A DNA stretch of 64,000 nucleotides, from the sequence record MK327933.1; one strand, 5' to 3'. The notes beneath the pieces were generated by a model. The model did no database searches. It saw only the letters and a list, made by a program, of their open reading frames with translations, and had not been told where the DNA came from. The stretch comes from Escherichia phage vB_EcoM_G2285. Position 1 is the stretch's first letter. Every line of letters starts with the position of its first letter. This document shows positions 1 through 64,000 of the stretch, one piece after another. A program made the position numbers and the translations under genes.

Positions 1-2214
1 TTATTTGGCCGCTTCCACGGCCTTCATGAATTTAACGATTTGAGCGACCTGTTCTTTGGAAAGAGTACCACGTCGTCCCATGTAGTCTGACACAATATGA
101 TAATTGGTTTCGAATTCAATAACCATTTTATCATCATTATCGTAAGCATTATCTTTAAGCTTATCGAAAATTTTAGCACACAATTCTAACTTCTTATTCA
201 GGTCTGTATTAGTAGCACCTGCGAATCGATTCCATCCCCAACGATTATTTACTGTTGAGAGTTTTGCAAAGTCTTTACTGATTTCTTTGTTCTTAGAGCT
301 AAAATACTTACTAAGGAAGTTAAGCTCTTCATTACGAGTAATATGATTCAAATAAGGCTGTGCTCTACGACTTGGTGATACATACTCATCATAATCCACT
401 TTATCGATTAGCGTAATATAGTCATTAATTGATTTTTCGAACAAGCATTCTACTTCACCAAGTTTACGAACTTTCTTAGCAATCTGTGGACGGACTACAG
501 TGAACTCTTTAATACCTGACAAATCAGCAATACGGGTCAAGAAATTAGAGTCATAGTTCAACCAACCTTTATCTGCGTCAAGACATTCAGCATTAGAACG
601 ATTACGAACTATGGCATAACCTTGGATTTCACCAGCTTCACTCGCTGGAATAAAAAGGTCTTCTGATACCCAAACATCGTTTTCATTCTTAAAGAACCGA
701 TGAGCACTCGGCGATTTAGGACGAGGCTCATTAGTCCGTTTCCTGACTTCAATCCATGGCTTAACGATTTGTAAAAGCTCTGAAGTCTTGTACATGTTAA
801 TGTTGTCGCCATCAAAGATAACTTTAAGGCGTTCCAGAAGTTTCATTGCATCTTCGTCTGTAGGGTCAACGAATAGTACACTTTTACCAAAACCGCGTGG
901 AACTTTACCAGTTAATTTAACCTCGTCTTTAGACATTTCAATTGAATTAAGAGCTCGCATTAATGGAACGCGTCCCTTAACGTCGTCAATAACAATTTCA
1001 ACATTTTTAATGTTAATGCCAATCAGACTGTTAATTGAAATGGTTGCCGTTGAGCTACCGCTTTCACGAATACGACGAAGACGAGGGGATTCAACGATAT
1101 CATATACAACGCCAAGGTTGCACCATTCAGGTCCCATTTTAAAACGTTTGTACAACTCAGAATAAGTTAGTTGTTCTTTAGAGTATTTCAGTGATTCAAT
1201 ATTAGAACCGGCTTTTTCCATGTATTTACGAGCGGTATAGCCAAGAGAATCAATTTCACGGAACACATGACGTGGGTATTTACAATCAATCCATTTCTTA
1301 GAATCTTCAGCGAACAATTTAGCATCGATTTCTGCAACGCGTTTATGGATATTTGCTACTGTACGTTTATCAAATGACAATGCTTCACGAGACGGGGCTA
1401 CATCTAGTTCACCCATAGGGAATTTAATATAAGCTGTAGTGCATCGTGTCATCATCCATGTTTGTTCTTTAATAACACTTCCGATTGGATATACAATACC
1501 ACCGTAAACAGCCATGATATTACCGCGTTCACCCCATGGAGCTTCCTTGGCTAAATAAACATCATCGAATTCCGGGAAGTATTTGATATCTTTAACACCA
1601 CGAACTTCTGCAATATCGCCGAGAGGACGCATAACATATGCAATTTCGGATGCAAACTTTTCAAAATCTTCCGGGTTAACCGGTACGACTACTTCTACAC
1701 CCGTACGGTCATCAGGACCCATCTTATCTACAAAGGTCGGCTTAATTTGTGGACCTGTGTCATCTTGGTAGATTACGTAACCACGAACTTCACCGTTGTG
1801 ATAAGATGTAAGGTTAAACGTATCGGTATATGCTAGTGGAGCTTTAGAGCCGAGTCCGAATCCACCAATGAAATCGTTACTCGATGTTTTAGTTGAAGCA
1901 AAATATGAGTTATAGATTCCTGGCTCTTCGTCATTACCTCGAATGGTGAAATCACTCATACCAGGACCAAAGTCTCGAACTACAAAACGTGGGTCTAAAC
2001 GACCTGGAGCCTGAACAATAAACTTATCAGTGCAACCATTAAGAATTTGTCCATCGATACAGTTTGTGATTAATTCGCGTACACAAGCCAATTCTTTGTT
2101 TGTATAAAGGTCATTAGACAAAATCTTATAAACTTTACTATTGCCTTGAATAGTGAATGCTGTGCTCTTACCGCCTGAACCAATAATCGTTTCTTTAGCC
2201 GTTTCAATAATCAT
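1..2214 (-). CDS. rIIA: rIIA protein (lysis inhibition / exclusion-sensitivity), complete
   Basis: 737 aa ORF; N-terminus MIIETAKETI..ELITN matches recalled T4 rIIA (GHKL-ATPase-like); stop codon at 1-3. Confidence 0.88.
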   Translation of the reverse strand: MIIETAKETIIGSGGKSTAFTIQGNSKVYKILSNDLYTNKELACVRELITNCIDGQILNGCTDKFIVQAPGRLDPRFVVRDFGPGMSDFTIRGNDEEPGIYNSYFASTKTSSNDFIGGFGLGSKAPLAYTDTFNLTSYHNGEVRGYVIYQDDTGPQIKPTFVDKMGPDDRTGVEVVVPVNPEDFEKFASEIAYVMRPLGDIAEVRGVKDIKYFPEFDDVYLAKEAPWGERGNIMAVYGGIVYPIGSVIKEQTWMMTRCTTAYIKFPMGELDVAPSREALSFDKRTVANIHKRVAEIDAKLFAEDSKKWIDCKYPRHVFREIDSLGYTARKYMEKAGSNIESLKYSKEQLTYSELYKRFKMGPEWCNLGVVYDIVESPRLRRIRESGSSTATISINSLIGINIKNVEIVIDDVKGRVPLMRALNSIEMSKDEVKLTGKVPRGFGKSVLFVDPTDEDAMKLLERLKVIFDGDNINMYKTSELLQIVKPWIEVRKRTNEPRPKSPSAHRFFKNENDVWVSEDLFIPASEAGEIQGYAIVRNRSNAECLDADKGWLNYDSNFLTRIADLSGIKEFTVVRPQIAKKVRKLGEVECLFEKSINDYITLIDKVDYDEYVSPSRRAQPYLNHITRNEELNFLSKYFSSKNKEISKDFAKLSTVNNRWGWNRFAGATNTDLNKKLELCAKIFDKLKDNAYDNDDKMVIEFETNYHIVSDYMGRRGTLSKEQVAQIVKFMKAVEAAK

Positions 2215-2226
2215 ATTTTTCTCTCA

Positions 2227-2427
2227 TCACAAGTTACGTTTAAAAATTTCTGCTACTTCAAGAAGTTCTTCTTTAGTAGCTGTATCGGTTTGTATTTTAT
2301 ATCGAATTTCTTTAAAGCGTTCTTTAAAGGACTCTGCTGACTCAATATCAAAAAATCTTTGGATAAGCCGGAATTCCCGGAGCACTGCTTTATCAAAAAG
2401 TTCCAAGTCCACGTTATATGTTCTCAT
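2227..2427 (-). CDS. small protein, positional equivalent of T4 rIIA.1
   Basis: 66 aa ORF immediately upstream of rIIA on same strand. Confidence 0.5.
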   Translation of the reverse strand: MRTYNVDLELFDKAVLREFRLIQRFFDIESAESFKERFKEIRYKIQTDTATKEELLEVAEIFKRNL

Positions 2428-2519
2428 AATATTCTCTTCAGTAGATTCCTAGGGCACTATTACTAAAGACCATATAATCTATCATCTTATGTGTAATAGT
2501 GCCTCAGGCTATTCAGGAT

Positions 2520-3620
2520 TTACGCTGTGAAGATTTTATCCCACATCGCAACAACTGCATCTCGATTATACTTCTTCCATACTGCTTCAGCACGTTTAAC
2601 TCGAGCTTCGTATGTGTCAGTGAATTCTAATACAGCTTTTGTGTAAAGCGCAACTACTTCTTTCTTAGGAGTAGAGGAATCAATTTCTACACGCACAGTA
2701 TCTGGGTCGTATTCGAATGTCGCATGAGGATAATCCTTAAAAACTAACTGGATTACAGGGACACCTTTAGAGATGGCTTCAATAGAACTATTCTCTACTG
2801 TACCTGTGTCAGGACACGTATTAATAAGTGCTTTAGCTGTTTTAAGACGTTCCATGATTTCACTGTGTGGAGCATCAATAATAACAGGATATTTAGCTGG
2901 TGGTGCCCATTTACTAGGACAATAACCAATACCATTTTCGCCTAGTGCTTTAATCGCTTCAAGAGCAACATCAGTACGACGCATTTTAGTGTCATAACGT
3001 TGTGCACTAATAATCAGATCAGTCGCCGGAAGAACTTCAGGTTTCTCATTCAAACAAATAACCGGATAATCTTCGGCTTCAAACAACGGATTTGCTCGCC
3101 AATAATCATAATCGATTTTGTCAGTCAGACCTGAAGTCATATAACAATATTTGCGTTCAAATTCACGGAAGGCTTTAGTAGGAGCATAACTCTTACCACC
3201 ATTCTTATGAATTTGAATAGTCTGGTCCCAAATTTGAACAATGCCGCGAGATACCGGTTCAAATGGTGTTGCCATAAAATTCTTATGAACTTTAGAGAGA
3301 CCTGCGTCTTTAATTGCCTGAACGGTTAGTTTAGTCGGTTCCATAGTAACAACAAAATCGTATTCATGGATGCCGGCTAGTTCAACAATCTTACGAGCCA
3401 TAGTATAACTCATACCTAGACTGAATTTAGTCAGATGACCAACAGGATGGTGTGTAACTTTCCAGTCACCAAACGTGTCATTATCAAAGCCGATATAATC
3501 AATATCAGCACCGATGGACACAAGATATTTCAACACATTTAAATGTACTGCTTCAAGACCACCTTGTACACGGTCAGGATTAAATGGGACCGCACGAGAT
3601 GGGATAAACATAACTTTCAT
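2520..3620 (-). CDS. GT-B (GT4-like) glycosyltransferase, candidate DNA sugar transferase
   Basis: 366 aa; C-terminal E-x7-E-type motif TVENSSIEAISKGVPVI typical of GT4 donor-binding domain; N-terminal MKVMFIP..GG..A Rossmann start. Confidence 0.65.
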   Translation of the reverse strand: MKVMFIPSRAVPFNPDRVQGGLEAVHLNVLKYLVSIGADIDYIGFDNDTFGDWKVTHHPVGHLTKFSLGMSYTMARKIVELAGIHEYDFVVTMEPTKLTVQAIKDAGLSKVHKNFMATPFEPVSRGIVQIWDQTIQIHKNGGKSYAPTKAFREFERKYCYMTSGLTDKIDYDYWRANPLFEAEDYPVICLNEKPEVLPATDLIISAQRYDTKMRRTDVALEAIKALGENGIGYCPSKWAPPAKYPVIIDAPHSEIMERLKTAKALINTCPDTGTVENSSIEAISKGVPVIQLVFKDYPHATFEYDPDTVRVEIDSSTPKKEVVALYTKAVLEFTDTYEARVKRAEAVWKKYNRDAVVAMWDKIFTA

Positions 3621-3634
3621 AATTAAGCCTTATT

Positions 3635-3663
3635 AAAATTAAAATGAAGCTCCCGAAGGAGCT
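3635..3663 (-). terminator. rho-independent terminator (stem AGCTCC / GGAGCT, TTCG loop, U-rich tail)
   Basis: perfect palindrome agctcccgaaggagct overlapping gp39 stop, followed on minus strand by TCATTTTAATTTT. Confidence 0.5.
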
Positions 3664-5483
3664 TAGGACATCCATTCTTTACGAAGTTCTGAATCATCAC
3701 CCAACAACATTTCAAAGAGTTCTTTCCAATTTTCAGGAAGTTTAACTACGTCGTACACAGGGTTCTGAATCATTTCACGATACTCTGACTTTTCAAGGGA
3801 GCCTAATCCCTTGATGTATCGAATACTATGCTTAGGCAGTGTATCTTTAACTTCTTCATACTCAGCTACAGTATAAAACCATTTTTGAGTTTTGCCAATT
3901 TGTGCAATAATTACAGGTGTTTTAACAAAGCGAATACGTCCTTGTTCAAACAATTCGGGCCAATTACTAAAGAAAGCAAGCAAAGACGGATAAATACTTC
4001 CAAGACCGTCATGATCGGCATCGGTCATAATTGCAATATTACGATAGTTCGTATTCTCTGCCTTTTCACCAAGAATAAGACCTGTGATAGCACAGATATC
4101 AAAGAGCTCTTTGTTCTTCATCATATCAGCATATGACATACCCCAGCTATTCATCACCTTACCGCGTAATGGGAATCCGCCGTGTAGTTCACGGTCACGA
4201 ACATCAATGAGATAACCAATTGCCGAATCACCTTCTGTTAAGAACAATGTCGTATCTGCATCTTTACCACATTGGTTAGCTTTAATATGCTTATGAACCT
4301 TAGCTTTAGTTGCCTTTTTAGCTGCTTTAGTTTCTGCAGCCTTTTCTGCCGCCAATTTACGAGCTAATGCGGCTTCAATTATAGGCATTAAAACTGCTTC
4401 AGAATTCAAAATATTTTTTGCCAATTTTTTGGTATCTAATTTAATATGCGTCCGAATTTCGCCATAAGGACTTGTTAAACGCTCTTTGGTTTGGGAATCA
4501 AAACGAAGGTTCTTCATTCCACGAACGAACATTAAGAGAGTGAGACATTCCTTGATGCGCGCTTTAGTCACGTCGATTTTATATTTGCGTTTAATAGCCG
4601 GAATTAATTCTTCGCAAATGTCGTCCATCACACATTCAATGTGATGACCACCATTTTTAGTATGGATGTTATTCACATAAGTTAAATGACGGAAGCCATC
4701 TGGTGACCGACTAATGGCAATAGAGCATCCGTCTTGTTCTTGAATGATGGTCTCTTCATCAAATTGTTTAGCAAACTTCTTAAAGTTACCTTGAATCTTT
4801 TTGCCATTAAATTTAAATTCAATACCAGGATAAACGACTGCCAATGTTTGGAGCCGGTCTATAGTAATATCTTGGTATATTTTTTCAAATTGATTCATTT
4901 CAAAATGAGAGAAATCAGGAATAAACTCGACCTTAGTCCCGTTGTTTTTAGACGGCTTAGATTTCCAAGAAATATTATCAGCATTATTAGAACAATTAAC
5001 TGTCAATTCATTTTTACCATCTGAAGTAGTGCCAACAAAAGAGACAGAAAAAATATTTGTTAATGAAGAACCGACACCGTTTTGTCCACCCGTAACACGT
5101 TCTTTGTCGTCACCAAAGTTGCCACCGGCTTTTGTACGTGTCCACGCCGCAACTGGTCCTGGAATTTCTTCTCCTTCAGGAGTAATAACTGTTTCTTGAG
5201 GAATACCTCGACCATTATCTTCAACAGTCACTTTATTAGAATTTAAATCAATACTAACGGAAATTTTATTAGCATATTTGAAATTGGTTCGAATAGCTTC
5301 GTCTACCGAGTTGTCAATAATTTCATCAATTAATTTGAGAACACCTGCAACATATTTAACCTTTTTAAATTCACCAAATAGGAAACGTTCTTGTTCTTCA
5401 TTGGCAACACTTCCAATATACATGCCAGGACGCTTCAAACAATGCTCTTTATCAGATAGCATTTCAATTTTATTATCAATCAT
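3663..5483 (-). CDS. 39: DNA topoisomerase II large subunit (gene 39 with gene 60 fused, GyrB-like ATPase)
   Basis: HCLKRPGMYIGS GyrB-type motif; ~606 aa continuous ORF; start set at ATG 5483 (track start 5498 is TTG). Confidence 0.85.
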   Translation of the reverse strand: MIDNKIEMLSDKEHCLKRPGMYIGSVANEEQERFLFGEFKKVKYVAGVLKLIDEIIDNSVDEAIRTNFKYANKISVSIDLNSNKVTVEDNGRGIPQETVITPEGEEIPGPVAAWTRTKAGGNFGDDKERVTGGQNGVGSSLTNIFSVSFVGTTSDGKNELTVNCSNNADNISWKSKPSKNNGTKVEFIPDFSHFEMNQFEKIYQDITIDRLQTLAVVYPGIEFKFNGKKIQGNFKKFAKQFDEETIIQEQDGCSIAISRSPDGFRHLTYVNNIHTKNGGHHIECVMDDICEELIPAIKRKYKIDVTKARIKECLTLLMFVRGMKNLRFDSQTKERLTSPYGEIRTHIKLDTKKLAKNILNSEAVLMPIIEAALARKLAAEKAAETKAAKKATKAKVHKHIKANQCGKDADTTLFLTEGDSAIGYLIDVRDRELHGGFPLRGKVMNSWGMSYADMMKNKELFDICAITGLILGEKAENTNYRNIAIMTDADHDGLGSIYPSLLAFFSNWPELFEQGRIRFVKTPVIIAQIGKTQKWFYTVAEYEEVKDTLPKHSIRYIKGLGSLEKSEYREMIQNPVYDVVKLPENWKELFEMLLGDDSELRKEWMS

Positions 5484-6159
5484 TAGATTTTCTCTCAAAT
5501 TGCATGACTATATTTTTGTATGAACCTTCCGGAAATCCACGTTTAATGCTTTCTTTAGCAAATTTCCCAACCTTTGGTTTATCCAATTCTAACCATAATT
5601 TATATAAAGCAGATTCATATTCCCATACAGGACTTTTACGATTTTTAAGCCCACACTTTATAAGCGCTTCCTTTGTATGTTTCTTATTATAAAATGGATT
5701 GTTTTTGCCACTCATTGCTTTAGAATGTTCCGGGCGCTTAATTCCATACATCGGATTAAGATTGCCTTTCTTGATAATGGATTGTAGTTCAATAGTTTCT
5801 TCAGAGTGATTGTGTCCATAAAATGGATTTAACTCTTTTGAAACATCCATACCAAAACACCCATCGACTGTGGCATAAGACATGTTGAAAAATTTTTCAG
5901 ATTTAACCACATTATGCAATTTCTGGTAATACAACTCACAAAACGTCGCTTCTTCCCGTGTATCAAATTCGCCAATAATACATGAATCAAATAAATGAGG
6001 ATTATCTTTTATCTCTTTATCATAAATTTGTTTATATTTTTTCGACTTTACCGTACCATGATAGTAATTGTTTGTATGTTTATCAAGATAAGTAGACCCT
6101 ATATAAAACGGTGGCAACTTATCGCCTGTGTATATTGTTAAGTATGTTATGTATTTCAT
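5476..6159 (-). CDS. GIY-YIG homing endonuclease (Seg-like)
   Basis: N-terminal YLTIYTGDKLPPFYIGST GIY-YIG motif; NPxYG (NUMOD-like) repeats; C-terminal DNA-binding region. Confidence 0.7.
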   Translation of the reverse strand: MKYITYLTIYTGDKLPPFYIGSTYLDKHTNNYYHGTVKSKKYKQIYDKEIKDNPHLFDSCIIGEFDTREEATFCELYYQKLHNVVKSEKFFNMSYATVDGCFGMDVSKELNPFYGHNHSEETIELQSIIKKGNLNPMYGIKRPEHSKAMSGKNNPFYNKKHTKEALIKCGLKNRKSPVWEYESALYKLWLELDKPKVGKFAKESIKRGFPEGSYKNIVMQFERKSND

Positions 6160-6180
6160 AAAGGTATTCTATCGTCCGAA

Positions 6181-6208
6181 ATCTAAAGCAAAAAGGGCCG
6201 AAGCCCTT
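6181..6208 (-). terminator. rho-independent terminator
   Basis: minus strand AAGGGC-TTCG-GCCCTT followed by TTTTGCTTT; overlaps stop of upstream ORF. Confidence 0.6.
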
Positions 6209-6632
6209 ATTTAAATTTAATTTTCTGAAGTGCATCAATTGCAGCTAAACGCCCTTGTTCACTTTTAACTGTAATGACCACATCGCCTGATATGATCACC
6301 GAGCCATCAACAAATTCTATAGAGCCTTTTTTGAAATCGACAGCTGTATCTGGTTCCTGAACTTCTTCAAAGAATTTAAATTCTGCACCATAAAGCAGAA
6401 TATCGCCTTGCATACTATGAATAGTTCGGCCATAATCGCCTACGGCTTCTACAGCAATCATCGAAACGCCGTAACCAATCATCTCTTCCACAATAAAATC
6501 TTTGGACAATAAAGTAGTATGCAGATTAGTATTAAGACGTTTACCAGTCGTATTAAGAATTCTCAAGAAATTATCTTCTTGTCCTTTGATAATACGATAT
6601 TTCTTACCAACTTCAAAACCTTTAAAAGCCAT
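6207..6632 (-). CDS. hypothetical protein
   Basis: 141 aa ORF in minus-strand gene train. Confidence 0.5.
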   Translation of the reverse strand: MAFKGFEVGKKYRIIKGQEDNFLRILNTTGKRLNTNLHTTLLSKDFIVEEMIGYGVSMIAVEAVGDYGRTIHSMQGDILLYGAEFKFFEEVQEPDTAVDFKKGSIEFVDGSVIISGDVVITVKSEQGRLAAIDALQKIKFK

Positions 6633-6634
6633 AA

Positions 6635-6814
6635 TTAACCCTTCTTAAGTAAGTCGTAAAAACCACCGTTCACATGTTTAGGAGCAGAAACCCGACGAGT
6701 AGACAGACGATGACATTCAGGGCAAACATCGTTTTCTCGTTCAGAAATCCTTTTAATTTTTTCATATTCATGGCCACAATCTTCAGATTGGCATTTATAG
6801 TCGTATAACGGCAT
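6635..6814 (-). CDS. zinc-ribbon protein (FmdB-like CxxC...CxxC), 59 aa, absent from ORF track
   Basis: hand translation [59 protein letters not shown]; two CxxC pairs. Confidence 0.6.
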   Translation of the reverse strand: MPLYDYKCQSEDCGHEYEKIKRISERENDVCPECHRLSTRRVSAPKHVNGGFYDLLKKG

Positions 6815-7227
6815 TATTGTTCCTTAAAGTGAGCTTTCAACATTTGATACAAAGACCATGCCTGGTCATTATTTTCGATAGTAATAGTCATCACAGGAAA
6901 TTCAGACAATTCGCCAAGTTCACCAGAATCTTGCTCTTCAGGCGCTTGATACGGATTTTCAACTTCGTCAAAGAATTCTGCTTCATTCGTGGAGAGCCAG
7001 ATAAAGTTTTCATCAAGGATATCACCGCCTGTTGCGTATCCAACCATGCCAGTAGATGTCACAATTTTAGTAGGACGACCAAGATGGTCAACATCTAATA
7101 CTTTAAATGGTTCCATGCCAAGACGTCGTGCATAAATCCCATTATCAGTGTGGTCTTTAATAAACTCTTCTTGGGCACGTTTATCTTTAAATTGGTACCA
7201 TGAGTTAACGCGGAATTTATTAGCCAT
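6814..7227 (-). CDS. hypothetical protein
   Basis: ORF; start chosen at ATG overlapping upstream stop (TAATG). Confidence 0.45.
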
Positions 7228-7454
7228 TAGTAAGTTTCCTTCCAATAAGTTGTACCGTTTTCAGTGATTTCACGGAAGATACCATAGATAGGCATTTCAT
7301 CGCCGAGTTTTTCGTAAACGTAAACCACTTCAGTGTAGCATAAAAATTCAGCCCAGTTTTTCTGTACAACAACTAAATCAGGATTAAACAGAACATCTTC
7401 AAACTCATCGATGTTTGAATCAGTAGTTACGTTTTTAATGATTTGACGTTTCAT
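7227..7454 (-). CDS. hypothetical protein
   Basis: start set at internal ATG with SD AGAGGAGAA; track N-terminal extension runs through the promoter. Confidence 0.45.
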
Positions 7455-7482
7455 AATATTCTCCTCTTGTTTTGATAGGTCT

Positions 7483-7511
7483 ATAGTATCATAGACCATA
7501 GTTGTTGTACA
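7483..7511 (-). promoter_or_regulatory. early-type promoter (-35 TGTACA, 17 bp, -10 TACTAT)
   Basis: minus strand TGTACA-N17-TACTAT then AGACCTATCAAAACAAGAGGAG..ATG. Confidence 0.45.
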
Positions 7512-8036
7512 TCATTTTAGCAAAATAAAATCAACTTGTTCAGCCAATGAACGTCTAAACATTAATTGACAACTTCCGAGGATGAAATCAGGTGCTTCAT
7601 AGACCGCGATGTAGTATCCTTTAGCTTTCAAGAGTTCAACATCCACCTGGTCATCAAACCATGCATAAACCGCGTCAACACTTTCAAATCCAAAATAGAA
7701 CCCTTGAGCCCAATCTTCGTTCAATTCAAATGTGTGCTCAATTCTATAGTATCTTAAGATATTTTGTTCAAGGAGTTTGTCTTCATTTACTGTAGGACGA
7801 TTAGGGACATTATAGTTGTCGCCGTGATGGTAGAAGTTACCTGAGATTATTCCATGTTTATCAAGGAACTCCCATGTTTCTTCAGAGTTGTCGGTGCCCG
7901 ACCAACCGTATGGCGAGCGAGGTTCTTTATTCCAAGAGGTTTCCCAAATTCTGACGGCTTTACCGTCTTCAATAGCAATTCCTGGTAATGATTCACGTTG
8001 AGTACAAAAACTACGTTCTACGCGGTAAACTAACAT
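7512..8036 (-). CDS. hypothetical protein
   Basis: 174 aa ORF with SD GAGGAGAA upstream. Confidence 0.5.
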   Translation of the reverse strand: MLVYRVERSFCTQRESLPGIAIEDGKAVRIWETSWNKEPRSPYGWSGTDNSEETWEFLDKHGIISGNFYHHGDNYNVPNRPTVNEDKLLEQNILRYYRIEHTFELNEDWAQGFYFGFESVDAVYAWFDDQVDVELLKAKGYYIAVYEAPDFILGSCQLMFRRSLAEQVDFILLK

Positions 8037-8062
8037 ATTATTCTCCTCTGGTTGATATGGTT

Positions 8063-8091
8063 ATAATATCAAAACCAGAGGAAAAGTAAAC
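8063..8091 (-). promoter_or_regulatory. early-type promoter (-35 GTTTAC, 17 bp, -10 TATTAT) inside palindrome
   Basis: minus GTTTAC-N17-TATTAT; arms CCTCTGGTT/AACCAGAGG flank the -10. Confidence 0.5.
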
Positions 8092-8095
8092 AACT

Positions 8096-8515
8096 TTATG
8101 CAAAAGATGCTGGACAATATTTTTTGATTTGGAACTCAGGAACTACCATGAACTGTCCAGCGAAAACGATGTTATAAAGCTTAACACCATCTTCTACCCA
8201 TTGGTCCGAAATAAAACCGGCAACTTGATTCGTTGTCCATGGAGACCCGTCAGTTGCAGCAGCAATAGTAAATTCATGGTCTTTTACAACTAAAACAGAC
8301 CTGCACAGTTTCCATTTGAACGCACGTTCTTCTGGCTCAATGAACTGGCTTTTAACGTAACCAATGTTACCATCGGCGTCACGAACTTTAACTTCGTTAC
8401 GTCCAAAAACCGGATCACTCACAGAAAGAACTTCAACCAACTTCCCAGCAACTTTAGAGCGAGAAGCATCCGATACGTGTACATAATCACCTGTAGAGAG
8501 ATTCACAATATTCAT
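8096..8515 (-). CDS. hypothetical protein, tandem paralog A
   Basis: 139 aa; shares GFISDQWVEDG.KLYNIVF block with next ORF. Confidence 0.55.
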   Translation of the reverse strand: MNIVNLSTGDYVHVSDASRSKVAGKLVEVLSVSDPVFGRNEVKVRDADGNIGYVKSQFIEPEERAFKWKLCRSVLVVKDHEFTIAAATDGSPWTTNQVAGFISDQWVEDGVKLYNIVFAGQFMVVPEFQIKKYCPASFA

Positions 8516-8524
8516 AATAATTCC

Positions 8525-8980
8525 TTAAGCTTTACGAGGAGACACATAGCGAGTGATTTCAGATTCTTTAACAACTCGGAAGTCACCTAAGAATACGATA
8601 TTGTATAACTTTTCACCATCTTCAACCCATTGGTCACTAATGAAGCCACACATGGTATCAGTTGTGCTTGGATAACCGTATTCATCGATGAAGTCAAATT
8701 CTTTATCAGTCTGGAATTCAACACCTTTACACAAGGCCCATTTGAACTGTACATTAGGTTCAGTAGAAGCAGATGGAGCGCTCACACGAGTTTCCAGGAA
8801 TTTAGGACTTACGTAAGCGTACTGAGTATCCTGACGTCCAAAACTAGGAATGATTCGAACTTTAACTTCTTTAATACGTCCCATGCCATTTGTGCGAAGT
8901 CCGACAACTTCAACCAGACGACCTGCGGCTTTAGACCGGGATGCAGTTGATACAAGAAGGATTTCACCAATAGTAATCAT
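8525..8980 (-). CDS. hypothetical protein, tandem paralog B
   Basis: paralog of 8096-8515; start set at internal ATG because track extension overlaps promoter -10. Confidence 0.55.
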   Translation of the reverse strand: MITIGEILLVSTASRSKAAGRLVEVVGLRTNGMGRIKEVKVRIIPSFGRQDTQYAYVSPKFLETRVSAPSASTEPNVQFKWALCKGVEFQTDKEFDFIDEYGYPSTTDTMCGFISDQWVEDGEKLYNIVFLGDFRVVKESEITRYVSPRKA

Positions 8981-9001
8981 ATTTTTTCTCTCTTTGTTTA
9001 A

Positions 9002-9031
9002 GTTGAATTCATTATACTCCATCCATCCTTG
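9002..9031 (-). promoter_or_regulatory. early-type promoter (-35 GTTTAC, -10 TATAAT with TGGAG extension)
   Basis: minus GTTTAC-N18-TATAAT; spacer holds palindrome CATCCAAGGATG. Confidence 0.5.
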
Positions 9032-9045
9032 GATGTAAACTGGTT

Positions 9046-9723
9046 TTATCGCTGTTTTACACTTAACGGGTCAGGATTCTCAGGGACATCTTCAAGGCCA
9101 AGCGCATAACGCTGAGCATATTTTAACATCAAAATATCTTTAGCACAATCATGAATACTATCATGGGCAACGAATCCTTTTAGCGTACCCATCGGTAATG
9201 GACATATACTTAATCCTCGTGTCAACGAGTAAGCTTCGATTGCCGTACGAATATCACGTTGAGCCCAGAATTTAACCGGTTCTAATTTATCAGTATCAAT
9301 ATCTGGTTCAAGAACACCTTCATCACGATAGAGGTCACGAATCAAATCGACCAAGATCGGGAAGTCAAAGCTCATACCACGGCACCACATCTGTGATTTC
9401 CATTGGTCAACTTTATTAGCTCGGCAATAATCTAAAAAGATTTTAATGCCTTCAAGCGTAGTGACATCGTCTTCAGACGGAGCCAAGTTTTTACGTGCTT
9501 CAGTCGATTGTTCTTTCCACCATTTCATAGTGGATTTAGCGAAAACTCGCTTCCCTTTCTGAGAAGCTAAATTAAATTTAATTCGCTTACCTCGTTGAAC
9601 AAGTTCTTCAAATGATTCAACAACTTCAGGGTCGGAATTATATGCAATAACCGCAAGGTCAATAACAGCCGCTTTTGATGTATTGCCGAATGTTTCAAAA
9701 TCTATAATAACATCAGTGCTCAT
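9046..9723 (-). CDS. dexA: exonuclease A
   Basis: 225 aa; MSTDVIIDFETFG..AVIDLAVIA..CRGMSFDFPILVDLIRD matches recalled T4 DexA. Confidence 0.88.
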   Translation of the reverse strand: MSTDVIIDFETFGNTSKAAVIDLAVIAYNSDPEVVESFEELVQRGKRIKFNLASQKGKRVFAKSTMKWWKEQSTEARKNLAPSEDDVTTLEGIKIFLDYCRANKVDQWKSQMWCRGMSFDFPILVDLIRDLYRDEGVLEPDIDTDKLEPVKFWAQRDIRTAIEAYSLTRGLSICPLPMGTLKGFVAHDSIHDCAKDILMLKYAQRYALGLEDVPENPDPLSVKQR

Positions 9724-9732
9724 AATTTTCTC

Positions 9733-11046
9733 TCAAATAAAATGGACGTCAAAACGACCACGAGTTGTGCCGACATATAGTAATTGTTTGGCTAATTCTG
9801 AATCGGCATAATGGATACACGGTGTATAAACAAAGGCCGTGTCAACAGACATACCCTGGGCCTTATGGAAGGTTGATACTGGTAATGCCTTCACCTTAGT
9901 GAACATACGTTTAGCATCCCAGAATTCGCTCCACGGGGCTTTACCACCTTTATTCCAGAATTTGTATGTTTCTGCGGTCTTAGCCAAAAACAAATTGAAT
10001 TTATAAAGCTCTTCTTCAGAAGAAATAACCTTTATATCCTCGCGGACGTATTCTTCATCATCCCCATATGTTTCTACTGTAAGATTCCAGTATCGTATCA
10101 TATATTCGCCTGAAACACCACGTGCTTTAACGAATGTAGACGTTTCTACAGCATCTCGAATACGAACGAATTGTCCGTTATTGAAAAGCATTTCAGTCAT
10201 ATTTTTGCCATCTAGCTTGTACGTCTTAGTAAACGGCTCTTGTAGAACAATGACTTCGTCTTTAATAAATGGTTTTTCTGTTTCAAGAAGTTTTCGGCGA
10301 ATAATTGAATTTAACTTGTCCACTGACTTATTTGTGAATGCCATCATTCGATTTTCGAAAAGGTCTTCAGGAGTTTTAACGACGTTAAAATAGTTCATCA
10401 TATACGATTTAAGGTCGGTATATCCGTGAACACCGTGTCCATCAACTACTTTATCGTAAATCCATTTGCCATTACGAATATCAGTCGCAACATCAATAAT
10501 TGGTGCATTGCTACGTTTAACTTCTGTAAGGTTGCATTGCACGAAGTCTTTGTGAGTGAAGAAAGGACTTAGATACGCAGTTGATTCGCCTGGGTCTACC
10601 GGACGAATCTGACATCGGTCGCCGATTCCAATTACTGTACACCATTTAGGGATACTAGCTAACATTATTTTAAAAAGAGAACGGTCGCACATTGACGCTT
10701 CATCAAATAACAGTACACGGCACAAGGCTAAGTCGGGAACCTTTTTCTGTTCAAACAATACGTTTTCTTCGTATGTAGTTGGGTTGATTTTAAGAATGCT
10801 ATGAATAGTCGATGCTTCTTGACCCGCAAGTTTGCTTAGAACCTTTTTAGCAGCATGTGTAGGGGCTGCTAAAATAATACCTGATTCTCCAGAAGAAATA
10901 AGGGCTTCAACGATGAATCTAGTAAGGGTTGTTTTACCTGTACCAGCAGGCCCATTAATAGTTACGTGTTGTTTCTTTTCTTTAATAGCGTTCATAACAA
11001 CGTTGAAGGCGTTTTTCTGGCCTTCAGTCAAATCATCAAATGTCAT
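9733..11046 (-). CDS. dda: Dda DNA helicase (SF1B)
   Basis: 437 aa; MTFDDLTEGQKNAFN..INGPAGTGKTT Walker A; near-colinear with recalled T4 Dda. Confidence 0.93.
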   Translation of the reverse strand: MTFDDLTEGQKNAFNVVMNAIKEKKQHVTINGPAGTGKTTLTRFIVEALISSGESGIILAAPTHAAKKVLSKLAGQEASTIHSILKINPTTYEENVLFEQKKVPDLALCRVLLFDEASMCDRSLFKIMLASIPKWCTVIGIGDRCQIRPVDPGESTAYLSPFFTHKDFVQCNLTEVKRSNAPIIDVATDIRNGKWIYDKVVDGHGVHGYTDLKSYMMNYFNVVKTPEDLFENRMMAFTNKSVDKLNSIIRRKLLETEKPFIKDEVIVLQEPFTKTYKLDGKNMTEMLFNNGQFVRIRDAVETSTFVKARGVSGEYMIRYWNLTVETYGDDEEYVREDIKVISSEEELYKFNLFLAKTAETYKFWNKGGKAPWSEFWDAKRMFTKVKALPVSTFHKAQGMSVDTAFVYTPCIHYADSELAKQLLYVGTTRGRFDVHFI

Positions 11047-11354
11047 CGTAAAGTCCCTGCAATTGGAATACTAACAATACGGCCTGTGTCCAGGATTCGT
11101 TGATACAATTTTTGCGTCTCCGCATCTAGTTTAACGTGTTTCATTTCAAGCTTATTAAACCAGAACTTACGCGGAGTTTCGACCATTCTTAGAACTCCCA
11201 TTTTTAAATCTGTTTTATACTGTGTTTTCAAAGTATCGAAAACTTTATCTGCAATATCCTTTCTAAAAAATACTGCAGGACGATGCTCATCAAGTGGAAC
11301 CGGGGCAGTAAATCCTTCCATATCTCGATAAACTATTGCATATACATAAACCAT
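11043..11354 (-). CDS. hypothetical protein (dda.1 position)
   Basis: 103 aa ORF overlapping dda start by 4 nt. Confidence 0.5.
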   Translation of the reverse strand: MVYVYAIVYRDMEGFTAPVPLDEHRPAVFFRKDIADKVFDTLKTQYKTDLKMGVLRMVETPRKFWFNKLEMKHVKLDAETQKLYQRILDTGRIVSIPIAGTLR

Positions 11355-11356
11355 AA

Positions 11357-12103
11357 TTAACCTTTAATCAGTTGGAATAATGATGCGCTAAGCGGTAAGC
11401 CACGTTTCAATTTTAATTTACCAATGAAACCAATCTTTTCAAAACGTTGCAGACCTTGGATAACTTTATCATATGTGTCGAAAAGCGATTCAGCGTCAGT
11501 TAATTTAGTTTTAGTTTTCCAGTCAGAGCCTTTAAGAAGAACGTTGAGTTTAGTAAGTTCATGGCCTTCTGCTTGATGTGAGCCATTAATGCGTGCTTTC
11601 AAAGCAACAATTCTAAGTTTAGATTCGTTAGATAAAGGTTGATTTTTCATCATGTTCGCCATATGCTTAACACGATTTTCACGTTTTGCTCGGATTTTTA
11701 AAATAGTACCATAAACATTTTTAATTTGAGCCCATTTCTTCTCGTCGAGATTAAGTTTCTCTACTTTACGGGCAGAAGGATTAGCGATACGTCTTGCAAT
11801 GGCATCACGTTTCTCAATAAGTTCTTCTAATGACAAATCAGAACGAGCCGTGTTATATTTTTTCTTAACTGGGATAACATTACCTTTAATGTAGCCGATA
11901 TCGTTATTAAAACGTTCTAAGGATAATTTCTCACCTTCAACAGAGTTATTAAAGGATTCACCTGAGTAAGCGCAGACCTTTTGATCAAGAATGTTTTTAA
12001 GGTAATTAAAGTCTAAGTTAAAATCCTTAGAGCGTCTCTTCGCAGAAGCTCTGGTGTGGTCAAGACGACGATTGATTTTGTTAATTTTATTATTTGATAA
12101 CAT
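11357..12103 (-). CDS. hypothetical protein, positional equivalent of T4 srd
   Basis: 248 aa basic protein between dda.1 and the ADP-ribosyltransferase gene; identity to Srd not verified. Confidence 0.4.
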   Translation of the reverse strand: MLSNNKINKINRRLDHTRASAKRRSKDFNLDFNYLKNILDQKVCAYSGESFNNSVEGEKLSLERFNNDIGYIKGNVIPVKKKYNTARSDLSLEELIEKRDAIARRIANPSARKVEKLNLDEKKWAQIKNVYGTILKIRAKRENRVKHMANMMKNQPLSNESKLRIVALKARINGSHQAEGHELTKLNVLLKGSDWKTKTKLTDAESLFDTYDKVIQGLQRFEKIGFIGKLKLKRGLPLSASLFQLIKG

Positions 12104-12255
12104 AATATTTTCCTCTGTCTTACGGACGTTAGGTCATTTAGCTGATAAGCTTATAATATCATGCCCTCAGGTAGTGTACACTCTTTTTTCATAAAATGCT
12201 TTAATTTTTTATGTGTTATAATGGTTCTGAGTTCCATCCGGTTATTCCAATTCAG

Positions 12256-12864
12256 TCAGTAACTGACAATAGACAGATTCCAGATTGTATAATTTCCATC
12301 TTGAATAATAGAATCTACACGCAGTGTAGTCCCTATAGGGAGCATAAATTCACATTCGTCAGATATAAGTCTAGCATTAGACCGTCTTGTCGCTTCAGGG
12401 AAAGCTCCATTGAACTCACAAGATGGCGCAGCCAGAATCATGTTAAGCATATGTTCACGGAAGTTGAAAGCAAATGGTGCATCTTTGATGCAGAACATAT
12501 TAAATGTTCCGTAAAAATTATACGAAGCAAAGTTACGTGCTACACCGAACACTGGACTGAAGCTCATTACTCTGTCAAATTTAATAATACTACCAATGCC
12601 TTTATCATCGAGTGTGGCCATAGTTTTCTTAGAGATTCCACGATACATTGTCTCAGGAACAGAAGACGACCAATTTCTACGAACAATTGCACTTAAATCT
12701 TGTTGGATGCTATCGGGCTTGTTTTCCATACACTGCCACAGTACACTTTGTTCAATGTCACTGAATTGCTCATCGATTTTGTACTGAAGCATATCTTGAT
12801 ATTCAGGGCATTGAGCACGACGAACCATTTCTTCAATTTCACACTCGTTATACGGCATAAACAT
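12256..12864 (-). CDS. ADP-ribosyltransferase (ModA/ModB-like, R-S-E class)
   Basis: 202 aa; YRG (Arg), SFS (STS-like) and ECEF (ExE-like) motifs in the expected order. Confidence 0.55.
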   Translation of the reverse strand: MFMPYNECEIEEMVRRAQCPEYQDMLQYKIDEQFSDIEQSVLWQCMENKPDSIQQDLSAIVRRNWSSSVPETMYRGISKKTMATLDDKGIGSIIKFDRVMSFSPVFGVARNFASYNFYGTFNMFCIKDAPFAFNFREHMLNMILAAPSCEFNGAFPEATRRSNARLISDECEFMLPIGTTLRVDSIIQDGNYTIWNLSIVSY

Positions 12865-12891
12865 TTAGGTTTCTCCTGTGGTTGATAAAAG

Positions 12892-12921
12892 TATAGTATC
12901 ATCGTCTGTAGAGTTTGTAAA
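12892..12921 (-). promoter_or_regulatory. early-type promoter (-35 GTTTAC, 18 bp, -10 TACTAT)
   Basis: minus GTTTAC-N18-TACTAT then ATCAACCACAGGAGAAACCTAAATG. Confidence 0.5.
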
Positions 12922-13274
12922 CTAAAAATTCAACATTTTTAAATGAATGATTTTGTATAATCGAGATAAAGGGGTCATATTCTAAGTCTTCAATTTCCAC
13001 AATCTCAAATCTAGAGATACCTGAGACCATGTACTCTTGTTCAAATTGACATGTCATGATAGAACCTCCATTTAAAGATAAGCCTATCATAACACGAGAG
13101 GAGGGAATGTAAACTACTTTTTAAGCTTTCCTACTAAAGGACCATCAGGACCAGGTTGTTCTAACATGAATAACGATGCTTTAAAAAGCAATGTCAACCC
13201 TTTCACCATTCGATACCATATCTCAAAGTCTTTTTCCTTGATTTCTAGTAAGAATTTCTCTTTAAATTTCTCTT

Positions 13275-13463
13275 TCATTTCCAAGGACTCCATGGTGGAG
13301 GGTCATCATAATAAGACGCTAGGTCTTTCAGGACTTCTAACGGTAAACTAAAGCCGTGTCGTTGTATAATACTATCTAGTTCATCAACAAGTTCACTACG
13401 ATGCACTTTAGGAGCCTCAACTTCAGGCTCGTCAAACATACTCATAAGGTCCATATTATTCAC
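13275..13463 (-). CDS. hypothetical small protein
   Basis: 62 aa ORF in tight minus-strand array. Confidence 0.4.
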   Translation of the reverse strand: MNNMDLMSMFDEPEVEAPKVHRSELVDELDSIIQRHGFSLPLEVLKDLASYYDDPPPWSPWK

Positions 13464-13920
13464 CTAAATAAAAACTAGGCTGCTCGGAGAATGTTTCTAG
13501 CGCTACACCTTTTGTCTTAAAAAATTTCCAAATAGCTCGTTGCAAATGGATTAAATCTGCTAATGATGTAATAAAGTATTTTTTGGCAAAATACTTATGG
13601 TCTCGCTTTTCAAACAAGTCTAAACGCTTTTCAGGATTCACATAAACGGCATTTTCCGTAGATTCATAACCTAAGTCCTTTATGCCTTCTTCAAGACTAA
13701 ACGGAGAATTTTTAGAATGAGTAATAGCTCCAACTCGCTCTACACGAATTTTGTAACCTTTAGGAATCTGCAATTTGCAGAATTCTTCTACGATATATTG
13801 CGGATTATTTAGACTTTTGTTAATGAGAATAGCTATTTCTAGTGGAGTCTTATCTTCTACTGGTATATGTTTAAATGACTTGGCTTCAAGCAAATACATT
13901 TTAAATAACATAGCATCCAT
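13456..13920 (-). CDS. hypothetical protein
   Basis: 154 aa ORF. Confidence 0.5.
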   Translation of the reverse strand: MDAMLFKMYLLEAKSFKHIPVEDKTPLEIAILINKSLNNPQYIVEEFCKLQIPKGYKIRVERVGAITHSKNSPFSLEEGIKDLGYESTENAVYVNPEKRLDLFEKRDHKYFAKKYFITSLADLIHLQRAIWKFFKTKGVALETFSEQPSFYLGE

Positions 13921-14126
13921 TATAATTTCCTCGATGGTTCACCCATATAAAGTTTTACAATACGTTCGCCTTCATCTTCGATGAGCTTTTCTTCATGTTT
14001 CTGGAATTCTTTAGCCATATTCTCTTCAAGAACATCCAGCCAATCTTCTGGACCGACACCATCATTCAAGCTTTTAAACCATTTTACTATTCTGTTCATT
14101 CGCAGCTCCCTGAGCTTGAACCACAA
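13920..14126 (-). CDS. hypothetical small protein
   Basis: 68 aa ORF, start overlaps downstream gene. Confidence 0.4.
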   Translation of the reverse strand: MWFKLRELRMNRIVKWFKSLNDGVGPEDWLDVLEENMAKEFQKHEEKLIEDEGERIVKLYMGEPSRKL

Positions 14127-14419
14127 TCAGAATAACTTGACCCAGAATCACCAGGCCAAGACGATACGTATGAATGATTATAACTTGAAGAGCTTGAAGC
14201 ATTCGCCTGGTTTGTTTTTAGACGAACAACTTCTTCCATCATTCCATCACCAATATATTCCCAACTTTTTTCATGTGTATCAGGAATAGGCATCATCCCT
14301 TCGCCTGGATTAACAGCAAACAACTTCTTCAGCATCGTAAGCATTAATTGTTCCTCGAACAAAACGAACACCACCATCATCCCAACGGATTTCGGCATTA
14401 AATTTGACGTCTTCACCAT
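14096..14419 (-). CDS. hypothetical protein (true start probably internal)
   Basis: 107 aa track ORF overlaps next ORF by 110 nt; Ser-rich C-terminus. Confidence 0.3.
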   Translation of the reverse strand: MVKTSNLMPKSVGMMVVFVLFEEQLMLTMLKKLFAVNPGEGMMPIPDTHEKSWEYIGDGMMEEVVRLKTNQANASSSSSYNHSYVSSWPGDSGSSYSDCGSSSGSCE

Positions 14420-14537
14420 CCATCATGAATGAGTGTACGACTACGTCATCATAATATCCAAGACCGTATTTCAACGAAACTTCTTGTGCAATCAAAGCGC
14501 CTAATGTGTTATTAGGTTTAATCCAACGATTTAACAT
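14310..14537 (-). CDS. hypothetical small protein
   Basis: 75 aa ORF. Confidence 0.4.
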   Translation of the reverse strand: MLNRWIKPNNTLGALIAQEVSLKYGLGYYDDVVVHSFMMDGEDVKFNAEIRWDDGGVRFVRGTINAYDAEEVVCC

Positions 14538-14600
14538 AATGTTCTCCTCTTGAGTAAGTAAGAATATCTTAACATAGTTTTTAGTGGATGTAAACTCTAG

Positions 14601-14630
14601 AAACGAAAAAAGGAATCCCGAAGGATTCCT
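14601..14630 (-). terminator. rho-independent terminator after soc
   Basis: minus AGGAATCC-TTCG-GGATTCCT followed by TTTTTCGTTT. Confidence 0.65.
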
Positions 14631-14638
14631 TAAATTAT

Positions 14639-14875
14639 TTAACCACTTACCGGTGTAGGGGTAAACATTGCAGCGTTCTTAGTTTTCCAGTCGGCGGCAT
14701 CAGTTACTACAGTAGTGTAAGCAGCTTTTTCAGATGGGAAAGTCTGATAATGAGCATCAGCAATCCGATGTTCGTTTGAATAAATCTCAAACGGTACAGA
14801 AACTTCCATACCTTTAACTTCTTTACCTTCACCCGCAGGATGCGTAAAGGTTTTGATGTTTACATAACCACCCAT
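14639..14875 (-). CDS. soc: small outer capsid protein
   Basis: 78 aa; GYVNIKTF..AHYQTFPSEKAAY matches recalled T4 Soc. Confidence 0.88.
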   Translation of the reverse strand: MGGYVNIKTFTHPAGEGKEVKGMEVSVPFEIYSNEHRIADAHYQTFPSEKAAYTTVVTDAADWKTKNAAMFTPTPVSG

Positions 14876-14906
14876 AATTAACTCCTTTGTTGTTTAATTA
14901 CAGGTG

Positions 14907-14914
14907 TATTTATA
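14907..14914 (-). promoter_or_regulatory. T4-type late promoter TATAAATA
   Basis: plus-strand tatttata about 35 nt upstream of soc start. Confidence 0.5.
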
Positions 14915-14920
14915 ACTTAA

Positions 14921-15442
14921 TCAGTAACCATTATCCTGGCGTTCAAAGTTGTGTTGGTTTTTCAAGTAATACAGTTTAAAGATTTCTTCAGCAGAAAGAC
15001 CTAGACCTTGGAACATATTCAGAACAAAGTGGAGGATATCAATCATCTCGAATTTAATTTCAAGCTGGTCTTCAGGGGACAGTTCATCGATACGACGATT
15101 ACGATATTCAGCATGTTGTGCTTTCCATGGCTTCCATACAGAGCTAGCGGCTTTTTCACCATTGCTCATACCACCAAGTGAAGTCAGCAGTTCACGGAAT
15201 TCATCATCAATATAATCTTTCTGATTACGCAACCAATCAACAACATCACCAGCAGTGGCCAATTCATCAGGATGTTTGTTATGTTCAGGCTTGTCATTTG
15301 CCAGACGAACCTGTAAAGATTTCTGCATATCAAGCATTACCTGCAGTGGGTCTTTATCTTCGTGAATCAGAGCATTAAAATAAGCTTCTTCTGCTTTATC
15401 AACACCAGAAATAAGTTGTGAACATTCGTTAAAGTGCGCCAT
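14921..15442 (-). CDS. 56: dCTP pyrophosphatase (dCTPase/dUTPase, MazG-like)
   Basis: MAHFNECSQ.. and C-terminal LYYLKNQHNFERQDNGY resemble T4 gp56. Confidence 0.8.
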   Translation of the reverse strand: MAHFNECSQLISGVDKAEEAYFNALIHEDKDPLQVMLDMQKSLQVRLANDKPEHNKHPDELATAGDVVDWLRNQKDYIDDEFRELLTSLGGMSNGEKAASSVWKPWKAQHAEYRNRRIDELSPEDQLEIKFEMIDILHFVLNMFQGLGLSAEEIFKLYYLKNQHNFERQDNGY

Positions 15443-15531
15443 TATTTTTCCTTTCAATTCAGTATAAGAGAGTTAATTCTAACATTAATTTTATAAAGCG
15501 TAATAAATAATAAGGTAACTAAGGAGATATT

Positions 15532-15729
15532 ATGTTTAAACTTCCATCGTTAATCAACGCTATTAAAGGCAATAAAAAGAAAACTGCTATCGCTGCAATA
15601 GTTGTAGGTGGCATTATTTCATGGAACTTCGGGATTGCACCATTGTTAGTTGCCCATGGTGTTATGGTTCCTTCTGTTCCATTGGATACTGTAGTTGACC
15701 TAGCTTTTGCTGTTATAGGGCTGGTCTAA
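15532..15729 (+). CDS. small hydrophobic membrane protein
   Basis: 65 aa plus-strand ORF with strong SD AAGGAGATATTATG; two hydrophobic segments. Confidence 0.45.
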   Translation: MFKLPSLINAIKGNKKKTAIAAIVVGGIISWNFGIAPLLVAHGVMVPSVPLDTVVDLAFAVIGLV

Positions 15730-16748
15730 ATTTTAGAATACTGAGATAATCTCATTTTAGCATGCAACCCACTTGAAATATTCTGTTTCATATATTCTAA
15801 AATTTCTTGTGGTGTTGCATTTTCTTTCATTACCATATCATTCACATCCTTTGATCTCCATGGAGCTCTATCCCAGAACATGACACGTTCGCCTGCATCA
15901 ACTAATCGCTTCATGCGAGCTATAGTATCCGGATGCCTAGGTTCATTATCCATTACCCATACCCGACGTTCTTTAAATGGTACCACATCTAAATCTATTG
16001 AGCCGCCTGTAATAGCGATTGCATTGGGTATGAATAAACTATCAATAGGGCCTTCCATTACCCAGACGTCTCCTTCCTTAACACGTTCAACACCATAAAT
16101 TTTTGTTGCAGACTCAAACGCTTTAATAGTGATATATTTCTGAGGAGCATCTTTACGAAGTGCACGTCCTTGGAATGACTCGGCCTTCCCGTCTTTATTA
16201 AAAATAGGAATCACTAAACGTGGTTCGGGAATCTCTTTCTTATACGTACCAGGTTGAATCTTGTTGACCAATTTGGGCCATTCTAATGTGAACCATAATC
16301 TGTTCCATGATTCTTTAGGAATGCATCGAGACTTAACATATTTCACAATAGGATGCTCTTCAGGCAGCTTGTCCAGACGAGAACAAGACGGCAAAGAATT
16401 TATAGTCTTTTTCTCTGGCTCCGGCTTGGCTTCAGGAACCTTTTCAATCTTTGGTTCCATTCTAGCTTTTTCTTTACGAACTTCCATTAGATATTCGCGA
16501 TAAAGCTCTTCATCATACTCTTTTAAGTATCCGGAAATTGTATTGTGGTATTGACAGTTATAGCAATGTACATTGCCAGGAGTACCGCCATAATACCATC
16601 CACGAGCTTTCATTGCATCTGTCTGGGAGTCGCCACAAACTGGACATCGAAATGTTAATTTAAATGTGCTTGAATTATTGATTTGTCTAAAACGAGGTAG
16701 GTGAGAAAACGCACGATAAGCAAATTCATTATCTATCCATTCAGCCAT
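15726..16748 (-). CDS. 61: DNA primase
   Basis: 340 aa; zinc ribbon CPVCGDS..CYNC and colinearity with recalled T4 gp61. Confidence 0.93.
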   Translation of the reverse strand: MAEWIDNEFAYRAFSHLPRFRQINNSSTFKLTFRCPVCGDSQTDAMKARGWYYGGTPGNVHCYNCQYHNTISGYLKEYDEELYREYLMEVRKEKARMEPKIEKVPEAKPEPEKKTINSLPSCSRLDKLPEEHPIVKYVKSRCIPKESWNRLWFTLEWPKLVNKIQPGTYKKEIPEPRLVIPIFNKDGKAESFQGRALRKDAPQKYITIKAFESATKIYGVERVKEGDVWVMEGPIDSLFIPNAIAITGGSIDLDVVPFKERRVWVMDNEPRHPDTIARMKRLVDAGERVMFWDRAPWRSKDVNDMVMKENATPQEILEYMKQNISSGLHAKMRLSQYSKI

Positions 16749-16787
16749 AGTATTCTCCAGAGGCCTTAAATTAATAAGGCCATCTTA

Positions 16788-17282
16788 TCACAACTTATTA
16801 ATATTTACTTTAATTCGCTTTCTTTTCTTGGAAGGAATTTGTTCTGGACCTTTATTTACAATTGCACCCGTAGTAGTTCCTGATGCAATAGCTTGAGGAC
16901 TGCCGTCTGAATCACCAGCAACCATATCCTCAAATAAAGGGAGTTCTTTAAATATTTCTTTCTGTTGTTCTTCCGTAATGTTATAGCGTGAAGCTACAGC
17001 ACTCCAGGCAGACATCATTGAGGCCATTCCATTAAGACCTGGAACAGTGCTCATCATTCGCTTCATTGAACGAACTGAAGCATGAAAAGGTGTATACGCA
17101 GCTTTCTCTTCGGGAGTAGAAGGACGTTTAAGAACACTCCCACGTTCATCGATGATTTTGGCTTCATACGCTTTCCATTCGGTAAAAGGTTTTTGCATTA
17201 GTCGAATAAACTTATATGCGTAAACAGAATCTATTGCAGTGTTAATAATACCCATAGGTACCTCCTGAGTATATTTAATCAA
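16788..17282 (-). CDS. hypothetical protein (61.1 position)
   Basis: 164 aa ORF. Confidence 0.5.
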   Translation of the reverse strand: MIKYTQEVPMGIINTAIDSVYAYKFIRLMQKPFTEWKAYEAKIIDERGSVLKRPSTPEEKAAYTPFHASVRSMKRMMSTVPGLNGMASMMSAWSAVASRYNITEEQQKEIFKELPLFEDMVAGDSDGSPQAIASGTTTGAIVNKGPEQIPSKKRKRIKVNINKL

Positions 17283-17472
17283 TTACAAAGATTGCTTTGT
17301 CACCATTTATATCTGTGACTTCATATGTAGTGCCTTCATACTGTGGAATATTCCAAATTACACCATCATTAGCTTTTACGCTAATATGGTATTGGTGTTT
17401 TGAAACAACTTCATAATCTTCAAAACTTGTAAAAACACTAATTTTAGAACCAGTGCAAATTGCAGTAGTCAT
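17275..17472 (-). CDS. hypothetical small protein
   Basis: 65 aa ORF. Confidence 0.45.
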   Translation of the reverse strand: MTTAICTGSKISVFTSFEDYEVVSKHQYHISVKANDGVIWNIPQYEGTTYEVTDINGDKAIFVID

Positions 17473-17473
17473 T

Positions 17474-18133
17474 TTAACCTCGATTCATAAATGCATTAAA
17501 TATTTGGTCATCAACAGAAATTTCTAATTCAACTTCAATTGCTTCAGCCTTTTCTTCAGGTGGTAATTCGTATCCACACACTACAATTTTTTCATCGATA
17601 TCAAAATATACAGAAGCAATACGATTAATGTTATTTTCAGTTAAGTCTAAATCAACATCAACATCTTTTTGACCTACACTTAAAGGATAACTAATACGGG
17701 TTATTTTATTATCTTTAACAAAGAGTCCACCAACATACTCTGTACTACGTTTGAAGTTTACACGTTTCCGAAATGAAAGATATGATGCATCTTTACCATG
17801 AGCCCTGCTCATAGGACATAATGAATAACTAGAATAAGAGATGTCAAATCCTACACCTTCAATATGAGCCAACGTGTCATGATTAAACCAATTATAATCA
17901 TATGCCAAATCCATTATATTGTAATATGTGAAAGGCACAGGATTAACATCATATGTTGTACCTTTAAAATCTGCCCAGGCAACGATTTCGTTATCTTTAA
18001 CAATTACAAAAATTACACCGAGATGGTATCCGTTATTATTTTCATTCGGCGTTATATTATAACATTGTGCATTAGGAAATTTACCATATTTAAATGGCGC
18101 ATTTTTGTGCATATAATAAATCATATTATTCAC
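17474..18133 (-). CDS. hypothetical protein
   Basis: 219 aa ORF. Confidence 0.5.
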   Translation of the reverse strand: MNNMIYYMHKNAPFKYGKFPNAQCYNITPNENNNGYHLGVIFVIVKDNEIVAWADFKGTTYDVNPVPFTYYNIMDLAYDYNWFNHDTLAHIEGVGFDISYSSYSLCPMSRAHGKDASYLSFRKRVNFKRSTEYVGGLFVKDNKITRISYPLSVGQKDVDVDLDLTENNINRIASVYFDIDEKIVVCGYELPPEEKAEAIEVELEISVDDQIFNAFMNRG

Positions 18134-18419
18134 CTGTGATTTCGGTTACGATATCTTTGTTATCGAAATTAGGGTCACAATACAAAACATAGTTGTACTG
18201 CATGATACCGCCAGACTTAAGTTGTTCAACAACTTTATTAACCATATTAGGACGGTCTCGTTTAGTGATGTTCATGATATCAGAGAAGATTTGTTGTTCA
18301 ACATCTTCTTGATTTGCAGTCATTGACCACTCACAGAGGTCTTTATCATAACCTGCCGTAACTGGAGCTGGTGCACATGATACTGCAAGTAAGATTGCTG
18401 CCAATGATAACTTTTTCAT
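18126..18419 (-). CDS. sp: Spackle periplasmic protein (lysozyme inhibitor, superinfection exclusion)
   Basis: 97 aa; signal peptide, GYDKDLCEWSMTA..GGIMQYNYVLYCD matches recalled T4 Sp. Confidence 0.85.
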   Translation of the reverse strand: MKKLSLAAILLAVSCAPAPVTAGYDKDLCEWSMTANQEDVEQQIFSDIMNITKRDRPNMVNKVVEQLKSGGIMQYNYVLYCDPNFDNKDIVTEITGE

Positions 18420-18448
18420 TTTAACTCCTTAGTTGATTTGATAGGACT

Positions 18449-18478
18449 ACTATACTATAGTCCATCTATAATGTAAAC
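18449..18478 (-). promoter_or_regulatory. early-type promoter (-35 GTTTAC, -10 TATAGT in palindrome GGACTA..TAGTCC)
   Basis: minus GTTTAC-N18-TATAGT then CAAATCAACTAAGGAGTTAAAATG. Confidence 0.5.
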
Positions 18479-18482
18479 AAGT

Positions 18483-18731
18483 TTATTCTTTTTCGCGAAT
18501 AATAATTACTTGTTGAGGCTGCTGAGCAGATTTCTTTTCGGCAACGATAGACCAAATTAAAGTTCCAATCCAACCAATCATCGTCCAGTTAAAGAGTAAA
18601 GATACAAAGAAGATTGCTGTTGTGCTTTTTGTGCCACGAATAAGTGTTATTACCCAAGGCAACATGTAAATGATGATTGAACCAATACCTGCGATTAAAA
18701 CTGCTACTGAACTAGCTACGAATAATTCCAT
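18483..18731 (-). CDS. superinfection-immunity-family membrane protein (Imm-like)
   Basis: 82 aa, two TM segments, PWVITLIRG..NWTMIGWIGTLIWSI pattern typical of Imm family. Confidence 0.5.
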   Translation of the reverse strand: MELFVASSVAVLIAGIGSIIIYMLPWVITLIRGTKSTTAIFFVSLLFNWTMIGWIGTLIWSIVAEKKSAQQPQQVIIIREKE

Positions 18732-18792
18732 GTTAATTTCCTCTTGATTTGTTATGTTTATAGTATCTTGTTTTAACTTTGGTGTAAACCAA

Positions 18793-19161
18793 TTAATTAA
18801 ATTTGTTTAAACGTTCAATACACTGGACGTAGTTATTCGCGATTTGTTTCTGGGTAGGCTCTTTACCAGTTGTTTCAACATAGCGAATGAATGCGATTTC
18901 AGTAGCCCGTAAGCAATGTTCTTTAACGCGTTGTTCTTTTGACAATGCTACAGTATCAGAGTCACGATAACGTTGAGCACGGGCATCAGCTTGAATCATT
19001 CGATTACCTACAGTAACCGGGTCTTCCACTTCAACTTTAGGTTGTTCATATTGTTTAACATTCGGATTGTAAATCAGTTGGCCAACATTATTAGGGATAA
19101 AGCCATGAGCACCACATCCGGTTAATCCAAATACCATTGCTAAAGCGATTAATTTTTTCAT
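18793..19161 (-). CDS. lipoprotein
   Basis: 122 aa; signal peptide with lipobox LTGC. Confidence 0.6.
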   Translation of the reverse strand: MKKLIALAMVFGLTGCGAHGFIPNNVGQLIYNPNVKQYEQPKVEVEDPVTVGNRMIQADARAQRYRDSDTVALSKEQRVKEHCLRATEIAFIRYVETTGKEPTQKQIANNYVQCIERLNKFN

Positions 19162-19232
19162 TTCAATTTCCTCTGTAGTTGATAGAAAGATAGTAACACA
19201 GTATGTGGGGCTTGTAAACAGTTATTTTAAAA

Positions 19233-19421
19233 TTATCGAAAATCTGCTTCGAAAACTTTCTCGTCATTAATAAATGCTTTAACTAATGCATTGTTCACTT
19301 CAGCAAGTTGTACCGTAACCCACTCGATTTCTTCGCGATCACCTGATAACATGATATCTTTAGTGAACATCTCACCGCTTTTAAACCAACCGATAAAAGT
19401 AACTTTAGTTAATTTGCTCAT
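19233..19421 (-). CDS. dmd: Dmd antitoxin (discriminator of mRNA degradation)
   Basis: MSKLTKVTFIGWFK..MFTKDI..YAEVNNALVKAFINDEKV matches recalled T4 Dmd; start set at internal ATG. Confidence 0.82.
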   Translation of the reverse strand: MSKLTKVTFIGWFKSGEMFTKDIMLSGDREEIEWVTVQLAEVNNALVKAFINDEKVFEADFR

Positions 19422-19735
19422 ATTTCCTCGCAAAATGCCCATTCAGCATGATAAACTGTAGCGCCTTTAGTATTATTCATTTGAACTACGTCTACCGGAG
19501 AAATTACTCGATAGAGACGTGGTTCACCTCCATAAGAGCGTGCTGCTCGTCCTGCATAAATCTTTGCTAAACCGATATCTTCAGTAAAGAATACACGATC
19601 CAAGTTTTTCTTACGTCCAGTTTCAGACAGAACTCCTGTTTCTTCAGGAGGACAAAGCATGTTTTCGATGTTAGCTGAACTACTTGAACCGTGATAAAAA
19701 ATCTTAAATTCTGCTTTACAATCGATGGTTTTCAT
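19418..19735 (-). CDS. Arr-like ADP-ribosyltransferase-fold protein (candidate)
   Basis: 105 aa; FYHGSSS.. (HG[ST] motif), VFFTED, YRVISP blocks align to recalled Arr rifampin ADP-ribosyltransferase. Confidence 0.45.
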   Translation of the reverse strand: MKTIDCKAEFKIFYHGSSSSANIENMLCPPEETGVLSETGRKKNLDRVFFTEDIGLAKIYAGRAARSYGGEPRLYRVISPVDVVQMNNTKGATVYHAEWAFCEEI

Positions 19736-19761
19736 TTTGTTCTCCAGTAGTTGATAGGTCT

Positions 19762-19790
19762 ATAATAACACAACTACTGGAGAAGTAAAC
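19762..19790 (-). promoter_or_regulatory. early-type promoter embedded in 14-bp-arm palindrome (arms 19740-19753 / 19771-19784)
   Basis: minus GTTTAC-N17-TATTAT; downstream arm CAACTACTGGAGAA contains the SD. Confidence 0.55.
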
Positions 19791-20165
19791 TTAAAAATGT
19801 AATTTAGATATATCTGCGTTGATTTCGTTTTGGTTTGCGTCATATGCAATTAAACGAACCGCTTTAGATGGGTCATTCAATGCATAGAAATGATGGAACA
19901 TTGCTCGAACGATATCACCATTTACGAGTTCTACCTGGATAGGAGAACCTTTTTCGAGTTGGAAATGTTCATAAGCTTTGATGGTTCGTAGATAATCAAG
20001 TTTTTGATTTCCAGCTCCAACTATTTGTACGATACGTTTGCCTGTGTTTTCCATACGAGATACAATAGATTTAGGAGCAAGAATAACGTAGGTTGCCAGC
20101 GGAGAAACTACTTCAACAGTTGTGTTTTCGGTGATTGCAGTAAAAATTGCTTGAGACATATTCAT
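19791..20165 (-). CDS. hypothetical protein
   Basis: 124 aa ORF between gp41 and dmd, not in the T4 backbone as recalled. Confidence 0.5.
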   Translation of the reverse strand: MNMSQAIFTAITENTTVEVVSPLATYVILAPKSIVSRMENTGKRIVQIVGAGNQKLDYLRTIKAYEHFQLEKGSPIQVELVNGDIVRAMFHHFYALNDPSKAVRLIAYDANQNEINADISKLHF

Positions 20166-20194
20166 AATGTTTTCCTCTTGGTTGGTGTAAGTAC

Positions 20195-20224
20195 ATCATA
20201 TCATGCCTAGAGGAAGATGTAAAC
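20195..20224 (-). promoter_or_regulatory. early-type promoter (-35 GTTTAC, 18 bp, -10 TATGAT)
   Basis: minus GTTTAC-N18-TATGAT then CAACCAAGAGGAAAACATTATG. Confidence 0.4.
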
Positions 20225-20230
20225 CCCGAA

Positions 20231-20250
20231 AGGAGACCGAAGTCTCCTTT
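20231..20250 (-). terminator. hairpin terminator after gene 41 (T-run stronger on plus strand)
   Basis: AGGAGAC-CGAA-GTCTCCT with TTTTT on plus strand; TTCGGGGTTT on minus. Confidence 0.45.
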
Positions 20251-20253
20251 TTA

Positions 20254-21696
20254 TTAAAATTTTAACTCGTTGGCTAAGCTATCTAGGTCAGCACGTGTTG
20301 CTTTGGCTTTACCTACGCGTTCCGTACGATTCATCTCTGCCTGACGCATCTGAGCACCTGCGTTTTCATTTACTGTGTTAGGTGTGTTCATGCCTTCTTG
20401 CTCAATCTCAACCCATTTCTGGTTGCCTTTACGTACACCCATCAGGAATTTATTCCACTTATTCTTATCACCATATCGTGATTTGATTTGTTTGATAAGT
20501 TGTTGTTCAGCTTGTGCAAGTTCTTCGGTTTCAATTACGGCCAACATGAAATCTGCCGTTGCTGGTAAACCTGCTGATTCTGCAATATCACTCATGTTCA
20601 TGTCTGAAGCATCCCATGCTGCACGTCCTACTTGAGCTGCAGTCCATAGAACTGTTTCAGATTCTACTGCTAATGCACGAAGTTCTTCTGCGATAGCTTT
20701 AACTAATGTGTAGCTATTTTCAGTGTAAACTCTGATACGACAAGACCCACAAATACCTAAGTAATCAACCATGATTACAGATGGTACAAAGTTCTTCTTA
20801 AGTTTTAACTCATTAAGCAATGCACGGAATGTATTAGCGTTAGCTCCGCCAGTAGGATACTGTTTAACTACTAAACGTCCTAATGTGGATTTTGAACGCC
20901 ATTTTTCCATCTTGGCTTTATATTCAGCATAAGATACGTTACCATCATCGATATCATCGAGTGATACGTCAAGCATGTTTGCATCTATACGCTTAGCACA
21001 AACTTCTTCAGCCATTTCCATGGAAATATAAAGAACGTTATGACCTGTTTGAAGATAATCTGCAGCAAGTGAACAAAGGCCTAAAGATTTACCGACGTTA
21101 ACACCAGCCATTAAAACGTTTAGTGTACCGGTTTCTGCGCCGCCTTTGGTGATTTTATTCAAAATGTTTAATTTGAACGGGACCTTACGTGCTTTATTTA
21201 GATAAGAAAGCCAGCGTGCTTCGTAGTCTTCCATCCAGTCGTGTCCAACATAACTATCGAACGAAATTGAAAGTGCTTGACGCATAATATCAGGAATAGC
21301 TCCTACGTCAGGCATTTTCTTGTTACGTTGTTCTGGAGGTAGTTCAGCATTAGACTGAATCTCAATGATTTTGGATGTAGCATTATACATCGCTTTTTGC
21401 TGGACATATTTCTCAGTTTCTTTAACCAACCACTCATGGTCTTCAGGAGTATCAGCCAATTTTTCAATTAGGTCTGAAGTTCCTTTATATTCGGCTTCAG
21501 TTAAAGAACTGTTATCTAAAGCCACCTTTAACGCATTGATAGATGGCATTGCATTATATTCGTTAACGTGGCTCTTTATAATTTTAAAGACATTTTTTGC
21601 CGGTCCACGCTCAAAATACTCAGAATCCATATAAGGCCAGACCTTAGAAAAATAAGCCTGGTCGTATACTAGATGAGACAAAATAATTTCTACCAC
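20254..21696 (-). CDS. 41: replicative DNA helicase (DnaB-like)
   Basis: 480 aa; MVEIILSHLVYDQAYFSKVWPYMDSEYF and near-colinear with recalled T4 gp41. Confidence 0.95.
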   Translation of the reverse strand: MVEIILSHLVYDQAYFSKVWPYMDSEYFERGPAKNVFKIIKSHVNEYNAMPSINALKVALDNSSLTEAEYKGTSDLIEKLADTPEDHEWLVKETEKYVQQKAMYNATSKIIEIQSNAELPPEQRNKKMPDVGAIPDIMRQALSISFDSYVGHDWMEDYEARWLSYLNKARKVPFKLNILNKITKGGAETGTLNVLMAGVNVGKSLGLCSLAADYLQTGHNVLYISMEMAEEVCAKRIDANMLDVSLDDIDDGNVSYAEYKAKMEKWRSKSTLGRLVVKQYPTGGANANTFRALLNELKLKKNFVPSVIMVDYLGICGSCRIRVYTENSYTLVKAIAEELRALAVESETVLWTAAQVGRAAWDASDMNMSDIAESAGLPATADFMLAVIETEELAQAEQQLIKQIKSRYGDKNKWNKFLMGVRKGNQKWVEIEQEGMNTPNTVNENAGAQMRQAEMNRTERVGKAKATRADLDSLANELKF

Positions 21697-21705
21697 GATA
21701 ACTCC

Positions 21706-22047
21706 TTAAAAGAATTTAAATTTTTTCTTGGTTCGTTCATTAAAAGCTTGTTGTACTTGCATTGTAACACATTTTTCAACGTGTGGTGCAAGTTCTGCTT
21801 TTCTGTCCTGGTCAAGAACTGCAAAGTCCATTACGATTTTACCATCATCCCAGTCTAGTTTTGTAATATAGACTATATGATGGGAACCGTCTTCAAGTGT
21901 AATCAGAATCTCTTGAATGACATTTTCCATTGCTGAACGGACAATTTTAAGAGATTCATTAAACACTCGTTCTTTGCGAATGTCCTCCCCTTCCGAAGAA
22001 GGGGAGTCATCAACGATTTCTAGATTTAAATCATCGAGATTATTCAT
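21706..22047 (-). CDS. 40: gp40-like protein (head vertex assembly chaperone position)
   Basis: about 113 aa between uvsX and gene 41; positional call. Confidence 0.5.
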   Translation of the reverse strand: MNNLDDLNLEIVDDSPSSEGEDIRKERVFNESLKIVRSAMENVIQEILITLEDGSHHIVYITKLDWDDGKIVMDFAVLDQDRKAELAPHVEKCVTMQVQQAFNERTKKKFKFF

Positions 22048-23212
22048 CGAAATCTTCCATTTCGTCAAGGTCGTTTTCTATATCTGCTGCAGACGGAGCA
22101 TCAGAAGTTTTAACCGGAACTTTAGTTGTTGCTTTGCAATTAATAAGGTCATTAACAGCGTCATCAACTTCTTTAATAGAAGAGATAGCACCTAGTTTAT
22201 ATTTAGTTTCAATTGCATCTCGGAAAGGTTTGTGTTTAAACAACGGCCCCCAGAATTCTACACAATCAGTAGCTTTAGCACGCCATGATTTTTCTTCACG
22301 AATCATTTCGCCTGTTTCTTCGTCAAGGAATTCACGAGCATACCACCCGGCTTTAGGCTTAACTACAAAACCAATTTCAGTTGCCATTTCTAACAAGCCG
22401 CTGAATGGGTCGATACCACCATCGAAATTAACCGTGATCGGGAAAGTAGATTTTTCTTTAACAGTACGAGATTTTTCTGCTTTCAACGTGAAGTCATAAC
22501 CGGTCAATTCTGTACCTTCTTTAACCTGACGTTTAGAGATAAAGAATACAGTGTTAGCAGAGTAAAGAATACCTGTACCACCACCCATAATCTCTTTAGG
22601 ATATAGTCCGCCGATTTCCATTGCGGTATGGTTAATTGCAACACACGGAATATCTTTAATAGTCAGATACGGGGTCACAATGCGGAACAGAGATTTAAGT
22701 GCCTTAGCACGAGACATATCACCTACAACTTTCTCGTTCAACGCATCTTCGGTTTCTTTCTTAGATGCAGTATTACCGATTGAATCGATAAAGATAATAA
22801 CTTTATCACCCCGTTCAATCGCGTCAAGCTGATTAGTCATATCAACTTTAAGTTGTTCGACGGATTGAATCGGAGTATGAACTACACGGTCTAAATCAAC
22901 ACCCATTGAACGAAAATAAGATTCTGAAGCACCGAATTCTGAGTCATAAAACAAACAGATTGCATCTTTATATTTCTTCATATATGCTGCAACCATAGTT
23001 AGTCCAAACAGTGTTTTAAAATGTTTAGAAGGTGCAGCAAAAATAGTTAAGCCTGATTGCAACCCGGCATTCAGTGCACCACCTAATGCAATATTCAACA
23101 TCGGAATACGAGTAGGGACTTCATCACGATTATTAAACAGCTTAGACTTAGTCAAGTCTGCAGTCATTTTAGAAGTAGAAGCTTTAATCAGACGAGATTT
23201 TAAATCAGACAT
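22040..23212 (-). CDS. uvsX: UvsX recombinase (RecA-like)
   Basis: 390 aa; MSDLKSRLIKASTSK.., GPSKHFKT Walker A; colinear with recalled T4 UvsX. Confidence 0.95.
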   Translation of the reverse strand: MSDLKSRLIKASTSKMTADLTKSKLFNNRDEVPTRIPMLNIALGGALNAGLQSGLTIFAAPSKHFKTLFGLTMVAAYMKKYKDAICLFYDSEFGASESYFRSMGVDLDRVVHTPIQSVEQLKVDMTNQLDAIERGDKVIIFIDSIGNTASKKETEDALNEKVVGDMSRAKALKSLFRIVTPYLTIKDIPCVAINHTAMEIGGLYPKEIMGGGTGILYSANTVFFISKRQVKEGTELTGYDFTLKAEKSRTVKEKSTFPITVNFDGGIDPFSGLLEMATEIGFVVKPKAGWYAREFLDEETGEMIREEKSWRAKATDCVEFWGPLFKHKPFRDAIETKYKLGAISSIKEVDDAVNDLINCKATTKVPVKTSDAPSAADIENDLDEMEDFDE

Positions 23213-23310
23213 TGTATTTTTCCATAGGCATCATTATATTTTACTCATGTTTAAAAGATAAGATGATTATATACTAAGGGTTATACAGCATTTAAAACTT
23301 TAAATGGCTC

Positions 23311-23859
23311 TTAACGAGCCCATTTGATGATTTCTGTAATCAAATCATTACGTTCGCTTGCATTAAATCCTATAACTTTGTTAGCACCATCATGATTAAG
23401 TAATTGATACGTTTGGATTTCGTTATGAATTGCAAACTCTTCAAAATATGAAATGACTGTATTAAAACCGAATGAAGACAAAGTAATAAGGTCGTCTTCA
23501 AAACTTTCAGTCATTTCGTTACGTGTTAAAATAATTGTGAACACATCATGGTTTTGGCAAAGACGAACATAATCCTGTTCATAAACGTCAAGAACCGAGT
23601 CCGCATCTTGTCGAATACGTCCATAAACCCAGTTACTAATATATCCACGGTCTAACAGATAAATCTTAGTAGGGTCTAAATAATTCAACATCGTTTCGAA
23701 ACAACCAACTTCATTTCGAGACTTAACATCGAAACGTCCATCAACTGTTCGTTTAGGGAAATCAATCTTTACATATCTTTCACTAATTTCCATTATGTCA
23801 TTAATGAAAGTTGTTTTACCAGCATTATCCGGGCCATCTACTAAAATAATTTTAGCCAT
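23311..23859 (-). CDS. P-loop nucleotide kinase-like protein (dNMP/thymidylate-kinase fold)
   Basis: 182 aa; Walker A VDGPDNAGKTT, downstream LLDRGY (DRY-like) motif. Confidence 0.5.
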   Translation of the reverse strand: MAKIILVDGPDNAGKTTFINDIMEISERYVKIDFPKRTVDGRFDVKSRNEVGCFETMLNYLDPTKIYLLDRGYISNWVYGRIRQDADSVLDVYEQDYVRLCQNHDVFTIILTRNEMTESFEDDLITLSSFGFNTVISYFEEFAIHNEIQTYQLLNHDGANKVIGFNASERNDLITEIIKWAR

Positions 23860-23860
23860 T

Positions 23861-24760
23861 TTATTCCTCGATTACGACATCTTCATATTTAGGTATATTA
23901 TACGGTGAAGAAATTAAAGCATTAAAGTAGATGAACTCACCAAGACCTGGATGGAATACTTCTTCAGGATTTTCGAAATATTGAATCTTCGGACGTCCTT
24001 TAAGAATTTGATAGTACTCAGTTTTAGTTGGTTTAAAAATTCGAATCAGCGCTTCTTCAGGATACTTATTTCTGTCGAAGCTATTATTTGGATCGGTTAT
24101 ATAAAGCGGTTGACCTAATTGAATTGCACATTCAACCACTTGTTCAAAACGATAGCATGGGTCACTAATTCGAAACGGATGAAAAATACCATCTAGATGA
24201 ATAGGAGCCAAATCACCTACAAGACGCTGCATGATGGAAGGACGTATAACTTTCTGCGTTACGATAATCTTATTACCATCGGCACCAGCGTTAACCAGCA
24301 CTTCTTTTTGACGTTCATTCAACACAGTAGTTTGAAGTGAACGATTAACCGACAACATGTCGGTTTTTAAGAATTCGTCAATATAAAAACGTGGTTTATT
24401 AGGGTCTGCCGTGATATTGAAATTGAATTCCACATCAAAAGCGCCGTCATATCCAGTGATATCTGTGATTAGAAAATCACAATCATAATAAGCAATTAAT
24501 GAATCAACCACAAATTCATTTTCAGACCAGAAATATTTACGAGTGTTATACGCGTTATCTTTATACCATAATGGAACAAACTTAAATTCCGGGAAAAGAC
24601 GTTCGCATTCTTTAATATCAGATGCATTACGTGGATATGTAATCACATCACCTGGATTAGCACGGTGCAAATGAAGTTGGAAGTTGCCATCCTTAAGGAT
24701 AGCATACTGTCCAGTTTCATAAGACCGCATACTCAAGATTGGTACGCGGAAAATAGCCAT
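23861..24760 (-). CDS. hypothetical protein in the position of T4 beta-glucosyltransferase
   Basis: 299 aa; tightly coupled to flanking genes; no recognised motif. Confidence 0.5.
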   Translation of the reverse strand: MAIFRVPILSMRSYETGQYAILKDGNFQLHLHRANPGDVITYPRNASDIKECERLFPEFKFVPLWYKDNAYNTRKYFWSENEFVVDSLIAYYDCDFLITDITGYDGAFDVEFNFNITADPNKPRFYIDEFLKTDMLSVNRSLQTTVLNERQKEVLVNAGADGNKIIVTQKVIRPSIMQRLVGDLAPIHLDGIFHPFRISDPCYRFEQVVECAIQLGQPLYITDPNNSFDRNKYPEEALIRIFKPTKTEYYQILKGRPKIQYFENPEEVFHPGLGEFIYFNALISSPYNIPKYEDVVIEE

Positions 24761-25476
24761 TAGTCAAGGAATCCTTTAACATAATCAAAATCACGTTCAA
24801 ACACATGGGCACTTACCATGGTATGAGTATAATCACCAACTTCTACACCACATTCGTTAGCGATATAATGAAGTAATTTTCCTTGGAGATAAAAATCCAA
24901 CTGCATAACAACAGCACAGTTCTGGGAACGCATATGACAGTGGGTATAAAGCTTACCATCACGAATATAATAAGTCACTGAGTCAGTACATGGATATTCA
25001 AGCGTTTCGTCCGAATCAAGCAAAGCCTGATCAGAACTTTCTAGAATTTGGAACACAACTCTTCGAGAGTTAGGCTTCTCTTTAAGTTCTTTTAGAAGAG
25101 CTGGTAATTGGGCCGCAATGCGAGGACCATAGAAAGTGTTGAAGTTTGCCGGCAAAACATCTGATTTTGGTTTAGAAATAAATTTAGCGACATTAGGATA
25201 TGCCTTAAACGCTTCTTCTGCGTTGGTACCACCAGAAATCATAAACTTCCAGAAGTCTTCGGCATATTCATAAGAGATGCGGTTAATACGTGGGTCGGTC
25301 ATTTTGAATGATGATGGAGTGTCAACAACTACTGTCATAGACCCAATTTCATTACAACGTCCAATACGAGAATCAGTTACGAATTCCGGGTTTTCTAAAA
25401 TTTCACGATTGACTGCTTTAAAGGCGGTTTGAAAATCTGCGGCTTTGATATATTTCATTGTGTTATGTTTTCCCAT
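24760..25476 (-). CDS. thymidylate-synthase-family pyrimidine hydroxymethylase (gp42-like, divergent)
   Basis: 238 aa; NSRR, YPCTDS (catalytic Cys), HMRSQN blocks of TS/dCMP-hydroxymethylase fold; N-terminal half unlike recalled T4 gp42. Confidence 0.6.
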   Translation of the reverse strand: MGKHNTMKYIKAADFQTAFKAVNREILENPEFVTDSRIGRCNEIGSMTVVVDTPSSFKMTDPRINRISYEYAEDFWKFMISGGTNAEEAFKAYPNVAKFISKPKSDVLPANFNTFYGPRIAAQLPALLKELKEKPNSRRVVFQILESSDQALLDSDETLEYPCTDSVTYYIRDGKLYTHCHMRSQNCAVVMQLDFYLQGKLLHYIANECGVEVGDYTHTMVSAHVFERDFDYVKGFLD

Positions 25477-25505
25477 GTTTACCTCAATACAATTTATTAT
25501 ATACT

Positions 25506-25530
25506 CAATTCATAAAGCTTATTTGAATTT
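25506..25530 (-). promoter_or_regulatory. middle-promoter-like element (MotA-box-like AAGCTTTA, 11 bp, -10 TATAAT)
   Basis: minus AAGCTTTA-TGAATTGAGTA-TATAAT then GAGGTAAACATGG. Confidence 0.4.
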
Positions 25531-25653
25531 CTTAGCGATGTTGATATAACGTAAAGCTTCAGCATCAATACTTCCAAGAACACTATGAAGAAATGCATCA
25601 GCGTAGTATTACAATTGAACAGGTTCTTTAATCACTTTAGCCGCTTTGGTTTT

Positions 25654-25677
25654 AAAAAGGCCCATCAGGGCCTTTTT
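25654..25677. terminator. bidirectional rho-independent terminator
   Basis: perfect palindrome AAAAAGGCCC-ATCA-GGGCCTTTTT, T-runs on both strands. Confidence 0.7.
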
Positions 25678-25754
25678 AAGAATTTGTTCGTTAGTGTTCA
25701 GTTTCGTAGTCAAAATCTCTTCATTAAGTTGGTGGTTAAAAGTTTTTCTAGAAA

Positions 25755-26915
25755 TCATTCCGGGTACCTCAAAGCGTCATCAGAGTTAGTTATATCAATA
25801 ATAGATATAGAGTTTTCTGCTAACCCGGTTTTAGATAATTGACGTTTATAATATCTTTCACAATATGTACACGTCGTCCCGCAGATTTCATTAGCACAAT
25901 CGAAATCTGGATGTCTGAACCACCTTTTTTCTAAAAAGCCATCTAACAAAGAGGTTTCAATATTTACTGTATGTGAAAACTCTGTCTCATTTTCAAGAGT
26001 GAAAATGGTCTCTAAAGGCTTCCACAGTTCTAACAAATTACCTTCAAACTTTTCAGAAGCATAAGCTTCAAGAACTTTCAAAATGTAGTCTGTGCTACCT
26101 GTACGTCCTGAAACTTTGAATTGAGTGATACCAATATCATTATAAAGTTTCAAATCTTGAGGACGAACAAAACGAGTTCTCAACCAGTTAAATGGATCTG
26201 TATCACGAGCTTTAATACAGTGCTGCATTGGATATCCATTTAAAGATTTGGCATCATCAGCTGTAACATCAGTACTATGGAAAATATAGCAAGAGTCACG
26301 ATAACTACAATGTGTTGTATACCCTTTACCAGCATTAGAACAGAACTCATTTACAAGAACTTCAAATATTATATTGTTCTTATTGCAAAACTCTGCTGCA
26401 CGCTTCAGGAAAGAAACTGAACGGTTCTTATGAATTCCACAGCAGACCTTTTTGATATTATATTGGTCATGCAAGTATTTGATTTGAGTTACAGCATCGA
26501 CATGTAGAATTGTTGAAACTTCAATCTCAATATCTTTATTGACTTCACGAACAATTTCCATAACAACAGGGTTAGCGATAGTAATACGCCATACGCCTAT
26601 TGACCAAAGATACTGAACATAATCCTGAATAGCTTTCTTCTTCCACTCAACTAGTTCTCTTTTTGAACCAGGATTTATCGTGTTGAGTGTATAGTTAAAG
26701 CAAATACCTAATTCGTTACAACGTTTAACGTAATCTTCTAACATCTTTTTGTCAACGTCAGGAAGCCTAAAATCAGGTCTGGCTGCTACAAAAGCCATTT
26801 CTCTTGTAGAGCCGTATACTTCGTTTATCAAGCTATTAGGATAAGTTTTATTGAGCTCTACGATTTTATCAAGAAGAGCTAAATCAAAATTCGTTCCGAT
26901 TTTAAAAGTATTCAT
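25755..26915 (-). CDS. Cys-rich enzyme of unknown function (weak peptidase-U32-like resemblance)
   Basis: 386 aa; C-terminal C-x4-C-x3-C-x2-C cluster plus VCCG, CSNAG, HCSYRDSC. Confidence 0.5.
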   Translation of the reverse strand: MNTFKIGTNFDLALLDKIVELNKTYPNSLINEVYGSTREMAFVAARPDFRLPDVDKKMLEDYVKRCNELGICFNYTLNTINPGSKRELVEWKKKAIQDYVQYLWSIGVWRITIANPVVMEIVREVNKDIEIEVSTILHVDAVTQIKYLHDQYNIKKVCCGIHKNRSVSFLKRAAEFCNKNNIIFEVLVNEFCSNAGKGYTTHCSYRDSCYIFHSTDVTADDAKSLNGYPMQHCIKARDTDPFNWLRTRFVRPQDLKLYNDIGITQFKVSGRTGSTDYILKVLEAYASEKFEGNLLELWKPLETIFTLENETEFSHTVNIETSLLDGFLEKRWFRHPDFDCANEICGTTCTYCERYYKRQLSKTGLAENSISIIDITNSDDALRYPE

Positions 26916-26972
26916 TTTTTTTGCATCTCACGTTAATTGACGCGATGGTTTTTGCAGGTCTTACTTAAATTA

Positions 26973-27374
26973 TTATAGATTCGGTTTATACGATTTAAAT
27001 GTTTCGAATTCGCCTTTATTCATAAGAGCTTTGAATTCGTCAGGACGCATAGCTTTGTCGTCGATAATCCAATCATATACTGGTTTATGTGTTAGCAAAT
27101 TATGGTACTTCAAACCAATGTTTTCCAAGTTCTGAATCAGACTTGGGAGAATGTCAATTGCTATACGACCAGGACCTACTGACTTCATACCGCGAGCAGT
27201 GTAAAGCGTTATGGTATGCCCTGCATCATACAGGGCATTAATGGCAGACACCATTTCGACGTCAGGTTTGAAGTTCACGTAATCACGATTGTTATTCCAC
27301 TCTGTTATACAATCATCGACATCAAAACAAAGATTAAGCATGTTTTCTACACGGTGCATTAGATTCGTTCCCAT
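26973..27374 (-). CDS. HAD-superfamily phosphatase
   Basis: 133 aa; motif I LCFDVDDCIT (DxDx[TV]) near N-terminus; alternative start 27359 overlaps upstream stop. Confidence 0.6.
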   Translation of the reverse strand: MGTNLMHRVENMLNLCFDVDDCITEWNNNRDYVNFKPDVEMVSAINALYDAGHTITLYTARGMKSVGPGRIAIDILPSLIQNLENIGLKYHNLLTHKPVYDWIIDDKAMRPDEFKALMNKGEFETFKSYKPNL

Positions 27375-29044
27375 TGATGAGTGATATCGCCACCGATTGG
27401 ACGATAGGAAACACCAGTTTCTTTATCAGTTAGTACCCATTTACCAGGATTTTTTGTAATCAGAGTAGCCGTTACAGGTTCTGCTACGTCATAACTAATA
27501 GAGCCGTCCTGAAGTACACGGCCCATATTACGTAATTGCTTAGTCAGAAGTTCCATACCTTTATAATATGCGGCTACCGCTTTAAGTGGATTATTCTTAA
27601 AATAACCACCTAATGCAATCCAGATAATTGCCACTGCCAAATGATGATACTCGTTAAATGAACTCATCTTTCCATATTTGTAAACTAATGGATTGATGTT
27701 AATAGTCACATTACAAGTTGTTTCATCAATAGTAAACTGGCCCCAGGTCGGATTAGCGTTGAATTCATCATAACCTGAAACAGCATAAAGCACTTTAGCT
27801 TCATCATACAATTTTGGCCCGTAAATCTTGGTTTCGCCAAAATATCCACGAGGGTCGATAAACTTGACTTCGCCGTTATCAGTAATCATAGTATTACTGA
27901 AGTTCGGGTCACCATGAATAACAGAGTACTGTCCCTGAGAACGGTTATGATAGCGAATAAGATGTTCTAAAGCTTGTTTCAGCATTGGCTTCAGACGTCC
28001 AATCTTAGTGTAGTTCACATGTGTGATTTTACCAAATGAATCAATCAATGGTTGAATGCTTTCACAACGATCAATAACTTTCGTATAGAATTCTTTAGTG
28101 AAATCACGACGAACAGTTTCAGGACTTACAAAATAAGTGTCTGTGCTGAATTTCAGTGCATCTAAAATTGCATCAACAATTTGTGGACGAGCAAGACTTG
28201 ATTTGGATTTAATATATTCAAATGCCGGCTTACCTTTAATGCGTTCCATTTCAAAGTTATTTTCATTAACAGAAACTAACTGAGGAACTGAATCTGATTT
28301 CACTTTAAGATACCATGAAATCTCATCTTTCTGAAGAGCTCGACCTTGTTCGGTTAATGCGAATTTAGTTACAGTTTCTTCACCAATTTCAACTGCATTA
28401 AAACTACGATTAAGTTCACGAACTTCATGGGCCTTTTCAAGTTTAGGCATATCACCAAGGTCGATGATATTCATAAGCTCTGATTTATTGAATGCGCCGC
28501 TGTAAAGGAATTCTACGAAATCACGTCCTTTGCAGTATTCATGAATTTCCTCATCAGTAGAACCCATGTAGAATTCCCAGTCTTTGAACTGATAAATTCC
28601 TACAACATTACCACCTGTTGAACCTACGTTAGTGATATTTTCACCGTCGAAATTATATCGACATTCGTCACCCTTAACATAGATTGCGTTAACATTCCAA
28701 GACCATGAACCAAAATCTGGAATAATATCACACCAGTTAACAATTACGTTATGGCCGTCTAAATCTTTGTGTAATTTAGCAAGAGCATAAGCAGAACCAT
28801 ACGCTTCATCAACTGTACGAATAGTCACATTGAACCCTTCTTGCTCACAATAAGCTCGAACAGTTTCAGCAAATTTTGAATGAACTACTACAATAATTTC
28901 ATCTGCGCCAAGGTCAGAATAAATTGTATACAAATTGCTCAGAATAGTGTCTTGTTTATAGTTAACAAGCACCTTGGGAATATGATGCGTTATTGGATAT
29001 AAACGAGTTGCCAGACCAGCACCAAGAATAACAGCTTTTTTCAT
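27359..29044 (-). CDS. bifunctional sugar-phosphate nucleotidyltransferase / APH-like kinase
   Basis: 561 aa; N-terminal ILGAGLATRL NTP-transferase motif; C-terminal VIHGDPNFSN..IDPRG kinase catalytic-loop-like motif. Confidence 0.6.
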   Translation of the reverse strand: MKKAVILGAGLATRLYPITHHIPKVLVNYKQDTILSNLYTIYSDLGADEIIVVVHSKFAETVRAYCEQEGFNVTIRTVDEAYGSAYALAKLHKDLDGHNVIVNWCDIIPDFGSWSWNVNAIYVKGDECRYNFDGENITNVGSTGGNVVGIYQFKDWEFYMGSTDEEIHEYCKGRDFVEFLYSGAFNKSELMNIIDLGDMPKLEKAHEVRELNRSFNAVEIGEETVTKFALTEQGRALQKDEISWYLKVKSDSVPQLVSVNENNFEMERIKGKPAFEYIKSKSSLARPQIVDAILDALKFSTDTYFVSPETVRRDFTKEFYTKVIDRCESIQPLIDSFGKITHVNYTKIGRLKPMLKQALEHLIRYHNRSQGQYSVIHGDPNFSNTMITDNGEVKFIDPRGYFGETKIYGPKLYDEAKVLYAVSGYDEFNANPTWGQFTIDETTCNVTININPLVYKYGKMSSFNEYHHLAVAIIWIALGGYFKNNPLKAVAAYYKGMELLTKQLRNMGRVLQDGSISYDVAEPVTATLITKNPGKWVLTDKETGVSYRPIGGDITHQWERI

Positions 29045-29085
29045 GTTGAAGTCCTCATTGGTAAGTAGGAGTATTGTACACTATT

Positions 29086-29229
29086 CTAGTTAAAGCATTC
29101 ATACTTTGCTTGTAGTCCAATCATAATCCATCCAATCACAAGTGTTGGAATCATTACCGGAGCCGTTAAGCTCCAGTAGATAGTCATGAAAAGCATCAAT
29201 AGTAAAAGTCCTATTGTTATTGCTTTCAT
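29086..29229 (-). CDS. 47 aa hydrophobic membrane peptide, absent from ORF track
   Basis: hand translation MKAITIGLLLLMLFMTIYWSLTAPVMIPTLVIGWIMIGLQAKYECFN; ATGA overlap with upstream stop. Confidence 0.4.
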   Translation of the reverse strand: MKAITIGLLLLMLFMTIYWSLTAPVMIPTLVIGWIMIGLQAKYECFN

Positions 29230-29861
29230 TGTTCGCCTCGTAACATGGCACCTAGTGCACCGCCTGGATGGAACTTAAGGAAGTCATTAGAGGTAAATCC
29301 ACGTTCAGACGAAAGGTTGATAGCAAACGTATCGATAAGCGCTAACAACAATGTAGTTGACATCGTCGGAGCTAAAGAGTTCTCGTCAACTTCTACCGCG
29401 ATACCGGTACAGAACGTATAATCAAAAAGAGCTTCGTATTCTTGTGGAATGTCTGGGTTACAATGCAACAGAATCTGTTTGACGTTCGGACGAATCATTT
29501 TAAGATGCTTAGCCACGCCTATCATTTCTTCAGTCTTACCAGAACGACTGATGTGAACTAATACATCATTAGGTGCAATAAATCCTGCATCACCGTGAGA
29601 ATAATGCCCAGTGTTCAAGTACATACTCGGGATACCGAGTGAAGCAAATGTCTCAGAAGCTTTAGTTGCGATATTAGCATTCTTACCAACACCTGTAATA
29701 ATTACTCGGCTTTCATAATTACTAAGTCCAGGGCGTCGAAGAGTTTCTAGAATAGCATTATAACGAGCAGGGTTTTGACTAATTACTTCGGCCATAGTGG
29801 CCAAAGAAGAAGCTTGTTTTATGATTGCGTCAATAGCGATAGTAATAGGAGTAGTTTTCAT
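29226..29861 (-). CDS. SIS-domain sugar-phosphate isomerase (arabinose-5-phosphate isomerase-like)
   Basis: 211 aa; ITGVGKNANIATK, HGDAGFI, ISRSGKTEE, APTMSTT, FHPGGALG match KdsD/GutQ SIS-domain blocks. Confidence 0.7.
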   Translation of the reverse strand: MKTTPITIAIDAIIKQASSLATMAEVISQNPARYNAILETLRRPGLSNYESRVIITGVGKNANIATKASETFASLGIPSMYLNTGHYSHGDAGFIAPNDVLVHISRSGKTEEMIGVAKHLKMIRPNVKQILLHCNPDIPQEYEALFDYTFCTGIAVEVDENSLAPTMSTTLLLALIDTFAINLSSERGFTSNDFLKFHPGGALGAMLRGEQ

Positions 29862-29901
29862 ATTTCTCTCATTTAATTAGTTTACCGTCCATGGCATTAT
29901 A

Positions 29902-30905
29902 TCAAAAATCGAACATATCGAACAGAGATGCTTTCTTCTCGTAATCGAGTTTCGCTGCTGATGTGAATCCTTCAAGTGGTTTAATAAATGTCTTCTCAAG
30001 GAGAACAGTGTAGTCCATCCAATGAAGTACATCGTCTTTAATTAAATCTGTGATTTCAGTACCAGAAGGCCATGCGATACATTTATCACCGAATGGGTTT
30101 CCTTCACGTAAAGGCAGAACATATACTTTTTCACCTTCTACAACTTGCGGTGCATCGATATTACCTTTGATAGCCCGGTTATACGTCAGAATTCCACGAA
30201 TATGGAACGGGCATTTAGGACCAGGGAATCCACCGACGTCATATTTAGCAATGTTATTCGCAGAAGATACCGACGCGATGCTAATATAATTCAATTGACG
30301 GAATTCTTTTTCAAACTCTTTAAAATATTCTTGTAATGATTCTTCGCCTTCCTGAAGCATACGACGAATACATTCCTTAAGAGCTTTCTGTACTGCTTTA
30401 GGAGTCGAAGATTTCTGAGTCTCTAGACCCATGATTTTAAGCTTAGGTTCAGCGTATCTGGTTCCTTCCATATCCCACACGTTTAATGCATAACGTTTCT
30501 TACCAGTCCAGAATCCACCAATACCTTTAGAACCAAGCGGAGGACCAGCAATAGCTTCTCGGTCCATGAACATCAAATGTTGTTTATTGTTCATGTATTC
30601 ACACATTTCACGGAAACCTCTATCAATAGCTGGTTCCATACGTTCACGTGCAAACTTATCTAAGAAGTCTACCCAATGGTTGGTATCACGGAATTTAGAT
30701 TCACCAACCTTATCAATAATTTTATCTGCAGATACGTAAATGGAGTCTGTATCACCATAAAGAACGAAAGCTTCACCTTCTGTACCACAAACTTCATTCA
30801 GATATTCATTAACTTTACGTTCAATCCACTGTAAAGCCATTTGACCAAATGTTGTGATTGCAGTAGCATTACGCAAATCGTAATAACGGAACCAAACGTT
30901 ACCCA
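29902..30905 (-). CDS. 43: DNA polymerase gp43, cistron B exon 2 (palm/thumb, YGDTDS)
   Basis: translation from GNVWFRYYDLRNATAIT through YGDTDS to ..FDMFDF matches recalled RB69/T4 gp43 C-terminus; 5' boundary set at inferred splice site. Confidence 0.85.
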
Positions 30906-31137
30906 CATTATGTTCGACTGAGGTCGTTAATCTCAGCCCGGAATTATATCCAGCTGCATGTCGCCATGCAGAGCAGACTATATCATCATCTTTATAGATG
31001 CTATGCGCTTCCACCCACTTGGGCGTACTCCTTTCGGATAGTCGTTGCACGTTCCTCATAGAGGCTTCGCTCAGGATTGTCTACTAGAGATGTCCCCTGA
31101 ATTCACATAGTTTAAAGTGCGCCGAGTTATTTGGTTA
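30906..31137 (-). ncRNA. group I intron (td/nrdD-like, ORF-less, 232 nt) in gene 43
   Basis: interrupts motif B codons (..LYGAL | GNVWF..); core elements CTCTAGTAGACAATCC and GATATAGTCTGCTCTGCATGGCGACATGCAGC; starts TAA after exon U, ends ..CATAATG. Confidence 0.75.
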
Positions 31138-31306
31138 ACGCACCATACAGACTATTAATAAGCAATTTACGGTTAATCTGAGCCGTATTACCTGCTACTT
31201 CAGCCAATTCGCAGTTTTTAAGATGTTGTTCTAAATCAGCTTTGCTTAAGGACTTGAGATAAGAAATTTCATCTTGTGAAAAGTCTTGAGTGTATGTTAA
31301 ATTCAT
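31138..31306 (-). CDS. 43: DNA polymerase gp43, cistron B exon 1 (motif B)
   Basis: ATG overlapping HEG stop (TAATG); encodes MNLTYTQDF..NTAQINRKLLINSLYGA, the polymerase K-x3-NSxYG region. Confidence 0.7.
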
Positions 31307-32127
31307 TATATTTTATTCCTACAGTTATCAAAGTGCCAACGTTTCATACCAGATAATATACCTTCTTTACCACAGTGCGGACACGTTGCTTTAATCTCTT
31401 TAGCTTTAGCCCAGTATTCTTTCTTAGAGTCTGAAAGGGCCTTATTATGGGCTTCCGAATTGGTTTTGCCTAATCTTGTTTTAACTATATTAGGATTCTC
31501 TGAAATTCTTTGCTTCATCCTAGAAGACTGTTTAGAACGTTGTTCTTTCGACCAGCCATCAGATAAAACTTTCTTTTGTTCTTCAGTTTTGGTTGTACCG
31601 AAGAGATGGGATTTATTTTTAGAATAGTATTCTTTGAGACCTATAGATTGTTTTAACGAAGTTTCAGCAGAATGCTTTGTTCCTATTTTATTTTTACTTG
31701 CTACAGCCCAATTGGCTGCTGCTATGGCTTTATACTTTTCAGGATTTTTGGCTATAGTGATTTTAATAGAATCTGAAACCTTTTTAGCAATCTCTTGGGA
31801 CTTCATAGGATTTGGTAGATTTAAAGAATTTACATAATCCCAACCGCCTTTACCACCAGGATTAAGATTATATGTATCATTTCTTTTTACAAAATCTTTA
31901 TCTACAATTTTAGCTTCAAGGGCATAAGCTTCATCTTCATTATCGAATACTTCCAAAATGGTCTTTTGGAGATTTTCTATACCGTATTTTTCAACGGCTG
32001 CTTTAACAACAGGTCCAGAACCGCGGTAAATATCGTTTTGATTAGACTCATCACACTTATGAACACCTACATAAATTTTACCATTAACGACATTAGTAAT
32101 TTGGTAAACAGTATAAACAGTTTTCAT
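31306..32127 (-). CDS. GIY-YIG homing endonuclease inserted within gene 43
   Basis: VYQITNVVNGKIYVGV GIY-YIG motif; C-terminal CPHCG..MKRWHFDNC zinc finger; start set at ATG with SD GGAGG. Confidence 0.75.
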   Translation of the reverse strand: MKTVYTVYQITNVVNGKIYVGVHKCDESNQNDIYRGSGPVVKAAVEKYGIENLQKTILEVFDNEDEAYALEAKIVDKDFVKRNDTYNLNPGGKGGWDYVNSLNLPNPMKSQEIAKKVSDSIKITIAKNPEKYKAIAAANWAVASKNKIGTKHSAETSLKQSIGLKEYYSKNKSHLFGTTKTEEQKKVLSDGWSKEQRSKQSSRMKQRISENPNIVKTRLGKTNSEAHNKALSDSKKEYWAKAKEIKATCPHCGKEGILSGMKRWHFDNCRNKI

Positions 32128-32153
32128 AATATCCTCCATTAGTTGATAAGACT

Positions 32154-32183
32154 ATAATACCACATCCTTGTGGTATTGTAAAC
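32154..32183 (-). promoter_or_regulatory. early-type promoter for the intragenic endonuclease
   Basis: minus GTTTAC-N18-TATTAT then AGTCTTATCAACTAATGGAGGATATTATG. Confidence 0.45.
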
Positions 32184-33703
32184 TATTTTGAAGCCAAAAT
32201 CTCTTTAATTATTTCAGCATTTCGCTGTGCAGCCAACATGTAGCGCTTATGTTCTTTACGCTGCAAGAATACCTTAGTGATTTCTGTTGGAATCACACCA
32301 TCACGGTCTTTATAATACATCATGCCGTTAGGAGAGCAACTGTACACATCTGAAGGACGTTCGGCGATTGCGTTAATATACTCATGCAGTGGAGCTACTT
32401 TAAACGTTCCTGCTATTGTTTCCGGGCTAATATTCACTTGGCGAATAATACTTGGATACAGAGATGTAAGGTCGAAACTCATTACATATTTGTATCGATT
32501 TGGAATAGGTTCCTTAACAAAAGCGCCAGGATAAGGTTGAACCGGGTGAGAACGACCTTGTGGAATCACCTTGTTCTGCTCTTTAAGGCTATTAAAAATA
32601 ATAGCATCCCATGTTTTAATTGGGCTAAACACAGATTGAATCTGTATCTTAGCATAATAACCCATGTCCAAGCTCAAGTTGATGAACTGACGCTTAGCAT
32701 CAATTTGCAATACACGATACACGTCGATAATGTTATAAGAAATATATCGTTGGTGATTGCTTTCACGAAGCTTAGAAATAGGGCCGTCATATTTCAGTTT
32801 ACCAACGTTCAATTCAAATTCTGAAATGTAATCCAGAGAATATGACGGTTGATTGGTAAAAGAGAATTTTTTGTAAAGGTCAATGTAATCAAGAACAGAG
32901 ATACCGAACAATGTAATGATTTCACGAGAACCATACATGTTTTCGATAACTTTAACACGAGTTTTACGATGTGGTGACAACCGTTTTGCTGTGGATTCGC
33001 CAAAAATATTCTTGATTCGGTTATACACATATGGAATATCAAATGACTCAACGTTCCATCCAGTCAAAATGACAGGAGTTTTCTGTTGCCAGAAGTTGAG
33101 ATATTCCATCAACAATTCTTTTTCGTTATCGAACGGCATATAAATGATTTTATCGATAATTTCAGATGGAACTTCATCACCGCCTTGTTCTTGAAGCTTA
33201 GCAGCGATTTCAATAGACCATTCTTCTACATTACCATACGGAGAATTCAATAGATCAAATACATAGAACCTGTCGTCAATTGAGTCATAATGGGTGATAG
33301 CATCAATCGGATGTTTTGCTTGTGACGGCTCAGGGAACCCATCCGGAGATGTTACTTCGATGTCGAAGTTAGCCACACGAATTTTTGTATGGTCGTATTT
33401 GATTTCATAGTTATAAGTGTCAGACAAATACGCCAATTTGAAATCGTCCATGCCAAGTGCTTCAAGTCCGATATCTTCCATGCGTTTAATCCATTGGGAG
33501 GCATCACGCATATTAGCGAACAGCTTACGAGTACACGGCTTACCGTAGATATCGAAATATTTCGTAGCCTGACTTTCTGGACAATGAGCAAACAGTGATG
33601 GTTTATATTCTACTTCACGAGTACGTTCACGGCCATTAGAATCGATGTAACGTTCAAAAATTGAATCACCAATCTGTTCAACCGTTAAGTAAAATTCTTT
33701 CAT
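32183..33703 (-). CDS. 43: DNA polymerase gp43, cistron A (N-terminal and 3'-5' exonuclease domains, motif A)
   Basis: 506 aa; MKEFYLTVEQIGDSIFERYID..FDIEV..YNIIDV..DLTSLYPSII matches recalled RB69 gp43 N-terminal half; ends at in-frame stop. Confidence 0.9.
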   Translation of the reverse strand: MKEFYLTVEQIGDSIFERYIDSNGRERTREVEYKPSLFAHCPESQATKYFDIYGKPCTRKLFANMRDASQWIKRMEDIGLEALGMDDFKLAYLSDTYNYEIKYDHTKIRVANFDIEVTSPDGFPEPSQAKHPIDAITHYDSIDDRFYVFDLLNSPYGNVEEWSIEIAAKLQEQGGDEVPSEIIDKIIYMPFDNEKELLMEYLNFWQQKTPVILTGWNVESFDIPYVYNRIKNIFGESTAKRLSPHRKTRVKVIENMYGSREIITLFGISVLDYIDLYKKFSFTNQPSYSLDYISEFELNVGKLKYDGPISKLRESNHQRYISYNIIDVYRVLQIDAKRQFINLSLDMGYYAKIQIQSVFSPIKTWDAIIFNSLKEQNKVIPQGRSHPVQPYPGAFVKEPIPNRYKYVMSFDLTSLYPSIIRQVNISPETIAGTFKVAPLHEYINAIAERPSDVYSCSPNGMMYYKDRDGVIPTEITKVFLQRKEHKRYMLAAQRNAEIIKEILASK

Positions 33704-33715
33704 TTAATTTCCTTT

Positions 33716-33731
33716 AGACGAGTTATTGTCT
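33716..33731 (-). promoter_or_regulatory. gene 43 translational operator-like hairpin
   Basis: minus AGAC-AAUAACUC-GUCU 15 nt upstream of ATG; loop matches the recalled T4 gp43 operator loop. Confidence 0.45.
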
Positions 33732-33762
33732 TTTGTTTGTTGATGAACTTATTATACTCCAA

Positions 33763-33780
33763 ATGGGACCGAAGTCCCAT
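33763..33780 (-). terminator. hairpin after regA (ATGGGAC-TTCG-GTCCCAT), followed by TGGAGTATAAT promoter-like -10
   Basis: perfect 7-bp stem with TTCG loop; weak U-tail. Confidence 0.4.
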
Positions 33781-33784
33781 TGCT

Positions 33785-34153
33785 TTAATTACCAATTGTA
33801 TATTTTGCTTTCAAAGTCCAGTCATCTTTCTGTTTAAAAGAGATAACACGGAAGTTATTAGTCAGGCCAAACAGATCTTCACGAGCAGAGTCTTCAATAA
33901 CAATCAAGCCCCAGTCTTCAAGCAACTGAGCAATCGAATCACGTCGCTGATAGTCTTCACCATCAATATCAACCTGACGTCCGTCCATACGCAACATTTC
34001 TTTAAAGTGGACGATGTAGTATTTACCTTGCTTTTGGAGGATATGACAGGACTGATAAAGAACTTTATCCTTGTTATTAGCGATGCCCATACGGGTCAAA
34101 GTCTCTTTGACTTTCAGAAAATCTTCAGGGTTCTTCAATTTAATTTCAATCAT
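33785..34153 (-). CDS. regA: RegA translational repressor
   Basis: MIEIKLKNPEDFLKVKETLTRMGIANNKDKVLYQSCHILQK matches recalled T4 RegA. Confidence 0.9.
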   Translation of the reverse strand: MIEIKLKNPEDFLKVKETLTRMGIANNKDKVLYQSCHILQKQGKYYIVHFKEMLRMDGRQVDIDGEDYQRRDSIAQLLEDWGLIVIEDSAREDLFGLTNNFRVISFKQKDDWTLKAKYTIGN

Positions 34154-34155
34154 TT

Positions 34156-34719
34156 TTACCATTCCAATGCTAATTTTTTAAATTGTTTTTGTTCTTTCAC
34201 ATTTTTTGTAACTTCTTTGAGAAACTCATCAGTGACCATGGCCTTCAGTTCTTTAAGGACTATTGGCAACTTGTTATTTTTTTCAAGGAGCCGCTTATAC
34301 TCGGTAGCATCATTCATGTTGATTGTGTAATGTTTCATCAACAGTTTGATAACTAGTAACTCTGAAGTGTCTTCGACTAGTTTAGCCCATTTAGAGAATC
34401 GACGACCACGCGGAATTGCTGCCATCATATAGTTGAAGTGCGCTTCATCACTTAATTCAGAACCGACTAAGTTCATCATGTAAACAGCTGGCATACATTC
34501 TGGGAACTGGGATAATGAGTTCTCAACCATAAATTTTGAGTAGTCGACCTGAGCAATTGACATAGATTTCTTTTCATTAATAGCATTAATGATTTTAAAG
34601 AATTCATTCTCAGGTTTTTCTTTAAACATATCAGCACATTTTTGAATCGCATCAGCATCATTAGACTTCCATGCAATTTGGTGCTCGTTAAGTTGGACGT
34701 CATCATCAAATAAGTTCAT
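34156..34719 (-). CDS. 62: clamp loader small subunit
   Basis: 187 aa; position and length match T4 gp62. Confidence 0.8.
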
Positions 34720-34720
34720 A

Positions 34721-35683
34721 TTATTTCCAAGTCAGTTCGCAGGTCAGTTGAAGAAGCATATACATAACATGTAATTCAATATTACTTGCTAATCCATGAA
34801 ACTTATTATTTTCGCCTGCAATTTCATAAAGCGAAATAATACTTTTACCTGGTGCAACTTTGTCATAACACTCAGAAACTAATTTATCGATGAACCATGA
34901 ATAATCAGCGGCATATTTTGGAGCTAACGCACGAAGCTGTTTGATATCTTTATTTTTCATTGCTTCTATGACATCATCTACCGTGCCACGATCATTGGTT
35001 ACAATCGACAAAATACCTGCATCAAGAACACCTTTAGACGAGTACTGGTCTAATTGACCAATTGTACGTCGAAAGTCCGGGAAGTTCTTTTTAACCAGAG
35101 CTGCAACAACTTTCATATCAGCGATTTCGATATTTTCGTTCTTACAGATTTCAACCATGCGATGAATCATTTTCTTCATCATTGAGATTTTATCTTCTTC
35201 GGTTGGACGTCCGAATTCGATAACTCGACAACGACTACGTAACGGTTCGATAATTCCATCGATGTTGTTGGCAGTAATAATAATAGAACAGTTACTAGAG
35301 AATTCTTCCATGAATGTACGAAGGTGACGTTGTGATTCAGCGAGGCCACTACGGTCAAATTCATCAATAACAATAACTTTAGGCTTGCCTTCCATTGAGA
35401 CTGAACGAGCGAATGCAGTTAATGGGCCACGCACAAAATCAATCTTACAATCAGAACCGTTGACGAACATCATTTCGGCATTGATATCATTACATAATGC
35501 TTTTGCTACGGTTGTTTTACCTGTACCAGGAGAAGGAGAGTGTAAAATAATATGAGGAAGTTTTCCTTTAGATACTAAAGACTTGAATGTTTCATGGTCA
35601 TACGCAGGCAGAATACATTCGTCAATGGAAGAAGGACGATATTTCTGTTCTAGAATGTGTTCTTTGGAATTGATAGTAATCAT
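34721..35683 (-). CDS. 44: clamp loader large subunit (AAA+)
   Basis: 320 aa; Walker [11 protein letters not shown], Walker B VIVIDEFD. Confidence 0.92.
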
Positions 35684-35758
35684 GTAATTTTCCTCATTAT
35701 CATTAAACTGGAGGATTTCTCCTCCATAATCGTATCACAATAAACGTAAAGCTTTGAC

Positions 35759-36445
35759 TTAGAAGTCGTGAGTAGAATCGGCTTCCATCGCAATAACATA
35801 ACTTACTTGAGAGCTTTCAAACTTAGCTGCAACTTTATCACCAGCTCCCCACAACATTACTTTATAGTTACCTGGCTGGATTTTCATATTAGCCATATTG
35901 ATTACGAAGTTAAAGTTGTTAGAACCATCATAATCGGTAAGAGTCAAAGAATACTTAGGACGAGTTAGTCCGGAATCTTCAACTTTATTATAGCCATTGA
36001 TAACAATTTTACCATCTTTATTTGTAATAGCAATTGTATCAATCTGAAGACCACGTGAAACTCGAAGCAATTGTTGAAGGTCTTCGGCTTTAATTTCAGT
36101 AATCACAGAAGCCACTGGGAATTGAATTGGCTTATTAGGAAAAACAATGGTGCTCTTGTCAGCGGCAGGCCAATAAACTGTGGAACGTGTATCTGCAATT
36201 TTAATATTACCATCAGTGTGCATTGAAATTTCAGCATCGTCAGACACTAGACTCAAAATGCTTAAGAAGCTATTCAAATCATAAAGTGCTACGTCAAAAT
36301 CAATTTCATCAGAGATATTTGCTTCCGCATAAGTGGTGCCATTAACTGCACGAGTCATAATAAATTTACCTTGACTCAGCAGAATGCCAGAGTTAATAGA
36401 AGCGAAGTTTTTCAGAATATTTACGGTTTCACGGCTAAGTTTCAT
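35759..36445 (-). CDS. 45: sliding clamp
   Basis: 228 aa; MKLSRETVNILKNFASINSGILLSQGKFIMTRAVNGTTYAEANISD matches recalled T4 gp45. Confidence 0.93.
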   Translation of the reverse strand: MKLSRETVNILKNFASINSGILLSQGKFIMTRAVNGTTYAEANISDEIDFDVALYDLNSFLSILSLVSDDAEISMHTDGNIKIADTRSTVYWPAADKSTIVFPNKPIQFPVASVITEIKAEDLQQLLRVSRGLQIDTIAITNKDGKIVINGYNKVEDSGLTRPKYSLTLTDYDGSNNFNFVINMANMKIQPGNYKVMLWGAGDKVAAKFESSQVSYVIAMEADSTHDF

Positions 36446-37340
36446 TTAGGTTTCCTATTAGCATAATAATTTGTCCAAGACCGGATAGCACCTTGGTATG
36501 ATTCATCATTAAAACCATGCTGAATTGCATGTTTTCTAAATGTAATATAACTTGGTTTTCCTAAAGCAATCCACAATTCCTTTAATTTTTGTTCATGAAA
36601 TATCCATGTACCTCTAGCTTTAGATTTTCTGAATTTATCCTTAAATTCTTTGGTTGCATTTCTTTTCGAAGCTGCGATAGAGGCCTTTGCTCTATTTTCA
36701 GGTTTAGACCAATACAATGTTTTAGATATTTTTATTTTATCTTTAACATTAGGAGAATTCATTATATCTTTAAATTTTAAAGCAAAATCTCTATCGCTAA
36801 ACATTTTTTAGAACGAATAGAAACTTTCTCTCTTCGTTCTTTGGTCCAATATGTTTTTTGAAATTCTCTAATTGCGTTTAAATGATTCTCCGACAATTTG
36901 CAATTTTTTCTAACACCGACGTAATCTTCATTTATTTCGTTTTTAGAAAGTTTTACTATTTTGCCTGTTTTTAAATTTTTATACGGTGCGTATCCTTTAG
37001 CTGATATTCTAGACTTCTCGTTAGCATAAGCCTTATTAAAATATTTTTCATTTGAAACGGCTTTAACATTGAGTTGGAATAGTCTTTCTATTCTTCTAGG
37101 GTCTAATGTGGTTTCGCCTAAAATTTTTACAGAATATTCGCCTTGGTCTATTAATCTGTTATATAAAGGAGAATACGAGGAATTAACACTACCGGTATAT
37201 ATTTTACCGGTAGAATCTTCAATAATATCCTTTCCATTAAAATGACACGAAACTTTAGAACCTATATAATAACACGGGTATTCATTTTTAATCTCACGAT
37301 TATAAAAGGTTATAAGATATATTAAATTCATAATTATCAA
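36442..37340 (-). pseudogene. Seg-like GIY-YIG homing endonuclease split into two overlapping ORFs (36777-37340 catalytic domain; 36442-36804 DNA-binding domain)
   Basis: N-terminal ORF has YLITFYNREIKNEYPCYYIGSK GIY-YIG motif; C-terminal ORF aligns to C-terminus of the 5476-6159 endonuclease (W..L..LW..L.KP..F.K..I..GF..SY); frames differ. Confidence 0.5.
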
Positions 37341-37753
37341 GCAGCAACCATTTGCTTTTTAATAGCTTCAGGCAGTGATTCAATATATTCTGGAATTTTA
37401 GAAGCAACAATTTCGCCAGCTGCAATTAGTTGTTCGTCGGCATCAACACAGTAAAAATCTTCAAGGCGTTCAGAACCGTCTTTATCAAGAACGATTTTAG
37501 CACCTGCTTCGATAGAATCTTTATAGTGCTTACGCATCAAATGAATCCACATATCAGACACATCGTTATCAATAAAACCATAAATCATGAAACGAGTTTC
37601 TTGTGGAAGAGATTGAAGCTTTTTAGCACTTGCGTCATCACAATGCAGGACCCATGCTTTACGAACACGATTATGGTTATGTGGGTTAGCGTCAGTACGG
37701 ATAGAAGTAACTTTCAGATCAGCAGCAGTGAAACCTTTAGCAGTAGTAAACAT
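37337..37753 (-). CDS. hypothetical protein
   Basis: 138 aa ORF. Confidence 0.5.
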   Translation of the reverse strand: MFTTAKGFTAADLKVTSIRTDANPHNHNRVRKAWVLHCDDASAKKLQSLPQETRFMIYGFIDNDVSDMWIHLMRKHYKDSIEAGAKIVLDKDGSERLEDFYCVDADEQLIAAGEIVASKIPEYIESLPEAIKKQMVAA

Positions 37754-37765
37754 ATTATTTCTCTC

Positions 37766-37957
37766 TTATTCGTAGAAGTCGGTAACTGTCCATGCGGAAT
37801 TGCGATTAGACATTATTTTATTATACTCATCTTTAAAAGCAGATTCGAGCATTTGTTCAGTAACAATATGTTCTTCACCTGAAAACGTATTGGTCAAAAC
37901 ATATTTTTTAATTTCAGGGACAACAAGAAGATGTTGACCAGTTGAATACTCCGCCAT
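37766..37957 (-). CDS. hypothetical small protein
   Basis: 63 aa ORF. Confidence 0.4.
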   Translation of the reverse strand: MAEYSTGQHLLVVPEIKKYVLTNTFSGEEHIVTEQMLESAFKDEYNKIMSNRNSAWTVTDFYE

Positions 37958-38034
37958 TATAAATCTCCGAGATTAAAGCAATATAAATAGGTTTATCAAT
38001 TTATCTGTTGCTGTATCAAATAAGGATTTAGTAA

Positions 38035-38751
38035 ATGAATTATAACTCAATATACGAAAAGCTTATCACCAATGCTAAATCAAGAAGTTTAGATGGTTAT
38101 ACAGAACGTCATCACATTATACCACAATGTTTAGGTGGAAGTGATGATGCTTTAAACTTAGTAGACTTAACACCGGAAGAACATTATTTGGCACATCAAC
38201 TGTTGGTAAAAATCCATCCAGATAATGCCTCTTTAATATATGCTGCTCGTATGATGACTATCTCATCTCCTAAAGCAGATAGAAGCAAAAACAAATTATT
38301 TGGATGGCTTCGACGTAAGAATCAAGAAGTTCAAAAGAACAAAGAATTCACTGCTGAAACTCGTAAGAAAATGTCCGAGTCGGCAAAAAATAAACCAAAG
38401 ATTACATGTCCACACTGCGGTTTAACCGGCACTGAAGGAAACATGAGACGTTGGCATTTTGATAACTGTAAACAAGGCCCTACGCCTAAAATAGTAAAAC
38501 TTGATCAAGAAACAAAGGATAAAATAATTAAAACCATGGCCACGAAAATTTGGAAAGAAGATTCTTGCCCGTTTTGTGGCTTAACTACTAAGTTATCGGC
38601 GTTAAAGCCGCATATAAAATTCTGTAAATCAAATCCTAACAGAAAGAAAAAAGAGGACAAGAAAATTAAATGTCCTCATTGCGATAAAATAGGGATCCCT
38701 GCTAATATGCGTCGTTGGCATTTTGATAACTGTAAACATAAGCCTCATTAA
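38035..38751 (+). CDS. HNH homing endonuclease (Mob-like) with three zinc-finger repeats
   Basis: ERHHIIPQCLGGSDDALNLVDLTPEEHYLAH HNH motif; three CPHCG/CPFCG..MRRWHFDNCK repeats; plus strand among minus genes. Confidence 0.8.
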   Translation: MNYNSIYEKLITNAKSRSLDGYTERHHIIPQCLGGSDDALNLVDLTPEEHYLAHQLLVKIHPDNASLIYAARMMTISSPKADRSKNKLFGWLRRKNQEVQKNKEFTAETRKKMSESAKNKPKITCPHCGLTGTEGNMRRWHFDNCKQGPTPKIVKLDQETKDKIIKTMATKIWKEDSCPFCGLTTKLSALKPHIKFCKSNPNRKKKEDKKIKCPHCDKIGIPANMRRWHFDNCKHKPH

Positions 38752-40436
38752 GAGGCTTTCATTACAGTAAATCGTCCAACTTTGCTCATTTGCAAATGCT
38801 GTCCATAAGCTTGTGGGTCATGGTCTCTGTGACTAATTATAAACACGTTTGCATCGGTTAGAGAGTTAAGAATTGTTGAAATAGCTTTAATACCTTCAGA
38901 ATCAGTCGCGGAATCCATGACTTCGTCCATAATTAATGTATTGATTCTAACACCAGAGACCTTTTCAGCAATATCTCGCCATGTAAACAACAACGCGATA
39001 TCAATACGTGCTTTTTCACCTTGACTAAATGAAGCATAACTGAACTCTTCACGGCCACGTGATTTTATAGATTCGTTGAATTCTTCGTCAATAGAAAACA
39101 CGTAATCAGCTTCCATGATTTTAAGATAATGGTTAATCTGCTTGTTGAACAGAGGCACATATTTTTTAATGATAGCACCTTTAATACCAGAATCTTTTAA
39201 CATATCTGTAATAATACCACGATGGTATTTTTCAAGAACGATATCTGATTTTGTTTTAATGATTTTATCAAGTTCTTTTTGAAGCAAAGCTATCTCATCG
39301 GCATGGTCGATAAATTCTGCTGAGGCTTGCTCTATTGCAGCTTTAACTTTCTTAGCTTTATCAATAGTGGCAATCATTGCTTGTTTCTTGGTACGAATAT
39401 CAGATGCAAGGTCCTGTTTAGTCTTAACATTAGCTCTATATTCGTCCACTAGGACACTCAGATTATCTCTGTGACATGTAAGTTGCTCGAATGAGTGATT
39501 ACATTCATGAAGCTTATCGGTAATCTTAGAGACAATAGGATCACCCTGGTGCAACTGTGATGCACAAGTAGGACATGTGCCACCGTCATGATACATCTTA
39601 ATAACTTTGTTATATGAGTCGATTTTAGATTTAATCAAGAATGCTTCTTGTCCTATCTTGTTGAATGCCTCAGTAGGGTCTTCGTCAAGAACGATATTAA
39701 GTAGACGCTCGTTAGCTTCTTCAATTTCTGCTTTTAATGAACGAGCTTCTTTGGCTAGGTCGTCATACATATTCTGTAGACGCGCTACATTATCACCAGA
39801 TAATTTCTTTTGACGTTCGATATTCTCGTTATAAATCTTAATTTGTTGGATAACACCATCTTTCTTGGCATCGAGAACTTGTCCCTGGGAATTAAGTTCT
39901 CGAACTTGAGACTTATTGATTTTATCCATTTCAGCGAGTGTGCCGACTTCTAAAAGGTCTTCGACAAGTTTTCTACGAGCAGGGGTGCTAAGAGCCATGA
40001 AAGGGGTATACCCTGCCGTCCCAAGCACAACGATCTGTTTAAAAGACGCGTATGACATTCCGATGCTACGTTCAAATTCTTCTTGGAAGTCACGACTGCT
40101 GGCAGATTCATCAAGACGAACACCGTCAACGGAGATTTCGAAAATATTGGGCTTTTGGCCACGTCTAATGAAGTATTTTTTATCATCGAATTCCATCCAA
40201 AGCTCAACTAAGAGCTCTTTCTTGTTCGTGCTATTAATGATTTGTCCTTTCTTAACATCACGAAATGGTTTACCGAAAAGTCCGAAAGTAATGGCTTCTA
40301 ACATCGTAGATTTACCACCGCCATTTTTACCTGTGATTAAGGTCTTTTGGACTTTATCTAATTGGATATCGATAAAATTTTGCCCAACAGACATTATATT
40401 TTTATAACGAACACGATTTAATTTAAATGTTTTCAT
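38748..40436 (-). CDS. 46: recombination endonuclease subunit (Rad50/SbcC-like)
   Basis: 562 aa; Walker A GKNGGGKST, coiled-coil middle, C-terminal D-loop region LIMDEVMDS. Confidence 0.9.
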   Translation of the reverse strand: MKTFKLNRVRYKNIMSVGQNFIDIQLDKVQKTLITGKNGGGKSTMLEAITFGLFGKPFRDVKKGQIINSTNKKELLVELWMEFDDKKYFIRRGQKPNIFEISVDGVRLDESASSRDFQEEFERSIGMSYASFKQIVVLGTAGYTPFMALSTPARRKLVEDLLEVGTLAEMDKINKSQVRELNSQGQVLDAKKDGVIQQIKIYNENIERQKKLSGDNVARLQNMYDDLAKEARSLKAEIEEANERLLNIVLDEDPTEAFNKIGQEAFLIKSKIDSYNKVIKMYHDGGTCPTCASQLHQGDPIVSKITDKLHECNHSFEQLTCHRDNLSVLVDEYRANVKTKQDLASDIRTKKQAMIATIDKAKKVKAAIEQASAEFIDHADEIALLQKELDKIIKTKSDIVLEKYHRGIITDMLKDSGIKGAIIKKYVPLFNKQINHYLKIMEADYVFSIDEEFNESIKSRGREEFSYASFSQGEKARIDIALLFTWRDIAEKVSGVRINTLIMDEVMDSATDSEGIKAISTILNSLTDANVFIISHRDHDPQAYGQHLQMSKVGRFTVMKAS

Positions 40437-40681
40437 ATGTATTCTCTTCGAATGAAGTCCTCTACATATTTTAACATGTCATCTCTATCAGCAAAATATT
40501 CATCTAGTTCTGCATACATAACAACACCTGGTGCGTACTCACAGGTAACATACATTGTTCCAAAGAAACGAGGAGTTGATTCCTCGTAATTCTCGGTCCA
40601 TTCAACAATACCAATATAACCGTCACCAATACTAAATTCATGACGATGGATTTCATAATCAGTCTTCGTCATTATACGCAT
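40433..40681 (-). CDS. hypothetical small protein
   Basis: 82 aa ORF. Confidence 0.45.
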   Translation of the reverse strand: MRIMTKTDYEIHRHEFSIGDGYIGIVEWTENYEESTPRFFGTMYVTCEYAPGVVMYAELDEYFADRDDMLKYVEDFIRREYI

Positions 40682-40916
40682 CCTCGATACACGCTTCAGC
40701 CATTTTAAGAATAGAACCAGGAGTATCGTTGTCCATTATATTAAAGCTAAATTCAATAGCCCAGTCGGTGCAGACATGAACTGCTTTAACTTCATTGCCT
40801 TCAACGCGTAATGGCTCAATCCAATACTTAATAGTGTTCTCGAATCCATCATCATCTTTAACGTCCATTTCAACTTCAAGCCTGAGTCCAGCATTGTTAA
40901 ATTCATCTAAAGTCAT
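40659..40916 (-). CDS. hypothetical small protein
   Basis: 85 aa acidic ORF. Confidence 0.45.
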   Translation of the reverse strand: MTLDEFNNAGLRLEVEMDVKDDDGFENTIKYWIEPLRVEGNEVKAVHVCTDWAIEFSFNIMDNDTPGSILKMAEACIEDAYNDED

Positions 40917-41932
40917 TGTGTTGCCTCAATATAAAGTTCGTTGGAATATTTGACCAGCGCTTCTCTGTCTTCGTCTGAGATATCTGGAATCGCGTCAATA
41001 TATTCTTTAATGATATCTTGAAGTGATTTAATCTCGATTTCCTGGTCGTCATCAGATTCAACACTGTTATCAACTTTAGAAACCATACGAAGAGAGTGAA
41101 CTACTTTTTCAAGTTCAGATTCAAACTTAGTCAACTCTGAATCAATTTCTGATACTATAACACGTACGGCTAGATTAGTATAATCAGAATAATTGATTTT
41201 GCCTTTAAACGGATAAGTGATTCGTCGATGCCATGTTGTTTCGTTAGGAATAAATTCCATACGTTCAACATCAGTGTCAAATACCCAGAATCCGCGCGGG
41301 TCGTTCTCATCACCTGCAGTAAGGGTCCACGGTGTCCCAATATATTTGACGTTAGCAGCTTCAGAGATTGTGTGGAAGTGGCCGGACCAGACTTGTTTAT
41401 AGGTCTTTAAGAAATCAGGTTCAAGCCCATGAGACTTCATTCCTTTATAGAAATAAAAGCCATTCAGTTCCCAGTGCCCAACACAATACGCTGCGGAAGA
41501 AGTCTTGATGTGCTCTAAGATTTCACCTGTATTTTCTTCACACATCCATGGAACGATATCAATCAGACATCCGTCAAAATCTACAGTAGTTGGATGTTCA
41601 TAAATAGTAAAGTTTTCAAATTGAGTTAACAATTCAGAAACAGTGTTAGGTGTTATTGTATTCTTAAACGCCATGTCATGGTTTCCTATCGTGACATGAA
41701 CGTGAATGCCTGCTTTAGAAATCATACCAACGATTTCACGATTGAATTCCATTGTACGATGTGTTATTGCTTTACGGACGTCAAACCAATCGCCGTACTG
41801 AATCCAAGTTTTAATCCCGTGTTTCTTAGAGTATTCAATTGCTTGACGAATACCATCACGTTGAATATCTTGAACCCATGGGTCGTCTTGTTTGACTCCG
41901 ATATGGAAGTCGCCTAAGTGCAAAATTTTCAT
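40913..41932 (-). CDS. 47: recombination endonuclease subunit (Mre11/SbcD-like)
   Basis: 339 aa; MKILHLGDFHIG phosphoesterase motif I, GNHD motif. Confidence 0.92.
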   Translation of the reverse strand: MKILHLGDFHIGVKQDDPWVQDIQRDGIRQAIEYSKKHGIKTWIQYGDWFDVRKAITHRTMEFNREIVGMISKAGIHVHVTIGNHDMAFKNTITPNTVSELLTQFENFTIYEHPTTVDFDGCLIDIVPWMCEENTGEILEHIKTSSAAYCVGHWELNGFYFYKGMKSHGLEPDFLKTYKQVWSGHFHTISEAANVKYIGTPWTLTAGDENDPRGFWVFDTDVERMEFIPNETTWHRRITYPFKGKINYSDYTNLAVRVIVSEIDSELTKFESELEKVVHSLRMVSKVDNSVESDDDQEIEIKSLQDIIKEYIDAIPDISDEDREALVKYSNELYIEATQ

Positions 41933-41974
41933 ATTATTTCCTCATTAGTTAATTCATTCTATCATCCGTTTATA

Positions 41975-42002
41975 AAGCAAAAAAGGAACTCCGAAGAGTT
42001 CC
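41975..42002 (-). terminator. rho-independent terminator
   Basis: minus GGAACTC-TTCG-GAGTTCC followed by TTTTTTGCTT. Confidence 0.7.
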
Positions 42003-42175
42003 TATCCACATAGTACACCGTACAGAGGCTCATTTGAACTTTTAAATCGAATGGGCTTGTATGTAATAGTTCCTTCGGCTTTAGCTTTATCATAAGACTC
42101 TTTAAAACGTCTCATTCTTTCTGCTTTGCCTTTACGGATTTTATCGAAATTTTCAGAAGTCGGGATGTTCGTCAT
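42002..42175 (-). CDS. 57 aa basic protein, absent from ORF track
   Basis: hand translation MTNIPTSENFDKIRKGKAERMRRFKESYDKAKAEGTITYKPIRFKSSNEPLYGVLCG. Confidence 0.4.
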   Translation of the reverse strand: MTNIPTSENFDKIRKGKAERMRRFKESYDKAKAEGTITYKPIRFKSSNEPLYGVLCG

Positions 42176-42214
42176 GCATAAGCACCTCTCAGAAAATACC
42201 TAAATCGATTTCTC

Positions 42215-42436
42215 TCATCGTTTCCACCATTTCTTAACTTGAAATGAATCGACCCACACGAGTTGTTTTGGGTCTGCCTTTACAATAGGCGGACAAATTT
42301 CTGTAATAGAACCGTCGTGATATTCCTTTTCAGAAATTTTAACACAAAGAGGACCTCCCAATTTAAGGGTGAACCCGGCGTTCAGCTTCAGACGTTTAAA
42401 CTTTGTTTGAACTAGCGCCATTAATGATGTCCTCAA
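42215..42436 (-). CDS. hypothetical small protein
   Basis: 73 aa ORF in the slot where T4 has alpha-glucosyltransferase. Confidence 0.4.
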   Translation of the reverse strand: MRTSLMALVQTKFKRLKLNAGFTLKLGGPLCVKISEKEYHDGSITEICPPIVKADPKQLVWVDSFQVKKWWKR

Positions 42437-42719
42437 TAGCCTGACGAGTAGTAACCCACTGGATTTTAATTAACTTGTCATTGTATGGTTGTCGTAGAAT
42501 ATCCCGAGATTTCTTAATAGCATATTCGTAAGCTTCGAAGTTGTTTTGAATTGCTGCTTCTTGAGCATGAGCATAAAGACGGTTTAGTTCAAAACGATTC
42601 TTTTTAAGAATCTTTTCGGATTTTTTACGTGCTTCAGCTTCATTTTTCTTTTGGATTTCTTGTAGCATTTTAGCTACTGCATCTTCTGCTTCTTTATTTT
42701 CAATAATCTCGGTAGTCAT
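42396..42719 (-). CDS. hypothetical protein
   Basis: 107 aa ORF. Confidence 0.45.
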   Translation of the reverse strand: MTTEIIENKEAEDAVAKMLQEIQKKNEAEARKKSEKILKKNRFELNRLYAHAQEAAIQNNFEAYEYAIKKSRDILRQPYNDKLIKIQWVTTRQAIEDIINGASSNKV

Positions 42720-42720
42720 A

Positions 42721-42936
42721 TTATCTCATTAAATTAAAATAAAAACGTCCATCCTCTTCAATACAGAACTCATACTCAACCGGAGTCCCATTTATCGAAA
42801 ATGACACGTCATGTGGGTTCAAAGGGTCGATGTCAAAATTAATTTTAAATTCACGACCCAACAGTTTTACCAAATAAGGGATTGCTTCGTCAAAAGGTTC
42901 TTCTAAGTAGTTAGAGATGTCAATTGTCATCCTCAT
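42721..42936 (-). CDS. hypothetical small protein
   Basis: start set at internal Met to avoid overlap with gp55. Confidence 0.4.
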
Positions 42937-43495
42937 ATAAAAAATCCAAACTAGGCGAATCGCTAACAACTTCCTTCTTTTCAGCCCCAGGAGCTTTATA
43001 AGCGGATTCTTCATAATGCGTCATTTTATCGTAGATGTCTTGAATAAACGTTTCATCTACCAACGCTACCATATCATCGTCATGACTGTCGTAGACATTA
43101 TGAACGAAGTAACTATATTTCTTTGCAACTTCCTTACGTTCTTTTTTGATACGTTGGACAAAAGCATTAAAACAAGCTCGAGTTATGTATGCATGTGGGT
43201 TATTGTACTTAGTTTCGTCGAAATTATGAAGTCCCTTAATAGAGGCTTCAATCCCATCTGCAATCATCTCCTGCTTCCAAGACTGGGTATATCCTGAAAA
43301 GTTGAAACGTTTGGACAGGCCTTCGGCGATAAGCATAATTGCTAAACCGATGGTATCATTCTGACGAATAATTTTGTTTGGGTCTTTATTATTTAAGAGC
43401 TCCTTTTTCCACTCGATTATGGCGGCGAGAAGCTCTTTATTATTCACATAGTTATTTTTAGGTTTTTGTTCAGTCATAAGTACCTCTTGGCTCAA
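42920..43495 (-). CDS. 55: late-transcription sigma factor
   Basis: [43 protein letters not shown] matches recalled T4 gp55. Confidence 0.92.
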
Positions 43496-43632
43496 TTCAT
43501 AGGTCTATTATATCATAATATTTAGAGACCTATCTTAAAGCACGAGATACTATCAAAGATACGTGACTTTCATAAAGTTGTCGACTTAAAATTCGCCCGG
43601 CTTTTCTTCAGTTATACTGATTCGAGTTAATT

Positions 43633-43860
43633 TCATTCTAGTTCCTTTGCTGCTTCAAGAGCAGCATCCAACGAATCAAATTGGTCAACGAAATCAATAT
43701 TCAACGCATCGTCAACCGTAGCATATAACCACCATTGTTTGAATTCGTATTCTAGAATAAATCCAGGACCTTCAATCTGAGGAAGACCTAGACTATTTGT
43801 ACCAACTTCGTAACCAGCTAGACGCAGGTCATTAATCAAAGTTTCTGTTAATACGCTCAT
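43633..43860 (-). CDS. hypothetical small protein
   Basis: 75 aa acidic ORF. Confidence 0.45.
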   Translation of the reverse strand: MSVLTETLINDLRLAGYEVGTNSLGLPQIEGPGFILEYEFKQWWLYATVDDALNIDFVDQFDSLDAALEAAKELE

Positions 43861-44189
43861 TTTACCGCCTTAACAATTTTAAGGTCAACGAATTTTTTCT
43901 TACGTTGATTTTTCATACGACGGATAGTCTTTTCAGAGATTTCATGTTTCTGATAAGCTTTAGATTCAACACCAAATGCAGCAACGTCAAATTCAGAAAG
44001 AATATATTGTACTAGAATTTCACGAATAGAATTACGTCCAATTTTCTGGTCGTGTTTTTGCATGATTTCATAAAGACGGAATTCCCACGCATCAAGAACT
44101 TGAGGAGTAACAATATTGCCAGATTCCAGAAGAGCAACAACTTTATCGAAAGCGAAAGAATTAACTACGTTTTTGATTTTAGTAGACAT
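43857..44189 (-). CDS. hypothetical protein
   Basis: start set at ATG with SD GAGGAAAA. Confidence 0.45.
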   Translation of the reverse strand: MSTKIKNVVNSFAFDKVVALLESGNIVTPQVLDAWEFRLYEIMQKHDQKIGRNSIREILVQYILSEFDVAAFGVESKAYQKHEISEKTIRRMKNQRKKKFVDLKIVKAVK

Positions 44190-44258
44190 ATTATTTTCCT
44201 CGGTTATTTTATTATCCAATGAGAGCATTATACTCTGCTCTCAAGAGTTTGTAAATCG

Positions 44259-44471
44259 TTATCCGAACTTTTTAGCGCCTTTCCAGCCTTCGTACATAAC
44301 TGCACAAGTCAGTAGTACAGCGTGCTGGCATTCTTTGTATTTGTAAATCCAGAACCAGCGTAAGAAGTCTTCATCCTCAACGCCGTTGAGTTTCATATTG
44401 GCAAAGAATTCGGCACGTTCTTCACGAAGCTTTTGCGATAACATAGATTCAGGATTCATTTTGTGTTCCAC
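44259..44471 (-). CDS. hypothetical small protein
   Basis: 70 aa ORF. Confidence 0.4.
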   Translation of the reverse strand: MEHKMNPESMLSQKLREERAEFFANMKLNGVEDEDFLRWFWIYKYKECQHAVLLTCAVMYEGWKGAKKFG

Positions 44472-44683
44472 ACCCCATTTTCATCGATGAACTTAATCCA
44501 GTCATTTACAGACCATTTAGTTGTATCGCCCTTTGGATTAACATTTAAAGTATATAATCCCTGCTTAAAAAGCATTCGTTTGATATTCATAATTTCCTCA
44601 ACTGTAACGATAACATTCGTTAGCTTTACGTTTGGCTTCAGTATGAGAAGTATTATAATCATACTCTTCTTTACTGTAAACAT
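44456..44683 (-). CDS. hypothetical small protein
   Basis: 75 aa ORF. Confidence 0.4.
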   Translation of the reverse strand: MFTVKKSMIIILLILKPNVKLTNVIVTVEEIMNIKRMLFKQGLYTLNVNPKGDTTKWSVNDWIKFIDENGVWNTK

Positions 44684-44918
44684 CTTTTTTCAACTTACGA
44701 ACTTCTTTGCGGAGTTGTCGATTCATTTCATTCTTGACTTCAGAATCAACGCCTTTCATACGTTTCCATTTATCTGAGCGGAAAATGTTTTCAACCATGT
44801 CTTTGTGGCTAACACCGTCAGGAGCTTTACGTTTACCAAAATAGTCATAATCACGAACTTTCAAATCTTTACGACGATACGTTTTACCCATAGCTACCTC
44901 AGAGGTTGATTGATACAA
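44598..44918 (-). CDS. hypothetical basic protein (start probably internal)
   Basis: 106 aa track ORF overlaps previous ORF. Confidence 0.35.
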   Translation of the reverse strand: MYQSTSEVAMGKTYRRKDLKVRDYDYFGKRKAPDGVSHKDMVENIFRSDKWKRMKGVDSEVKNEMNRQLRKEVRKLKKDVYSKEEYDYNTSHTEAKRKANECYRYS

Positions 44919-45309
44919 CGCGTTTGATAAAATTCACTTCACTTACTGAAAGGTCTTTAAGACCGATTGATTCTAAACGCTGAATAAAAGTCAACATTGG
45001 GATATAGTCCCAATGTGTTTTAGACGTTTGATAAGTACGGACGCCATTAGCAATTTCAACGTTCAAATCGGAAATGGTAATGAATATCGGACGTTCGTTA
45101 TTTACATTAAGAGATAGAACAACTTTCTTCGAATTCAGACTAATCATTTTGTTTTCCTCTGTAGTAGATGATGCTAATCTTAACATATCTATCGAGGATG
45201 TAAACTGTTTTATGAAAATATTTTTGATTTGAGAGGGGCACAAGGAGATAGTGAAGTGAAGATTCCAATGGATTATATTAGAAATGAGATAAAGAAGACC
45301 AGGCGGCAC
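44899..45309 (-). CDS. hypothetical protein
   Basis: 136 aa ORF. Confidence 0.45.
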   Translation of the reverse strand: MPPGLLYLISNIIHWNLHFTISLCPSQIKNIFIKQFTSSIDMLRLASSTTEENKMISLNSKKVVLSLNVNNERPIFITISDLNVEIANGVRTYQTSKTHWDYIPMLTFIQRLESIGLKDLSVSEVNFIKRVVSINL

Positions 45310-45313
45310 CTGG

Positions 45314-45622
45314 TCAATCTTCTATGATATCAGAGTCATATCCTAATGAAATCAAGGACTTTTTAAACTCTGCAATATTCTTTTGTTTCTTATCATTTAA
45401 AAATATGACAGGATAACGAATATTAAGTGAAGTGAATCCAGCACGTTTAGCAAGAGATACGATTAAAGGACGGTCATATTCAATCTTACCATTATTAGTG
45501 AGGACTTTATAAAATGTATAAGGAGCATTGAGCTCCTTTAAAAGTTTTGTAACAGTATAACATCCTGGACAACGTCCAACTTCTTCAGGGATGCCATAGA
45601 TTTCAATCTTGTTGTGTTCCAC
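45314..45622 (-). CDS. nrdH: glutaredoxin-like protein NrdH
   Basis: 102 aa; CPGC redox motif near N-terminus; adjacent to nrdG/nrdD. Confidence 0.75.
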   Translation of the reverse strand: MEHNKIEIYGIPEEVGRCPGCYTVTKLLKELNAPYTFYKVLTNNGKIEYDRPLIVSLAKRAGFTSLNIRYPVIFLNDKKQKNIAEFKKSLISLGYDSDIIED

Positions 45623-45624
45623 AA

Positions 45625-45837
45625 TTATTCCTTGCCAAGAACAGAATTCAGTTTATTAGTAATTTTGTCCAAACGTTCATTGAATTCGCTGGAGGATAAA
45701 CCCTTTTCCGGAGAAATTAAACTAATCACGAAAAATACAACAGTAAAAGGAATAAGAAAAATAGCTCCAACTGCCATAAACAAAAAGAACGTTACAGTTG
45801 TAAGAAAATCAGCTAAACCTTTACGAAATTTATACAT
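45625..45837 (-). CDS. small membrane protein
   Basis: 70 aa, two hydrophobic segments. Confidence 0.45.
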   Translation of the reverse strand: MYKFRKGLADFLTTVTFFLFMAVGAIFLIPFTVVFFVISLISPEKGLSSSEFNERLDKITNKLNSVLGKE

Positions 45838-45947
45838 ATTTACCCTTAATTAACTAAGCATTGATAAGCACTAAACTATATTGCGAATAAAATTCTGGAC
45901 CAAAACGAAAAATCATATCATTTATAGTATCCATAATGTAATTCAAT

Positions 45948-46418
45948 TTAATCATGTTTCCACACCCCATTGGTATTTAACCAAAGTCGCTGATTATCTG
46001 ATCCTCGCCACAGCTTTTTAGTCGGAAGATTTTTCTCATACTTCCCATCAATAATAACATCAACATATTTAAGCATTTCTAGCTGTTTAATATCTTCAAA
46101 CTTATATCCTGTCCACAACCAAATGCTTTTATTGGGATAAAGATTTTTTACTGTTTGAACAATGCAATGAATAACATCTCGGTTATCAGGATAGAGAGGG
46201 TCACCTCCGGTTATAGTCAATCCTTCTATATAATCATTATTCAAACATTCAATTAATTGTTCTAGTGTTTCACCAGTGAATGGAATACCATTTCTAGCAT
46301 TCCATGTTGATTTATTATAACACCCTTCACATTTATGCAAACAACCTGTAACGAAAAGAACGACCCTGCAACCAGGGCCATTCACAAAATCGCAAGGATA
46401 AAATCTATCATAATTCAT
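45948..46418 (-). CDS. nrdG: anaerobic ribonucleotide reductase activating protein (radical SAM)
   Basis: 156 aa; C-x3-C-x2-C motif TGCLHKCEGCYN. Confidence 0.88.
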   Translation of the reverse strand: MNYDRFYPCDFVNGPGCRVVLFVTGCLHKCEGCYNKSTWNARNGIPFTGETLEQLIECLNNDYIEGLTITGGDPLYPDNRDVIHCIVQTVKNLYPNKSIWLWTGYKFEDIKQLEMLKYVDVIIDGKYEKNLPTKKLWRGSDNQRLWLNTNGVWKHD

Positions 46419-47694
46419 TGGTGTTTAACCCTATGCATTATTTCTTTATTTTTACCGAGATTAAATCCGCGTTCGTTCGGATTTCCCAAATAACCGCATG
46501 TTCTTCTTATGGTGTTCATCTTTTTAGGATCAGTTTCTCCGCAAACTGAACAAACAAATCCGTTTTCAGTAGGAGTCATTTCATGGGTACTTCCGCATGT
46601 AAAACATTTATCTACTGGCATATTAACACCAAAATAATCTAAATGTTGTGCAGCATAATCCCATACGGCCTCAAGACCTTTTAAGTTATTTTTCATATCA
46701 GGAAGTTCAACATAAGAAATGTGGCCACCTGTCGCAATGAAATGATATGGTGCTTCACGAGAAATCTTTTCAAACGGAGTAATATTTTCTTCTACTGAAA
46801 CATGGAAACTATTAGTGTACCAGCCTTTATCAGTGACATCCTTTACACTTCCATATTTTTCTGTATCAAGTTTACAGAAGCGATAACAAAGGTTTTCAGC
46901 AGGAGTCGAATATAAACTAAAAGCAAACCCAGTTCTTTCAGTCCACTGTTTAAGATGAGCATTCATTTTAGTTAAAATTTCCTGTCCAATATCACGACCG
47001 ACAAGAATATTCAATTCATGAATACCAATGTATCCTAGGGACACTGAACTTCTACCGTTTTTAAATAACTCAATTATGTCGTCATCAGGTTTAAGACGAA
47101 CCCCGAATGCACCTTCTTGGTAAAGAATAGGAGCAACAGTCGCTTTAACTCCTTTTAAGGAACTAATTCTACACATCAAAGCTTCAAAACACAAATCCAT
47201 TCGTTCATTGAATAATTCAACAAATTTCTGTTCATTGAACTGTGTTCCAATATAAGAATCTAACGCGATGCGAGGAAGATTCAATGTTACAACACCAAGA
47301 TTATTACGTCCATCAAGAATTTCATTACCAGTCGAATCTTTCCATACGCTCAAGAAACTACGGCAGCCCATTGGAGAAACTGGAACTGAAGAACCGGTAA
47401 TAGCTTTATTATTCTTAACCGAAATAATGTCAGGATACATTCTTTTGCTTGCACATTCTAACGCAAGTTGTTTAATATCATAGTTCGGATCATCTTTATA
47501 AAGATTAACACCTTCTTCAACAAACATAACAAGCTTAGGGAAAATAGGAGTTATCCCATCACGACCAAGACCTTTAATCCGATTTTTCAGAATTGCTTTC
47601 TGAATCATTCGTTCAGTCCAGTCAGTTCCAGTACCAAATGTAATTGTTACAAAAGGCGTTTGTCCATTTGAACTGAAAAGTGTATTTACTTCAT
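46415..47694 (-). CDS. nrdD: anaerobic ribonucleotide reductase NrdD, exon 2
   Basis: glycyl radical motif RRTCGYLG and C-terminal zinc ribbon; 5' boundary at inferred 3' splice site so the join reads ..AYE-YEVNTLF.. Confidence 0.85.
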
Positions 47695-47720
47695 CATTAT
47701 ATTCAGCATGAGTCGCAAAT

Positions 47721-48491
47721 TCATGCTCGTTTATATGAAACAACAAAATTTGGATAGTCCATAGATATGCAACGTTCTTTTATAGTGCTAGGATGAAAAT
47801 TTAGCGCTTTAGCTGCTTCTATATAAGACGTATACTTAATACCGTCAACAACCACATATTCAGGAACTTTATGAATAGTAGTCTTAATACTCAAAACAAG
47901 AGGATGAGTTTCGACTTCACTTTCAGTGCAATTTAAATATTCCGCTGCTTTTTTAAAACTTCTAAAAGTTTTATTTTTAAGCTTTATCGATACTTGTTTT
48001 TTACTTTTTCGACTATTGATATTATTTTGCACATGTTCCTTAGATCTTCCGTTTTTAGCATAATATTCAGCTACAGAAGATTTTATATTGTTTTTATGAG
48101 ATTCGGATAACACTTTACCCTTATGAGCATCTCTTAATTTTTGAATATGTTCTTCAGTATCCGGATGCTTATAAAACTTTTTACCGCCTATGGATTTATT
48201 TAAACATTTTTTGCTATAAAAATATTTACGTATGACCTCTTCTTCATGTTTTAATGCATCTTTATAACTATCAAATGTTTTTAAAATTATCCATTTAGTA
48301 GGTGTATCAGTTTTTAAGCGTTCATTTATATACTTAGATGACGTTGTGTAAGTTTTCCAGTTTGTGGGCTTGTTTTTAATTGTTCTAAATTTTTTATAAC
48401 CGATATAAATGTCGCCATTAGAAAACTTAACTAAGTATGTAAATGCGTCTTTATCTTTTATTTTAGTACAACGTCTTTTTATCCATTTCAT
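47721..48491 (-). CDS. intron-encoded GIY-YIG homing endonuclease (I-TevII-like)
   Basis: 256 aa; YLVKFSNGDIYIGYKK GIY-YIG motif; lies in 3' part of the nrdD intron. Confidence 0.8.
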   Translation of the reverse strand: MKWIKRRCTKIKDKDAFTYLVKFSNGDIYIGYKKFRTIKNKPTNWKTYTTSSKYINERLKTDTPTKWIILKTFDSYKDALKHEEEVIRKYFYSKKCLNKSIGGKKFYKHPDTEEHIQKLRDAHKGKVLSESHKNNIKSSVAEYYAKNGRSKEHVQNNINSRKSKKQVSIKLKNKTFRSFKKAAEYLNCTESEVETHPLVLSIKTTIHKVPEYVVVDGIKYTSYIEAAKALNFHPSTIKERCISMDYPNFVVSYKRA

Positions 48492-48520
48492 TGTTTCACC
48501 TCGTATTCATAAGATAATCT

Positions 48521-48528
48521 TATTTATA
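48521..48528 (-). promoter_or_regulatory. T4-type late promoter TATAAATA inside intron
   Basis: about 30 nt upstream of endonuclease start, followed by SD GAGGTG. Confidence 0.5.
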
Positions 48529-48739
48529 CAAGATGACTGCTGCATGTCGCCATGCAGATTAGACTATATCTTCATCTTTCGATGCCGGCCGTTTCGAATA
48601 GCATTAGCTTCTATTCTACACCGCTACATTCATCACGGTTAGTCGTTAGGCATTTAGTTCAAAAGAACATTTAGCACGGGATTGTCTACTAGAGAGGTTC
48701 CCCGTTTAGACCGGTTTTACATGAGCCTGAATTAAATTA

Positions 48740-49277
48740 ACTCATACGCCTGGAATGCATCGTATACGTCTTTTTCTGTTTTAGATTGAGCATAATTCAA
48801 CGCATCAGCGATTTGCCATTTTTCTGCATCTTCAATATGTTTAGCATATGTGCGTTTAACATAAGGAGAAAGTACTTTATCTACATTCGCAAATGTAGTT
48901 CCGCCATACTGGTGTGAAGCAACTTGCGCGGTAATTTGTGCCATAATTGCAGTAGCAACACCGATTGATTTAGGAGTTTCAATCTGTGCATTACCTAGCT
49001 TAAATCCGTTTTCAAGCATTCCTTTTAAATCTACTAAACAACAATTAGTAAATGGAAGAGCAGGGGAATAATCAATATCGTGCACGTGAATAATTCCGCT
49101 TTCATGCGCTTTCATAATAAAAGACGGGACTATATTTTTGGCAATGTGTTTAGACACAATACCAGCCATAAGGTCCCGTTGAGTTGGAAAAACACGAGAA
49201 TCTTTATTAGCATTCTCGTTTAAAAGGTCTTTATTAGTTTTATGAATCAATCCTTCAATTTCTTTTTCAATTGTCAT
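48740..49277 (-). CDS. nrdD: anaerobic ribonucleotide reductase NrdD, exon 1
   Basis: MTIEKEIEGLIHKTNKDLL.. matches recalled T4 NrdD N-terminus; exon1+exon2 = 605 codons. Confidence 0.85.
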
Positions 49278-49747
49278 TTTAAACTCTTTCTAAGCTGCTT
49301 CTTAAATGAAGCTATTAACTGTGTTTTGGTGTCAGATTCATTATATTCAAATCCTCTTTGAAGCATCTCAGCCATCATTTCCTCTTTTCCTAAACGAGAA
49401 AATTCCTTTGATTTATCTCCAACAAAATTAGGATGGATATTATTATCAGAATAATCTTGTTTCAAATAAGCAAGAAGAGATTCAAGCCATTCGAGGTAGT
49501 CGACATCACGACCTTTAAGACCAGAACGGTTGAACTTATGCTTCATTTGACCTTCTGCTGCGTTGCACAGATTACAGAGTAATCCACGAACTCTACCGGC
49601 TTTTGGCCCGTTTAATTCATGGTCGTGGTCAAGATGGTTACCTTGAACATCAGGGTCTAATTCACGGTGGCAAATAGGACACTTACCGTTCTGTGCATCA
49701 TAAAATTTTTGTTTTTCTTCTTTATATTTTGCGCCTGATAATAACAT
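49274..49747 (-). CDS. 49: endonuclease VII (Holliday junction resolvase)
   Basis: 157 aa; near-colinear with recalled T4 gp49 incl. CPICHRELDPDVQGNHLDHDHELNGPKAGRVRGLLCNLCN. Confidence 0.93.
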   Translation of the reverse strand: MLLSGAKYKEEKQKFYDAQNGKCPICHRELDPDVQGNHLDHDHELNGPKAGRVRGLLCNLCNAAEGQMKHKFNRSGLKGRDVDYLEWLESLLAYLKQDYSDNNIHPNFVGDKSKEFSRLGKEEMMAEMLQRGFEYNESDTKTQLIASFKKQLRKSLK

Positions 49748-49786
49748 GATAAACCCTTACCTTAAATAGATAAGGGTATTTATAAT

Positions 49787-49966
49787 TTAGTAAACGTTAT
49801 AAAAGTCTCGATGAAAACGTTTATATTGGCGAATCATTTTCTTAGTAGGACGTGTTACTGAAATAATTGAAGTAGCCATAGTCGGATTGTTTGGAGCACC
49901 AGTCATAACAAATTTCCAGGTCTTCTCCCCGTTTTTTCTTTCAGTATAAATCGTTTCTGTTCTCAT
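49787..49966 (-). CDS. 59 aa protein, absent from ORF track
   Basis: hand translation MRTETIYTERKNGEKTWKFVMTGAPNNPTMATSIISVTRPTKKMIRQYKRFHRDFYNVY. Confidence 0.35.
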   Translation of the reverse strand: MRTETIYTERKNGEKTWKFVMTGAPNNPTMATSIISVTRPTKKMIRQYKRFHRDFYNVY

Positions 49967-49975
49967 AATAAGCCT

Positions 49976-50407
49976 TTAACTTAAACATCTTTCTAAATAT
50001 TCGATGTATTCCGCTGCAGCTTGCATCAGATTACCTTCATAACCGTCATTATTTTCTTGACCAGCTAATTTAGCTAAAGCATAAGAAATACGTTCACCTT
50101 CGAATTCGCCAAGTCCACCATCACAAACTACTTGGTCAATTTCTTCGAGTTCATCTATTGAATGGGATTCCCAGAAGCACCAAAGAGAAGTATCACGGTC
50201 ATAGATGCAAAGTTTCTCACCTGTGTTCAACATCACTTCGATAATGCCATGGTCGCCATACCCATCTTCGGTAGTAGTACCAATTACCTTGATGATTGTA
50301 TCTTTCTTTAATTCAGGAAACTTATCTTGGAGTTCTTCATCTTCTTTAACAATCTTGAACCATTTACCGCGAGTTTCAGAAATATTCATAACCATACTCC
50401 ATATCAA
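49976..50407 (-). CDS. hypothetical protein (pin/49.x position)
   Basis: 143 aa acidic ORF. Confidence 0.45.
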   Translation of the reverse strand: MIWSMVMNISETRGKWFKIVKEDEELQDKFPELKKDTIIKVIGTTTEDGYGDHGIIEVMLNTGEKLCIYDRDTSLWCFWESHSIDELEEIDQVVCDGGLGEFEGERISYALAKLAGQENNDGYEGNLMQAAAEYIEYLERCLS

Positions 50408-50508
50408 TTAATTCATTTATTGAAGGTTCATCATAACATGGTTCTTCGTCGTTGTAAACTGTTTCGACGTCTGGCTCAACAGTCTCCCATCGAGCCGAAT
50501 ACCATGGT

Positions 50509-50844
50509 TTAACCGCGGAACTTATTGAGCTCTTCATAATCAATCCAGGATTCTAGTCTGGATGGCAAAGCAGATTCAATGTTCCACAGAAGATCTTCGA
50601 TGGCTTGTAGGCGATTATATTCTTCAACAGTAATAGTAACCATTGTTTCAGGCTTTTTAACCATCATGTCATTCATCAGAATGTACAGGTCTTCACAAAC
50701 AGCCAGGTCGTCCCATGTCCATATTTCAGCATCTCGAACCAATGAAGTCGGAATCGAATTTAAAACTTCAAGCTTAGTAGGAGCGTCAGGGCCGAGAAGA
50801 GTTGCTACAAATTTATATGCTTTGGCGAAATCAATATCGTTCAT
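50509..50844 (-). CDS. hypothetical protein
   Basis: 111 aa ORF. Confidence 0.45.
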   Translation of the reverse strand: MNDIDFAKAYKFVATLLGPDAPTKLEVLNSIPTSLVRDAEIWTWDDLAVCEDLYILMNDMMVKKPETMVTITVEEYNRLQAIEDLLWNIESALPSRLESWIDYEELNKFRG

Positions 50845-51104
50845 TTAAAATATTCTCGCAGTTGGTCAAATCCGCCAATGTGACTTCCGTCAGGAGCAAA
50901 CACTTGAGGCATAGTCAATCCGACTTGCGATTCACGTCCAAGCTTAACAAGAAGCTCAGTAATTTTCTCATCATCGAACACACCTTTTTCCGGCATAACA
51001 TTAATGAATTCGAATGGTTGTTTCTTAACAGTCAGCAATCGTTTCGCATTATCACAATAAATGCATTTATGAATAGTAGAGTCATACCCATACACTTTAA
51101 ACAT
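50841..51104 (-). CDS. nrdC: thioredoxin NrdC
   Basis: MFKVYGYDSTIHKCIYCDNAKRLL.. matches recalled T4 NrdC; CxxC redox motif. Confidence 0.9.
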   Translation of the reverse strand: MFKVYGYDSTIHKCIYCDNAKRLLTVKKQPFEFINVMPEKGVFDDEKITELLVKLGRESQVGLTMPQVFAPDGSHIGGFDQLREYFK

Positions 51105-51510
51105 TATTTTTCCTTTCATCGATTAAATATGCAATGCCAAATACAATACATGTAATAAAACCTGTGATACAGATAGAAACCAACAACACTGTACCAAAGA
51201 ACCAAATCAAGTTATCTTTAGTAGTTTGTTTGATATCCATCTCACGAATTTCTATAGCTATCGTATCACCTTTATTCAGAAGCGTATAAAACGATGGCGA
51301 TACACGCCTGTCAAAAACTCGTCCTTGTTCATCTTTATAGACTGCAATAAATTCTAATTTAGAATATTTTCCTGTAGATTGACCTGAGATTAATTCCACT
51401 ACCTCCACAGGAATTACTTTAGTTTCCATGTAAGTATTCTGGCTGCTCCAAATGAATGGAATAATGGCAAAAACTAAAGCTGTGATAAAACAACGAAGGC
51501 TATATCTCAT
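51097..51510 (-). CDS. membrane protein
   Basis: 137 aa, N- and C-terminal TM segments. Confidence 0.5.
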   Translation of the reverse strand: MRYSLRCFITALVFAIIPFIWSSQNTYMETKVIPVEVVELISGQSTGKYSKLEFIAVYKDEQGRVFDRRVSPSFYTLLNKGDTIAIEIREMDIKQTTKDNLIWFFGTVLLVSICITGFITCIVFGIAYLIDERKNNV

Positions 51511-51785
51511 TATAATGTTCTCTCAAATTTGTGGAAGCATTTACGGCATTTCAATTTCAGGTTATCAGTGGTCCAGTTAACCAGTTGGACTTGGATAGTT
51601 CCACATTCCGGACATGGATGTTTTGCTGCCGATTTGGCAGCATTTTCACGTCGTTCAACCATTTTCATGATTTCGTTCCATGCCGGAGGAACGAACTCTT
51701 CTTCACCGTGGATTTTATCTTGCTGAACAAATTCAATCTTTGAACTATCGTCAATAAACTTAACCAAGCGGTGATTAGTGCTCAT
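51510..51785 (-). CDS. zinc-ribbon protein
   Basis: C-terminal CPECG..CRKC; start set at internal Met. Confidence 0.45.
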   Translation of the reverse strand: MSTNHRLVKFIDDSSKIEFVQQDKIHGEEEFVPPAWNEIMKMVERRENAAKSAAKHPCPECGTIQVQLVNWTTDNLKLKCRKCFHKFERTL

Positions 51786-51814
51786 ATCAATATCCTCTAA
51801 AAGACGTAGTTTCA

Positions 51815-52765
51815 TTATAAAACCTCAATGGCATTTCGTAAACCATCCGCTTTCGCATTCAGAGCTTTTAACGATTTAGTTTGTTCTGCAATCTGGGCTT
51901 CGACTTCTTTCAGACGAGATTTGAGATATTCGCGTTCTTCTCTTAAGTTATCAACTTTTTCTGCTTTAGGTTCTTTAATAGGCTTAGGTTTATACGTATT
52001 AGGGTTCTTCAGTTTAATTTGAATGCGTGAACTGTATAACATTGAACCATTATCTTCGGTTTCATCATACATTTCTACTACATCCATAGTCTGTAACATC
52101 GTACAAAGTTTATAAGACAGCGAACGAACGGTTTTGTTGTGCTTATTAATTTCTTCGGCTTTCATGATACCGAGATTACGTGAGTAATAATAAGGAACCT
52201 GGATATCAATTGACAATGATGCGTTACCATTACCGGTTGGTTTGAATACTGCAGTAACCCAATCTTTAACATGAACTTTATTTGTACGACCGTCGCCGCC
52301 TGTGAATAATTTACGTGAATGTTTAAAAAGCATGTTCACTTGGTTATTGAATTCACAAGCAAATTTATCAGCAAATTTAGTTTCAGGAATGGTAGATAAC
52401 CAATCAGCCAAATGGGTCTTTTTAACATCGTTAATAATAGTAAATTCAACTAAATCAGTTTTAGATGTCACAGATTTAATAAAGCTCGGCTTCATAAAGT
52501 TTTTAATGTTATCGCGAGCTACAGTAGAAGATAATAAACGAGAACGTTTGAACCATTGAAGCAGCGTCCCTAATGAATGAGAATACGCATTCTGTGTATC
52601 TTTACAGATATGATTTTCTTGACCTGTGTATGTACAAAAATCGCGAAGAATACCACTTACTACATCTCGGTGTGGAATATCAAATCCTAGTGCACCAGCA
52701 GCGCGCTGAGCATGAACGTTAGCGATAAGACCGGCAAAGTATTCAATGTAATGTGAACGTGTCAT
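51815..52765 (-). CDS. hypothetical protein with C-terminal coiled coil
   Basis: 316 aa ORF. Confidence 0.5.
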   Translation of the reverse strand: MTRSHYIEYFAGLIANVHAQRAAGALGFDIPHRDVVSGILRDFCTYTGQENHICKDTQNAYSHSLGTLLQWFKRSRLLSSTVARDNIKNFMKPSFIKSVTSKTDLVEFTIINDVKKTHLADWLSTIPETKFADKFACEFNNQVNMLFKHSRKLFTGGDGRTNKVHVKDWVTAVFKPTGNGNASLSIDIQVPYYYSRNLGIMKAEEINKHNKTVRSLSYKLCTMLQTMDVVEMYDETEDNGSMLYSSRIQIKLKNPNTYKPKPIKEPKAEKVDNLREEREYLKSRLKEVEAQIAEQTKSLKALNAKADGLRNAIEVL

Positions 52766-52793
52766 AATATTTTCCTCTCGTTAAGATAGGTTC

Positions 52794-52822
52794 ATTATAC
52801 TCCAACCATCCTTGGTTGTACA
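52794..52822 (-). promoter_or_regulatory. early-type promoter (-35 TGTACA, 17 bp, TGGAG-TATAAT)
   Basis: minus TGTACA-ACCAAGGATGGTTGGAG-TATAAT. Confidence 0.45.
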
Positions 52823-53818
52823 TCATTCCTTAAGAAGTTTTACTACCTGAATAAGATTAGCTCGTTCTGTTTTATTTTTACCATTTAAGCCTGCTAATCG
52901 TGAGATTTCATCGTCAGTCTGTTGAATAGTTACATTAAGTTCGTTAATCAAAGCTTCAAAGTATTTGATTTGCTCAGCATGTTTTGATTCAAATTTCTGA
53001 ACCGGAATAACGTCTTGGTTTAGTTCATCAATAAGGTCTTTAAGAGCATCTTCTTGGTTGATATCATATTCAACTTCTTTTATTTCTTCAACGAGCTCGT
53101 CTTTATATCTAACGTCTTTTAGTCCTGGTGCTGGTCCTGAAATCTCTTCTTTAAGAGTACAAACATATCCAATACGGTATCCAATGCCGTCTCGCTTGAT
53201 ATCAACTTCGTCGATAAATCCACAATGTTTAAGACCAGAGCCGATTAGGTTAAAATATCCTTGACGTCGTCCTTCAAACGTTACACGAACTACTAAGACA
53301 GTTTTGCCACCAACCTTTTGAAGCTCACATTTATAAAAGTCCGTTGAACCTGAATAACGTGGGTGAGTTTTAAAGTTCATCTGACGATCTAGGCCCATTT
53401 GTAAACGTGCTGTTACGGCCAGAAAACGTGTTTGGTTCTCGTTAAGATGAGCAACAATCCGTTTCAAAGGCATTTTACACTGTTCACGACCGAACAAATC
53501 AGTACGTCCTAGATTACGCAGGATATTGTTAGAGTTAATCATCGACAGAACGTTAAGTTTATTCAGCGCGCTGAAGATTCCATCAGCCATTGATTTTCCA
53601 TAACCTTTACACGCTTTAATAAGTGCTCGCGGCAGATTAGTATAGATTTCAGACGGCATATGAAAATCAAATTTACTAGTCAGTAATTGATGAACTTGGA
53701 TAGCAATTTGCTCATAATTAAGTGCTCTGCGATCGTTATGGTCTTTAAACCACACTTTAATCTGTGAAGCACATAAACCGTTAATTTCATGTTTTACCGC
53801 ATCAGATGTAATGCTCAT
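52823..53818 (-). CDS. hypothetical protein with C-terminal coiled coil
   Basis: 331 aa ORF. Confidence 0.5.
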   Translation of the reverse strand: MSITSDAVKHEINGLCASQIKVWFKDHNDRRALNYEQIAIQVHQLLTSKFDFHMPSEIYTNLPRALIKACKGYGKSMADGIFSALNKLNVLSMINSNNILRNLGRTDLFGREQCKMPLKRIVAHLNENQTRFLAVTARLQMGLDRQMNFKTHPRYSGSTDFYKCELQKVGGKTVLVVRVTFEGRRQGYFNLIGSGLKHCGFIDEVDIKRDGIGYRIGYVCTLKEEISGPAPGLKDVRYKDELVEEIKEVEYDINQEDALKDLIDELNQDVIPVQKFESKHAEQIKYFEALINELNVTIQQTDDEISRLAGLNGKNKTERANLIQVVKLLKE

Positions 53819-53880
53819 AACTATTTCCTCAGATTGAATTGGAACTCAAAACCATTATAACCCGTCCTTGGGTAAAGCGT

Positions 53881-54408
53881 TTATGCGTGAACCGTCTTTA
53901 AACGTTCTTCAAATTTCCGAAGAGTACTAATACGTTCTGCTTTCTGTTTTGTATAGTTTGCAATACGTTCTGAAGTGAGAGCGTATCGTTCGTTTACTGT
54001 TTCTTTCATGAAGTCAGGGATTTCACGAGAAGCTTTAATTTCATCAAACTTATCGAGTACTGCCTGGTCTTCAGCGATTAAATTTTCGTACATCTCGATA
54101 TCTTTCTTGATAAACTCGATATCTTCCTGGGTTACTTTGGATAAACGAGATGCTTTATCCTTTTTGTACTGCTCGTTAGTTTCACGAGACCAGAATAATG
54201 TACGTTTTTTGTTAGTGTTTTTGTAGACTTCCACAATTCCAACCGAATCGATGATAACAATCCAATTCCAGCGAGATTTGAAAATCTGACCTCCGTCCAC
54301 GGTAATCTCGTTACCATAAGCAATGTCATTAAAGAACTTACTTTGTGCTTCAGATTTAAATTTACCGTCGTTATAATTTACCAGGTTGAAAATATCTTTA
54401 GCGTTCAT
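53881..54408 (-). CDS. hypothetical protein
   Basis: 175 aa; SD GGAGGTAAAAC before ATG. Confidence 0.5.
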   Translation of the reverse strand: MNAKDIFNLVNYNDGKFKSEAQSKFFNDIAYGNEITVDGGQIFKSRWNWIVIIDSVGIVEVYKNTNKKRTLFWSRETNEQYKKDKASRLSKVTQEDIEFIKKDIEMYENLIAEDQAVLDKFDEIKASREIPDFMKETVNERYALTSERIANYTKQKAERISTLRKFEERLKTVHA

Positions 54409-54435
54409 GTTTTACCTCCAGTAGTTGATAGGTCT

Positions 54436-54464
54436 ATAATAACATAACCATAGACCTTGTAAAC
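54436..54464 (-). promoter_or_regulatory. early-type promoter (-35 GTTTAC, 17 bp, -10 TATTAT)
   Basis: minus GTTTAC-N17-TATTAT-AGACCTATCAACTACTGGAGG. Confidence 0.5.
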
Positions 54465-54466
54465 AA

Positions 54467-54754
54467 CTAAAAGAAACTTTTTTCGGTATTTTTTCCACTG
54501 AACCAAACAGACTTCGGGATTTTTTGTAATTTTTCAGATTTAAGTTTCTCTTCCTGTTCTTTCTTATATACACCCTTGTCGTACTGGAGCATCTCTATGG
54601 CATTCTTTTGCAAACGATCTAAGGTAATTAAGGCTTTAGTTTTTCCTTTCAAGGAAGAGTCCTGGCGAACCTCCTCGCTATATTGCATCGTAGAACTAAC
54701 CATACGATGAGCATAGAGTTCGACTGCGGCTTTAATTTTTTGCATAAAATCCAT
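54467..54754 (-). CDS. hypothetical small protein
   Basis: 95 aa ORF. Confidence 0.4.
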   Translation of the reverse strand: MDFMQKIKAAVELYAHRMVSSTMQYSEEVRQDSSLKGKTKALITLDRLQKNAIEMLQYDKGVYKKEQEEKLKSEKLQKIPKSVWFSGKNTEKSFF

Positions 54755-54892
54755 AACATATCCTCTTTGATTTGTACATCATTATTTTTAAATATTTCTA
54801 TGCCCTCAGTAGGTTCCTGGTGTCCTTATTTGAGGTAAGCCATATGATTATTCATCTTTATGGCTTTTGTTACCTCAGAACTTCCTATAAGC

Positions 54893-55873
54893 TTATTTCA
54901 GTAAAGTTACTTCAGAGATTTCCTCCCAACCATCTTTGTCAGTTGAAATAAAATCTGCTACATAAAGAGCCGTACGTAATGATACATTGCGAAGACGAGA
55001 TACGTTAGCCTTCATCCAGGACAATGCTTTGTACGTTTCTGCATCAGTCAGACCACGTTTCTGCATCATGTCAGTAGATAATATTACATCTTCAACTCGA
55101 ACCATAATCTCTTCATTAGAGTGTACTCCAAGGTCGAGATACACTGAACGAGATACTAAAGCTTGAAGGTGAGGAGCAAGTTTCGAACCACGTTCTAACT
55201 CTTTATCGATATCAACGTTTGTAATGAAAACGATAGTACCTTCAAACTCAAATTCTTTATCGATACCCTTATCATCAAGATAAGATGATGCAGTGCTCCA
55301 GCAAACTTTGCGTTTATCACCGGTATCTAATGCTGCTTTAAGAAGGTTCAAGATGTCCATATCTGAGAATACGTCAACGTCGTCGATTAAGAGAACGCTG
55401 TCTGCATCACGGTTGAGCCAAAGTTGTTCGTAAAGGCCAATACCAGAGATTTTACCATTAATGCTTTTGTATTTGATGAAACCATTATCATTAGCATTAT
55501 TAAGTGCTTTATCCAGAGAATACGTCTTACCAATACCGGCTGCACCTGAAATAATGAGTGAACGAATTTTGCCATCGATAATGCCATTCGTCATCATGTT
55601 CATTACTTTAAAGCGTTTGTTGATACGAGTTTTCATATCTTCAGTGCTTTCAACAACTGCAACTGGTGATGTCTCAACTCCTTCCATTACGATGTCTGAT
55701 TTGAAGACCCATACTCCACGTTCAGAACCATCAATCATAACGAAAATTTTACCATCACCTAAGTGGGAACATTCAGGATTAAGCTTTGCCGGGAACCAGG
55801 TCTTTGTGGCAACATAAGAACCAGAGATTTCGTTATTACGATAGATACCTTTTTTGATTTGAACATTGAACAT
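54893..55873 (-). CDS. P-loop ATPase
   Basis: Walker A GAAGIGKTYS and Walker B VLLIDDVD; start set at ATG with SD GGAG. Confidence 0.55.
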   Translation of the reverse strand: MFNVQIKKGIYRNNEISGSYVATKTWFPAKLNPECSHLGDGKIFVMIDGSERGVWVFKSDIVMEGVETSPVAVVESTEDMKTRINKRFKVMNMMTNGIIDGKIRSLIISGAAGIGKTYSLDKALNNANDNGFIKYKSINGKISGIGLYEQLWLNRDADSVLLIDDVDVFSDMDILNLLKAALDTGDKRKVCWSTASSYLDDKGIDKEFEFEGTIVFITNVDIDKELERGSKLAPHLQALVSRSVYLDLGVHSNEEIMVRVEDVILSTDMMQKRGLTDAETYKALSWMKANVSRLRNVSLRTALYVADFISTDKDGWEEISEVTLLK

Positions 55874-55911
55874 TTTATTCTCCAATTTACTCATTTCGTT
55901 TCGATAGGTCT

Positions 55912-55940
55912 ATAGTATCATATCCTAAAAGCATGTACAC
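55912..55940 (-). promoter_or_regulatory. early-type promoter (-35 TGTACA, 17 bp, -10 TACTAT)
   Basis: minus TGTACA-N17-TACTAT-AGACCTATC. Confidence 0.45.
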
Positions 55941-55992
55941 TACTTTTTTAAAAATATTTTAACCCCCTAAAGGGACCCGAAGGTCCCCACAT

Positions 55993-56259
55993 TTACTTAT
56001 CGCACTTAGCAACATAATTAGGCATATCACAGAATACGGAGCGAGTAACTACTCGGCCCTTTGACCATGCTTCAGTTGCTTGTCCGGCCGTGCTATTAAT
56101 ATAGCTTGATCTAATGTTCTCAATACCCTGAGAATGTGATGCATTTACCGAACCGTTAGAAGGCCCAGAAGACTGGTTACCACCAGCTCCTGCGCCCGTG
56201 GTAGCACCAACAGAGAATGCCATCATTACTGCGAATAAACCAATTACTAATTTTTTCAT
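55993..56259 (-). CDS. secreted small protein
   Basis: 88 aa with signal peptide MKKLVIGLFAVMMAFSVGA. Confidence 0.5.
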   Translation of the reverse strand: MKKLVIGLFAVMMAFSVGATTGAGAGGNQSSGPSNGSVNASHSQGIENIRSSYINSTAGQATEAWSKGRVVTRSVFCDMPNYVAKCDK

Positions 56260-56286
56260 ATTTACCTCAAGTTAATGGTTATTTAT

Positions 56287-57276
56287 CTATTTATAGTAAG
56301 AATTATGATTTTCGAGATAGACTTGCTCAAGGAAGTCGTCCCAGAAACTCATATCTACTTTTTGTTGCATACCGTTCTTAGCGGCTTGTTCTGACGCATG
56401 TTCAACTTGGTCAACGATATCTTCTAGGAATTCTTGTACAGTTTTAAATGTATGTTTACCAAGCTTAACATCGAGAATAAATGGAGCATCCTGAAGTGGG
56501 TAAACCAGGTCGCCGGTTTTGTAAATTTCCAATAGTTGAAGTCCACCACGACATGCATGACTCAATGCTTTCCAGTCAATACCTTCGTTGGCTTCGGCCT
56601 TACGAGCACGTTCACCATAGTTCTCTTCCAGTTTAACCAGGATGGCATTGAACTCTTTATTGGTTAACGTGTCTTGGAATTTACGGTCTAACAGATTATA
56701 GAATGTTTGCTTACCTGTTTTCTCGTTTTCGGTTTCAACCCACGAAGCAAATTCACCTACAGGCAGAACATTCTTCATATGTGATAAACGAATTACTGCA
56801 CCATTATCAAAGTATTGTCCCCATTCATTAGAACGTTTAAGGGCTTGACGAAGAACAGCCAGTCGAGAACCCTTGACACCGTATTTAGAAGCTTGCTTAC
56901 GGACATACCCTAAATAAGATTTCATGTTAGTGGTATAGAAACGAGACCTGTTATCTTGAATATACTTCCATACATCAGGCAAATCAGATTTAACTACTAG
57001 ACTTGGTGGAGTGTGAAGCATATCTAATGCGACGGTTTCACCATCCGCAGCTAGTTTAAAGAAATATTTGAGACTATACAACTCATGGTCTACGTCGTCT
57101 TTTGTGTTCTTAGAAGATGTGTTATTCGTGTTCTTGCTCATGTGTTCTTTAACGTTACCGGTCAAGATATCACGAGCATGAGGGACATAAATTTCTTTAA
57201 AATCGACATCAGATTCAGGAGTAGACGTTCCATAAAGGTGGCTACCAAAGTAGCTTTTCATAATTGTTTTCATCAT
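56287..57276 (-). CDS. pol-beta-superfamily nucleotidyltransferase, function unknown
   Basis: 329 aa; FGSHLYGTSTPESDVDF = GS-x10-DxD minimal NTase signature. Confidence 0.55.
   Translation of the reverse strand: MMKTIMKSYFGSHLYGTSTPESDVDFKEIYVPHARDILTGNVKEHMSKNTNNTSSKNTKDDVDHELYSLKYFFKLAADGETVALDMLHTPPSLVVKSDLPDVWKYIQDNRSRFYTTNMKSYLGYVRKQASKYGVKGSRLAVLRQALKRSNEWGQYFDNGAVIRLSHMKNVLPVGEFASWVETENEKTGKQTFYNLLDRKFQDTLTNKEFNAILVKLEENYGERARKAEANEGIDWKALSHACRGGLQLLEIYKTGDLVYPLQDAPFILDVKLGKHTFKTVQEFLEDIVDQVEHASEQAAKNGMQQKVDMSFWDDFLEQVYLENHNSYYK
56288..56295 (-). promoter_or_regulatory. T4-type late promoter TATAAATA
   Basis: about 30 nt upstream of the secreted-protein ORF. Confidence 0.45.
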
Positions 57277-57746
57277 TTAGCCTTATATTCAAGAGTAAGA
57301 CAGACTTTTTCTTTACGAGCTTTAAGGTATTCACCTATTAATGATTTCTTACGTTCAATAGGCTCAAGTCCATTTTTAATTCGTTCTTGGTTTTGCGCAA
57401 TGAGCTCAATTTCTTTATAATATTTTCTGTCGTTATATTTGTCTAACAACCAAGACGGACCAATTACTAACCCGGTAGCAATAAAAGCCATGACTGCTAC
57501 AATTAAAATGCCTACACCAATTGAGGCTGGAACTAATGTCCATAGACTGCTAAAAACAAAGAATTTAGTTAAAATTTCCTGGCCAACGATTGTGACTGCT
57601 GCTAAAATCGCAAATCCAATAATTGAAACAGCCAATACCGGGATTAACGTTTTCCAAAAATAAGCACACAACGTTTTCGGACGATTCCATGTACTATTGA
57701 ACGCGGCATAAATTTTAAAGTGCCAAGAGTTTTCATTGATAATCAT
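57273..57746 (-). CDS. membrane protein
   Basis: 157 aa, multiple TM segments. Confidence 0.5.
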   Translation of the reverse strand: MIINENSWHFKIYAAFNSTWNRPKTLCAYFWKTLIPVLAVSIIGFAILAAVTIVGQEILTKFFVFSSLWTLVPASIGVGILIVAVMAFIATGLVIGPSWLLDKYNDRKYYKEIELIAQNQERIKNGLEPIERKKSLIGEYLKARKEKVCLTLEYKAK

Positions 57747-57755
57747 AATAATTCC

Positions 57756-58286
57756 TTATTTCAAAGTTGGGATAATAGAATCGAGATAAGCTTTAAGAGC
57801 AACTGCCTCATCTTTGTCTAATGTAATGATATGTTGACGAAGGTCATCAATTTGGCGAATAACTACGACATCACCATCTTCATAAGAAGGATTAACGCCT
57901 AGGACTGTTGTATAGTCAGGGCGGTCCTGATTTGTAATAAAAGCATTACGGCATTTAGCCCATTGAAGTTTGGCCTTTTTGGCTGTTTCAGATTCCATTA
58001 ATTCTTTCACCTTAGTGACGAATGTTTTCCAATTATTAATAGAAAAACATTCATCTTCGGTTTCGATATTAACCCCACTATAAAGTCCGTGATAAAAACG
58101 AACTTGAAGGTCTTCATCAATGTTAATTACAGATGCATGACCGGGTGGATTGAGTTTCAAAATCTTGTCTAGTTCCATAGGAAGAATAGTAGCAGCATCA
58201 TCTTCTTGTGTCAGAACATACACATAACCACGTTTTTCGATACATAAATCACCGAACAACTCGGTTGTTTCAATTACAGTTTTCAT
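57756..58286 (-). CDS. hypothetical protein
   Basis: start set at first ATG (track start is TTG). Confidence 0.5.
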   Translation of the reverse strand: MKTVIETTELFGDLCIEKRGYVYVLTQEDDAATILPMELDKILKLNPPGHASVINIDEDLQVRFYHGLYSGVNIETEDECFSINNWKTFVTKVKELMESETAKKAKLQWAKCRNAFITNQDRPDYTTVLGVNPSYEDGDVVVIRQIDDLRQHIITLDKDEAVALKAYLDSIIPTLK

Positions 58287-58287
58287 A

Positions 58288-58467
58288 TTATTCACCAATT
58301 AAAGTTTCAACAAAATTCACCAAAGCATTCTGGCACGCATCAACCTGATTTTCATAAAAGTCTCCGGTATCATTTACCGCATGGTAAGCTACATCATTCA
58401 AATCTGAATCGGCTTCACGTAAGTCACGGATAAGGTCCATCAATTTTTCAGCTTGTTCACGGGTCAT
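58288..58467 (-). CDS. 59 aa acidic protein, absent from ORF track
   Basis: hand translation MTREQAEKLMDLIRDLREADSDLNDVAYHAVNDTGDFYENQVDACQNALVNFVETLIGE. Confidence 0.35.
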   Translation of the reverse strand: MTREQAEKLMDLIRDLREADSDLNDVAYHAVNDTGDFYENQVDACQNALVNFVETLIGE

Positions 58468-58602
58468 TTTACCATACTCGCTTCAATAAGATTCATTACA
58501 CCATTTACCATGTTATAGGTAAACATCGGATAATTGTATTGTACTACAACATAAGCGATAAGCAAAAGTTTCATTTTGTTCTCCATTTGTTTTGGTAGGA
58601 CT

Positions 58603-58632
58603 ACTATAACATAATCCTACCAAGTTGTAAAC
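58603..58632 (-). promoter_or_regulatory. early-type promoter (-35 GTTTAC, -10 TATAGT in palindrome TTGGTAGGA..TCCTACCAA)
   Basis: minus GTTTAC-N18-TATAGT. Confidence 0.45.
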
Positions 58633-58865
58633 TACCGATTGTGTTTTAAATGTTGATAAAGTTCTTCAACTTGTTTAGGGTCCAAAACAATTAAGTCATT
58701 TTCTTGACGAAGATAAATCCATCCCTTATCCCCAGGGCCATTTTTACAAAACATCACCACCATATCATCATCTTCAGCGCTTTCAGGTAAAAGTTCAAGT
58801 ACACCGTCTTCAGATTTTCCAGTATAATCGTAAAGCATAATATCCTCACATAATCTCGTTAACAT
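58632..58865 (-). CDS. hypothetical small protein
   Basis: 77 aa ORF. Confidence 0.45.
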   Translation of the reverse strand: MLTRLCEDIMLYDYTGKSEDGVLELLPESAEDDDMVVMFCKNGPGDKGWIYLRQENDLIVLDPKQVEELYQHLKHNR

Positions 58866-59025
58866 ACATTTGCAATTCGGTGTGGGCTTCGGCCATCTTT
58901 TTCATAGCTCTGTTAATGTCGATGTCTCCATCTTCGCAACCATGAGCATTTTCCCAATCAGATACCGCATTAGCGTACTCTTCAATCAAAAACATCAACT
59001 TAGAAATTTTTTCTTTACGTGACAT
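58846..59025 (-). CDS. hypothetical small protein
   Basis: start set at ATG after SD AGAGGAGAA. Confidence 0.4.
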   Translation of the reverse strand: MSRKEKISKLMFLIEEYANAVSDWENAHGCEDGDIDINRAMKKMAEAHTELQMYVNEIM

Positions 59026-59052
59026 AACGTTCTCCTCTAGTAAGTAAGGTTT

Positions 59053-59081
59053 ACTATAACACAACCTGAGGAGAAGTAAAC
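59053..59081 (-). promoter_or_regulatory. early-type promoter (-35 GTTTAC, 17 bp, -10 TATAGT)
   Basis: minus GTTTAC-N17-TATAGT then ..CTAGAGGAGAACGTTATG. Confidence 0.45.
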
Positions 59082-59126
59082 TGCTAAATGCAAAAAAGCC
59101 CCAACCGTAAGGAAGGGGCTAGTAAA

Positions 59127-59429
59127 TTAGATAGATGTAGGCTCTAATTTTATTTTCATGAACTCGGCAAATTGTCTGGCAGTTTTTATGCCTTGTTCAT
59201 GACATTCAAATGCATCATCACAGGGGCTATTTTTGTAATGCTTTGCCATATACTTATAGAATTTTTCAGAATTCTCGACATTTTGAATTTCAAACAAAGT
59301 ATATACGTTTTTAATCCCTGATTCCATAAAGTTATCAAAATATGGGTCGATATATGCAGTACCAACGATAGGAGTTGTTGCTGCAAAAAACCCCAGCATC
59401 GCCATGACAGCTATCGCTCTTAAGGCCAT
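59127..59429 (-). CDS. rI: lysis inhibition regulator RI
   Basis: 100 aa; MALRAIAVMAMLG.. signal-anchor, DPYFDNFMESGIKNVYTLFE.., KNSPCDDAFEC match recalled T4 RI. Confidence 0.85.
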   Translation of the reverse strand: MALRAIAVMAMLGFFAATTPIVGTAYIDPYFDNFMESGIKNVYTLFEIQNVENSEKFYKYMAKHYKNSPCDDAFECHEQGIKTARQFAEFMKIKLEPTSI

Positions 59430-59441
59430 ATAGGCCTCCTG

Positions 59442-59675
59442 TTAATTTTGGCCAGTATTTATTTTTCGCCTTTGGACGGCCTTAACATCTGTGAGGTATT
59501 TTTCCAGCTTGCGCTTGCGTGTATAATCAGCTTTAGAACCAGTTTGACGGATATCCTCGTTTAAATGAGAAATAGAATGTCCTAATTCTCTTCGGATTTC
59601 ATCTAATTGGGTTACAGTAAGATTACGAAGTTGTCTTTCGTTTAATTGCTGCATATATACCTCTTGGTTAGACAT
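59442..59675 (-). CDS. hypothetical small protein
   Basis: 77 aa ORF. Confidence 0.45.
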
Positions 59676-59681
59676 TAGTAT

Positions 59682-60263
59682 TTATAACAACCCTGTCAAA
59701 TCATTCCAATGCTTCCGGCATAATGACACATATCTATCAGTATCACCAATTTCAATTTGACTGCCATCTGTAATTGGAAGTCCGTCTTCCGTGACTCTAG
59801 CTACCATTGTGGCCTTTTTACCGCAATGACAGACACCTTTAAGTTCAACAAGCTTATCGGCAATAGCCATTAATGCTTGAGAACCTTCAAATAGATTACC
59901 TTTAAAATCTGTTCGTAGTCCATATGCCATTACCGGCACATTGTATACGTCAACAATACGACTAAGTTGATACACCTTTTCAGTAGTTAAGAACTGAGCT
60001 TCGTCAACAAATACGCAGTGAATATCCTTTTGTGCTGCAGCCCATTTATAAAATTCAAAGATATCCATGTCTTTTGTAATTATATTGGCGTCCTGACGAA
60101 TACCAATACGAGAGACTATTTCACCTTTTGAATCGCGAGTATCAATAGCCGGTTTAAGAACTAATACACCCATGCCACGTTCTTTATAGTTATGTGCGGC
60201 AGTAAGTAATGAAGCAGACTTACCAGCGTTCATAGCGGCATAGGTAAAAATTAAACTAGCCAT
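59682..60263 (-). CDS. tk: thymidine kinase
   Basis: 193 aa; Walker A AAMNAGKS, VDEAQF, C-terminal zinc ribbon CHCG..C. Confidence 0.92.
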   Translation of the reverse strand: MASLIFTYAAMNAGKSASLLTAAHNYKERGMGVLVLKPAIDTRDSKGEIVSRIGIRQDANIITKDMDIFEFYKWAAAQKDIHCVFVDEAQFLTTEKVYQLSRIVDVYNVPVMAYGLRTDFKGNLFEGSQALMAIADKLVELKGVCHCGKKATMVARVTEDGLPITDGSQIEIGDTDRYVSLCRKHWNDLTGLL

Positions 60264-60272
60264 AAGAGTCCC

Positions 60273-60455
60273 TTATAGTGAATTCACGTAGTCAATGAGT
60301 TCTTGTTCTTTCCTGTCAAATGATTCCAACAATGCTTGATATTCTTCGACCGTCAAAGGAGCATATTCATCATACGCATTGGTGGCTGCTTGTTCATCTA
60401 ATAGGTCATGGATAAGTTCGAACAGTTTAGCTTTCTCTTCTTTAGTTAATTTCAT
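60273..60455 (-). CDS. hypothetical small protein
   Basis: 60 aa acidic ORF. Confidence 0.4.
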   Translation of the reverse strand: MKLTKEEKAKLFELIHDLLDEQAATNAYDEYAPLTVEEYQALLESFDRKEQELIDYVNSL

Positions 60456-60946
60456 TTAGGTTCCCAATCAACAATCACAATTTCTAGTTTAGTGGAATAC
60501 GTATCTAAAATCTCTTCGATGACATCCCAGTTTCCACCACCAATACCTGCACCAATTCTTGGCATATAAATTACAGGCTTTGTTATCTTATTCTTTCCGA
60601 ATTCATTTAATTCTATTATACAATTCATTAAAGCATAGTACTCAAAATTAGGTCCCGGCTCAAACTGCGTATAAAGATTAAAGCAATAAGCTTTATGGGT
60701 CTTAAAATATTTTTCATAAACCGAATAAGTCCCGAGTTTAGACTCGTCTCCGAATTCGGTTTGAAGTTTATCGGCTTCTAAAATTTTTGGATAAGCCTTT
60801 GCTAATTGACCTGCCACACCGGCGCCCATTGTATGAAAACAATTACACCCATGAGCTATATTATTACCTTTAGAAAACAGGGCGACAATATCGCCCTTGA
60901 TATAGTTTTTAATCACTTGCTGCAAGTCCTCTAGTATAAGAGTCAA
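60452..60946 (-). CDS. macro-like / Rossmann-type nucleotide-processing domain protein
   Basis: 164 aa; HGCNCFHTMGAGVAGQLAKA and PRIGAGIGGG glycine-rich loops resembling macro (or LOG/SLOG) domains. Confidence 0.45.
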   Translation of the reverse strand: MTLILEDLQQVIKNYIKGDIVALFSKGNNIAHGCNCFHTMGAGVAGQLAKAYPKILEADKLQTEFGDESKLGTYSVYEKYFKTHKAYCFNLYTQFEPGPNFEYYALMNCIIELNEFGKNKITKPVIYMPRIGAGIGGGNWDVIEEILDTYSTKLEIVIVDWEPK

Positions 60947-61256
60947 CTAGACGGTCCACCATAGAATTGCATGCTGCCTTATCTTTAGGTTCCGCCACCG
61001 AGCATTCTAATATTTGCCATTTTTTATAGTATCTTTTAATTAAGGTAGACGCCTTGAACCTACTAGACGCCCCATCTTTTTCTCCGTCTTTATACGCATA
61101 TAACAATTTTTGTGAAAAATCTACTTTACACTCTTGACTTTTACCGCAATAATCAGACGCTGTTCTGTTTGTATACTCCGTTACATCGGTATATGTAGTA
61201 TTAGCAAGAGCATTAAATGAAACCAAGCCAACTATTAAAGCCAACATTTTGGTCAT
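60909..61256 (-). CDS. secreted protein (vs position)
   Basis: 115 aa with signal peptide. Confidence 0.45.
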   Translation of the reverse strand: MTKMLALIVGLVSFNALANTTYTDVTEYTNRTASDYCGKSQECKVDFSQKLLYAYKDGEKDGASSRFKASTLIKRYYKKWQILECSVAEPKDKAACNSMVDRLVDSYTRGLAASD

Positions 61257-61795
61257 TCTTTTATTTCCAGTAGTTTATTTGATTTAAGGTAATTAGCCTT
61301 TTCTAGGACTTCAGAAGCATATTTACTTCCAGCACTTGTCTTCCATCCCGCATTATATGAGGATATAGCTTTTCTTATATCCCCGTTATGTATATTTAAC
61401 CAATAAGAAAATTCGATATAAGCCCATCTGGCTGAATTAGACCGCTTAGATAGCATTTTCTTAATTTGGGCATCAGTCATATTATAACCAAGCTGGTTAA
61501 TTCTTGCCCTCATTGTTGGTAGATAATTTTGGAACATTCCATACGCATGGTGACCTTTCTTATCTTTAAGATTAATACCGGCAGATGATTCCTGCCATAG
61601 TATTGCGGCCATTATGTATCCAAGTCCTTTCTTATGCATATTTTCATGCGTTTTAAATTTTCCATCCTTAGAAAACTGTTCCCCAAACTGATAAGCATAA
61701 TTCAAGTTATCGAGTTGGACATTACTAAAAGTATGCTCGGAGCTATGTGCTGATAACGAAAGAGCAAATAGACCAGCGAGTAGTGCTTTTCTCAT
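61253..61795 (-). CDS. lytic transglycosylase-like protein
   Basis: 180 aa; signal peptide; ILWQESSAG ... YGMFQ SLT-type catalytic Glu-Ser and GxMQ motifs. Confidence 0.6.
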   Translation of the reverse strand: MRKALLAGLFALSLSAHSSEHTFSNVQLDNLNYAYQFGEQFSKDGKFKTHENMHKKGLGYIMAAILWQESSAGINLKDKKGHHAYGMFQNYLPTMRARINQLGYNMTDAQIKKMLSKRSNSARWAYIEFSYWLNIHNGDIRKAISSYNAGWKTSAGSKYASEVLEKANYLKSNKLLEIKE

Positions 61796-61803
61796 GTTTA
61801 CCT

Positions 61804-62262
61804 CTAGATTTTAATCACTGCTTTAGAAGCTTTTCCTGGTAGTCGTTTACTGTTAATAATAGCCATTCTACATTGAAGAGTCTTCATTTTGAATGCTGGA
61901 TTTTCGCGACAAACTGTAAGTCCTAACCAAAGATTTCCATCAGTTATTTCTAAACGGCCCGGGCGATATTCGACACCTTCGACAAAATCTTCATCAACAT
62001 CTGGACGTGCCGGCATTGATAAAAATTCTGCAACTTCTTTAACATGATTTTTTACTTTATGAAATAATTCAAAAACGTAATTCTCATCTATTTCTCTCTG
62101 GATGGCACGATCTAAGAGATGTTGAGAATACTTGATATGAAAGCCTGGTAGTCCAAGAGACTTTGCAGCATCTTTTATACCGGCATTTATTTTGCGGAAC
62201 TCCGTTTCAAAGATTCGACGGAGTTTATTACGGCGGATAAAAACGTCTGAATTGATAGTCAT
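61804..62262 (-). CDS. regB: RegB site-specific endoribonuclease
   Basis: MTINSDVFIRRNKLRR..YSQHLLDRAIQREIDE..GVEYRPGRLEITDGNLWLG matches recalled T4 RegB. Confidence 0.92.
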   Translation of the reverse strand: MTINSDVFIRRNKLRRIFETEFRKINAGIKDAAKSLGLPGFHIKYSQHLLDRAIQREIDENYVFELFHKVKNHVKEVAEFLSMPARPDVDEDFVEGVEYRPGRLEITDGNLWLGLTVCRENPAFKMKTLQCRMAIINSKRLPGKASKAVIKI

Positions 62263-62290
62263 TTTGATTTCTCCTCTAGTTGACAGGTCT

Positions 62291-62319
62291 ATAGTAACAC
62301 AACTAGAGGAGAAGTAAAC
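62291..62319 (-). promoter_or_regulatory. early-type promoter embedded in 12-bp-arm palindrome (arms 62271-62282 / 62300-62311)
   Basis: minus GTTTAC-N17-TACTAT; downstream arm CAACTAGAGGAG contains the SD. Confidence 0.55.
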
Positions 62320-62323
62320 TACT

Positions 62324-62581
62324 TTATTGATAAAATGGAGTTAAAGCCCAAGATTCTTTAGATACCATATTGGCGAAATGCCTCATCTCTTCGATTTGGC
62401 GACGACGCTGGTCAGCATAGTCTTCTTCGCCTTCTTCCTTACAATCTTCAAGGTCTTCTTCAAGATACTTTAAGTATTCACTACAAATTTTGTTGACCTT
62501 TTCTTGAAAGTCCAATAACCCAGTAATAGTAGAAGCCATTAGTATTTTTCCTCGGGTCGAAATACCGCACGACATGCCCAC
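62324..62581 (-). CDS. hypothetical small protein
   Basis: 85 aa ORF. Confidence 0.4.
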   Translation of the reverse strand: MGMSCGISTRGKILMASTITGLLDFQEKVNKICSEYLKYLEEDLEDCKEEGEEDYADQRRRQIEEMRHFANMVSKESWALTPFYQ

Positions 62582-62973
62582 ATGCTGGCTTCTTTTAGAT
62601 GTTGCTTAGCATACTTAAGAGCCTGCACTGCATCCATATCTTCTTTGGTTTGTTGCTCTGTTTCATTTTCTTTCAAGATATATGCTTCTTCAATCAGAGC
62701 ATCAAACAACAATCCAAGACGGACTTCAGCATCTTTAATAGCGTTCACTTTACCGATTTTATCATCGGTATGCGGCTTGTAGCCTTTGATGTCTTCAATC
62801 GACATAAGGAATTTCCTCATCTGTGGCAAGGTCATATTCGACCAATTGGATAGGCTCATTAATACCATATCCACGTACAGTGATATCAGTTGTCGGATAG
62901 TTTCCAGTAATATCACCCGTTCTAAATGCTTCAATGAATGATTGCTCGCCTGAGCAACTAAACCAGGCGGCAA
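62539..62973 (-). CDS. hypothetical protein (true start probably internal)
   Basis: 144 aa track ORF overlaps neighbours at both ends. Confidence 0.35.
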   Translation of the reverse strand: MPPGLVAQASNHSLKHLERVILLETIRQLISLYVDMVLMSLSNWSNMTLPQMRKFLMSIEDIKGYKPHTDDKIGKVNAIKDAEVRLGLLFDALIEEAYILKENETEQQTKEDMDAVQALKYAKQHLKEASMWACRAVFRPEEKY

Positions 62974-63019
62974 AACATTTTAAAACATCTTCAGACCCTT
63001 CTATAATCAATTTAGCCAT
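62795..63019 (-). CDS. hypothetical small protein
   Basis: 74 aa ORF. Confidence 0.4.
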   Translation of the reverse strand: MAKLIIEGSEDVLKCFAAWFSCSGEQSFIEAFRTGDITGNYPTTDITVRGYGINEPIQLVEYDLATDEEIPYVD

Positions 63020-63381
63020 TATAGACTTTCAGTAAAGGTACGAGCGATAACGTCGCGCTGCTGTTCCGGAGTCAGAGAGTTAAAGCGAACTGCATAACCA
63101 GATACACGGATGGTCAGCTGCGGATATTTTTCCGGATGCTTAACTGCATCTTCCAGAGTTTCACGACGCAGAACGTTAACGTTCAGATGTTGACCACCTT
63201 CAATTTTAACTTTAGGTTGATGTTCAATTTCAATTTCACGGGCATTCAAACCGTAGAAAATTTCCGGGTCTACAATAGCGTCTTCTTTAAAAGTCTTAGA
63301 GACAATAATCCGGGCTTGAGTACCGTCTTCAAAATAAATAGTGCCTTTATGTGCACCTTCAAGAATTTGATATGCTTTCAT
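63019..63381 (-). CDS. GrcA/YfiD-like autonomous glycyl radical cofactor
   Basis: 120 aa; C-terminal [60 protein letters not shown] with RVSGY glycyl-radical motif. Confidence 0.7.
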
Positions 63382-63387
63382 ATAACC

Positions 63388-63696
63388 TCAATTAGAAAAT
63401 AAATTTATCCAAGTTTTTTCTTTAATCAAAAATGGGTCGGAATTAAACGCCATTAAACTTTGAGTGATTAATCCCTTAAATGGCCCATCAATAAATTCCA
63501 TTTTGAAATGCGGAATACTAGTCATCAACCGTGCATTAGGAGCAGTACAAAGAACCTGCTGCCCTGCGAACGGACCTTTAGTCAAACGATATCGTTTAGG
63601 TTTAAAATGGTAAATCTCATAATTTTCTACAAGAGCCCTTTTATTGCATACTGGGCTGTTATAACAATACTCAAAAACTTCAATAGTGGTCATCAT
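63388..63696 (-). CDS. hypothetical protein
   Basis: start set at ATG overlapping upstream stop. Confidence 0.4.
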   Translation of the reverse strand: MMTTIEVFEYCYNSPVCNKRALVENYEIYHFKPKRYRLTKGPFAGQQVLCTAPNARLMTSIPHFKMEFIDGPFKGLITQSLMAFNSDPFLIKEKTWINLFSN

Positions 63697-64000
63697 TGCA
63701 TTCCAATCACAAAAAATTGAGGACGAGCAATACCGCCGATGCAATATTTGCTTTTGCAGCAGTGCTGTACTGATTTAATATGGACATTGTAAATCTTATC
63801 CATATCAGGAGCTTTAATAGGCTCGTCAATTATATACAGAATACGAGAAAGCGTTAATCCACGGAATTTAGAACCTTCATTGCCAATAAAACTACGAACA
63901 GAATCAGTAAATAAACGGAATCGAATATCATCGCTAGAATAACGAGAAAATTCTTTTTTAATGTTGCCAACAGAAATTTTAGCATAAGCTGAAGTATTAG
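63693..64000 (-). CDS. hypothetical protein, partial (N-terminus beyond window end)
   Basis: open frame running to the window edge, ending ..FFVIGMQ at TGA 63693-63695. Confidence 0.4.
   Translation of the reverse strand, partial: NTSAYAKISVGNIKKEFSRYSSDDIRFRLFTDSVRSFIGNEGSKFRGLTLSRILYIIDEPIKAPDMDKIYNVHIKSVQHCCKSKYCIGGIARPQFFVIGMQ

Follow-up and report, generated by a model that had tools for sequence, protein, structure and literature searches.

The palindrome at 25652-25679 of the analysed window, by which we mean the whole 64,000-nt stretch of Escherichia phage vB_EcoM_G2285, is predicted to encode a stem-loop in the minus-strand (sense) RNA, and we hold with moderate confidence that this hairpin ends the upstream unit of the local gene island, either as an intrinsic terminator of partial strength or as a 3'-end hairpin. 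A preliminary description had the hairpin divide the island into two units. Such a transcript boundary is plausible because the element has the anatomy of a terminator, is positioned before a conserved promoter, shows compensatory changes in its stem and is matched by stable hairpins in most related lineages; the separate timing, the bidirectional action and the intergenic site that had been attached to it did not hold up. As a terminator the hairpin is unremarkable and a fairly ordinary regulatory element, previously unlisted.

The window is from an RB69-like Mosigvirus, and megablast of 23300-27400 returned 151 near-full-length matches at 95-99% identity, all of them to RB69-like Mosigvirus. 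In the annotation of RB69 and Bas47, read from right to left, gp43 is followed by a phosphosugar isomerase, the arabinose-activation genes, the U32 "peptidase" and a small hypothetical protein, and further leftward by the ThyA-like gene, a 299-aa protein, a kinase and uvsX, all on one strand (Table 1). The gene order originally described around the hairpin is right. According to a 2026 paper, RB69 DNA contains arabinosylated 5-hydroxycytosine and not hydroxymethylcytosine; UDP-arabinose is made by gp51, gp52:53 and gp55, gp48 is a flavin- and O2-dependent 5-hydroxy-dCMP synthase, gp46:47 a putative arabinosyltransferase and gp45 a nucleotide kinase (PMC13326640). The label "hydroxymethylase" first given to the ThyA-like gene is thus superseded, its product now being known as 5-hydroxy-dCMP synthase. 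The same paper gives gp50 (U32) only as a "sugar or heterocycle reductase", and gp49 is absent from its discussion (PMC13326640). The arabinose genes are an insertion relative to T4, located between the small membrane ORF and gene 42. T4 has no hairpin at the corresponding place, where gene 42 directly follows a small unannotated membrane ORF, and a T4 counterpart of the hairpin was rejected on this basis.

Table 1. Coordinates of the hairpin, the promoter-like sites and the genes of the island in the window.
Feature	Position	Strand	Remark
SIS isomerase, 211 aa	29226-29861	-	family assignment
Small membrane ORF, 47 aa	29086-29229	-	
MotA-type middle-promoter-like site, AATGCTTTA-N12-TACAAT	29073-29099	-	upstream of 561-aa gene, start of upstream unit
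Bifunctional nucleotidyltransferase and kinase, 561 aa, RB69 gp52:53 / AfhE homologue	27359-29044	-	
HAD-like phosphatase, 133 aa, RB69 gp51 / AfhF homologue	26973-27374	-	
Peptidase-U32-family (U32-like) gene, 386 aa, RB69 gp50 homologue	25755-26915	-	last long gene of upstream unit
Truncated small gene, 49 aa, homologue of RB69ORF049c / phrog_8601 (ORF049)	25609-25758	-	ATGA start overlap
Stem-loop	25652-25679	-	predicted sense RNA 5'-UUAAAAAGGCCC-UGAU-GGGCCUUUUUAA-3'
Remnant of the C-terminal 30 codons of ancestral ORF049	25519-25611	-	ancestral stop 25519-25521
MotA-type middle-promoter-like site, AATAAGCTTTA-N11-TATAAT	25496-25523	-	~20 nt upstream of ThyA-like start codon
ThyA-like gene, 238 aa, RB69 gp48 homologue	24760-25476	-	first gene of downstream unit
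299-aa gene, RB69 gp46:47 homologue, putative arabinosyltransferase 1	23861-24760	-	
Third middle-promoter-like site	23897-23920		ahead of kinase gene
P-loop nucleotide kinase, 182 aa, RB69 gp45 homologue	23311-23859	-	
uvsX, 390 aa	22040-23212	-	

On the plus strand, positions 25654-25677 read AAAAAGGCCC-ATCA-GGGCCTTTTT, exactly as first described. The palindrome is real, but the arms of 10 bp ascribed to it were too short: perfect 12-bp arms, TTAAAAAGGCCC and GGGCCTTTTTAA, span 25652-25679. In the minus-strand RNA, the core AGGCCC-UGAU-GGGCCU is GC-rich (GC core at 25659-25663 and 25668-25672, loop at 25664-25667), longer than the minimum of 5 bp for a terminator stem and extendable to 12 bp, and in the window a UUUUU tract follows directly on its 3' side on the transcribed strand. 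Among the perfect inverted repeats of the 64-kb window with loops of 3-8 nt, the palindrome with its 12-bp arms ranks first in length. Arm length is nevertheless weak evidence of function, because dinucleotide shuffles of the window also reach 12 bp in 4/60 cases (~7%; 10-bp arms in 27/60), and we rejected it as functional proof.

Stability and conservation are stronger evidence than arm length. A 39-nt sense RNA folds at -18.2 kcal/mol compared to -6.2 ± 2.3 kcal/mol for its shuffles (z = -5.2; 0/200 as stable), and the hairpin is the most stable 32-nt fold among the 6070 windows of that length in the 6.1-kb island (23000-29100). It also ranks first in a consensus terminator scan of 18-33 kb, a scan in which the overall count is not raised (7 matches vs 9.0 ± 3.3 by chance). 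Allowing up to three mismatches, the palindrome matches the 64-kb window only once. A search of the hairpin against Rfam gave Thr_leader as the sole match, at 20 bits vs a gathering score of 55 (E = 0.51); this is chance level, and membership in a known RNA family was rejected.

The hairpin had been placed between genes, but it is not intergenic. It falls within the minus-strand ORF of 49 aa at 25609-25758, where it takes up codons 27-36 (K K A L M G L F K). It is located 76 nt past the stop of the U32-like gene, yet within this ORF, and ~134 nt ahead of the MotA-type promoter for the ThyA-like gene. The start of the ORF overlaps the stop of the 386-aa U32-like gene via ATGA, an arrangement of translational coupling. 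Its homologue comprises 79 aa in RB69, Bas47, G53 and SA79RD; the window instead has an in-frame stop, TAA at 25609-25611, in place of the GAA of relatives. Homologues coupled to the U32-like gene in the same way, through ATGA, were found in the Yersinia phages phiR1-RT, TG1 and fHe-Yen9-01 as well as in Pectobacterium PM2, Serratia 92A1 and several metagenome contigs; the motif K-A-L-x-x-L-F is kept across genera, and pN/pS is 0.16 among the 10 intact Mosigvirus copies, indicating purifying selection. Judged from these comparisons, ORF049 is a real gene family encoding a conserved 79-aa protein, and its dismissal as a spurious ORF was rejected because of the homologues in several genera and the low pN/pS among intact copies.

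Searches of ORF049 against Pfam and NCBIfam gave no match. We also considered a decayed chorismate mutase, as ORF049 shares slot and length with the CM_2 gene of Entb_45, and rejected it since no homology to CM_2 was found (hhalign probability against phage CM_2 proteins 0.3%). ORF049 is a family separate from chorismate mutase and adjoins a chorismate mutase gene in the Yersinia, Pectobacterium and Serratia phages. Among the 20 sampled Mosigvirus copies, ORF049 is truncated or shortened in 10, with at least six independent disruptions (nonsense, +1, +2, -4, a 39-nt deletion and an early +1 in phage SF). These fall just downstream of the hairpin, except for the early +1 in phage SF, which precedes the stem. 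Because this sample is enriched for divergent records, the true share of broken copies is lower; in an even sample, about 10/56 matches were split by frameshifts. Truncated forms of 42-58 aa fill many clusters in a large protein database.

The comparison of relatives points to the stem rather than the peptide as the conserved feature. None of the 20 Mosigvirus copies departs from the GGCCC/GGGCC core, not even at the third positions of AAG, GCC and GGC, where a change would be synonymous. The loop, in contrast, differs at each of its four bases (UGAU, UUAU, AUAA, AUCA), and the encoded residues change radically (LM, HK, HQ). In phage SF the stem is intact although the ORF049 frame is lost ahead of it. 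In VIPECOMC06, the 5' arm has C for A (Lys to Gln), which pairs with the G in the tail (CTG, Leu) and brings the fold to -20.2 kcal/mol; Yersinia phage fHe-Yen9-01 acquired the same substitution independently. Contig L038 (82% protein identity), which retains the U5 run and the promoter, has replaced a C-G by a U-A pair through GCC to GCT, which leaves Ala unchanged, and GGC to AGC, which turns Gly into Ser. In the Yersinia phages a hairpin stands in the same codon register, AGAGAAGGCGC-UUGC-GCGCUUGUUCUCU, with pairs swapped from CG to GC, AU to GC and UA to AU, and with Gly to Arg accompanied by GCC to GCG; here the U-rich stretch UUGUUCUCU belongs to the extended stem. G-U pairs are tolerated in the stems of relatives. 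The perfect 12-bp stem of the window is itself derived, as it has CTT, not CTG, plus a unique GAA to AAA change (Glu to Lys).

Covariation was counted over 12 pairs in 12 sequences, of which 95.1% of cells are paired; in four pairs both partners have changed, and at one pair CG, GC and UA all occur. The resulting score of 0.261 compares with 0.121 ± 0.022 in shuffles (0/500) and at most 0.101 in slid controls, and it rests on few independent events, namely two genera, L038 and VIPECOMC06. The sample stays small because IMG/VR contributed one extra Mosigvirus locus and the JGI metagenomes four. As far as sequence comparison can show, the hairpin is evolutionarily maintained as an RNA structure, and at this site selection appears to act on the stem rather than on the protein. 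The hairpin offers a clean natural case of RNA-structure selection overriding residue choice (Gly to Ser, Gly to Arg, Lys to Gln).

These changes also bear on whether the palindrome is just a by-product of coding, the codons of K-K-A-L-x-G-L-F being mutually reverse-complementary (AAAAAG/CTTTTT, GCC/GGC) and having no nucleic-acid function. The hairpin does lie in frame in a real protein family whose K-A-L-x-x-L-F residues persist across genera, perfect repeats of this length turn up in shuffled windows at the rate given above, and the ORF049 homologues of Serratia 92A1, L031, L036 and L040 have no hairpin at this spot. We nevertheless regard this origin as very unlikely, given that residues changed in ways that keep the pairing (Gly to Ser in L038, Gly to Arg in Yersinia, Lys to Gln twice), that loop residues vary freely, that the stem persists in phage SF despite prior loss of the frame, and that lineages without this hairpin have another very stable hairpin nearby.

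In the reading we prefer, a partial terminator at the end of the upstream unit, transcripts initiated at the 29073-29099 promoter, or at some point before it, would cross the genes for 561, 133 and 386 aa, enter ORF049 and have their 3' ends set by the stem-loop. Intrinsic termination there would be incomplete, its strength would vary with the allele, and the stem-loop would also block 3' exonucleases. About 134 nt further on, the 25496-25523 promoter would restart transcription of the 5-hydroxy-dCMP synthase, arabinosyltransferase and kinase genes, so that the expression level of the downstream genes would be independent of read-through. The analysis itself shows the sequence, the stability of the fold, its conservation and covariation, the surrounding genes and the promoter motifs; a halt of RNA polymerase at the hairpin, its partial nature and the middle-mode expression of both units are what we infer. 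Should transcription of the upstream unit end at the hairpin, the arabinosyl-5-hydroxycytosine cluster would consist of two insulated middle-mode units and not of one operon, a layout which would affect the rebuilding or engineering of the pathway, for example when the cluster is cloned or when ORF049 or the U32-like gene is deleted.

With the intrinsic terminators of E. coli and T4-like phages the hairpin shares a GC-rich stem, a 4-nt loop, a U-run on the transcribed strand, an A-run upstream and a position shortly after the stop of a long gene with a promoter next, and its quality equals or exceeds that of the TransTerm sites of RB69 (5-7 bp). It differs from them in being placed within a small coupled ORF instead of a spacer and in having a U-run that is interrupted in most relatives. 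Its loop is UGAU instead of the C(UUCG)G terminator type found in the window at 14610, 20229, 21985, 33762 and 41984. The element is also less than the "perfect" terminator it was called: the U5 run is whole in only 7/20 Mosigvirus copies, the other 13 having UGUUU through a synonymous CTT/CTG change. RB69 itself carries this weaker UGUUU tail. The site is absent from the TransTerm listing for RB69 because it is inside an annotated ORF.

Several further points count against termination. A ribosome trailing closely in the coupled ORF049 could suppress it, a strong stop would starve the 3' half of ORF049 itself, and the U-tract is poorly conserved, with compensatory changes favouring stem stability over U-tract quality. 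The Yersinia hairpin is no tight terminator, because its U-rich stretch lies within the stem and chorismate mutase follows downstream without an evident promoter. A literature search for transcript maps or 3' ends of RB69-like (Mosigvirus) or phiR1-RT-like phages found none.

A wider comparison covered 13 lineages carrying both the U32-like and the ThyA-like gene. In 8/13 of them, the most stable 32-nt fold of the entire locus (1-6 kb) sits between the U32-like stop and the ThyA-like start. The hairpin in this slot lies inside ORF049 in Mosigvirus, L038 and the Yersinia phages, and directly past the ORF049 stop in L036 (AGGCCUC-AAU-GAGGCCU, then UUUU). In Entb_45, PhiKpNIH-6 and L031 a GACCUCC-GNRA-GGAGGUC hairpin occupies the chorismate mutase gene at its 5' end. 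In L040 a remnant of this GNRA hairpin, left after loss of chorismate mutase, directly abuts TGCTTAA-N12-TAAAAT, and in Clarke_MM3 a UUCG hairpin followed by U4 stands in a 44-nt spacer and ranks only within the top 5% of background intervals. Pectobacterium PM2, Proteus PM2, CBH8 and 92A1 have a weak hairpin or none. Only some versions carry a U-tract, and the GNRA hairpins of Entb_45 and PhiKpNIH-6 are without any. The recurrence at this slot of hairpins that differ in sequence and place argues that a strong hairpin is useful at the boundary.

It is conceivable, although we rate it as rather unlikely, that the stem-loop is a recurrent, convergently kept boundary structure, possibly a translation-sensitive attenuator, in most arabinosyl-5-hydroxycytosine T4-like phages. 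On one side of the boundary would be a module made up of the U32-like gene with ORF049 and, in relatives, chorismate mutase, on the other the ThyA-like 5-hydroxy-dCMP synthase, and read-through into the base-modification genes would depend on translation of the upstream module. Such attenuation is thinkable because the hairpin is inside a translationally coupled small ORF. Leader-peptide attenuators such as the thr operon leader likewise have a terminator hairpin in or just after a short translated ORF, where the position of the ribosome could matter. At the present hairpin, in contrast, we found no alternative antiterminator pairing and no regulatory codon run, and ORF049, as a conserved protein of 79 aa, differs from a leader peptide.

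The main rival to a terminator, which we consider possible but doubtful, is a functional RNA hairpin that does not terminate, serving as a stability or processing element or as a translational brake in ORF049. It would shield the upstream mRNA from 3' exonucleases after cleavage, or modulate the flow of ribosomes from the U32-like gene to ORF049 and the later genes. Conservation across genera in the paired stem and not in the U-tract fits such a role, as do the compensatory G-C pairs within the would-be U-tract, the GNRA hairpins of Entb_45, PhiKpNIH-6 and L031, which lie in chorismate mutase coding sequence with no U-run, and the overlapping coupled chain that U32-like gene, ORF049, chorismate mutase and ThyA-like gene form in Yersinia phages. 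Against this role, the hairpin is followed in the window, L038, L036 and Clarke_MM3 by U4-U5 and then by a promoter, the classic terminator-then-promoter layout, and no nuclease site or protein partner can be named for a non-terminating element.

The promoter that follows the hairpin had been noticed as a MotA-like box at 25506-25530. It is real and on the minus strand, but its proper position is 25496-25523, where it fits the Mot box (a/t)(a/t)(a/t)TGCTTtA + 11-13 bp + TAnnnT with one departure, an A in place of the consensus T before GCTT. Apart from this difference the predicted site resembles the MotA/AsiA-dependent middle promoters of T4 and RB69, and its GCTTTA-N11-TATAAT (25496-25518, minus strand) is present in 20/20 Mosigvirus copies. 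It corresponds to RB69 Pm:26264, predicted by Nolan et al. 2006, and is annotated as a T4-like middle promoter in GenBank record OL960576. The motif class as a whole is enriched in the window (33 sites vs 6.0 ± 2.3 expected), and RB69 has a motA orthologue (PMC1524935).

From the hairpin together with this promoter it had been suggested that the sugar-donor and the base-modification genes are separately timed. However, an equally good or better MotA-type promoter (29073-29099), which corresponds to RB69 Pm:29842 as predicted by Nolan et al. 2006, precedes the sugar genes. There is thus no sequence hint of different timing, because both halves of the island have the same promoter class; early promoters are absent from the RB69 interval 20971-42465 in the predictions of Nolan et al. 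2006. The functional split into sugar and base genes is not clean either: the arabinose-5-phosphate isomerase gene lies upstream of the 29073-29099 promoter, and the upstream unit includes the U32-like gene and ORF049, neither of which has a demonstrated sugar role.

Antisense transcripts are known in T4, and the hairpin had been described as a bidirectional terminator. In sequence it is flanked by T- or U-runs on both strands (plus tail TTTTTAAG, minus tail TTTTTAAAA); the plus-strand T5 run after the stem is found in 19/20 relatives, and in its local context the plus-strand fold is even more stable (-33.5 kcal/mol over 131 nt). A true bidirectional terminator, also stopping plus-strand (antisense) transcription from the uvsX side, is unlikely all the same. 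The genes are co-directional, with all ORFs of at least 100 aa in 20-31 kb on the minus strand except a lone 121-aa plus-strand ORF inside the uvsX homologue. A T4-type late promoter, TATAAATA, could have supplied antisense transcripts for the hairpin to stop; none was found on the plus strand anywhere left of the hairpin in the window, and this candidate was rejected. Sigma-70-like matches are at chance level (57 found vs 52 expected). The plus-strand T-run is accounted for by the conserved Lys-Lys codons AAA AAG of ORF049 on the opposite strand. Bidirectionality is a property of the sequence only, because nothing on the plus strand needs terminating.

A close parallel described among T4-like phages is found in the PeSL/PmSL cassettes of stem-loop and promoter, which terminate efficiently in reporter tests (PMC2839356; PMC4122927). 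As in these cassettes (Arbiol 2010, PMC2839356; Comeau 2014, PMC4122927), a stem-loop running from A-run/G-run to C-run/T-run is followed by a promoter, which in PmSLs, as in the window, is a Mot-box middle promoter. Also shared is the location at the edge of accessory genes in an indel-prone region, where the proposed role is the insulation of neighbouring units: the hairpin region is an indel hotspot with 83-98% identity vs ~98% in the flanks. In contrast to the cassettes, the stem-loop of the window is intragenic and single-copy and not a repeated mobile cassette, and stem-loop and promoter, contiguous only in the relatives L036 and L040, are ~134 nt apart. A multi-copy PeSL-like repeat was therefore rejected. 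The hairpin resembles the stem-loop half of a PmSL and is not a member of PeSL/PmSL as defined, that is, compact, repeated and intergenic.

The same features raise the question of a DNA-level element, either a recombination linker of PeSL/PmSL type or a protein-binding palindrome at the cassette boundary, for which we see scarcely any probability. The stem is similar to the A3-4G3-loop-C3T3-4 stem-loops of nt-1 PeSLs, and both the indel hotspot and the insertion of the arabinose genes relative to T4 would suit it. However, there is no partner for homologous exchange, because the palindrome is single-copy in the window, the promoter is not contiguous, and the tolerated G-U pairs fit RNA rather than DNA pairing.

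A separate observation concerns the U32-like gene upstream of the hairpin. A Pfam CM_2 chorismate mutase gene adjoins this gene in eight non-Mosigvirus lineages (seven phage records and one metagenome contig), so that its presence varies between lineages; Mosigvirus, including the window, is without it. In 7/8 of these lineages it has the ThyA-like gene on one side and the U32-like gene or ORF049 on the other; Shewanella Thanatos-2 shows a different order, with chorismate mutase after the U32-like gene and just before uvsX. The phage U32-like protein matches Pfam Peptidase_U32 above threshold and UbiU weakly, and a PDB sequence search gave no match. The peptidase U32 family includes RlhA, TrhP and UbiU/UbiV. 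For RlhA (ho5C2501 in 23S rRNA) the hydroxyl group has to be donated by prephenate, and of the two counterparts TrhP and TrhO the former depends on prephenate and the latter on O2 (review PMC13602947). U32, prephenate and chorismate are unmentioned in the 2026 paper (PMC13326640), and our literature search for a link between U32, chorismate mutase and 5-hydroxycytosine found no paper making it. The presence of a U32-like enzyme and a chorismate mutase beside an O2-dependent 5-hydroxy-dCMP synthase suggests an oxygen-independent route to 5-hydroxycytosine, a putative prephenate-dependent hydroxylation of cytosine. We consider this coupling of the U32-like gene with chorismate mutase in relatives a more consequential lead than the terminator.

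A 47-aa membrane ORF in the window is homologous to an unannotated 49-codon ORF of T4 (57% over 30 aa, E = 5e-14), which lies within the "imm-42 intercistronic region". Since gene 42 is directly adjacent to this ORF in T4, the arabinose, U32-like (peptidase-U32 family) and ORF049 genes are an insertion that separates the gene 42 homologue from the small membrane ORF. The cluster carries homing-endonuclease genes, segB-like or of another kind, at varying positions in Proteus PM2, phiR1-RT and Serratia CBH8, and is thereby shown to be a hotspot for mobile insertions. The 299-aa (putative arabinosyltransferase) and 561-aa (nucleotidyltransferase and kinase) genes are unbroken in both the window and Bas47. 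The RB69 record AY303349 splits their homologues into ORF046c/047c and ORF052c/053c, respectively, which a 2026 RB69 paper attributes to sequencing errors (PMC13326640).

Outside Mosigvirus, a chorismate mutase gene (Pfam CM_2) adjoins the U32-like gene in relatives, and the pair is accompanied by the O2-dependent, ThyA-like 5-hydroxy-dCMP synthase in all except Shewanella Thanatos-2. The U32-family enzymes RlhA, TrhP and UbiU/V carry out O2-independent hydroxylations that draw on prephenate, which chorismate mutase produces. Dependence on prephenate is described for TrhP and for RlhA, which makes ho5C (PMC13602947). Together with these prephenate-using hydroxylases, the chorismate mutase neighbour suggests a putative anaerobic route to 5-hydroxycytosine, which the 2026 RB69 paper (PMC13326640) does not mention.

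The 5′ end of phage chorismate mutase genes itself encodes a second hairpin, GACCUCC-GNRA-GGAGGUC, specified by the codons D-L-R-x-E-V; the Pectobacterium PM2 version reads AACCUCA-GAAA-UGAGGUU. At locus L040, the chorismate mutase gene has been lost, yet the hairpin persists as an intergenic remnant, contiguous with a Mot-box promoter.

Around the terminator-like hairpin in the small gene ORF049, 361 bp of the window (25440-25800) show 83-98% identity among Mosigviruses, compared to ~98% for the surrounding 4.1 kb, and form a mosaic of two haplotypes. The lower identity suggests relaxed constraint or inter-lineage recombination. In the window, a nonsense codon (GAA to TAA, 25609-25611) shortens the ORF049 homologue to 49 aa, and at least six different mutations break the gene in other Mosigviruses, grouped 20-60 nt 3′ of the hairpin. 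Considering intact copies only, pN/pS was 0.16.

Coordinates of features in the window and in loci extracted from relatives (L009, T4; L014, Proteus PM2; L015, phiR1-RT; L016, Serratia CBH8)
Feature	Position	Strand
299-aa gene	23861-24760	
561-aa gene	27359-29044	
U32-like gene	25755-26915	minus
Cut-off part of ORF049	25519-25608	
47-aa membrane ORF	29086-29229	minus
T4 49-codon ORF	L009:3728-3877	minus
Homing-endonuclease genes	L014:2696-3379; L015:852-1490; L016:852-1490	
Chorismate mutase genes	L012:2658-2897; L011:2658-2903; L013:2825-3067; L014:3606-3992; L015:2875-3168; L016:2658-3002; L017:2634-2891; L037:1722-1979	
Second hairpin (chorismate mutase type)	L012:~2673-2690; L011:~2678-2697; L031:~1734-1751; L040:~1694-1711; L013:~2845-2862	
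CCGAAG palindromes	14610-14631; 20229-20250; 21985-22006; 33762-33781; 41984-42003	
Mot-box examples	23897-23920; 25496-25518; 29073-29096	minus

Across the whole window, the Mot-box pattern GCTTYA-N11-13-TANNNT was found 33 times versus 6.0 ± 2.3 expected, with 20/33 matches in minus-strand orientation. The octamer of late promoters, TATAAATA, showed no enrichment (6 found, 7.6 expected). The window also contains five perfect palindromes of 8-9 bp with the centre CCGAAG, corresponding to C(UUCG)G tetraloop hairpins in the minus-strand RNA and matching the classic intercistronic hairpins of T4. The third of them lies within the coding region of gene 40.

Follow-up and report, generated by a model that had tools for sequence, protein, structure and literature searches.

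A Peptidase_U32 protein of T4-like phages as a probable oxygen-independent hydroxylase for 5-hydroxycytosine DNA

Introduction

Several members of the Peptidase_U32 family, namely RlhA, TrhP and the pair UbiU/UbiV, are linked to O2-independent hydroxylations that require prephenate (PMC5727448, PMC10990095). Kimura et al. divide the family into 12 subfamilies. For RlhA (YdcP), the 5-hydroxycytidine-2501 synthase of E. coli 23S rRNA, C5 hydroxylation of cytosine depends on Fe-S clusters and prephenate (PMC5727448); it is a protein of 653 aa with a DUF3656 domain and a second U32 domain, and acts on 50S precursors. TrhP (YegQ), which carries a Peptidase_U32_C domain and acts on tRNA U34, forms with TrhO a pair of non-homologous hydroxylases that make the same product (ho5U), one using O2 and the other prephenate (PMC6599085). 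UbiU and UbiV form a heterodimer that acts on a lipid substrate with UbiT as a partner. Each holds one 4Fe-4S cluster through four cysteines (PMC6747719), prephenate is their proven oxygen donor (PMC10990095), and they serve as an anaerobic backup for flavin monooxygenases (PMC6747719, PMC10990095). The substrates of UbiU and UbiV in the cell are very hydrophobic and not commercially available (PMC6747719), and in vitro hydroxylation by any U32 protein had not been demonstrated as of the 2024 PNAS paper, whose authors awaited activity assays (PMC10990095).

In the DNA of phage RB69, dC is wholly replaced by arabinosylated 5-hydroxycytosine (5hoC), with no dC left by LC-MS (PMC13326640). RB69 gp48 is a 5-hydroxy-dCMP synthase that depends on O2 and flavin, and 18O2 labelling places an oxygen of O2 in the product; gp48 and a kinase suffice to obtain 5hodC in E. 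coli, without gp50 (PMC13326640). Mono- to tri-arabinosyl-5hoC is made by Acinetobacter phages, the tri-arabinosylated form occurring for example in DLP3 (PMC13326640). For the sugar branch, AfhE and AfhF of phage HY126 alone convert arabinose 5-phosphate (A5P) to UDP-arabinofuranose (UDP-Araf), according to the summary of He et al. given in PMC13326640.

Results

A U32 gene within the arabinosyl-5-hydroxycytosine cluster

The initial annotation of the window (the whole stretch of 64,000 nt analysed here) had placed a gene for a 386 aa protein at 25755-26915, inside a DNA-modification island, and both statements hold. The reading frame lies exactly there, on the minus strand and with an ATG start; its product, assigned to phrog_5757, is 99.2% identical to RB69p050 in this RB69-like, T4-type phage, and the gene order p045-p055 is kept with respect to the RB69 arabinosyl-5-hydroxycytosine cluster (gp45-gp55), so that orthology and synteny agree. 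The cluster comprises the following features:

23311..23859, minus strand: thymidylate-kinase-like nucleotide kinase, ortholog of RB69 gp45
23861..24760, minus strand: proposed first DNA arabinosyltransferase, ortholog of RB69 gp46:47 (phrog_3891; PMC13326640)
24760..25476, minus strand: ThyA-like 5-hydroxy-dCMP synthase, ortholog of RB69 gp48 (Pfam Thymidylat_synt; PMC13326640)
25519..25758, minus strand: homolog of RB69 ORF049c, 79 aa in relatives, overlapping the stop codon of the U32 gene (ATGA)
25650..25681, no strand assigned: bidirectional terminator-like hairpin AAAAAGGCCC-ATCA-GGGCCTTTTT, inside ORF049c
25755..26915, minus strand: U32-family, likely Fe-S protein, ortholog of RB69 gp50 (RB69p050), ATG start, 386 aa, PF01136
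26973..27374, minus strand: AfhF-like HAD phosphatase, RB69 gp51 (Araf-1,5-P2 to Araf-1-P)
27359..29044, minus strand: AfhE-like bifunctional nucleotidyltransferase and kinase, RB69 gp52:53
29226..29861, minus strand: arabinose-5-phosphate isomerase with a SIS domain, RB69 gp55

The U32 gene had also been taken to end at a bidirectional terminator, as the last gene of a sugar sub-operon. The hairpin is present, but 74 nt beyond the stop codon and within ORF049c, and it is not significant by itself: the region has four terminator-like hairpins, and chance alone would give 3.7. Counts from a promoter and terminator scan of the region were likewise not above the shuffled expectation. Nor is the gene the last one, as ORF049c, the ThyA-like hydroxylase, the glycosyltransferase and the kinase all follow it on the same strand. 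In the window, ORF049c is itself shortened to 49 aa (25609..25758) by a GAA>TAA change at codon 50.

A divergent but significant member of the Peptidase_U32 family

The product of the U32 gene, hereafter gp50, had been described as an enzyme of unknown fold with a weak resemblance to U32 proteins. Membership of the family is borne out, and more strongly than 'weak' implies: PF01136 matches with E=7e-11 and 42.2 bits, the gathering score being 22.4. The same domain is carried by all listed homologs of the protein and was already listed for RB69ORF050c in 2006. The fold can be named as well. An AF2 model of the protein (pLDDT 89.3, pTM 0.88) has as its best PDB match in Foldseek the archaeal U32 protein Mk0906 (5d88; E=5e-7, TM-score 0.66 on the target), so that profile search and structure prediction agree on a U32 TIM barrel. 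Mk0906, the closest solved structure, differs from gp50 in several respects: it is only 11% identical, has 247 aa and no assigned function, and leaves the C-terminal Cys module of the phage protein uncovered.

gp50 is nevertheless a divergent member. In hhalign comparisons with the E. coli paralogs the best match was RlhA (E=1.7e-5 over 203 columns); TrhP was marginal (E=0.0044, confined to 131 columns at the N-terminus), as was UbiU (E=0.009), and no relationship was found to UbiV. A phmmer search of PDB sequences returned nothing, even at E<=1. The protein falls outside the UbiU, RlhA and TrhP subfamilies: the NCBIfam scan gave only a sub-threshold match to the UbiU equivalog (NF047963, 18.5 bits against a cut-off of 440); the 386 aa hold a single PF01136 match, with neither DUF3656 nor an NCBIfam RlhA match; and Pfam finds no Peptidase_U32_C domain of the TrhP type.

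Two conserved four-ligand sets

The Cys/His motifs quoted in the initial annotation are all found in the protein: VCCGIH (C158/C159), FCSNAG (C192), HCSYRDSC (C203 and C209) and the C-terminal C340-x4-C345-x3-C349-x2-C352. Ten Cys are invariant in 34 homologs of 46-87% identity. Family-wide conservation was scored on 127 sequences, each representing a cluster at 50% identity; the core and the two sites are as follows:

26058..26636, minus strand: Peptidase_U32 (PF01136) core, residues 94-286, by Pfam
26217..26342, minus strand: candidate cluster site 1, C192-x10-C203-x5-C209-x23-C233, scored for conservation in the 127 representatives
25860..25898, minus strand: candidate cluster site 2, C340-x4-C345-x3-C349-x2-C352, 94-95% in the 127 representatives

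At site 1, C192 is kept in 99% and both C203 and C233 in 100% of the representatives, and at position 209 Cys (60%) alternates with His (39%). The resulting spacing, C-x10-C-x5-C/H-x23-C, is unlike the common 4Fe-4S-binding arrangement of U32 proteins, CX6CX15CX3/4C, of which UbiU and UbiV have variants (PMC6747719). Two positions align with RlhA: by hhalign, C203 and C209 correspond to the first two Cys of its CX6CX15CX3C motif. Site 2 is invariant in the 34 closer homologs and lies outside the matched Pfam U32 core; it might hold either another Fe-S cluster or zinc. Residues R46, R165, K267 and R271 are conserved as well. Not every conserved-looking cysteine passes this wider comparison, C158 (57%) and C177 (13%) not being family-wide. 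The conservation of both four-ligand Cys sets makes a metal or Fe-S site likely, as had been suggested.

Distribution of U32 and ThyA-like hydroxylase genes

At E<=1e-30, the U32 clade spans about 470 clusters (50% identity). Phage records with the gene number 221, and their hosts are without exception Enterobacterales or Shewanella. None of the 57 Acinetobacter phage records with AfhE has the gene, Acinetobacter phages such as DLP3 carrying no U32; the Acinetobacter cluster is otherwise collinear, missing exactly the U32 gene and the small gene downstream of it (chorismate mutase or ORF049c). About 40 E. coli phage records with a roughly 43%-identical AfhE (VR5-type Dhakavirus and relatives) also give no U32 match; in VR5, the single record inspected among them, the ThyA-like route is present, and U32 and chorismate mutase are both absent. 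U32 is thus not obligatory in phages of facultative anaerobes. In the inspected Acinetobacter phages and Dhakavirus, the arabinosylation cluster yielded no hydroxylase candidate other than the ThyA-like synthase.

Beyond the T4-like phages, 48 loci with U32 homologs were compared. Iterated searches detected a homolog of the proposed first arabinosyltransferase (GT1) in 31 of the 48, a count perhaps inflated by merging with Tmk, and AfhE in 20; the corresponding counts from blastp clustering, which covered 38 loci, were 26 and 17. An A5P isomerase is present in at least 10 of the 48 loci, and TAGT directly adjoins U32 in two. Across T4-like phages and these loci, the neighbours of U32 include the GT1 homolog, AfhE, TAGT, dCMP deaminase, dNK, NT5C and Tmk-like kinases. 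A ThyA-like 5hodCMP synthase was detected within 7-10 kb of U32 in none of the 48 loci (0/48). Among IMG/VR contigs, 15 (all T4-like) hold both hydroxylase candidates, 31 the ThyA-like gene only and 32 U32 only, the last group having arabinosylation or glycosyltransferase genes and no detected ThyA-like hydroxylase. These absences of the ThyA-like gene refer to the 7-10 kb around U32 and to a scan of the collection by motif, so that very divergent hydroxylases could have escaped notice. The genome matches belong mostly to obligate-anaerobe lineages (Romboutsia, Oscillospiraceae, Gastranaerophilaceae, Tannerella, Phocaeicola, Erysipelotrichales), the oxygen lifestyle being deduced from the taxonomy of the host or bin.

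Chorismate mutase and DAHP synthase as neighbours of U32

In Kanagawa-, Marfa-, Winkler-, Kagamiyama-, Teguna- and Bragavirus, as well as in Shewanella phage Thanatos, the U32 gene is directly followed by a gene for an AroQ chorismate mutase (CM) of 79-114 aa. LC53 and EcS1 are among the phages with a CM. Its product matches Pfam CM_2 (E=2.4e-10), the family profile matches PDB 1ybz (E=6e-17), and the catalytic residues equivalent to EcCM R11, R28, K39, E52, S84 and Q88 are invariant. The U32 and CM genes of T4-like genera often overlap by 4 nt, and in Thanatos the two have been relocated together to another position of the cluster. Overall, CM, DAHP synthase (DAHPS) or a DAHPS-CM fusion adjoins U32 in 20 of 23 T4-like loci and lies beside it in 17 of the 48 non-T4-like loci; the latter figure is a union, since iterated HMM searches merged CM with DAHPS through fusion proteins. 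Such constant partners of the clade point to prephenate rather than sugar chemistry.

We also considered whether the DAHP_synth_1 neighbour might be a KDO8P synthase of the sugar branch, which is ruled out by its matches to DAHPS structures (1e-49) as against KDO8PS (1e-9). The ~250 aa protein downstream of U32 in loci L016 and L002 gave no informative PDB match.

CM is absent from the Mosigvirus lineage of the window. The slot occupied there by ORF049c holds, or precedes, CM in other genera, and ORF049c might have been a diverged CM; this is ruled out, there being no CM_2 match and only E=0.52 by hhalign against the CM profile. Tegunavirus, PM2 and L036 have ORF049c in addition to a true CM, which argues in the same direction.

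Neither a link between phage U32, chorismate mutase or prephenate and 5hoC nor a biochemical or genetic assay of gp50 was found in the literature covered, He et al. 2026 (Nat Chem Biol) and Mahler et al. 2025 (Cell Host Microbe) lying outside its scope. There is no discussion of the U32 gene in the Thanatos and Durham papers, and no information on its essentiality in the Tn-seq preprint. Table 1 of PMC13326640 lists the gene as 'sugar or heterocycle reductase', with 5d88 as structural match.

Discussion

From sequence and gene neighbourhood, we infer that gp50 is probably an anaerobic, prephenate-dependent C5 hydroxylase that makes 5-hydroxy-dC precursors; what had been an aside in the initial annotation, that some U32 proteins are O2-independent hydroxylases, is now the best-supported reading. 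Beside gp48, the 5-hydroxy-dCMP synthase that requires O2 and flavin, gp50 would stand as the counterpart that works without O2. Using one or two Fe-S clusters to carry electrons, gp50 would oxidise C5 of a cytosine deoxynucleotide, most likely dCMP as a free mononucleotide rather than cytosine in DNA, and prephenate would give the hydroxyl group, yielding phenylpyruvate and CO2. The 5-hydroxy-dCMP would next be phosphorylated and built into DNA instead of dC, after which it would be arabinosylated. In this way gp50 may keep the synthesis of arabinosyl-5-hydroxycytosine DNA going in a facultatively anaerobic host without oxygen; the window also encodes nrdG and nrdD (anaerobic ribonucleotide reductase), consistent with phage replication under anoxia. 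Relatives would secure the co-substrate through the CM and/or DAHP synthase encoded beside U32, and the Mosigvirus lineage, being without CM, would depend on host PheA/TyrA for prephenate.

Each of the described systems resembles gp50 in part. RlhA shares with it the Pfam family, the first two cluster Cys and the chemistry proposed here, and differs in size and domains as well as in its substrate, which for gp50 would be a deoxynucleotide destined for DNA; in gp50, moreover, the third and fourth ligands lie elsewhere (x23 to C233, and C192 upstream), and the C-terminal CX4CX3CX2C module is unique to it. The TrhP/TrhO pair, two non-homologous enzymes for one product, mirrors the proposed relation of gp50 and gp48, although TrhP differs from gp50 in its tRNA substrate and its Peptidase_U32_C domain. 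UbiU and UbiV are likewise U32 proteins with Fe-S clusters, predicted in the case of gp50, and an anaerobic backup; they differ in that they pair as a heterodimer and act, together with UbiT, on a lipid. The ThyA-like synthases (RB69 gp48, DLP3 gp80 and the HY126 enzyme) have the gene cluster and the proposed product in common with gp50, and are set apart by a thymidylate synthase fold, an FMN cofactor and an oxygen atom that comes from O2 (PMC13326640).

The link to prephenate is strong, but the acceptor is a deduction, and there is a small though appreciable chance that gp50 carries out other prephenate or chorismate chemistry or uses DNA rather than a mononucleotide, with a minor extra base modification, hydroxylation of uracil/dUMP or post-replicative hydroxylation of cytosine as the outcome. 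Several homologs adjoin dCMP deaminase, a producer of dUMP, and the known nucleic-acid substrates of U32 enzymes are polymers. Against this, the LC-MS finding of only arabinosylated 5hoC and zero dC in RB69 DNA (PMC13326640) implies pre-replicative synthesis, and the Tmk-like kinases and dCTPase-type logic of the clusters suit a dNMP substrate.

That gp50 hydroxylates RNA instead, at tRNA ho5U34 or 23S rRNA ho5C2501 of the host or the phage, and thereby tunes translation during infection, appears improbable. The characterised nucleic-acid U32 enzymes do all act on RNA (PMC5727448, PMC6599085), RlhA is the best E. coli match, and a chorismate mutase neighbour would fit equally well. However, the gene is embedded in modules of DNA-base glycosylation and deoxynucleotide metabolism, both in T4-like phages and in the 48 unrelated loci, gp50 has neither the DUF3656 and second U32 domain of RlhA nor the Peptidase_U32_C domain of TrhP, and E. 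coli already encodes RlhA and TrhP.

The sugar epimerase/oxidoreductase or unusual transferase proposed initially is not supported, and a redox enzyme of the sugar branch is quite improbable. The gene does sit between the sugar-activation genes and those for the hydroxylase and transferase, and reductases exist among Fe-S TIM-barrel proteins, but AfhE and AfhF alone were enough to obtain UDP-Araf from A5P (He et al., as far as summarised in PMC13326640), and Acinetobacter phages arabinosylate 5hoC up to three times without U32. Conversely, loci L014, L015, L016 and L002 have U32 without AfhE or the isomerase, and a sugar role would leave the partnership with CM and DAHPS unexplained.

It is very improbable that gp50 serves gp48 as an accessory or electron-transfer partner (flavin reductase or maturase) rather than being a hydroxylase itself. 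The two adjoin in T4-like phages, gp48 requires reduced flavin and gp50 has two putative Fe-S clusters; yet kinase and gp48 are enough for 5hodC in E. coli with gp50 absent (PMC13326640), and either gene occurs apart from the other, U32 with no ThyA-like gene detected in 32 IMG/VR contigs and the 48 loci, and the ThyA-like gene without U32 in 31 contigs. A genuine collagenase-like peptidase, for which the support is the historical family name, is extremely unlikely given that the U32 members characterised in E. coli are Fe-S proteins tied to hydroxylation (PMC6747719, PMC10990095, PMC5727448), that metal-ligand sets are conserved in the 127 representatives, and that the protein is cytoplasmic and set in a nucleotide-metabolism context.

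Returning to an O2-independent cytosine hydroxylase, we put forward more tentatively a wider proposal. The virus-borne U32 clade, of which gp50 would be the founding member in a model phage, might as a whole hydroxylate deoxypyrimidine nucleotides without O2 and with prephenate as the oxygen donor. In phages of anaerobes it might be the principal hydroxylase for glycosylated 5-hydroxycytosine DNA, with CM and DAHP synthase imported as its fuel supply. Since dCMP and prephenate dissolve readily and can be purchased, it could also become the first U32 hydroxylase to lend itself easily to reconstitution in vitro, and such a small, soluble substrate system would make U32 biochemistry tractable.

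If correct, the reading of gp50 as an O2-independent hydroxylase would close a gap in the pathway, as the only known 5-hydroxy-dCMP synthase is O2-dependent, yet the hosts of these phages are gut and sediment bacteria and the phages have genes for an anaerobic ribonucleotide reductase. Prephenate-dependent U32 hydroxylation would be extended from RNA and quinones to DNA precursors and to viruses, and the presence of shikimate-pathway genes (chorismate mutase, DAHP synthase) in phages would be explained: full replacement of C by 5hoC would consume ~6x10^4 prephenate per genome (37% GC x 168 kb), or millions per burst. The proposal would also predict which therapeutic phages retain a protective DNA modification at anoxic sites of infection, and would correct a widespread annotation, most database records naming the gene 'peptidase' (collagenase-like). 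The Bas47 record carries another label, 'UDP-arabinose biosynthesis'.

A U32 family gene between gene 43 and uvsX

The window derives from an RB69-like T4-type phage (Mosigvirus), and its 7-kb region shows 98% identity with many Escherichia and Shigella phages. The island is flanked by the genes for gp41, gp40, UvsX, gp43, RegA, gp62, gp44 and gp45. Where T4 carries hydroxymethylase and glucosyltransferase genes, RB69 has instead a block bounded by gene 43 and uvsX, and the U32 gene lies in this block. At the coordinates given in the initial annotation, 25755..26915, there is a single ORF (minus strand, ATG start); its 386-aa product contains all the Cys motifs quoted there and is 99.2% identical to RB69p050.

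Genes of the island, in island order
29226-29861, minus strand, arabinose 5-phosphate (A5P) isomerase
27359-29044, minus strand, AfhE-like nucleotidyltransferase and kinase
26973-27374, minus strand, AfhF-like HAD phosphatase
25755-26915, minus strand, U32 gene
25519-25758, minus strand, ORF049c
24760-25476, minus strand, ThyA-like gp48
23861-24760, minus strand, glycosyltransferase gp46:47
23311-23859, minus strand, kinase gp45

An A8 homopolymer lies just 5' of the U32 ATG (window 26915-26935, minus strand). The gene is annotated as 9 nt longer (1170 nt) in RB69 and Bas47, which points to a different A-run length bringing an upstream ATG into frame; the region may be a slippage-prone start, or this may be a mere annotation difference.

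The resemblance to U32 proteins suspected from the sequence was borne out by a Pfam match to PF01136 (Peptidase_U32; 42 bits, clearly over threshold) and by Foldseek, which ranked the U32 protein Mk0906 (5d88) first for an AF2 model built from 34 homologs (pLDDT 89, pTM 0.88), an alpha/beta barrel followed by a ~100-residue C-terminal module. NCBIfam returned UbiU only, far below threshold, and a sequence search of the PDB found no chain. In profile comparisons, the best of the four E. coli U32 paralogs was RlhA (E=1.7e-5, 203 columns), the 23S rRNA ho5C2501 synthase, whose C-VAYSGQ-C-YISH aligns with phage C203-SYRDS-C209-YIFH; TrhP and UbiU were marginal, and UbiV gave nothing. Searched exhaustively with a profile, 1.84 billion representatives yielded only 1676 relatives at E<=1e-3 (468 at E<=1e-30), which indicates a compact and divergent clade rather than generic U32 proteins.

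The metal or Fe-S site suggested in the initial annotation is likewise probable, with two predicted ligand sets conserved among 127 representatives: C192 (99%), C203 (100%), C209 (60% Cys, 39% His) and C233 (100%) in the first, and C340, C345, C349 and C352 (each 94-95%) in the second. The Cys/His alternation at position 209 would be typical of a metal ligand. Residues G35, R46, N78, S134, N164, R165, P252, Y258, K267, R271 and Y285 are likewise kept in at least 94% of these representatives, and C158 and C177 in close relatives only. UbiU and UbiV each bind one 4Fe-4S cluster through four Cys, a motif kept in most U32 subfamilies (PMC6747719).

RB69 DNA contains mono- and di-arabinosylated 5-hydroxycytosine (5hoC) and not ara-hmC (Lee et al., NAR 2026, PMC13326640). 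The producer of 5-hydroxy-dCMP (5hodCMP) is the ThyA homolog gp48, which binds flavin and incorporates 18O from 18O2 (PMC13326640). The same paper credits He et al. with proving in vitro that the oxygen comes from O2, and cites them for the synthesis of UDP-arabinose from A5P by AfhE and AfhF of phage HY126. RB69p050 appears there in Table 1 only, as a 'sugar or heterocycle reductase' whose structural match is 5d88, and the discussion names RNA pyrimidine hydroxylation pathways (RlhA, TrhP/TrhO) without tying them to gene 50 (PMC13326640); the Pfam U32 match of RB69ORF050c was already listed in 2006. RlhA and TrhP depend genetically on prephenate for their function (PMC5727448, PMC10990095), and prephenate is the proven O donor in UbiU/V-dependent hydroxylation; up to the 2024 PNAS paper, direct in vitro hydroxylation had been demonstrated for no U32 protein (PMC10990095). 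We found no paper linking phage U32, chorismate mutase and 5hoC in a literature search that did not reach two key 2025-2026 papers.

A chorismate mutase partner in T4-like phages

The U32 stop codon of Enterobacter phage Entb_45 is overlapped by a gene that carries the annotation chorismate mutase (CM) and matches Pfam CM_2 (E=2.4e-10). Prephenate is the product of chorismate mutase. CM homologs sit between the U32 and ThyA-like genes in 51 phage records, with hosts among Klebsiella, Serratia (including LC53 and 92A1), Yersinia, Enterobacter, Edwardsiella, Erwinia, Pectobacterium, E. coli (EcS1), Providencia, Morganella, Kosakonia and Shewanella; in Proteus phages, a protein of 128 aa has the CM as its C-terminal half. 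A profile of seven phage CMs matched P. furiosus chorismate mutase 1ybz (E=6e-17), and the invariant phage residues R8, R25, K36, E49, S71 and Q75 are spaced like R11, R28, K39, E52, S84 and Q88 of EcCM, which we take to be its active-site residues (structure 1ECM). The U32-CM pair of Thanatos-2 occupies a different position in the cluster, behind the kinase, with its 4-nt overlap kept; having moved while still overlapping, it behaves as a two-gene module.

The Mosigvirus lineage of the window has lost the CM, and ORF049c is present instead; homologs of this small ORF occur together with CM in Tegunavirus, PM2 and one phage from IMG/VR. A relationship between the two was ruled out by CM_2 and CM-profile comparisons. 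In the window, ORF049c carries a premature stop: codon 50, which is GAA in phage Bas47, is TAA here (~25609-25611), leaving 49 aa. The 10 other differences from Bas47 over 240 nt, some beyond the stop, comprise 8 synonymous and 2 non-synonymous changes, a pattern suggesting a normally constrained gene whose truncation is recent or a sequencing error.

U32 loci outside T4-like phages

U32 homologs of 39-58% identity were present in MAGs and on viral contigs measuring 8-466 kb. For 48 non-redundant non-T4-like loci, ORFs were called and searched with HMMs and seed proteins within 7-10 kb around U32. The iterated search merged the GT1 (proposed first arabinosyltransferase) and Tmk-like families, so that its GT1 count of 31/48 may be inflated; blastp clustering covers the first 38 loci.

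Neighbours of U32 homologs at non-T4-like loci
Homolog of the proposed first RB69 arabinosyltransferase, often overlapping U32: 31/48 (iterated, possibly inflated), 26/38 (blastp clustering)
AfhE-like: 20/48 (iterated), 17/38 (blastp clustering)
A5P isomerase: 12/48 (iterated), 10/38 (blastp clustering)
CM, DAHP synthase (DAHPS) or DAHPS-CM fusion beside U32: 17/48
dCMP deaminase or DCD/dUTPase near U32: several loci
TAGT directly adjoining U32: 2 loci
ThyA-like 5hodCMP synthase within 7-10 kb: 0/48

According to Pfam, CM is standalone in L052, L068 and L074 and DAHPS in L035, and DAHPS-CM fusions adjoin the U32 homolog in L046 (8411-9430), L049 (7302-8354), L060 (11079-12194) and L072 (6931-7956). 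L037 has a canonical ThyA only. Locus L072, binned with a Gastranaerophilaceae MAG, has the order AfhE, 200-aa protein, isomerase, DAHPS-CM, U32, GT and, judged by this gene content, is a complete putative arabinosylation module with U32 as its sole hydroxylase candidate.

The phage fusions have DAHPS N-terminal and CM C-terminal, the reverse of the Bacillus/Listeria enzymes (PDB 5j6f and 3nvt alignments). Assignment of the L013 enzyme as a KDO8P synthase was rejected, as it is a true type-Iβ DAHPS. A conserved ~250-aa protein with no Pfam or PDB match lies directly 3' of U32 on two megaphage-like contigs with dCMP deaminase upstream (L002, 9175-9939; L016, 8080-8826), and may be a partner of the candidate hydroxylase. 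On a Bacillota MAG contig (L003, 12160-14360; also L069), a second, more distant U32-like protein of 377 aa adjoins a radical SAM/SPASM protein; both lie within a few genes of the U32 homolog, surrounded by NT5C, dNK, an NMN transporter and nucleoside deoxyribosyltransferase; this pair may represent a different nucleoside-modification system.

Distribution and oxygen ecology

In IMG/VR, a motif-based scan picked out 46 contigs with the ThyA-like hydroxylase, and these were intersected by contig name with 47 U32 contigs. Both genes were present on 15 contigs, all T4-like; 31 had the ThyA-like gene only, including VR5-type phages and Acinetobacter phages Kimel, Ac42 and Acj9, and 32 had U32 only. 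Among phage records, U32 occurs in 221, all with Enterobacterales or Shewanella hosts and none below 80% identity, and AfhE in 371, 57 of them Acinetobacter phages. The Kimel cluster is collinear, with the phosphatase gene directly against the ThyA-like gene; what it lacks is precisely U32 and the small gene that follows it (CM or ORF049c). U32 had no match in ~40 E. coli phage records (VR5-type Dhakavirus and relatives) with a ~43%-identical AfhE homolog, and VR5, the one inspected, has the ThyA-like route and neither U32 nor CM; U32 is thus accessory, not universal.

Genome and MAG matches to U32 included Romboutsia (two), Oscillospiraceae, Erysipelotrichales, Gastranaerophilaceae, Tannerella and Phocaeicola faecalis, which we take to be obligately anaerobic lineages; further bins were Bacillota, Planctomycetota, BRC1 and Woesearchaeota, and another contig carries a dockerin-bearing glycosidase beside the island. 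The window itself encodes NrdG (45948-46418, minus strand) and a split NrdD (48732-49277 and 46415-47746, minus strand; glycyl-radical motif RRTCGYLG in the second part), indicating that the phage is equipped for anaerobic dNTP synthesis. The two nrdD parts are separated by an endonuclease-like ORF of 256 aa (47721-48491).

A candidate O2-independent cytosine hydroxylase

One reading covers all these observations most simply: the U32 protein is probably an O2-independent, prephenate-dependent cytosine C5 hydroxylase. Members of the clade would use prephenate, and not O2, to hydroxylate cytosine deoxynucleotides at C5, as the only hydroxylase in phages of anaerobes and, in T4-like phages whose hosts are facultative anaerobes, beside the enzyme that depends on O2 and flavin. 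The pairing of gp48 with U32 in the latter parallels TrhO/TrhP, UbiI/H/F versus UbiU/V, and NrdAB versus NrdDG. We lean slightly towards a mononucleotide as substrate, because dC replacement in RB69 is complete and because the genes usually found nearby encode Tmk-like kinases, dCMP deaminase, dNK and NT5C.

Other chemistry using prephenate, hydroxylation of RNA, partnership with gp48, a reductase function in the sugar branch, or peptidase activity would each leave unexplained a three-way pattern: prephenate-supply partners, glycosyltransferase partners, and a distribution complementary to that of the ThyA-like hydroxylase. The prephenate-supply partners also speak against the roles first suggested for this protein, a sugar epimerase/oxidoreductase or an unusual transferase. 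The candidate hydroxylase would fill a gap in a just-described pathway and offer an experimentally tractable U32 enzyme.

Interruptions of gene 43

The DNA polymerase gene, gene 43, carries a group I intron (30954-31170, minus strand; Rfam RF00028, 83.6 bits, E=2e-21) between the motif-B codons (...KLLINSLYGAL) and ...GNVWFRYYDL. A second interruption (window 31140-32200), for which Rfam gave no further intron at E<=0.01, may reflect either a split gene or an intron that escaped detection. It holds a GIY-YIG-type homing endonuclease ORF (31306-32139, minus strand, 277 aa), flanked by the N-terminal polymerase ORF, ending ...AEIIKEILASK*, and by a short middle coding segment that is read in a different frame.

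Follow-up and report, generated by a model that had tools for sequence, protein, structure and literature searches.

The gene at 27359..29044 of Escherichia phage vB_EcoM_G2285 encodes a bifunctional nucleotidyltransferase-kinase (NT-kinase), which is very probably the RB69-type orthologue of AfhE and would catalyse steps 2 and 4 of a four-step phage route to UDP-D-arabinofuranose (UDP-Araf). The window analysed was a stretch of 64,000 nucleotides of this phage (MK327933.1). The protein and its pathway are already published. Established here are the folds of the two domains, the conservation of their active sites, the orthology with RB69 gp52:53, and the conserved neighbourhood and domain fusions. 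The substrates and the order of steps 2 and 3 would be those described in the literature for a homologue. The gene and its two domains are as follows.

27359..29044, minus strand: bifunctional NT-kinase gene, 561 aa (ORF call, Pfam, AF2 model, RB69 comparison)
28424..29044, minus strand: N-terminal sugar-1-phosphate nucleotidyltransferase domain, residues 1 to about 207; predicted UDP-D-arabinofuranose pyrophosphorylase
27362..28423, minus strand: C-terminal choline-kinase/APH-like domain, residues 208-561; predicted D-arabinose-5-phosphate 1-kinase

The NT-kinase protein and its two domains

The gene ends with a TAA stop codon at 27359-27361, and the AF2 model of its product has a pLDDT of 93.8. 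The gene is uninterrupted in vB_EcoM_G2285; its split in the RB69 RefSeq record stems from a one-base sequencing error. After the extra base had been taken out of NC_004928, 556 of the 561 residues matched the corrected RB69 ORF53_52c (99.1%; five substitutions). Judged by sequence, the NT-kinase is the orthologue of RB69 ORF53_52c / gp52:53. The source phage is an RB69-like Mosigvirus. An earlier note on this DNA had described one polypeptide with an N-terminal sugar-1-phosphate nucleotidyltransferase and a C-terminal APH/choline-kinase-like half. This was confirmed by Pfam, the AF2 model and the fold matches (3ham, 1jyk, 4y7t), which are those published for RB69 gp52:53. The catalytic sites of both domains are invariant in phage, bacterial and archaeal homologues. 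Neither a solved AfhE structure, looked for by sequence, profile and fold, nor a full-length AfhE-like chain was found in the PDB copy.

The domain HMM search suggested in the earlier note matched residues 3-99 of the N-terminal domain to PF00483 with 39.1 bits, above the curated cutoff of 21.2, and the domain has a Rossmann-like GT-A-type fold. The G-x-G-x-R motif (G8, G10 and R14), K24 and D106 are all invariant among homologues, and residue 195 (here D195) is D or E in every one of them. D106 and D195 would be the acidic metal ligands of the domain. Its top profile match was HddC (1.3e-13). The nearest transferase structures were LicC (CTP), RmlA (dTTP), HddC (GTP) and MurU (UTP), with similar scores. 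Because these closest transferases use different nucleotides, the specificity is unreadable from sequence, and the presumed use of UTP is carried over from the literature on the homologue.

The C-terminal half showed a bilobal kinase fold when its predicted structure was inspected, as the earlier note had proposed. The catalytic loop reads H377-G-D379-PNFS-N384 (H-x-D-x4-N) and is followed by D397-P-R-G; H377, D379, N384 and D397 are invariant, as is the beta3 Lys/alphaC Glu pair formed by K227 (strand 224-229) and E241 (helix 232-247). This half scored below the curated Pfam cutoffs of APH (14.4 against 23.2 bits), Fructosamin_kin (17.1 against 22.4) and EcKL (16.2 against 22), and the profile of its family reached RIO2 alone among PDB sequences (E 0.04). 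Therefore, it forms a divergent family of its own within this fold.

Gene neighbourhood

The following genes of the window were assigned alongside the NT-kinase.

29226..29861, minus strand: SIS-domain arabinose-5-phosphate isomerase, 211 aa, RB69 gp55 orthologue; single-domain, KdsD/GutQ-like (Pfam SIS 3e-10)
29086..29229, minus strand: small hydrophobic ORF, 47 aa, starting at an ATGA overlap with the SIS stop codon
26973..27359, minus strand: mini-HAD phosphatase, 128 aa, RB69 gp51 / AfhF homologue (TIGR01689 EcbF-BcbF capsule phosphatase 1.9e-13)
25755..26915, minus strand: Peptidase_U32-family protein, RB69 gp50 (Pfam PF01136 7e-11; 99% identical to RB69 gp50)
24760..25476, minus strand: thymidylate-synthase-like 5-hydroxy-dCMP synthase, RB69 gp48 orthologue (Pfam Thymidylat_synt 2e-15; 99% identity)
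23861..24760, minus strand: putative first DNA arabinosyltransferase, RB69 gp46:47 orthologue (99-100% identical to RB69 p046 and p047; role per PMC13326640)
23311..23859, minus strand: thymidylate-kinase-like nucleotide kinase, RB69 gp45 orthologue (PHROG 761 thymidylate kinase 3.8e-45; 99% identity)
2520..3620, minus strand: putative second arabinosyltransferase, RB69 ORF003c / gp3 orthologue (tblastn 366/366 aa aligned, 99.2% identity)

The SIS isomerase is 97% identical to RB69 gp55 and was matched by the profiles of TIGR00393 kpsF (3.8e-32) and KdsD (2e-30). The mini-HAD, 98% identical to RB69 gp51, has invariant DxD, TAR and distal Asp motifs and is predicted to strip the 5-phosphate from arabinose-1,5-bisphosphate. 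The start codon of the mini-HAD gene and the stop codon of the NT-kinase gene overlap (TAATG), an arrangement by which the two genes are taken to be translationally coupled. The 5-hydroxy-dCMP synthase activity of RB69 gp48 has been demonstrated (PMC13326640). The gene of the first arabinosyltransferase is a single intact ORF of 299 aa in vB_EcoM_G2285, and a Pfam scan of its product returned no match. RB69 ORF003c / gp3 is named as an arabinosyltransferase (PMC6024577, PMC13326640); its putative counterpart here would use up UDP-arabinose from the NT-kinase cluster. An Ara5P isomerase, an AfhF-type HAD, a 5-hydroxy-dCMP synthase and DNA arabinosyltransferases thus accompany the NT-kinase, as in an AfhE-type cluster. 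No second nucleotidyltransferase was found in the cluster by the ORF list and Pfam.

Some minor features of the region were also recorded. The annotation of RB69 ORF054c covers the last 36 aa of the small hydrophobic ORF (97% identity), and the equivalent in Klebsiella phage KLB31 is annotated 'transmembrane'. The U32 gene product may be an oxygen-independent cytosine hydroxylase. RB69 ORF049c (79 aa), which adjoins the U32 gene, was considered as a chorismate mutase and rejected, with no Pfam match and a doubtful alignment at 26%; phage KLB31 carries a chorismate mutase gene in the equivalent slot. A scan of 23000-30200 gave 23 sigma-70-like sites where 27.9 were expected and 4 terminator-like ones where 3.7 were expected, so that these counts are no guide to how operons are arranged.

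Distribution of the fusion and its partners

The earlier note had called the fusion of both activities unusual. This is contradicted by its presence in 373 phage records and in the genomes of 80 or more species of bacteria and archaea, by its being the architecture that prevails in its kinase family, and by the description of the RB69 fusion, ORF53_52c, in 2018, where it was also put forward as a UDP-arabinose gene (PMC6024577). The gene order SIS, NT-kinase, HAD is preserved in Acinetobacter, Dhakavirus, Kanagawavirus and Synechococcus phages. A mini-HAD lies within 5 kb of the fusion in 63 of the 80 bacterial and archaeal loci, as counted with a profile of 8 aligned sequences to which 4 of the 63 loci had contributed, and directly downstream of it in 41. 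Single-sequence phmmer probes found it in just 2 of the 80 cellular loci, which is a sensitivity artefact. A SIS gene lies within the same 5 kb in 41 of the 80. All four activities are united in a single HAD-SIS-NT-kinase polypeptide on a giant-virus-like contig and in a transcript of the slime mould Ceratiomyxa.

The cassette of NT-kinase and mini-HAD occurs in Sutterellaceae, Trichodesmium, Prochlorococcus, Helicobacter, Clostridia, DPANN and Thermoplasmata archaea, and cyanophages. Some cellular homologues have a cupin isomerase and a gene resembling ribulose-phosphate-3-epimerase (Rpe) next to them in place of SIS, and substrates probably vary within the NT-kinase family. The Trichodesmium cassette is of the SIS type and that of Dakarella of the Rpe plus cupin type. 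We tentatively suggest, as a possibility that is rather less than even, that NT-kinase and mini-HAD, with SIS or with the Rpe-like epimerase and cupin isomerase, form a general and little-recognised cassette converting pentose-5-phosphates to NDP-pentofuranoses. If so, glycans made from UDP-D-arabinofuranose, or related ones, would be far commoner than one would expect from the decaprenyl-phosphate-arabinose route of Actinobacteria.

Proposed pathway and alternative readings

RB69 gp52:53 is the counterpart of AfhE of phage HY126 according to a 2026 NAR paper (PMC13326640), which, summarising He et al. 2026, reports AfhE as a D-arabinose-5-phosphate kinase that is also a UDP-D-arabinose pyrophosphorylase. 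The text of that paper, where it cites experiments in vitro with AfhE and AfhF of HY126, gives the route as Ru5P to Ara5P, Ara-1,5-P2, Ara-1-P and UDP-Araf. Applied to vB_EcoM_G2285, the upstream SIS isomerase would convert ribulose-5-phosphate supplied by the pentose-phosphate pathway into D-arabinose-5-phosphate (step 1). The C-terminal kinase domain would then phosphorylate C1 with ATP to yield arabinofuranose-1,5-bisphosphate (step 2), the downstream coupled mini-HAD would take off the 5-phosphate (step 3), and the N-terminal domain would join arabinose-1-phosphate with UTP to form UDP-Araf (step 4). From this donor, phage GT-B transferases would produce arabinosylated 5-hydroxycytosine in the phage DNA, which would shield it from restriction. 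The earlier note had rightly anticipated a role in NDP-sugar synthesis, and arabinose, which it had listed as a candidate sugar, was a good guess.

The order of steps 2 and 3 could be different. In an unlikely alternative, the HAD acts first and releases free D-arabinose from Ara5P, the kinase is a true anomeric kinase like AmgK, NahK and glucosamine kinase, and the transferase comes last. Table 1 of PMC13326640 keeps this older order, stating that gp51 'dephosphorylates Araf5p to Ara' and that the C-terminal domain 'Phosphorylates Ara to Araf1p'. It is also favoured by the solved structural neighbours of the kinase half, all of which have substrates without a phosphate (choline, aminoglycosides, glucosamine, maltose). 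However, the in vitro work cited in the text of the same paper places Ara-1,5-P2 between Ara5P and Ara-1-P, and the closest AFDB Foldseek match of DLP3 gp81, the phosphatase homologue, is the heptose-1,7-bisphosphate phosphatase GmhB (PMC13326640). Four basic residues of the kinase half (K322, R326, R399 and K417) are invariant, which would fit an anionic phosphosugar substrate. Besides, freed arabinose would be lost to host arabinose metabolism. The kinase-first order is therefore preferred.

On the origin of the sugar, the earlier note had supposed that the phage starts from a free sugar and not from a phosphorylated one drawn from central metabolism. The supposition is unsupported in view of the flanking Ara5P isomerase and coupled HAD, the frequent HAD linkage in cellular loci, the four-domain fusions and the published Ara5P substrate. 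The same evidence therefore points to de novo synthesis that starts in the pentose-phosphate pathway and follows an ADP-heptose-like logic.

It is highly improbable that the product is another one (a CDP-, GDP- or dTDP-pentose, or a ribose or xylulose derivative), with arabinose being activated by something else. The alike scores of the CTP-, dTTP-, GTP- and UTP-using transferases and the cellular homologues having the Rpe-like gene and cupin isomerase without SIS would allow such a product. However, the partner isomerase here is KdsD/KpsF-like and the cluster is without any further nucleotidyltransferase. Moreover, RB69-type DNA bears D-arabinose, and UDP-Araf is an active donor in vitro for the DLP3 transferases (PMC13326640).

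Comparison with known systems

HY126 AfhE, RB69 gp52:53 and Acinetobacter phage DLP3 gp82 share both the two-domain architecture and the neighbours with the NT-kinase. The proposed route resembles the ADP-/GDP-heptose pathway (GmhA isomerase, HldE or HddA kinase, GmhB HAD phosphatase, HldE or HddC nucleotidyltransferase), where a ketose-phosphate is isomerised, converted to a C1 bisphosphate and distally dephosphorylated, and the sugar-1-phosphate is nucleotidylated. As in the NT-kinase, kinase and transferase are fused in HldE. The differences are that the NT-kinase pathway uses a pentose instead of a heptose, that its kinase is choline-kinase/APH-like rather than ribokinase-like (HldE) or GHMP (HddA), that the transferase precedes the kinase, and that the HAD, at about 125 aa, is minimal. 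Membership in the HldE family was rejected: no PfkB or CTP_transf_like match was found by Pfam and the folds differ, so that the two work alike but are not homologous.

AmgK and MurU are separate proteins which act on free recycled MurNAc and need no isomerase or phosphatase, whereas the NT-kinase pathway draws its substrate from the pentose-phosphate pathway and has a phosphatase step built in. Salvage of this type was rejected on the gene context, with its flanking isomerase and phosphatase, and on the Ara5P substrate given in the literature. Fkp of Bacteroides and AFKP80 of Leishmania combine a fucose/arabinose kinase with an NDP-sugar pyrophosphorylase, as does the NT-kinase. Their kinase is of the GHMP type and acts on free sugars in true salvage, and the product is a GDP-pyranose (GDP-D-arabinopyranose for AFKP80) as opposed to a UDP-furanose.

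LicC and choline kinases are top structural matches, and a LicCA-type fusion of choline/ethanolamine kinase and cytidylyltransferase, which would provide CDP-choline or CDP-ethanolamine to decorate surfaces, was therefore considered. It was dropped as barely credible on gene context and domain fusions. LicA / LicC and LicCA act on an amino alcohol, have no isomerase or phosphatase partner and are only 11-21% identical to the NT-kinase. A pentose-phosphate isomerase and a phosphatase are the conserved companions of the NT-kinase, and some organisms carry fusions of these with it. The cluster also sits among DNA-modification genes, and the RB69 homologue is assigned to arabinose (PMC13326640).

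Significance and annotation

The NT-kinase would be the committed activating step for phage DNA arabinosylation. This modification blocks many restriction enzymes and influences sensitivity to defence systems, type IV restriction among them. It also matters for phage therapy, as Mosigvirus phages are frequent candidates there. As the biology is already in print, the practical value of the finding lies in annotation. Most of the 373 phage records label the protein 'hypothetical', 'GlmU' or 'mannose-1-phosphate guanyltransferase', its PHROGs entry is of unknown function, and the phosphatase that partners it often carries the erroneous name 'phosphoheptose isomerase' or 'polynucleotide kinase'.

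The fusion protein and its published counterpart

The minus strand of 27359..29044 is one 561-codon ORF, and a GAGGA ribosome-binding site lies 8 nt 5' of its ATG. The quoted motifs ILGAGLATRL, HGDPNFSN and IDPRG were located at residues 6-15, 377-384 and 396-400; the fusion ORF in the earlier note was correctly observed. The surrounding genes are gp41, UvsX, split gp43, gp45 and gp44/62, and the 6.6-kb region shows 98% identity to many Mosigvirus genomes, e.g. vB_EcoM_G53. Therefore, the phage is of the RB69-like T4 type. Once one extra base in the RefSeq record is removed, 5 of 561 residues distinguish the encoded protein, called NT-kinase here, from RB69 ORF053c+ORF052c.

The protein is already described in the literature. 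Thomas et al. 2018 resequenced the RB69 region, found a single 561-residue ORF (ORF53_52c), which they expressed, and proposed it together with the GutQ-like ORF055c as UDP-arabinose biosynthesis genes (PMC6024577). Lee et al. 2026 reported mono- and di-arabinosylated 5-hydroxycytosine, not hydroxymethylcytosine, in RB69 DNA, modelled gp52:53 as an N-terminal pyrophosphorylase with a C-terminal kinase, and identified it as the counterpart of AfhE of phage HY126 (PMC13326640). The same Mosigvirus cluster is treated in a third paper (PMC13390438). Database labels lag behind: PHROG 4098 has 'unknown function', and in GenBank NT-kinase goes under such varied names as 'hypothetical', 'GlmU' or 'mannose-1-phosphate guanyltransferase'.

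The DNA polymerase gene gp43 is uninterrupted in RB69, whereas here it is split. From its N-terminus (YxxxxxxNGKIYVG), the intervening ORF looks like a GIY-YIG homing endonuclease.

Split gp43 region
29902-31059 (-), C-terminal gp43 ORF, 385 aa
31306-32139 (-), intervening ORF, 277 aa
32183-33703 (-), N-terminal gp43 ORF, 506 aa

Domains and active sites

Residues 3-99 match Pfam NTP_transferase with 39.1 bits against a curated cutoff of 21.2, and the best profile match of the N-terminal domain is HddC (1.3e-13). Residues ~344-409 match APH, fructosamine kinase, EcKL and RIO1, all only below Pfam cutoffs; sequence by itself does no more than hint at the kinase half. Structure modelling was performed with an alignment of 57 homologues, down to ~30% identity. 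The full model reached pLDDT 93.8 and pTM 0.91, and residues 208-561 modelled separately reached pLDDT 94.5. A Foldseek search with the latter gave 143 matches at E<=1e-3, headed by APH(2'')-IIa (3ham, E 9.8e-8); nearly every one of the best 50 is a choline/ethanolamine kinase or a phosphotransferase for aminoglycosides, macrolides or peptide antibiotics. The C-terminal half is thus predicted to adopt a kinase fold, and by Pfam and fold search the earlier reading as a nucleotidyltransferase joined to an APH-like kinase is correct. The top fold matches (4y7t, 1jyk, 3ham) are those given for gp52:53 by Lee et al. 2026 (PMC13326640).

Conservation was counted in 67 bacterial and archaeal homologues with an overall identity of only 24-35%. 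Nevertheless, G10, R14, K24, W104 and D106 of the first half and R213, N216, K227, E241, K322, R326, N344, H377-G-D379, N384, I396-D-P-R-G400, K417 and D426 of the second half are 99-100% conserved. Judged from this conservation, both active sites are under selection.

Distribution of the fusion

The fusion had been called unusual, which the distribution does not bear out. A tblastn search with NT-kinase retrieved 373 phage records, including Escherichia (176), Acinetobacter (57), Klebsiella (25) and Vibrio (17), with Synechococcus among the other hosts. With the kinase half alone as query, a full search of 1.84 billion representative proteins returned 451 clusters at E<=1e-10. Most of the 150 matches listed are proteins of 480-600 aa whose kinase starts at residue ~200-250; fusion is thus the usual state of this kinase family. 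About 20 of the 150, possibly including fragments, are short (~270-390 aa) and stand-alone-looking; four-domain forms account for about 15.

In proteins of 890-955 aa (P0084, P0091, P0093), HAD, SIS, NTP_transferase and kinase domains lie in one chain. Next to the P0084 gene (L001 6001-8781, contig JACCDH010973257.1) are genes for MutS-HNH, Autophagy_act_C, a protein kinase and RNA polymerase Rpb2; from these neighbours, the contig resembles a giant virus within a eukaryotic assembly. P0091 comes from the transcriptome of the slime mould Ceratiomyxa fruticulosa.

Among cellular genomes, taken at one per GTDB species, 80 loci with full-length NT-kinase homologues were found. With a phosphatase profile in which DxD, TAR and the distal Asp are invariant, the small phosphatase (mini-HAD) was found within 5 kb in 63 loci, directly downstream in 41; a KdsD-like SIS gene was also present in 41 of the 80. 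The cellular breadth of this cassette and the four-domain fusions are possible additions to the literature, which may or may not cover them already.

Gene neighbourhood and proposed route

29226..29861 (-), single-domain KdsD/KpsF-type arabinose-5-phosphate isomerase (SIS gene)
26973..27359 (-), 128-aa HAD phosphatase (mini-HAD)

The isomerase (TIGR00393 3.8e-32, KdsD 2e-30) lies 5' of NT-kinase and the phosphatase (TIGR01689 1.9e-13) 3' of it, its ATG overlapping the NT-kinase stop (TAATG). The same order is repeated in Acinetobacter phage AM101, Dhakavirus VR5, Kanagawavirus KLB31 and Synechococcus phage S-SRM01. The sole NCBIfam match of mini-HAD, the capsule biosynthesis phosphatase family EcbF/BcbF, hints at a connection to capsule pentose-phosphate chemistry.

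The earlier note took the fusion to imply activation of a free sugar, as in AmgK/MurU. A free-sugar salvage kinase can do without isomerase and phosphatase alike; the context, including the cellular mini-HAD loci and the four-domain fusions, therefore opposes this claim. Both enzymes are required if the route begins at ribulose-5-phosphate and passes through a 1,5-bisphosphate, and this is favoured: the SIS isomerase would convert ribulose-5-phosphate to arabinose-5-phosphate, which would then pass through the 1,5-bisphosphate. The placing of the kinase before the phosphatase is based on literature on a homologue: according to He et al., as cited in PMC13326640, AfhF (the gp51 homologue) is a Mg-dependent arabinose-1,5-bisphosphate phosphatase. 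Table 1 of PMC13326640 still lists an alternative order of steps, which we regard as improbable. In its sequence of isomerase, kinase, phosphatase and nucleotidyltransferase, the kinase-first route would parallel the pathways to ADP- and GDP-heptose (GmhA, HldE/HddA, GmhB, HldE/HddC). However, the NT-kinase kinase fold differs from those of both HldE and HddA, so the likeness is functional rather than homologous. As to the product, UDP-arabinofuranose works in vitro as donor for the transferases of Acinetobacter phage DLP3 (PMC13326640).

Mini-HAD homologues (26973-27359 (-) in the window) are systematically misnamed 'phosphoheptose isomerase' in RefSeq RB69, VR5 and PHROG 1238, and elsewhere in public records are labelled 'polynucleotide kinase' or '3' phosphatase'. 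Between isomerase and NT-kinase, at 29086-29229 (-), lies a strongly hydrophobic 47-aa ORF (MKAITIGLLLLMLFMTIYW...) whose start overlaps the SIS stop codon (ATGA). RB69 (ORF054c) and Klebsiella phage KLB31 both keep this ORF, which the KLB31 annotation calls transmembrane.

Variant loci

In eight of the 80 cellular loci (L025, L028, L048, L049, L051, L053, L057, L081), NT-kinase and mini-HAD are flanked not by a SIS isomerase but by a cupin mannose-6-P-isomerase-like gene and a homologue of ribulose-phosphate-3-epimerase. They are mostly from Sutterellaceae (Sutterella, Dakarella), with Oxalobacter, a Eubacteriales MAG and a Gastranaerophilales MAG. This pair suggests a different pentose phosphate substrate. 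Variants of ~788 aa also exist (P0106, P0107, P0110), and P0107 at least has a cupin fused C-terminally.

In the cyanophage S-SRM01 (L004, 4411-6823), the SIS, NT-kinase and mini-HAD triad is surrounded by nucleotide-sugar epimerases and at least five glycosyl- or fucosyltransferases, and no ThyA-like gene was seen in the 11.5-kb view around it. With this setting, its NDP-pentose may serve a non-DNA glycan.

The U32 gene

25755..26915 (-), Peptidase_U32 gene (RB69 gp50)
25519-25758 (-), homologue of RB69 ORF049c (79 aa), between the U32 and ThyA-like genes

For gp50, the only label given in PMC13326640 is 'sugar or heterocycle reductase'. Prephenate-dependent hydroxylation without O2, also at pyrimidine C5 in RNA, has been linked to the U32 proteins UbiU/V, RlhA and TrhP (PMC10990095). 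In contrast, the ThyA-like phage 5-hydroxy-dCMP synthase has O2 as its oxygen source. The U32 gene may complement that synthase with a route to 5-hydroxycytosine under anaerobic conditions; no such link was found in the literature searched.

The phage U32 gene was found in 221 records, all at least 80% identical to the window protein, and the hosts listed are all Enterobacterales or Shewanella, which are facultative anaerobes. The ten genera with the most of these records do not include Acinetobacter, although 57 Acinetobacter phage records have NT-kinase. Between genera where NT-kinase is only 50-73% identical, U32 is at least 81% identical. In KLB31 (L090 4983-6394), the gene after U32 encodes a true type II chorismate mutase (CM_2, 38.5 bits; cutoff 27), a prephenate-making enzyme; in RB69 this slot holds the unrelated-looking ORF049c.

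The ORF049c homologue in the window has an in-frame TAA at codon 50, where RB69 has Glu; this marks either a pseudogene or a difference between strains. Inside this ORF, at 25650-25681, lies a GC-rich hairpin of 14 bp.
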